Part shown: piece by piece, positions 1 to 11,242 of the stretch
How positions within the stretch are numbered: the first letter of the stretch is position 1
Layout of the letters: the number at the start of each line of letters is the position of its first letter
NCBI GenBank assembly: GCA_039091855.1
Contig: JAWCLA010000024.1
Span: 1 to 11,242 of the forward strand
DNA: 11,242 nucleotides
Direction: 5' to 3'
Origin: Candidatus Aenigmatarchaeota archaeon
GTDB lineage: Archaea > Aenigmatarchaeota > Aenigmatarchaeia > QMZP01
Notes under the pieces: generated by a model
Told to the model about the DNA's origin: nothing
What the model saw: only the letters and a program-made list of their open reading frames with translations
Database searches by the model: none
Made by a program: the position numbers and the translations under genes

Positions 1-764
1 TCCCCTGAATTCGATTCTATAAGAGATTCTATACTAGAATCTACGTAAACAGGCGTTTTACTCAGGATATTCAAAATCTTATCCGGAGAAGTTTCATTCA
101 GGCTTTGTATTAATTCTATCGGGCCTATGCACCCGCTTGGCATTTCATCATATTGGGAATTCTCTATTATTTTGCAAAACATTCTTATATCTTCTTGGCT
201 TATTCCAAGTTCTGAAATAATGTTTCCCGTTGTGTTTTGTATTATATCTGTCATATTTGGAATTCCCCTAAAATTGTAAAGTGCAATAAAAACAAATGCA
301 ACAATTAGGATAATGCCTGCAAGTCTTGTAGGTATCATAACCTTACTTACTAAACTCTTTTTTTCCATTTTCCTTTCAAAAGATTTTGCCTTCTCAAGCT
401 TTGCATTCAGTTTTTCGATGGATTTTTCTATTGCTTTAACGTTGTAAAACTTGCTTGATATGAGAAAAACGCAAAGCGTAAGTATAGTGGTTGAAATCAT
501 ACCAGCTATTATAAAGTTAATTTGAGTAATGCTGAAAATTATTCTGAAAACACCTGTTCCACTCAAAGGTATTATTGCGGACAGTCCGAGCGCACAAAAA
601 AGTGACAGAAAACCAAAACCAAGCCATAACAAGATCTTAACATACAAAGGGAACAGTCCTCTCACGCCCTTAACAATAATCCATCCTGAACTTATAACAT
701 AAAAAATGTATATTAATGTCCAAAAAAGGTTTAACAAAGCAAAAATACCGACAACCTCTGCCAT
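1..764 (-). CDS. Hypothetical multi-pass membrane protein, 3'-truncated by the window edge (>=254 aa)
   Basis: Translated by hand. ATG at 764, and the frame stays open to position 1: MAEVVGIFALLNLFWTLIYIFYVISSGWIIVKG...KAIEKSIEKLNAKLEKAKSFERKMEKK...LAGIILIVAFVFIALYNFRGIPNMTDIIQNTTG... It has about four hydrophobic segments. It is missing from the ORF track because no stop lies in the window. Confidence 0.85.
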   Translation of the reverse strand, partial: MAEVVGIFALLNLFWTLIYIFYVISSGWIIVKGVRGLFPLYVKILLWLGFGFLSLFCALGLSAIIPLSGTGVFRIIFSITQINFIIAGMISTTILTLCVFLISSKFYNVKAIEKSIEKLNAKLEKAKSFERKMEKKSLVSKVMIPTRLAGIILIVAFVFIALYNFRGIPNMTDIIQNTTGNIISELGISQEDIRMFCKIIENSQYDEMPSGCIGPIELIQSLNETSPDKILNILSKTPVYVDSSIESLIESNSG

Positions 765-821
765 AATAACTATTCATTCTTTGCAGTTAAATAATTTATC
801 CCAAAAGAACAATAAAAAACC
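765..821. promoter_or_regulatory. Short divergent promoter region with a central AT-rich TATA-like core
   Basis: 57-bp gap between divergent ATGs (764 minus, 822 plus). TTAAATAATTTAT at 787-799 lies about 22-35 bp from both starts. No SD-like motif before either start. Confidence 0.5.
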
Positions 822-1991
822 ATGTTTGAAATATGCTCAAGATGCACCAATTGCGGACAGGAATATCCGCTTAAAAATATCATTTTCAGGTGCAAAAAAT
901 GCAATTCAACGCTTGAGGTGATTTTTGACTATAGAAAACTGAAAAACTATATCACGAAAGAGAGGCTTCTCCAAAGGCCTTTCATCCATTCCAGATACAA
1001 GGAACTTTACCCTGTGAAAAAAATCGTTTCTCTTCAGGAGGGAGGAACTGCCCTTATCAGGTCAAGAAATCTTGAGAAGGAACTTGGTTTGGGGTTTGAG
1101 CTTTACTTCAAGTATGAGGCAACAAATCCCACGGGGTCCTTCAAGGACAGGGGCTCGTCAGTGGAGATTGCAAAAGCCCTCGAATTCGGCGCAAAAAAAG
1201 CAGTATGCGCGTCAACAGGAAATATGGGTGCCTCTCTGGCAGCATACACAGCGTTGGCAAACATACGATGTTCTGTCATTGTCCCAAAGGACACAGCCTT
1301 CACAAAAATAGAGCAGATTCTTGCATACGGGGCAAAGGTTTATCACATAAGCGGTGATTACACAATTGCTGCAAAAACGGCGGAAAGGGTTTTTTTGGAA
1401 GGAAAGGCATATCTTTTAGGAGACTACCTTTACAGGAGAGAGGGGACAAAATCGATTGGTTTTGAAATATGTGAACAGTTGCCTGGGGTAGATTATGTTT
1501 TCTGCCCCATAGGAAACGGAACGCTGATAACGGCGGTATGGAAGGCATTCAAGGAATTCAAACTTTTTGGTTTTACAAAAACCCTTCCCAAGATGGTTGG
1601 GATACAGGCAAAAACATGCAGTCCTGTAGTTAAAGCGTTCAAATACAATTCTGAAATAGTCCCAATAGAAAACCCGCACACAATAGCAGTTGCCATAGAA
1701 TGTGGAGAACCGATAGACGGAAATGGGGCATTGAAAGCGATGAGGGAGTCAGGAGGGTTTGCAGGGAGCGTTTCGGACAGAGAGATTCTAAAGGCGAGGG
1801 AGTTGTTATCAAGAAGGGAAGGGCTTTTTGCTGAGCCTGGGGGTGCAGCAGCCTTCGCTGGTATTATCAAATCCAAGGAAATGATAGAGAAATGGTCAAA
1901 GGTTGTTTGTTTGGTGACTGGTCATGGATTGAAGAGCCCGAAAACAGGCGTAAAGGGAAAACCTGTTAATTTAAAATTTAAGGGAATTTAA
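822..1991 (+). CDS. thrC: Threonine synthase-family PLP-dependent enzyme (fold type II) with N-terminal double CxxC
   Basis: FKYEATNPTGSFKDRG (PLP lysine), ASTGN, PIGNG, EGLFAEP and VTGHGLK motifs, with N-terminal CTNC/CKKC. The family is clear; the substrate is less certain (see findings). Confidence 0.8.
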   Translation: MFEICSRCTNCGQEYPLKNIIFRCKKCNSTLEVIFDYRKLKNYITKERLLQRPFIHSRYKELYPVKKIVSLQEGGTALIRSRNLEKELGLGFELYFKYEATNPTGSFKDRGSSVEIAKALEFGAKKAVCASTGNMGASLAAYTALANIRCSVIVPKDTAFTKIEQILAYGAKVYHISGDYTIAAKTAERVFLEGKAYLLGDYLYRREGTKSIGFEICEQLPGVDYVFCPIGNGTLITAVWKAFKEFKLFGFTKTLPKMVGIQAKTCSPVVKAFKYNSEIVPIENPHTIAVAIECGEPIDGNGALKAMRESGGFAGSVSDREILKARELLSRREGLFAEPGGAAAFAGIIKSKEMIEKWSKVVCLVTGHGLKSPKTGVKGKPVNLKFKGI

Positions 1992-2002
1992 TAAATAGTA
2001 GC

Positions 2003-2470
2003 TTACTTTACCAAAAGCTTTGCCTTCTCAATGTCGTACTTGAAATCAGCAGGCAAAACCCCACGGGATTTGTAGTATTTCGTAAGCCTGCGGATTTTTG
2101 ACTCCGTGATTTCCAACCCACGCTTTGAAGTGTAATCCTTTTTGTTCTTTTCAAGATGGGCATGAAGGATAACGGCCTTCCTCATAAGGTTGTACATATC
2201 CTCGGGTAAGGGGGGATATAAATTATGCTTTTTCATTATTTTCGCTATTTTTTCCTTTATGTTAAGTTCCTTTACCCTTATTGATGGTATTCCGTACTGG
2301 TCTCTTAGTATAAGCCCTATCTCAGCAGAAGAATGTCCTTTTTTTGCAAGCTTGACTATTATCTCCTCGACTTCCTGTGGCTTGTACCTGTCCTTCAACC
2401 AGGAAGCAGTCTTATGAATTGGCTTTTTGCTTCCAGACTTTCCCTTTTTCCTTGAGTATATTCTTGCCAT
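2003..2470 (-). CDS. rps15: 30S ribosomal protein S15 (uS15, archaeal S15/S13e type)
   Basis: [38 protein letters not shown] and [12 protein letters not shown] motifs. Start moved to ATG 2470, which gives the canonical MAR N-terminus. Confidence 0.97.
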
Positions 2471-2493
2471 AACTCGAATATTGTCCACAAAGA

Positions 2494-2502
2494 TTTAAAT
2501 AT
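2494..2502 (-). promoter_or_regulatory. Putative TATA box for rps15, probably a leaderless or short-leader transcript
   Basis: ATATTTAAA on the minus strand ends 23 nt before the rps15 ATG, with no SD. The same 9-mer occurs upstream of rps17 (7592-7600). Confidence 0.5.
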
Positions 2503-2506
2503 GATA

Positions 2507-2710
2507 TTACGCGATTTCCTGCCTGGTAGCAACGGCAACAGAAATCCAGCACAATCCTGCTATAAGGAAAAGCACAAAGGCTATTATTAGCGCGAGGGCA
2601 TACTGGAATTCAGAAACCCCTATATTAAGTTCCAGGTTCTGGACTATCCAGGTGCCTCCCAGTATAAAAAGTCCTCCCAATATCCATATTAAAACAAGCT
2701 TGGCACTCAT
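2507..2710 (-). CDS. Small hypothetical membrane protein with 2 TM helices (67 aa from ATG 2710; alternative GTG 2719)
   Basis: Two hydrophobic stretches (LVLIWILGGLFILGGTWIV; YALALIIAFVLFLIAGLCWISVAVA). It fills the rpoD-rps15 gap and is co-oriented with both. Confidence 0.75.
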   Translation of the reverse strand: MSAKLVLIWILGGLFILGGTWIVQNLELNIGVSEFQYALALIIAFVLFLIAGLCWISVAVATRQEIA

Positions 2711-2741
2711 ACTCTTCACTTTAAGTTTTCACTTTCTTGAC

Positions 2742-2756
2742 AATCAATATTTGATT
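2742..2756. promoter_or_regulatory. Perfect palindrome AATCAA-N3-TTGATT, possible transcription-factor site
   Basis: Seen directly in the 55-64 bp spacer between rpoD and the small membrane ORF. Confidence 0.3.
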
Positions 2757-2765
2757 TTTTAGAAT

Positions 2766-2774
2766 AAAAAACAA
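2766..2774 (-). terminator. Possible oligo-T archaeal terminator after rpoD
   Basis: TTGTTTTTT immediately follows the rpoD TAA on the minus strand. Confidence 0.4.
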
Positions 2775-3554
2775 TTACTCAGATTTTTTAATCTCCTTTT
2801 TAAAGTCCTCTGCCTTTTTCTCGAGAATCTCTGCAGCCTTTGATATTATATAATCTGGCTTGAGCCCTGAAACAGATTCCACCCTGAATATAATCCTTGT
2901 TTCGTCACCCCTTATCTCTATTCCTTTACAGCCTTCAACACACGCCTTGCAAAGGTCGCACTGCATAGGGTCTGATATCACAGGTTTTCCTGCCTTAAAT
3001 TTTATCAAACCCTTTGGGCATTCTTTCAGGCATTTTTTTGAATCTTTCTCATCCTTAACAACTATCTCAGGATAATACTGGTAATACGCATTTGACGCCT
3101 GCCATTTTGAGTGGTTCTTTCCAATACCCATTATGGCAATTGCCTCGAGTTTAAGTCTTTGTCCGCCAAGAAGCTCAACTATCGGGAAATCAGGGCTTAA
3201 TGGTTTTACATCCTTATTGGAAGATTTCATATCTCCGGAATAAACTATACAAGGTCCTGTCTTGTCAATAACGAAAACAACCTGACACAGAGAGCAACCC
3301 TTTCCATTGCATTTGCACGATTCCTTGAAATTGAATTTTTCAGGATTGAAAGAAAGTGGAATCATTCCCAGCCTGTGAGCTATAAACTCATCAAATAATA
3401 CAGAGCTATTTTCATAAAAATCGACAGTGTCAACAGCCATCGTTGGAACTTCCGAAATCATTATCCTTCTCAAGGCATTTGCAAATGCGGGGGTTGTGCC
3501 CTGAATTACGAAATTCAGCTTATCACCTTTTTTTCCAGCAACACTAATTTTCAT
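2775..3554 (-). CDS. rpoD: DNA-directed RNA polymerase subunit D (Rpo3) with ferredoxin-like Fe-S domain
   Basis: PAFANALRRIMISEVPTMA, LFDEFIAHRLGMIPL, CKCNGKGCSLC, HSKWQ and CLKECP...CDLCKACVEGC motifs. SD GGTGGTGA before the ATG. Confidence 0.97.
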   Translation of the reverse strand: MKISVAGKKGDKLNFVIQGTTPAFANALRRIMISEVPTMAVDTVDFYENSSVLFDEFIAHRLGMIPLSFNPEKFNFKESCKCNGKGCSLCQVVFVIDKTGPCIVYSGDMKSSNKDVKPLSPDFPIVELLGGQRLKLEAIAIMGIGKNHSKWQASNAYYQYYPEIVVKDEKDSKKCLKECPKGLIKFKAGKPVISDPMQCDLCKACVEGCKGIEIRGDETRIIFRVESVSGLKPDYIISKAAEILEKKAEDFKKEIKKSE

Positions 3555-3571
3555 ATCACCACCAATACTAT

Positions 3572-3976
3572 TTATTTTATTTTAAGGCTTTTAATGGAGA
3601 AGTGCCTGTTCATTATTTCCCTGACTGCATTTATGTTTTCACCGTTCTTGCCGATTGCTGAAATTCTTTCCTCCTCAGGAATTGTTAAAGTTATTCTTTT
3701 GTTGCCTGTTTCTATGATTTTTGCAGAAGGAAAAACGCCTCTCAAAAATGCTTCGGGGGTGTCATAATACCCAAAAACCCTTACAGGCCTTCCAAAAACC
3801 TTTCTGAGCTCTCTTATCACTTTGCCGTTTCTTCCTATAACCAAGCCTATTTTTTCTGGACTAACGACAAAGTAGATGCAACCTTCCTTTATAAGGCAGT
3901 CTATAGCGTGAACCTCTGTTATTTTCTCAAAGGCTGCTATCATTCTTATTGAATCATTGCTTAATTTAACGGGCAT
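3572..3976 (-). CDS. nusA: Archaeal NusA (two KH domains)
   Basis: 134 aa with two GxxG loops (IGRNG, AIGKNGENI) and N-terminal FEKITEVHAIDC. It follows rpl30e as in the canonical archaeal order. SD-like GGGGATG. Confidence 0.93.
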   Translation of the reverse strand: MPVKLSNDSIRMIAAFEKITEVHAIDCLIKEGCIYFVVSPEKIGLVIGRNGKVIRELRKVFGRPVRVFGYYDTPEAFLRGVFPSAKIIETGNKRITLTIPEEERISAIGKNGENINAVREIMNRHFSIKSLKIK

Positions 3977-4006
3977 CAGACATCCCCATTTTAGACATAT
4001 CCTTAA

Positions 4007-4036
4007 TATTAGCCATAATTATTAAAGATGCTAATA
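4007..4036 (-). promoter_or_regulatory. Putative internal nusA promoter: TATA-like TTTAATAA flanked by inverted repeat TATTAGC/GCTAATA
   Basis: 61-bp rpl30e-nusA gap, with repeat arms at 4007-4013 and 4030-4036 and the TATA-like element at 4019-4026. Confidence 0.35.
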
Positions 4037-4037
4037 A

Positions 4038-4301
4038 TCACTTTTTTATCCCTACAAGCAGAACGCTGAAAGGCTTTCCGCAAGCCTCGCCGAGTTGCAG
4101 GGAATTTCCTTCGAACTGCCTTATTGATATGAAAAGATTTTTTGCATAGTATTCCAAGTCCTTTCTTATGGTTTCAGGGCAGTTTGATGCGTAAATAACG
4201 CTGTGTATAATCCCTCTTTTGATACCTTTTATAACTGTTCTGCTGCCTATGACGAGCTTTTTTTCCTTTTCAGCCTCTTTTATTTGGTTTAATGATAACA
4301 T
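4038..4301 (-). CDS. rpl30e: 50S ribosomal protein L30e (eL30)
   Basis: KLVIGSRTVIK, IYASNCP and LGEACGKPF motifs; SD AGGTG; adjacent to nusA. Confidence 0.95.
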   Translation of the reverse strand: MLSLNQIKEAEKEKKLVIGSRTVIKGIKRGIIHSVIYASNCPETIRKDLEYYAKNLFISIRQFEGNSLQLGEACGKPFSVLLVGIKK

Positions 4302-4312
4302 TTTTTACACCT

Positions 4313-4699
4313 TTAATAAACATAGCCTATTAGCTTTCCGCCTGTACCTAATTTTATAGCATTTCTCTGGTCCATTATACCTTTTGGTGTGGTCACTATA
4401 AGGATTCCTGTCCCGCTTGCAGGAAGATACCTTTTTTCCCATTTTATGAATTCCTCCTTCCTTACAGAAAACCTCGGCTTTATTGTGCCACATTTGTTTA
4501 TTTTTCCCAAAAGACTTACCTTGAAATTTCCACCCTTTCCATCATCAACAAACTCATAATTCCCTATGTAATTATGACTCTTCAAAACATTGAGAACATC
4601 CTTTATCACCTTCGATGCAGGAACTGTGCACTCCTTTCTGCCTATTGATTCCATATTCTTCAGTATTGAGAACATATCTGCTAAAGGGTCGTGTTTCAT
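4313..4699 (-). CDS. rps8: 30S ribosomal protein S8 (uS8)
   Basis: DPLAD, GKINKCGTIKPRF, WEKRYLPA and GGKLIGYVY motifs. Confidence 0.98.
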   Translation of the reverse strand: MKHDPLADMFSILKNMESIGRKECTVPASKVIKDVLNVLKSHNYIGNYEFVDDGKGGNFKVSLLGKINKCGTIKPRFSVRKEEFIKWEKRYLPASGTGILIVTTPKGIMDQRNAIKLGTGGKLIGYVY

Positions 4700-4708
4700 A
4701 ATATCACA

Positions 4709-4930
4709 TCAGCTGTATTTTTTGAACCCAAGTTTCTCTGCCTCCTCCCTAAAACATTGACGGCAGTATATAAGGCCATATTTCCTTATTATGCCTCCTG
4801 TCCTTCCGCATTTCCTGCATCTGTAAACACTTTTACCAAACTTCCTTTTTTGGGGGGCGTTAAATTTCTCAAACCTCGCCAGTTTTACAGGCTTTCTTTC
4901 TATCTGCTTTTTAACCCTTTCATAAGTCAT
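4709..4930 (-). CDS. rps14: 30S ribosomal protein S14 (uS14, zinc finger) with N-terminal extension
   Basis: CRKC...[15 protein letters not shown]...LGFKKY motif; located between rpl5 and rps8. Confidence 0.97.
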
Positions 4931-4934
4931 AATA

Positions 4935-5444
4935 TCACGCTTGCACTATTTCCACATTAAGATTTTTTCTTGCCCAATCAATCGCTTCCTCCTTTTTTAT
5001 TCTGTGCGACTTTCCTATCACAGAATGCCTTATCCTCCTTTTTTTTATCCTGAAACCAGGTCTTTCAAGAGTTACCGCCACGTCCATTCCTAGTATTCCA
5101 ACATCAGGATCATATCTTACGCCAGGAATGTGTATGTATTCCTGAATGCCAAAGGAGAAGTTTCCATTTTCATCAAAACAGGATTCCTTTAACTTGTTGT
5201 CAACAGCATGAAGGAGTTTTTTTAGAAGGCTTTTTGCCTCCTCCCCGCGCACGGTTACCTTTACGCCTATCGGCCTGTGCTTTGCAACCCCAAAAGTGCT
5301 TCTCTTCTTTGTTATTGTTGTTACGGATTTTTTCCCTGTAACAATTTCTATTATCTTCCTGCATTTCTCAAGCTTTGGTCCTGACTCTCCTGCTCCCATA
5401 TTAATTGTCACCTTTGCAAGCCTTATCTCTCTCATAGGATTCAT
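4935..5444 (-). CDS. rpl5: 50S ribosomal protein L5 (uL5)
   Basis: [33 protein letters not shown] and [12 protein letters not shown] motifs. Confidence 0.98.
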
Positions 5445-5448
5445 ATCA

Positions 5449-6174
5449 CTATTCCCCCTTATCTGAATGGTTTTTCTCTTCCTTAGTTCTTATTTCCTGC
5501 AAGTTGCCAACCATAATATAGTCTTTTGGTGTTTCTATCTCCTTTCCATCATCAGACTCTATCATTATCATACTCCTCTCCAACATACTTTTCCTTTCTT
5601 TTATTTCCTTTATTTTTCCTTTTATACCAATGTTTCTTCCTGATATTATAACCACGGTTTCGCCTTTTTTTAGTGGAAAGTGATGCAGTATCTTTTGGGT
5701 AGGAATCTCTATTAACACAGAATCGCCAACCTTATACGGACCTTCCACTAGTATGTTTCTTCCATCGTGGAGGTTCAACTGTTGTTTCTTGCCTTTTAGC
5801 GTTTTTTTGCCGATTATCTTGCAAAGCTTAAACCCTGTTTCTGATTTTTTTATTTTCTCAAGCAAAAGGCCTTTTTTCCCAACATTCACCCTGTAACTTA
5901 TGTCAATTTCTGGTATCTCGATTACGTCCATAAGACCAACAGGAAAGCCTGGTTCTTTCCTCACCTTCTTATCTACCAAAACCTTGCCGGCATTCAATAT
6001 TTTCTTTACCTCAGCCGAACTTTCAGCAAGTTTCAAAACATCTCTCACCAAAATCCTGAGAGGTATACATCTATATTTTGGGTGAGGACCTGGAACAGGG
6101 CTGGTTGCATAAACATTTTCTTTTTTGGGAATTGGCCAGAATTCAGGCATAAAATATCTCTTCATGTGTGCCAT
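5449..6174 (-). CDS. rps4e: 30S ribosomal protein S4e (eS4)
   Basis: HMKR...PGPH, FPVGLMDVI, QLNLHDGRNI and SGRNIG motifs. ATG 6174 is preferred over TTG 6183. Confidence 0.97.
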   Translation of the reverse strand: MAHMKRYFMPEFWPIPKKENVYATSPVPGPHPKYRCIPLRILVRDVLKLAESSAEVKKILNAGKVLVDKKVRKEPGFPVGLMDVIEIPEIDISYRVNVGKKGLLLEKIKKSETGFKLCKIIGKKTLKGKKQQLNLHDGRNILVEGPYKVGDSVLIEIPTQKILHHFPLKKGETVVIISGRNIGIKGKIKEIKERKSMLERSMIMIESDDGKEIETPKDYIMVGNLQEIRTKEEKNHSDKGE

Positions 6175-6179
6175 AACAA

Positions 6180-6626
6180 TCAACTTCCATCTCCTTTCTT
6201 TTTACTGGTTTTCTTCACATCCGATTTTTTTGCATCTTCTTTACTTTCCTTTCTTTCGAAAATCTCCTGCCTTCTCTTGTCATCAAGAGAAAGCTTGGTA
6301 ATCATAGTGTTTGATGGGTGTATAGGAACCAAAACCTCTGAGCCATCAACCTTTTTCCTTTTAACACCTTCGATATAAATCCTTGATTTTTTAAGGTCAA
6401 TCCTTTCAACATTTCCCCTGAATCCCTTGAAAGCGCCTCTCATTATCAAAACCTCATCGCCTTTCCTCAAAGGAACAGACCTCTTTCCAAACTTTTCCCT
6501 GAGCTCCTTTGATAGATGGGCAGAAATGAACTTTCTCCTTATGTGAAGCGGAGCGTTATATCTATATTTCCTCTGCTTTCTCGGTTGCGTGCTGCTTGCC
6601 CATTTAGGCGACCAAAAATTTTTCAT
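6180..6626 (-). CDS. rpl24: 50S ribosomal protein L24 (uL24)
   Basis: QPRKQRKYRYNAPLH, KOW motif RKGDEVLIMRG and PIHPSN; SD GGAGTGG. Confidence 0.98.
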   Translation of the reverse strand: MKNFWSPKWASSTQPRKQRKYRYNAPLHIRRKFISAHLSKELREKFGKRSVPLRKGDEVLIMRGAFKGFRGNVERIDLKKSRIYIEGVKRKKVDGSEVLVPIHPSNTMITKLSLDDKRRQEIFERKESKEDAKKSDVKKTSKKKGDGS

Positions 6627-6638
6627 TAAACCACTCCG

Positions 6639-7037
6639 TCAAACAACTAAGCTTGCAATCTTTCCGACAAGCGGAAACCTCTCTACAGCCTCTTTTGCAA
6701 CAGGTCCTTTTATAAGCGTGCCTTTTGGTTCTCCCTTTTCATTAACTATTACTGCTGCATTGTCCTCAAACGATATCCACATACCATTAGGCCTCCTGTA
6801 TTCCTTTTTCTGCCTTATTATAACAGCCTTGAATACCTCATGTCTTACCTTTTCATTCCCTTTGAAAACCCTGCATGTTACAAAGCTTCCAACACCTGCA
6901 TTTGCCCTTGTCCTGTGTTTGCCCTTGAATCCCATTACAGATATTATTTGAAGCTCCTTTGCGCCGCTGTTGTCAGCACATATGACTACAGATCCTATTT
7001 GAAGAGGCTTTGTAACCTTTGCGCTTATTGCTTTCAT
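6639..7037 (-). CDS. rpl14: 50S ribosomal protein L14 (uL14)
   Basis: CADNSGAK, FEDNAAVIV and IKGPVAKEA motifs. SD GGAGTGA lies 6 nt before ATG 7037. Confidence 0.98.
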   Translation of the reverse strand: MKAISAKVTKPLQIGSVVICADNSGAKELQIISVMGFKGKHRTRANAGVGSFVTCRVFKGNEKVRHEVFKAVIIRQKKEYRRPNGMWISFEDNAAVIVNEKGEPKGTLIKGPVAKEAVERFPLVGKIASLVV

Positions 7038-7043
7038 AAACAA

Positions 7044-7451
7044 TCACTCCTTTTCAGAGGAGGAATGTGCTTTTGGCTTTTTCTCCTTAACAGATTTTTT
7101 AAAATCCTTTTCAAAGCCAACAACAACACTGTGCTTTGTTTTTGAAAGAGGTCTGCATTCAGCCACAATCACGCTGTCACCTTCCCTGGCTCTTATGCAC
7201 GGTGGATTATGGGCAGTTATCCTTGATTTTTGCCTCTGGTATCTTTCATATTTAGGAATAAACCTGTGATAGCCCCACTCAACTATTACTGTGTTGTGGG
7301 ATTTGTCCGACCTGACAACGCCCCTGAAAACCCTTCCCCTTATGCTCAGTTTTCCGTGCCAAGGACATTTTGCGTCATTGCACTTCTTTTCAGGCGGTTT
7401 TATAGGTATTCCTATATTCCCCGCTTCTTTCACTTTCGATTTTTTTGACAT
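7044..7451 (-). CDS. rps17: 30S ribosomal protein S17 (uS17, archaeal type)
   Basis: CNDAKCPWHG, PKYERY, AHNPPC and ECRPLSKTK motifs, plus a Lys-rich C-terminal tail. Confidence 0.98.
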   Translation of the reverse strand: MSKKSKVKEAGNIGIPIKPPEKKCNDAKCPWHGKLSIRGRVFRGVVRSDKSHNTVIVEWGYHRFIPKYERYQRQKSRITAHNPPCIRAREGDSVIVAECRPLSKTKHSVVVGFEKDFKKSVKEKKPKAHSSSEKE

Positions 7452-7584
7452 ATATAATCACTAACTCCTAAAAACAGGCTCTCAAAAAACCTTTTGAGAA
7501 GCCTCTCTACTGGTTGCAAAAGAAAGCAGCTAAAACCCCGCTTTACACAGCCAGTAACTCAGCTTACCCTAATCATTTGGTAAG
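7452..7584 (-). promoter_or_regulatory. Structured non-coding leader of rps17 (three consecutive stem-loops, then a U-tract and SD-like motifs)
   Basis: Inverted repeats at 7563-7584, 7508-7556 and 7476-7504, then GTTTTT and AGGAG/GTGAT before the ATG. Function is inferred. Confidence 0.55.
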
Positions 7585-7589
7585 ATGGC

Positions 7590-7600
7590 TTTTTAAATAT
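7590..7600 (-). promoter_or_regulatory. Putative TATA box of an internal promoter for the rps17-rps8 block
   Basis: ATATTTAAAAA preceded by purine-rich ACAAGGTAAT (BRE-like), in the only large gap of the operon. Confidence 0.55.
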
Positions 7601-7623
7601 ATTACCTTGTTCCAAATCAGTAA

Positions 7624-7899
7624 CTACCATTTCTTGAACTTTTTCTTTACCCTGTCTTCTGGTCTGGAAACAAGAAGGCTTCCGTCAACCCTTACCCATT
7701 TTCCGTTAACAAGGAAAGAAAAAACGCAAATATCCTTAGGGACAGATTTTTCTCCGCTTTTTGTTTCAATGACAAGCATATTCCTGCTCTCTCCAACAAC
7801 CTTTCCCTCTATTCCAACAAGATGCGAATTTTTTGAGTTTGCTACCTTTGCTAACAGGCCTATAAGCTCGTGCCTTACAATCTCTTCGGGAGTTGCCAT
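7624..7899 (-). CDS. rnp1: Ribonuclease P protein component 1 (Rpp29/POP4)
   Basis: HELIGL, GIEGKVVGESRNML, VPKD and RPEDR motifs; canonical position between SUI1 and rps17. ATG 7899 with upstream GAGGG is preferred over TTG 7923. Confidence 0.95.
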   Translation of the reverse strand: MATPEEIVRHELIGLLAKVANSKNSHLVGIEGKVVGESRNMLVIETKSGEKSVPKDICVFSFLVNGKWVRVDGSLLVSRPEDRVKKKFKKW

Positions 7900-7936
7900 A
7901 ATATAAAAACCCTCTTCAACCAAATACTGCAGCCTT

Positions 7937-8242
7937 CTATGAAACCTCTATCTTTTCCTCAGGAAAGCCGAGCTTCACAAGTATTGCCTTCACCTTTTCT
8001 GTGTGGTTTCCCTGCAACTCTATCACGCCTTCCTTTATGGTTCCTCCGCAGGCAAGCCTTGTCTTCAACTCCTTAAGAACGTTCTTTATGTCAACGTCCT
8101 TGCTTATGCCCTCAATCACTGTTGTTATCTTTCCGTACCTTTTTTTTATCCCAGAAACTCTTATCTTCTCGCTCTCCTTTGCTATTGTCTCGCAAACACA
8201 TAGTTCCTTCGGCAGGCCGCAGTTAGGACAGACTTCGCTCAT
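7937..8242 (-). CDS. Translation initiation factor SUI1/aIF1
   Basis: CPNCGLPKELCVCE, RYGKITTVIEG, LACGGT and IELQGNH motifs; ATGA overlap with rpl29. Confidence 0.97.
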   Translation of the reverse strand: MSEVCPNCGLPKELCVCETIAKESEKIRVSGIKKRYGKITTVIEGISKDVDIKNVLKELKTRLACGGTIKEGVIELQGNHTEKVKAILVKLGFPEEKIEVS

Positions 8243-8472
8243 TCTTTCTTTTTTACCTCCTTTGTTTCATTCCTTATACTTTTCTCTTTCTTTATAGTAA
8301 GCCCTCTTGCAATGGTTTTTCTCAACTGCCTTATTCTTCCCGGAGAAGAAACAGTAGCACCTATCTTTATGCTTGCTTTTTGCTTGGCAAGCTCAAGCCT
8401 GAGTTCAGCAATTTTTCTGTCAAGCTCTCTTGACTCCATTTTCCTCATTTCTTTTTTTCTTATGATTGCCAT
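8239..8472 (-). CDS. rpl29: 50S ribosomal protein L29 (uL29)
   Basis: ELRLEL...SPGRIRQLRKTIAR motif; follows rps3. Confidence 0.95.
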   Translation of the reverse strand: MAIIRKKEMRKMESRELDRKIAELRLELAKQKASIKIGATVSSPGRIRQLRKTIARGLTIKKEKSIRNETKEVKKKE

Positions 8473-8485
8473 AATGTGGTTTCCT

Positions 8486-9244
8486 TTAATTTTTCGATTC
8501 AGCCTTTTTAACCTTTTTCTTCTTTTGTTCGTCCTTTTCTGTTATTTCAGTTTTAATGGGTTTTTCTTTATGAACAGCCTCTTCATTTTTCTCAGCCTCT
8601 TTTTCAAGCTCTTCCAAAATCTCTTCACCTTTTTGCTCAATTTCGGTTTTTTCAGGTCTTGTTGTCTTGAGCTCACCATCAATATCCATAAAATACTTCA
8701 TTATCTTTACCTTCACGCCTATCTTTCCTGGTTTTGTGTTTGCCTCTTCAAAACCATAGTCAACAAGCTCTTTTGATGGCTGTCCGCAATGTTTAAGGTA
8801 ACCTTCTGTAAACTTTGATGTCATAGCCTTTCCTGTTCCAAACTTTCCTGAAATTATTATTTCAGCACCAACAGCGCCCGCGTCCATTATCCTCTTTATC
8901 ATAACATTTCCTATCTTCTTGTAATTGAATCCCTTTTCCAGAGAGGATGCAATATGTTTCGCTACCAGTTTGGCATCTAAGTCTGGATTCCTTATCATTT
9001 TAACATCAAGTTGTGGGTTTTCCAACCCAAACTTCTGCTTTATAGCCTCTGTCATTTCATTTATTGTCCTACCACTTCTTCCTATTATCCTTCCAGGTTT
9101 GTTTGTGTATATTATTATCTTTATCCCGAGAGGCGTCCTTTGAAGCTCTATCTTTGAATAGTCTCCAGAAGGAAAGCTTTCCCTTATGAATTTCTCTATT
9201 TCCATCTCCTTTATTGCATGACCGATGAAGTATCTCTTAAGCAT
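8486..9244 (-). CDS. rps3: 30S ribosomal protein S3 (uS3) with long charged C-terminal tail
   Basis: RTPLG, KH loop PGRIIGRSG, GAEIIISGK and GKIGVKVKIM motifs. Confidence 0.98.
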   Translation of the reverse strand: MLKRYFIGHAIKEMEIEKFIRESFPSGDYSKIELQRTPLGIKIIIYTNKPGRIIGRSGRTINEMTEAIKQKFGLENPQLDVKMIRNPDLDAKLVAKHIASSLEKGFNYKKIGNVMIKRIMDAGAVGAEIIISGKFGTGKAMTSKFTEGYLKHCGQPSKELVDYGFEEANTKPGKIGVKVKIMKYFMDIDGELKTTRPEKTEIEQKGEEILEELEKEAEKNEEAVHKEKPIKTEITEKDEQKKKKVKKAESKN

Positions 9245-9473
9245 ATCTAATCCCTACTGGCCATATTAACTCCCCGCTTTTTTCCTTATCCCTTATTTCA
9301 AGCCTTTTCATAACAGGGCTTCTTAAAAACCTTTCAGGTAATTTTTCAGAATCAACATCCTCAATAATAAAGATGCTCTCCCCGTCCGTATCGTAATCTT
9401 TCTTAAGGACATTCGAAAGGTATTTCGCTATCCTTAGGCTCCCCCTTCCACAAATATAAATATCCACTTTCAT
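9237..9473 (-). CDS. Hypothetical 78-aa protein inserted between rpl22 and rps3
   Basis: Its ATG is 1 nt after the rpl22 TGA (GGAGAGATGATATG), and its TAA overlaps the rps3 start (ATGCTTAA). It fills the whole 230-nt gap. No family recognised. Confidence 0.8.
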   Translation of the reverse strand: MKVDIYICGRGSLRIAKYLSNVLKKDYDTDGESIFIIEDVDSEKLPERFLRSPVMKRLEIRDKEKSGELIWPVGIRYA

Positions 9474-9474
9474 A

Positions 9475-9858
9475 TCATCTCTCCATCAAAACTATCTGTA
9501 TGTTTGCCATCTTCCTTTTTGTTCCCCTCATTTTCAGCCTTCTTGGCCTCATGAATGTGAAGCCCTTGTGTGCAGAGGCATGAACATAAAGCCTTGACGT
9601 GTCAAGACCTTTGTTCTCGGCGTTTGACTCTCCACTTTTAAGCAGGGAAAGTATCTCTTTTGAAATGTTGGTGTAATATTTTCCATCGATGCTGCGCCTT
9701 CCTGAAATCATATCCTCAAGAAGTTTTTTTGCCTTTTCCAGATTCATACCCGTTATCCTTCTGCATACTATTGCAGAGTTTTTTTCAGAAAGCCTGAGGC
9801 TTCTGCCATAGACCCTCACTGACTTCTTTGGGTTAGGATTGAAAGCATACCTTTCCAT
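9475..9858 (-). CDS. rpl22: 50S ribosomal protein L22 (uL22), short divergent form
   Basis: Position after rps19; GMNLEKAKKLLED, ESNAENKGLD and NIQIVL motifs; SD AGGTGG. Confidence 0.93.
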   Translation of the reverse strand: MERYAFNPNPKKSVRVYGRSLRLSEKNSAIVCRRITGMNLEKAKKLLEDMISGRRSIDGKYYTNISKEILSLLKSGESNAENKGLDTSRLYVHASAHKGFTFMRPRRLKMRGTKRKMANIQIVLMER

Positions 9859-9867
9859 AATCCACCT

Positions 9868-10248
9868 TTACTTAAGCGGTACGAACTTGCTGGACCTTGT
9901 TGCACCAAACCCAGGCGCTGAATGCTTGACAGCCTTTCTTGTGAGAGCGAACTCACCAAGCCTGTGCCCGAGCATCTCTGGCTTTATTTCTACAGGAACA
10001 TACTCCTTTCCGTTGTGAACACCTATCTTTACACCAAGCATTTGGGGAACTATCACCATTTCCCTGCATCTTGTCCTGTGAAACTTGCCAGGATTTTTCA
10101 TAATTTTTTCGAGCAAAATCCTTTCCTTCCTTGTGAAACCTCTTTTTAAGGCTCTCCTTTCCCTTGCAGGTATAAGCCTGCTGAATTCCTCTATGCTCAT
10201 ACTCTTTATCTCTTCAAGGGATTTCCCCCTTAGTTCAAATTTTGCCAT
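9868..10248 (-). CDS. rps19: 30S ribosomal protein S19 (uS19)
   Basis: PARERRAL, VHNGKEY, EMLGHRLGEFALTRK and GATRSSKFVPLK motifs. Confidence 0.98.
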   Translation of the reverse strand: MAKFELRGKSLEEIKSMSIEEFSRLIPARERRALKRGFTRKERILLEKIMKNPGKFHRTRCREMVIVPQMLGVKIGVHNGKEYVPVEIKPEMLGHRLGEFALTRKAVKHSAPGFGATRSSKFVPLK

Positions 10249-10262
10249 TTCCTATACACCCA

Positions 10263-10931
10263 TTATTTCTTTCTGCCCATCCTCCTTGGAGATATTGAGC
10301 CGACCTTCCTTCCAGGAGGAGCGTTTCTTGAAACGCTCTTGGGTTTTCCAAGTCCTGTGTATCCTCCCCCAAAGGGATGGTCTACAGCATTCATTGAAGT
10401 TCCGGATGTCCTTGGATAAAGCTTACCTCTTGCGTGCATTGCTATCCATTTTTTTCCTGCCTTTACCCAAGGCTTCTCATTTCTTCCGTCACCAGCAGGA
10501 ACACCGATTGTTGCCAAGCACTGAGGATTGAGCTTAATCTTCTTCTTTGATGGAAGCATTATTATACACTCCTTTTCTGTTTTTGATTCCACTATTGCAA
10601 ATGATCCTGGAGATCTGCAAAGCTTGGGTCCTGAATTGGGATATGTTTCGACGCAGCATATCTGCTGTCCTTCGCTAAGGCTTGAAAGTGGGACTATGAC
10701 TTTATCTATATTGTCGCCGACTTTCATACCCTCTATTGCAACAATGTAGCCCTTTGTCTTATCCTCATATTCAATCTCTGCAAGCGGTGCATCCCTAAGA
10801 GGATCGTTTACTATGTCAATCACAACCCCGTTCTGTTTTTTGTATCCTAACTTTGGCTTGAATTTCCTTTCAGGAACCCTGTAAGTATGAGAGCCTTTCC
10901 CCCTTCTCTGTGGTATTATCCTCTTACCCAT
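10263..10931 (-). CDS. rpl2: 50S ribosomal protein L2 (uL2), compact form (222 aa)
   Basis: MGKRIIPQRRGKG, MNAVDHPFGGG and APPGRKVG motifs. ATG 10931 has SD GAGGGA. Confidence 0.97.
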   Translation of the reverse strand: MGKRIIPQRRGKGSHTYRVPERKFKPKLGYKKQNGVVIDIVNDPLRDAPLAEIEYEDKTKGYIVAIEGMKVGDNIDKVIVPLSSLSEGQQICCVETYPNSGPKLCRSPGSFAIVESKTEKECIIMLPSKKKIKLNPQCLATIGVPAGDGRNEKPWVKAGKKWIAMHARGKLYPRTSGTSMNAVDHPFGGGYTGLGKPKSVSRNAPPGRKVGSISPRRMGRKK

Positions 10932-10945
10932 AACATCCCTCAAGC

Positions 10946-11239
10946 TTATACTATGCCAAGCTTTGTTGCTATATCCGATGCTGAAAATTCCCTCTTCAAC
11001 TTCACATAAGCCTTTTTCTCACCGTTTGGTGTTATCTCGAAATTTACCTTTTCAACCTTTACCTCAAAAGCCTTCTCAACAGCATCCTTTACCTCTTTCC
11101 TTGTTGAATTTCTTCTTACCATAAACACGAGCTTGTTTTCAGCCTCTACCATTTTCATGGATTTTTCAGCAAGATGCGGATACATAATAACATCCCAAGG
11201 CTCAACGTCTTTTGTTTTGGTTTTTTTATTTCTTTCCAA
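10946..11239 (-). CDS. rpl23: 50S ribosomal protein L23 (uL23); start uncertain because the frame is open to the window edge
   Basis: AEKSMKMVEAENKLVFMV, GEKKAYVKL and ASDIATKLGI motifs; precedes rpl2. Confidence 0.95.
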   Translation of the reverse strand: MERNKKTKTKDVEPWDVIMYPHLAEKSMKMVEAENKLVFMVRRNSTRKEVKDAVEKAFEVKVEKVNFEITPNGEKKAYVKLKREFSASDIATKLGIV

Positions 11240-11242
11240 GTT

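Follow-up and report, generated by a model that had tools for sequence, protein, structure and literature searches.

The 172 nt spacer between rpp29 and rps17 in the window (the whole stretch of 11,242 nt that was analysed, contig JAWCLA010000024.1 of a Candidatus Aenigmatarchaeota archaeon, assembly GCA_039091855.1) contains a structured RNA element that belongs to an uncatalogued RNA family, and this family is confined to one family of the Aenigmatarchaeota. On balance the spacer appears to combine the promoter of an spc-like operon with a ribosomal-protein leader, which a protein encoded in the operon would bind and so lower translation; this reading is based on the sequence and on its comparison with relatives. 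A cis-regulatory RNA ahead of the rps17-rps8 block had been proposed in a preliminary description of this DNA, made from its letters alone. That proposal stood in so far as the element is structured, conserved, covarying, located on the mRNA strand and present as a single copy; the part of it concerning a terminator was not conserved.

The genome bearing the window amounts to 689 kb in 38 contigs and is 84% complete. The open reading frame list and Pfam matches gave a minus-strand order of L23, L2, S19, L22, a 78-aa ORF, S3, L29, SUI1/aIF1 and Rpp29 and, after the gap of 172 nt, S17, L14, L24, S4e, L5, S14 and S8; beyond S8 follow an L7Ae/L30e-family gene, a KH-domain protein, RpoD and S15. 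The long gap ahead of rps17 (7452-7623) on which the preliminary description had remarked is real, and the remaining junctions from rpl23 to rps8, which it had called short, are all ≤14 nt or overlapping in the ORF list. A wide rpp29-rps17 spacer is the rule across the order, with 77-1234 nt separating the genes in the 24 loci that had both among the rps17 loci of 30 genomes. The features of the window that bear on the spacer are listed in Table 1.

Table 1. Location and basis of features in and around the rpp29-rps17 spacer; positions are those of the window.
Feature	Position	Strand	Basis and remarks
rpp29 (RNase P protein subunit p29), gene 5' of the spacer	7624..7923	-	Pfam PF01868, E 1.1e-24
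H1, inverted repeat CTTACC-N10-GGTAAG	7563..7584	-	In sequence; outside the conserved RNA
TATA-like box TTTAAAAA	7590..7597	-	Sequence
Predicted transcription start	7565..7567	-	Inferred from TATA position; predicted 5' UTR ∼116 nt
5' invariant block GCUGAGUUAC	7554..7563	-	Alignment A1; start of covariance-model match 7498-7568
P2 (= H2), covarying hairpin, 49 nt	7508..7556	-	Covariance-model pairs; expanded relative to relatives
3' invariant block GUAGAGAGGC	7501..7510	-	UAGAGAGGC invariant in 18/18 genomes; 5' strand of P3 in most relatives
P3 (= H3), GGCU-U-CUCAAAA / UUUUGAG-AGCC	7476..7504	-	Predicted folds; helix of relatives lies here in another register
GUUUUU run past P3	7470..7475	-	Sequence; not conserved as terminator
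AGGAG	7465..7469	-	Sequence, SD-like
AGUUAGUGAUU, containing SD-like GUGAU (7457-7461)	7456..7466	-	Predicted partner of 7549-7559 (AGUUACUGGCU), forming a local P1
rps17 ATG	7449..7451	-	Sequence
rps17 (uS17), leading the block S17-L14-L24-S4e-L5-S14-S8	7044..7451	-	Pfam PF00366, E 1.3e-22, and neighbours

Two other aspects of the gene order were recorded. The 78-aa ORF (9237-9473, minus strand) was without a Pfam match and is packed between rpl22 and rps3, starting 1 nt past the end of rpl22 and overlapping the start of rps3 by 8 nt; a relative was found in one of 30 other genomes searched (G004; 39% identity, E 1.5e-9), where it is located ∼2 kb upstream of rps17. In the region 2003-4699 (minus strand) the usual L6-L32e-L19e-L18-S5-L30-L15 run is absent after rps8, and in its place are the L7Ae/L30e-family gene (4038-4301), the KH-domain (NusA-like) gene, rpoD, a 70-aa hydrophobic ORF (2507-2719) and rps15. 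From its context, preceding the KH-domain gene, the L7Ae-family gene looks like rpl30e.

No significant match was obtained by BLASTN of the spacer against 60 relatives, those of the genus included (best E 0.0014, short pieces), and the family was recognised by reading syntenic rpp29-rps17 spacers. A common motif, composed of GCUGAGUUAC, a hairpin and GUAGAGAGGC, was present in 11 of the 30 spacers read. The exact pattern GAGTTA-N15-45-TAGAGAGGC was run on all 91 genomes of the order and gave 20 matches in 19 genomes, 18 of which were directly upstream of rps17 and on its strand; the two matches without a nearby rps17 were taken as chance, and the reversed control pattern matched five times in the same 91 genomes. 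Family f1 accounted for all 18 rps17-linked matches, which were spread over 10 of its 27 genera, and as the motif is missing from the other 17 genera the element is dispensable.

A covariance model of the core only (R1; 55 positions, 11 pairs) gave matches in 7 of the 151 genomes sampled from the class, each with one match and each belonging to f1, and in 14 of 41 sampled genomes of the family at E<1e-6. One further true member, G031, gave a weak double match to R1; it carries an insert of ∼90 nt in P2, has both invariant blocks intact and is located directly upstream of rps17. Of the 114 stretches returned by a metagenome scan, 80 were fetched: rps17 was downstream in 20 of these, two had rpp29 upstream and a contig end before rps17 was reached, and the 58 in which neither gene was present were taken as chance. 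The 18 genomes and 22 metagenome contigs together gave 40 sequences, or 31 distinct sequences after the removal of nine duplicates, with G031 as an extra. In all 29 of 29 sequences the ATG of rps17 was 24-165 nt past the core. The element was always on the sense strand of rps17 and occurred once per genome, directly upstream of a ribosomal-protein gene and operon and on the same strand, as in a leader. The many copies per genome that a dispersed repeat would give were not observed, each genome having one strong match to the model. The alternative of a MITE-like repeat, raised in the preliminary description, was likewise not borne out in the window's own genome, in which BLASTN detected only chance matches of 14-19 nt elsewhere.

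The comparison of rpp29-rps17 spacers from relatives, suggested in the preliminary description, revealed a conserved structure with covariation, and P2 is clearly a real helix. In a model-fitted alignment of 19 rows, which includes the chance match L083, both sides were changed in 9 of the 11 model pairs, and there were 37 doubly changed cells compared with 13.0±3.1 in shuffles. Paired cells made up 87.3%, compared with 32-45% when the partners were slid by one to three columns, and the covariation score was reached by none of 500 shuffles. By these measures P2 gives the leader a conserved secondary structure with covariation support. The changes from G-C to G-U in P2 place the RNA on the rps17 (mRNA) strand, and the suggestion that G-U pairs mark the minus strand holds, P2 having both G-U pairs and compensatory changes. 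P2 ranges from ∼20 to ∼90 nt in length and is ∼25-35 nt in most relatives and 49 nt in the window.

The nucleotides flanking P2 were the most constant part of the element in alignment A1, in which G, C and GAGUUA of the 5' block and UAGAGAGGC of the 3' block were invariant in 18 of 18 genomes; this amounts to ∼17 invariant nucleotides in the family, situated at the junction. The three hairpins of the window (H1-H2-H3) had been described as one RNA unit. H2 and H3 do belong to the conserved RNA and H1 lies outside it; the conserved unit consists of two invariant blocks of 10 nt around H2, and P1 and P3 are variable.

P3 and P1 could not be aligned across subgroups with MAFFT (alignment A3), therefore both helices were tested in each sequence against shuffles rather than by column counts. 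P3 is formed by the invariant GGUAGAGAGG with varying partners, such as UCUCUCUACU, UUUCUCUACC and GCUUUCUGCUU, and had z<-2 in 11 of 29 sequences. P1, in which the 5' block pairs with a strand 3' of P3, was recognisable in ∼20 of 29 sequences, the duplexes being judged by eye, and had z<-2 in 11 of 29; among the P1 duplexes listed, most end ≤25 nt from the ATG. In G006 a U-A pair of P1 is exchanged for C-G, by U-to-C in the 5' block and A-to-G in the partner. Support for P1 and P3 extends to about two thirds of the sequences, and both helices are heterogeneous.

The two blocks can also be zipped onto each other, with GCU-GAG-UUACC facing GGUAG-AGA-GGC so that three purine-purine oppositions (G·A, A·G, G·A) lie between U·G pairs; the outer pair of this form was AU in 10 sequences, GU in five, UA in one and unpaired in three. 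With nearest-neighbour energies the zipped form was the minimum free energy (MFE) structure in only 3 of 29 sequences and had a median of 5.2 kcal/mol above the MFE. Because the zipped form is energetically worse, a three-way junction of P1, P2 and P3 was taken as the main fold. Predicted exposure of the SD sequence showed no consistent difference between the alternative folds, and a switch between the zipped form and the three-way junction, rejected because the former is rarely the MFE and SD exposure is inconsistent, is kept as a minor possibility. The purine-purine oppositions of the zipped blocks, and the three-way junction in most members, bear a likeness to the K-turns and k-junctions that are sites for the L7Ae family. 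In a K-turn a C helix and an NC helix are separated by a 3 nt bulge, next to which come tandem sheared G·A pairs. As a site for L7Ae or eL30 a K-turn was rejected: the blocks could form tandem G·A pairs, but their internal loop is a symmetric 3 by 3 one that has no bulge, and the zipped form is rarely the MFE.

A TATA-like octamer was located 25-73 nt upstream of GAGUUA in 29 of the 31 distinct sequences. The distance was 25-30 nt in the genus of the window, and in other genera the promoter was up to ∼50 nt further upstream. The centre of an archaeal TATA box is usually ∼26 nt upstream of the transcription start, and the start predicted for the window's genus is 3-6 nt ahead of the 5' block. 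Five public sequencing runs, from two studies, contain the stretch, and none is on record as RNA. The predicted start is preceded by the 5' arm of H1 (7584-7579), which would therefore be outside the transcript. H1 was also not seen in the other 30 distinct sequences, and its inclusion in the leader RNA by the preliminary description was not upheld. By a rough estimate ∼0.4 perfect 6 bp inverted repeats with a short loop are expected per 172 nt; H1 was treated as chance or as promoter-proximal DNA.

The remaining landmarks of the window's copy were as previously described: inspection of the sequence placed H1, H2, H3, the U-run, the SD-like sites and the TATA-like box at the positions claimed, and all three hairpins were recovered by RNAfold of the minus strand. 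Comparison with shuffles on both strands gave a more modest result. The minus strand folded at -48.1 kcal/mol (z -2.6; 2 of 200 shuffles folded at least as well) and the plus strand at -35.2 kcal/mol (z -3.4); folding energy is suggestive but weak, and alone does not choose the strand. The strand and the significance of the leader RNA are taken instead from the comparative data, where a motif kept before rps17 in relatives contains the counterparts of H2 (as P2) and of H3 (as P3).

The window's copy is a divergent member of the family, as its P3 (H3) uses GGCU...AGCC and not AGAGAG; in the test against shuffles its P3 had z -0.15, and the helix is in another register here. A local P1 of 11 bp is predicted to pair 7549-7559 with 7456-7466 and is found in both the MFE and the centroid structures of the predicted transcript. 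It competes with the base of P2, with predicted pair probabilities of ∼0.78 for the local P1 and ∼0.18 for the P2 base, and when shortened the local P1 did not outperform shuffles (z +0.5). The GUUUUU run beyond P3 could be a weak partner of AGAGA or could be an oligo-U termination signal.

The undescribed status that the preliminary description had assigned to the element agrees with the outcome of searches of known families and of the literature. With cmscan, the window gave no match to Rfam 15 at E up to 10, and the best scores within 7000-8000 were 14-20 bits against thresholds of 45-100; the C/D-box family RF01651 (15.4 bits, E 8.4) was discarded as too weak. The loci of eight relatives, searched against Rfam 15 at E up to 1, gave one irrelevant match (E 0.73). 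The element thus does not belong to any family of Rfam 15, among them the archaeal S15, eL15 and L4 leaders, riboswitches and C/D sRNAs. A full-text literature search covering archaeal ribosomal protein leaders, S17 and spc autoregulation found no description of the element, and a targeted literature search found no cis-regulatory RNA described for DPANN archaea.

Resemblance to the rRNA site of the bound protein is common, though not obligatory, in ribosomal-protein leaders. The window's own genome is without an assembled 16S and has a partial 23S, and comparisons were made with genomes of the same genus and family, using their 16S and 23S. R1 matched the 16S and 23S of relatives with at best 7.7 bits (E ∼1), and motif scans of same-genus 16S and 23S gave only matches with two mismatches. 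A comparison of H2 with the 16S sites for uS8 and uS17 had been suggested; helix 21, the uS8 site, of same-genus 16S was unlike the motif, and no convincing look-alike was found. Two likenesses were noted in the 16S 5' domain. The sequence GCUCAGUAAC before helix 7 has two mismatches to the 10 nt 5' block, and helix 12 contains an exact AGAGAGG which spans a GAGA tetraloop and the 3' strand, while in the leader it is a helix strand. Both are in another structural context and at the level of chance; their joint occurrence is weakly unusual by a rough estimate and could be chance. These likenesses would allow a more far-reaching proposal, that DPANN here have their first described RNA regulator that senses a protein, with blocks mimicking the closing strands of the 5' domain of 16S (GCUCAGUAAC ahead of helix 7 and GAGAGAGG of helix 12), such that uS17 or eS4, finding no nascent 16S, would bind the leader and shut off the spc-like operon, and with the different fold of sister genera as an independent solution; as a whole this proposal is unlikely to hold.

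The rRNA genes of relatives were themselves far longer than the Rfam models. In G003:C42 (L088, L091) and G021 (L089, L094) the 16S matches spanned 1902 and 3148 nt and the 23S matches 4419 and >6000 nt, and the 16S alignment contained inserts of 62, 38 and 48 nt.

Feedback of the type proposed here has precedents outside the DPANN. In Escherichia coli the spc operon is controlled by uS8, which binds a site at the start of rplE that mimics 16S helix 21, and rps17 is part of the S10 operon. The E. coli system would be a functional analogue, being feedback through mRNA structure on an overlapping set of genes (L14, L24, L5, S14 and S8); the present element differs in preceding rps17 and in having no likeness to helix 21 of same-genus 16S. 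In Methanococcus, uL1 represses translation of the L1-L10-L12 operon through a structured site near the mRNA start, which closely mimics the 23S site. This is an archaeal parallel, with a protein acting on a structured site near the mRNA start, although such mimicry was not found for the rps17 leader.

Four archaeal leaders, S15-Halobacteria, S15-Methanomicrobia, eL15-Euryarchaeota and L4-Archaeoglobi, were presented by Eckert and Weinberg (2020; PMC7247131), for whom four archaeal motifs represented a significant increase; the main text of that paper makes no mention of S17. The element described here resembles those leaders, as they appear in that main text, in being a conserved, covarying 5' UTR structure of a narrow archaeal lineage whose ligand is inferred from gene context. 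It differs from them in gene (rps17 and the spc-like block), lineage (DPANN), sequence and fold.

The reading of the element as a ribosomal-protein leader follows from its position, which is always before rps17 and 24-165 nt from the start codon, from its single copy and from the invariant nucleotides of its junction. In the mechanism that we propose, the promoter in the spacer would drive rps17-rpl14-rpl24-rps4e-rpl5-rps14-rps8, giving an mRNA with a predicted 5' leader of ∼116 nt. The core of the family is GCUGAGUUAC, P2 and GUAGAGAGGC, and in most members the two blocks also pair with variable downstream strands, to produce a three-way junction of P1, P2 and P3 whose closing helix, P1, ends near the ribosome-binding site. 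Under a shortage of free rRNA, one of the RNA-binding proteins of the operon would bind the invariant junction and stabilise the fold beside the SD sequence, or over it in the case of the window's copy, so that the operon would be translated less. The candidate ligand is uS17, encoded by the nearest gene, and other candidates are uS8 and two further RNA binders with genes downstream, uL24 and eS4.

The element may alternatively act at the 5' terminus as a stability or processing element, or represent a separate small RNA of ∼95 nt that ends at the U-run, in either case without feedback. Folds at the 5' terminus protect mRNAs in bacteria, and the start predicted 3-6 nt before the first block within the genus would place the fold at the very 5' end; the neighbouring rpp29, a gene for an RNase P subunit, would suit a role in processing. 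A plain stabiliser, however, needs no 17 invariant nucleotides, the promoter in other genera is up to ∼50 nt further upstream, and most members are without a terminator between the element and rps17. This explanation is considered unlikely.

A riboswitch-like role, in which the element would sense a small molecule or ion with the invariant junction as ligand pocket and so tune ribosomal-protein output, is rather improbable. The three-way junction, its ∼17 invariant nucleotides, the variable outer helices and the variable P2 are aptamer-like, and the failure to find rRNA mimicry with R1 in 16S and 23S is consistent with such a sensor. Against this, the sole associated gene is rps17 with its operon, in all 18 genome sequences and in 20 of the 22 from metagenomes (in the remaining two the contig stops before rps17), no Rfam riboswitch was matched by the window or by the loci of eight relatives, and a distribution restricted to one family is more typical of a ribosomal-protein leader.

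An attenuator or terminator, in which H3 and the U-run would halt RNA polymerase before rps17 and the upstream structure would modulate this, is quite doubtful. Archaeal polymerases terminate at oligo-U, and the window has a 12 bp hairpin (7504-7476) followed directly by GUUUUU. Poly-U stretches are also reported 3' of archaeal S15 leaders in the main text of Eckert and Weinberg (2020; PMC7247131). In the family, however, a run of at least five U after the core was read in only 3 of the 31 distinct sequences, two of these runs being in or beside P3, and the U/C-rich strand of relatives is the pairing partner of the invariant AGAGAG. The H3 hairpin with its U-run was not flagged by a terminator scan. 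The terminator that the preliminary description had offered as an alternative therefore fails as a general feature; attenuation is unlikely in the family as a whole and could act in the window's species. That the hairpins are chance folds, or copied from a dispersed repeat or mini-intron cassette, agrees with the modest z-scores and with the blank BLASTN even within the genus, but is highly improbable given a single copy in the window's genome, one model match per genome, a position and invariant blocks kept in 31 distinct sequences with a covarying P2, and an H2 without a 3-nt/4-bp/3-nt bulge-helix-bulge.

Other arrangements were observed at the same junction. A second type of leader, an unrelated fold of 100-170 nt, precedes rps17 in five genomes of f1 and f3 (L039:1863-1964(-), L044:1873-1973(-), L045:1348-1476(+), L057:1829-1928(-) and L051, ∼490 nt before rps17). 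It has a 5' strand CAGUUAUUAGAAC and a GGAACAUGGCUG block, lies behind a TATA box and, in four of the five, 16-48 nt ahead of rps17. The CAGUUAUUAGAAC strand can pair either with an internal AUGGCUG, with one exchange of A-U to G-C, or with a 3' GUUCUAAUAACUG. Type 2 had no match in Rfam, and its exact pattern was detected in 3 of 371 genomes of the class. The 548 nt spacer of L051 (G011) begins like type 2 and continues with ∼5 tandem units ending like GUUUCCGUNACAGNUUGCAAGGCGAG. In five loci of family f2 (L042, L049, L052, L054 and L056) the last ∼70 nt before rps17 contain a conserved inverted repeat, UAAUCCAA ... UUGGAUUA, which brackets a TATA-like TTTAAATA ending ∼24 nt before the ATG. 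Such an arrangement points to a palindromic DNA operator and a leaderless rps17 mRNA, and not to an RNA leader. R1 run with filters off against 19 rps17 loci without the pattern found nothing (best E 0.38), therefore the type 2 and f2 spacers are not divergent members of the family described here. Such diversity at a single junction agrees with a regulated operon start and is typical of ribosomal-protein leaders.

To our knowledge very few cis-regulatory RNAs are known in Archaea. The archaea in question have genomes of <1 Mb and are thought to be host-dependent. The 31 distinct sequences, with 17 invariant nucleotides and a covarying stem, define a compact RNA for protein-binding and structural work, and sister genera, with another fold at this position, allow alternative solutions to be compared in nature. 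If the element is indeed a dedicated RNA regulator of the spc-like operon, archaea with tiny genomes would have kept feedback control of ribosome synthesis.

Follow-up and report, generated by a model that had tools for sequence, protein, structure and literature searches.

A small orphan gene at the uL22-uS3 junction of an aenigmatarchaeal ribosomal operon, with a predicted ferredoxin-like product

Between the ribosomal protein genes uL22 and uS3 of a Candidatus Aenigmatarchaeota archaeon, a pair generally regarded as among the most stable neighbours in prokaryotic genomes, lies a reading frame of 78 codons (ORF78) that is best explained as an orphan gene that entered this junction a single time, is coupled to its neighbours at both ends, and encodes a predicted ferredoxin-like accessory protein. 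We put the probability of this reading, taken as a whole, at about 45%.

The window, meaning the whole stretch of 11,242 nucleotides that was analysed, belongs to a genome of 0.69 Mb with an estimated completeness of 84%, and the sequencing runs containing this DNA are labelled as hot springs metagenome. A typical archaeal ribosomal-protein operon runs along its minus strand, in the order L23, L2, S19, uL22, ORF78, uS3, L29, SUI1/aIF1, Rpp29, S17, L14 and L24, then S4e, L5, S14, S8, an L7Ae-family protein, a KH protein, an RNA polymerase subunit D-like protein and S15, with those genes that were not scanned against families being named from their translations (Table 1). Two members of this operon, aIF1/SUI1 and Rpp29, resemble ORF78 in being small, non-ribosomal and tightly packed between their neighbours. 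However, both are Pfam families with known roles, and both are widespread across archaea as non-ribosomal genes embedded in this operon, whereas ORF78 has no such family and occurs in 2/91 genomes of its order. Elsewhere, the spacer between Rpp29 and S17, the widest gap in the operon, yielded neither an ORF of at least 30 aa nor an Rfam match, and an internal promoter may lie in it. A short ORF between the RNA polymerase subunit D-like gene and S15 is hydrophobic by eye, and probably encodes a small membrane protein.

Table 1. Coordinates of ORF78, its junctions and other features discussed in the text. Positions refer to the window unless a locus is named.
Feature	Position	Strand	Description
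ORF78	9237..9473	-	codes for 78 aa; new small family with 10 members in alignment A4
uL22	9475-9858	-	127 aa; internally shortened form typical of the order
uS3	8486-9244	-	252 aa; KH domain and S3 C-terminal domain, K/E-rich tail
uL22 stop codon and spacer base	9474..9477	-	TGA 9477-9475 and single spacer base 9474, then the ORF78 ATG 9473-9471
SD-like GGAGAG	9479..9484	-	-11 to -6 of the ORF78 ATG
Overlap ATGCTTAA	9237..9244	-	8 nt; uS3 ATG 9244-9242 and ORF78 TAA 9239-9237
G-rich AGGGAT	9250..9255	-	-11 to -6 of the uS3 start, in the ORF78 tail
aIF1/SUI1	7937-8242		
Rpp29	7624-7923		
Rpp29-S17 spacer	7452-7623		172 nt
ORF between the RNA polymerase subunit D-like gene and S15	2507-2719	-	70 aa
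Conserved uL22-uS3 insert protein of family f4	L029:1881-2234	+	115-118 aa
S19-uL22 insert ORF of G004	L002:903-1112	+	69 aa

The ORF list of the window holds one minus-strand ORF at this position, beginning with ATG, and no other ORF of at least 50 aa overlaps it on either strand. The architecture given in the preliminary description, with a start 1 nt past the uL22 (rpl22) stop, an SD-like GGAGAG and an 8-nt overlap with uS3 (rps3), was confirmed in the sequence in each of these particulars, and the near-neutral charge that it reported also held (K+R = 15, D+E = 14, pI 7.81). The uL22 stop codon and the spacer base that follows it can be read as a termination-reinitiation junction, and the 1-nt gap, the 8-nt overlap and the GGAGAG at -11 to -6 are together the attributes of a coupled operon gene, the coupling itself being a prediction. 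The GGAGAG falls within the last uL22 codons (Met-Glu-Arg). Because it is encoded by the conserved C-terminus of uL22, it did not evolve for ORF78, and therefore the same bases precede uS3 in relatives that lack the gene. SD-like cores are in any case commonplace in this operon, a simple pattern count finding G-rich sequence at -14 to -4 for 14/21 window genes. On the other side of the gene, each of the three copies known as DNA has a G-rich motif about 6-11 nt ahead of the uS3 start, the AGGGAT of the window having its counterparts in GGAGG in G004 and GGGGG in L072, and this motif lies within the poorly conserved, lower-confidence tail of ORF78.

A search for homologues, as envisaged in the preliminary description, recovered about ten small metagenomic proteins, the best at E 1.3e-13. 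Searching 1.84 billion representatives with phmmer returned nine proteins at E <=0.001, the query included, with two of the others at E <=1e-10. All but one of the eight non-query matches are small (78-93 aa, E 1.3e-13 to 8e-4), and two further small members were added by profile search, bringing the family to ten. The remaining match, P0005, a protein of 1635 aa built of repeats of about 140 residues, was set aside as a probably spurious match, its E of 1.8e-5 arising from five weak repeat matches to ORF78 residues 29-66. The family is tiny, its approximately ten sequences being metagenomic and mostly on contigs under 2.2 kb. Six columns are invariant in 10/10 members (D4, Y6, A16, Y27, D28 and R61), and seven further residues are nearly invariant among the ten small proteins. 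One word-index protein search returned the query alone, and another, for longer, fused forms of ORF78, returned none, which for this type of search is weak evidence; scanning metagenomes with alignment A2 turned up no relative, and a genome-collection scan with P0007 gave only the record of G004 itself.

The three DNA copies (the window, G004 and L072) also allow selection on the protein to be judged. Their non-synonymous distance in ORF78 is 0.52-0.67, while the synonymous sites of the flanking uS3 and uL22 of the same genomes are saturated in 4/6 comparisons. Hence the ratio of non-synonymous to synonymous change in ORF78 is well below 1, and therefore its protein is under purifying selection. 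The dN/dS comparison suggested in the preliminary description thus came out in the expected direction but yields no numerical value, the synonymous sites being saturated. Nevertheless, ORF78 diverges 3-6 times faster than both of its neighbours, for which the corresponding non-synonymous distances are 0.18-0.20 (uL22) and 0.08-0.12 (uS3). Judged by its homologues, ORF78 is a genuine protein-coding gene, beyond a chance ORF. The window stretch 8200-10300 drew 0 reads in two metatranscriptome runs from a study of related DNA, in which the presence of the organism is not shown. A full-text search of the literature, including passages of PMC6393860, found nothing on a gene at the uL22-uS3 junction.

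The position of the gene is retained wherever it can be read. In 3/3 members with readable DNA the gene is flanked by uL22 and uS3 and overlaps the latter by the same 8 nt, a positive outcome of the check on homologues at this junction that the preliminary description proposed: in G004, of the same genus, an 80-aa homologue starts 2 nt past the uL22 stop, and in L072, a metagenome contig of 1483 nt, the ATG of an 83-aa homologue overlaps that stop. In 8/10 family members the protein ends in [Y/H/D]-A, the residues that result when an embedded ATG CTT AA of a uS3 start (Met-Leu-Lys/Met-Leu-Asn) is read one frame over. These endings are indirect evidence that the members known without genomic DNA also adjoin uS3.

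The family is nonetheless very restricted. Six-frame profile searches placed it in 2/91 genomes of the order and 2/371 of the class, one weak off-family match being set aside in each (G030 and G320, respectively), and the phylum search covered the same 371 genomes as that of the class. Within the genus, the window genome (G000) and G004 carry ORF78, making 2/5 species, while in G001, G002 and G003 the gene is missing and uL22 and uS3 stand 7-10 nt apart or overlap. A FastTree phylogeny of uL22 and 200 residues of uS3 from 20 genomes gives the genus the topology (G000,(G004,(G001,(G002,G003)))), in which the clade without the gene is supported at 0.957. The most parsimonious course on this tree is a single gain of ORF78 and a single clean loss. 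The gene is dispensable and any role it has non-essential, because 89/91 order genomes, and three sister species, live without it.

The structure of the product was approached by prediction. AlphaFold2 produced a confident model from an alignment that is shallow (8 rows, from a family of about 10 sequences), with pLDDT 86.1 and pTM 0.75, all five models scoring 82-86. Strands at residues 2-7, 27-29, 35-41 and 58-62 and helices at 12-23 and 47-57 give the order beta-alpha-beta-beta-alpha-beta, which the preliminary description had read from the sequence by eye and which the model reproduces nearly element for element; its assignment to a ferredoxin-like fold found only generic matches (Z <=5.3). 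Foldseek returned nothing at E <=0.001 from the PDB or BFVD. An exhaustive structural aligner gave four chains at Z >=5, the best at 5.3, below which ferredoxin-like domains form a flat list, with ACT-type domains, Cas2, CutA and ribosome chains, with 59-66 of the 78 residues superposed at 2.5-3.4 Å; by the aligner's own calibration, a Z under 8 may reflect merely a common arrangement. The same beta-alpha-beta-beta-alpha-beta order is common to the ORF78 model and to uS10/NusE, ACT, Cas2, CutA and the phenol hydroxylase regulatory protein. Ribosome rows such as 5mmm_j and 6xa1_SU, which from their chain naming we take to be uS10, score Z 4.5-5.2, level with the ACT, Cas2 and CutA rows; in comparison with uS10/NusE-type chains, the best Z of ORF78 is 5.3, with no gap to unrelated rows. 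In the model, the invariant polar residues D4, Y6, Y27, D28 and R61 sit on strands, and the alternation of hydrophobic and polar residues suggests that they line the sheet's open face, which in the ferredoxin-like fold usually serves for binding.

Sequence comparison assigned the protein to no existing family. ORF78 has no Pfam or NCBIfam match (Pfam at E <=1), and when all 8 members were searched against Pfam at E <=10 only three one-member matches appeared, none of them to ACT or RRM_1, and a comparison by eye gave no RNP1/RNP2 motifs of the RRM. A sequence-profile search of the PDB gave a best E of 0.27. The best ESM Atlas features, unnamed clusters at 0.91 and glycosyltransferase-2 fragments at 0.89, do not exceed the level reached by shuffled proteins. 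Two candidate relationships within ribosomal and translation proteins were tried and rejected: a duplication of the uS3 N-terminus, an idea formed by eye (hhalign probability 0.1%, blastp E 7.4), and a SUI1 paralogue, from a topology match by eye (hhalign probability 0.4% against a SUI1 profile of 39 sequences). Sequence profiles also gave no link to uS10/NusE (PF00338), to which there is no Pfam match, and for which hhalign against the uS10 of this genome, present elsewhere in it, gave 0.04%.

A gene in this position might be a lineage-specific ribosomal protein, as the preliminary description proposed, or a chaperone or assembly factor devoted to one of its neighbours; it could, for instance, shield nascent uS3, which it would meet co-translationally through being made just ahead of it. 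The coupling at both ends within a ribosomal operon, the position kept in every readable copy, the compact fold with conserved polar residues that the model suggests are exposed, and the several small ferredoxin-like ribosome chains among the top structural rows are all in keeping with such a role, which we nevertheless consider unlikely. The pI of ORF78 stands apart from the 9.26-10.89 of the 11 ribosomal proteins tabulated, and ranges across the family from 4.9 to 9.5; the gene is missing from 3/5 species of the genus as well as from nearly all of the order, and the uS3 and uL22 of the genus are 72-84% identical to those of the window even where it is missing; it evolves several times faster than either; and it has no sequence relation to uS10, uS3 or SUI1. 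Basic charge and presence in close relatives, as would mark a structural ribosomal protein, are both lacking (pI 7.81, 2/5 of the genus, 2/91 of the order), and a core ribosomal protein is therefore unlikely given the charge, the loss within the genus and the fast divergence. Co-folding of ORF78 with uS3 residues 1-195 gave no support, the tool returning no verdict. The preliminary description had further taken the adjacent uL22 to be truncated, and ORF78 possibly to compensate for it. Instead, the 127-aa uL22 is internally shortened: it aligns to a solved archaeal uL22 at both ends (query 3-61 with chain 5-63, query 58-126 with chain 77-149), with about 15-20 middle residues missing, and its scores fall short of the two NCBIfam cut-offs (80.3 against 137 bits, and 74.4 against 79.85 bits). 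Compensation is not supported by these comparisons, because the short form is found across the order, in 87/91 genomes, and almost always without ORF78, which only two of the 91 possess.

Two further explanations can be considered. ORF78 could be the decayed N-terminal piece of an archaeal Cmk-like P-loop NMP kinase, which has lost the Walker A lysine and whose present function is new, although we regard this origin as very unlikely. It would account for the only other profile match in the class, a 179-aa kinase-like protein of G320 (E 9e-4 per genome), with which hhalign pairs ORF78 at 66% over 35 columns spanning strand 1, the loop, helix 1 and strand 2; for the alignment of the same region by an independent profile of 21 kinases (24 columns, E 0.0049); for the pattern hIxIxG...AKyLs..Lg..Y.s.G, held in register by ORF78 and the Cmk-like N-terminus; and for IFIIED, which by eye is like a Walker B strand. 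Language-model features, and one profile match, likewise suggest Rossmann-like or P-loop-like N-terminal fragments, at odds with the ferredoxin-like model. However, the independent 21-sequence profile gives a probability of 7% only, and the G320 protein is the best match from 371 genomes, among which about 0.3 such matches are expected by chance. Moreover, the Walker A motif GxxxxGK[ST] is absent, with a 3-residue gap at GKT where ORF78 reads G-R-G-S, and the protein, of only 78 residues and without the Walker A lysine, has an AlphaFold model that aligns with antiparallel ferredoxin-like folds and not with P-loop folds. Hardly probable at all is that ORF78 is either a functionless frame bridging inserted DNA from uL22 to uS3, or a mobile element or selfish gene such as an antitoxin, even though varied small inserts are frequent at both uL22-uS3 and S19-uL22 (10/55 each, counting those of at least 150 nt in the first 58 loci). 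The conserved protein sequence, with its invariant residues, the confident predicted fold, and non-synonymous change that is far below saturated synonymous change make it unlikely that the frame does no more than bridge. The stretch shows no RNA-structure signal (fold z-score -0.41) and has no second copy in the genome, the insert is not bounded by an inverted repeat, and the GC content of 0.38 is like that of the neighbouring genes. The mobile antitoxin that the preliminary description held out as a possible refutation did not materialise: the best PHROGs match has E 0.018 and the best PADLOC match E 0.031, each family appearing in 1/8 members and neither being convincing, no relatives were matched in viral contigs, and the flanking genes are uL22 and uS3. 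ORF78 accordingly bears no sign of a mobile element that could be found, and appears not to be mobile. The insert-less uL22-uS3 joint was not found in the DNA contigs of X1 and X2.

The junction that ORF78 occupies carries inserts recurrently in this order. Both uL22 and uS3 were located together in 84 order genomes, and the gap between them is at most 26 nt in 70 of these, a spacer of 61-67 nt in three, and an insert of 176-816 nt in the other 11. These 11 inserts, all of at least 150 nt, belong to at least five families between which no significant similarity was seen. Besides ORF78 and its relative (G000 and G004), they comprise a conserved protein of 115-118 aa in 4/5 genomes of family f4 (G046, G052, G043 and G049; the copy in Table 1 has counterparts in L032, L034 and L040, with 57-84% mutual identity), behind which G049 has an additional ORF of 151 aa; single ORFs of 60, 74 and 91 aa in G015, G031 and G019, respectively; and two weakly similar ORFs, one of 74 aa in G038 and one of 73 aa in G076. 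No Pfam family was found among those of the other insert ORFs that were scanned, with the G046 copy standing for the f4 protein and G076 left out. Kinship of ORF78 with these other junction ORFs was considered and is not supported, the hmmsearch and hhalign matches being weak and only partly in register (G031 at E 0.0078, G038 at E 0.028 and G019 at E 0.054), with probabilities of at most 5%.

Across the first 58 loci, inserts of at least 150 nt were present between S19 and uL22 in 10/55, between uL22 and uS3 in 10/55, between L2 and S19 in 4/52, and between uS3 and L29 in 0/47, counts in which the genomes are kin rather than independent events. Both flanks of uL22 are thus insertion-prone, because half of the genomes carrying a uL22-uS3 insert also have one between S19 and uL22. 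G004 provides an example of the latter insert (Table 1). A few loci depart from this organisation in other ways. The uL22 of G003 (L065, G003:C14) matches over residues 1-65 only, and Met-Glu-Arg-stop follows in another frame before uS3, which is either a frameshift or an assembly error. In G032 (L036) and G018 (L059), uS3 is absent within about 1.5 kb downstream of uL22, and the ribosomal operon seems to be broken; in G032, uL22 is followed by an opposite-strand ORF of 243 aa, by eye like a helix-turn-helix regulator.

It is conceivable, although distinctly unlikely, that the flanks of uL22 act as a nursery of new small proteins, in which captured or newly born small genes would at once be expressed at the levels of ribosomal proteins, and that ORF78 has matured there into a folded, conserved partner of the ribosome or of nascent uS3. 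Eukaryotes have dedicated chaperones for ribosomal proteins, Yar1 being that of uS3, and ORF78 would on this account be a dispensable counterpart confined to one lineage.

The reading that we prefer, of a singly acquired and doubly coupled orphan gene for a ferredoxin-like accessory protein, would have the following course. A single entry of ORF78 into the uL22-uS3 junction, in the forebear of a genus-level clade of archaea with small genomes, would have been followed by a clean loss in one subclade. Ribosomes ending uL22 would encounter the ORF78 start 1 nt further on, behind the SD-like GGAGAG, while the 8-nt overlap of the ORF78 stop with the uS3 start, together with the G-rich motif in the last codons of the gene, would keep uS3 coupled to uL22. 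Given this coupled layout, the amount of ORF78 protein made is expected to be close to that of the flanking ribosomal proteins. Its product is predicted to be a compact, near-neutral, ferredoxin-like domain, and the face of its sheet may handle a ribosomal protein or dock on the ribosome. We tentatively suggest that ORF78 is a dispensable accessory binding module linked to translation, and not a structural, rRNA-binding ribosomal protein, the link to translation being drawn from the position of the gene alone. About equally likely is that its job is unrelated, and that it borrows the operon merely for strong expression.

In this order the pairing of uL22 with uS3 is broken by small, coupled genes in 11/84 related small-genome archaea, and ORF78 is one of them that bears the marks of a working protein. 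For annotation, ORF78 is to be described as a hypothetical protein belonging to a new, small family, rather than dismissed as a spurious ORF. If any of the junction genes act on the ribosome, they would offer cheap entry to the lineage-specific translation biology of archaea that cannot so far be cultured. If none do, they would represent a natural example of new small genes gaining strong expression by means of a conserved operon.
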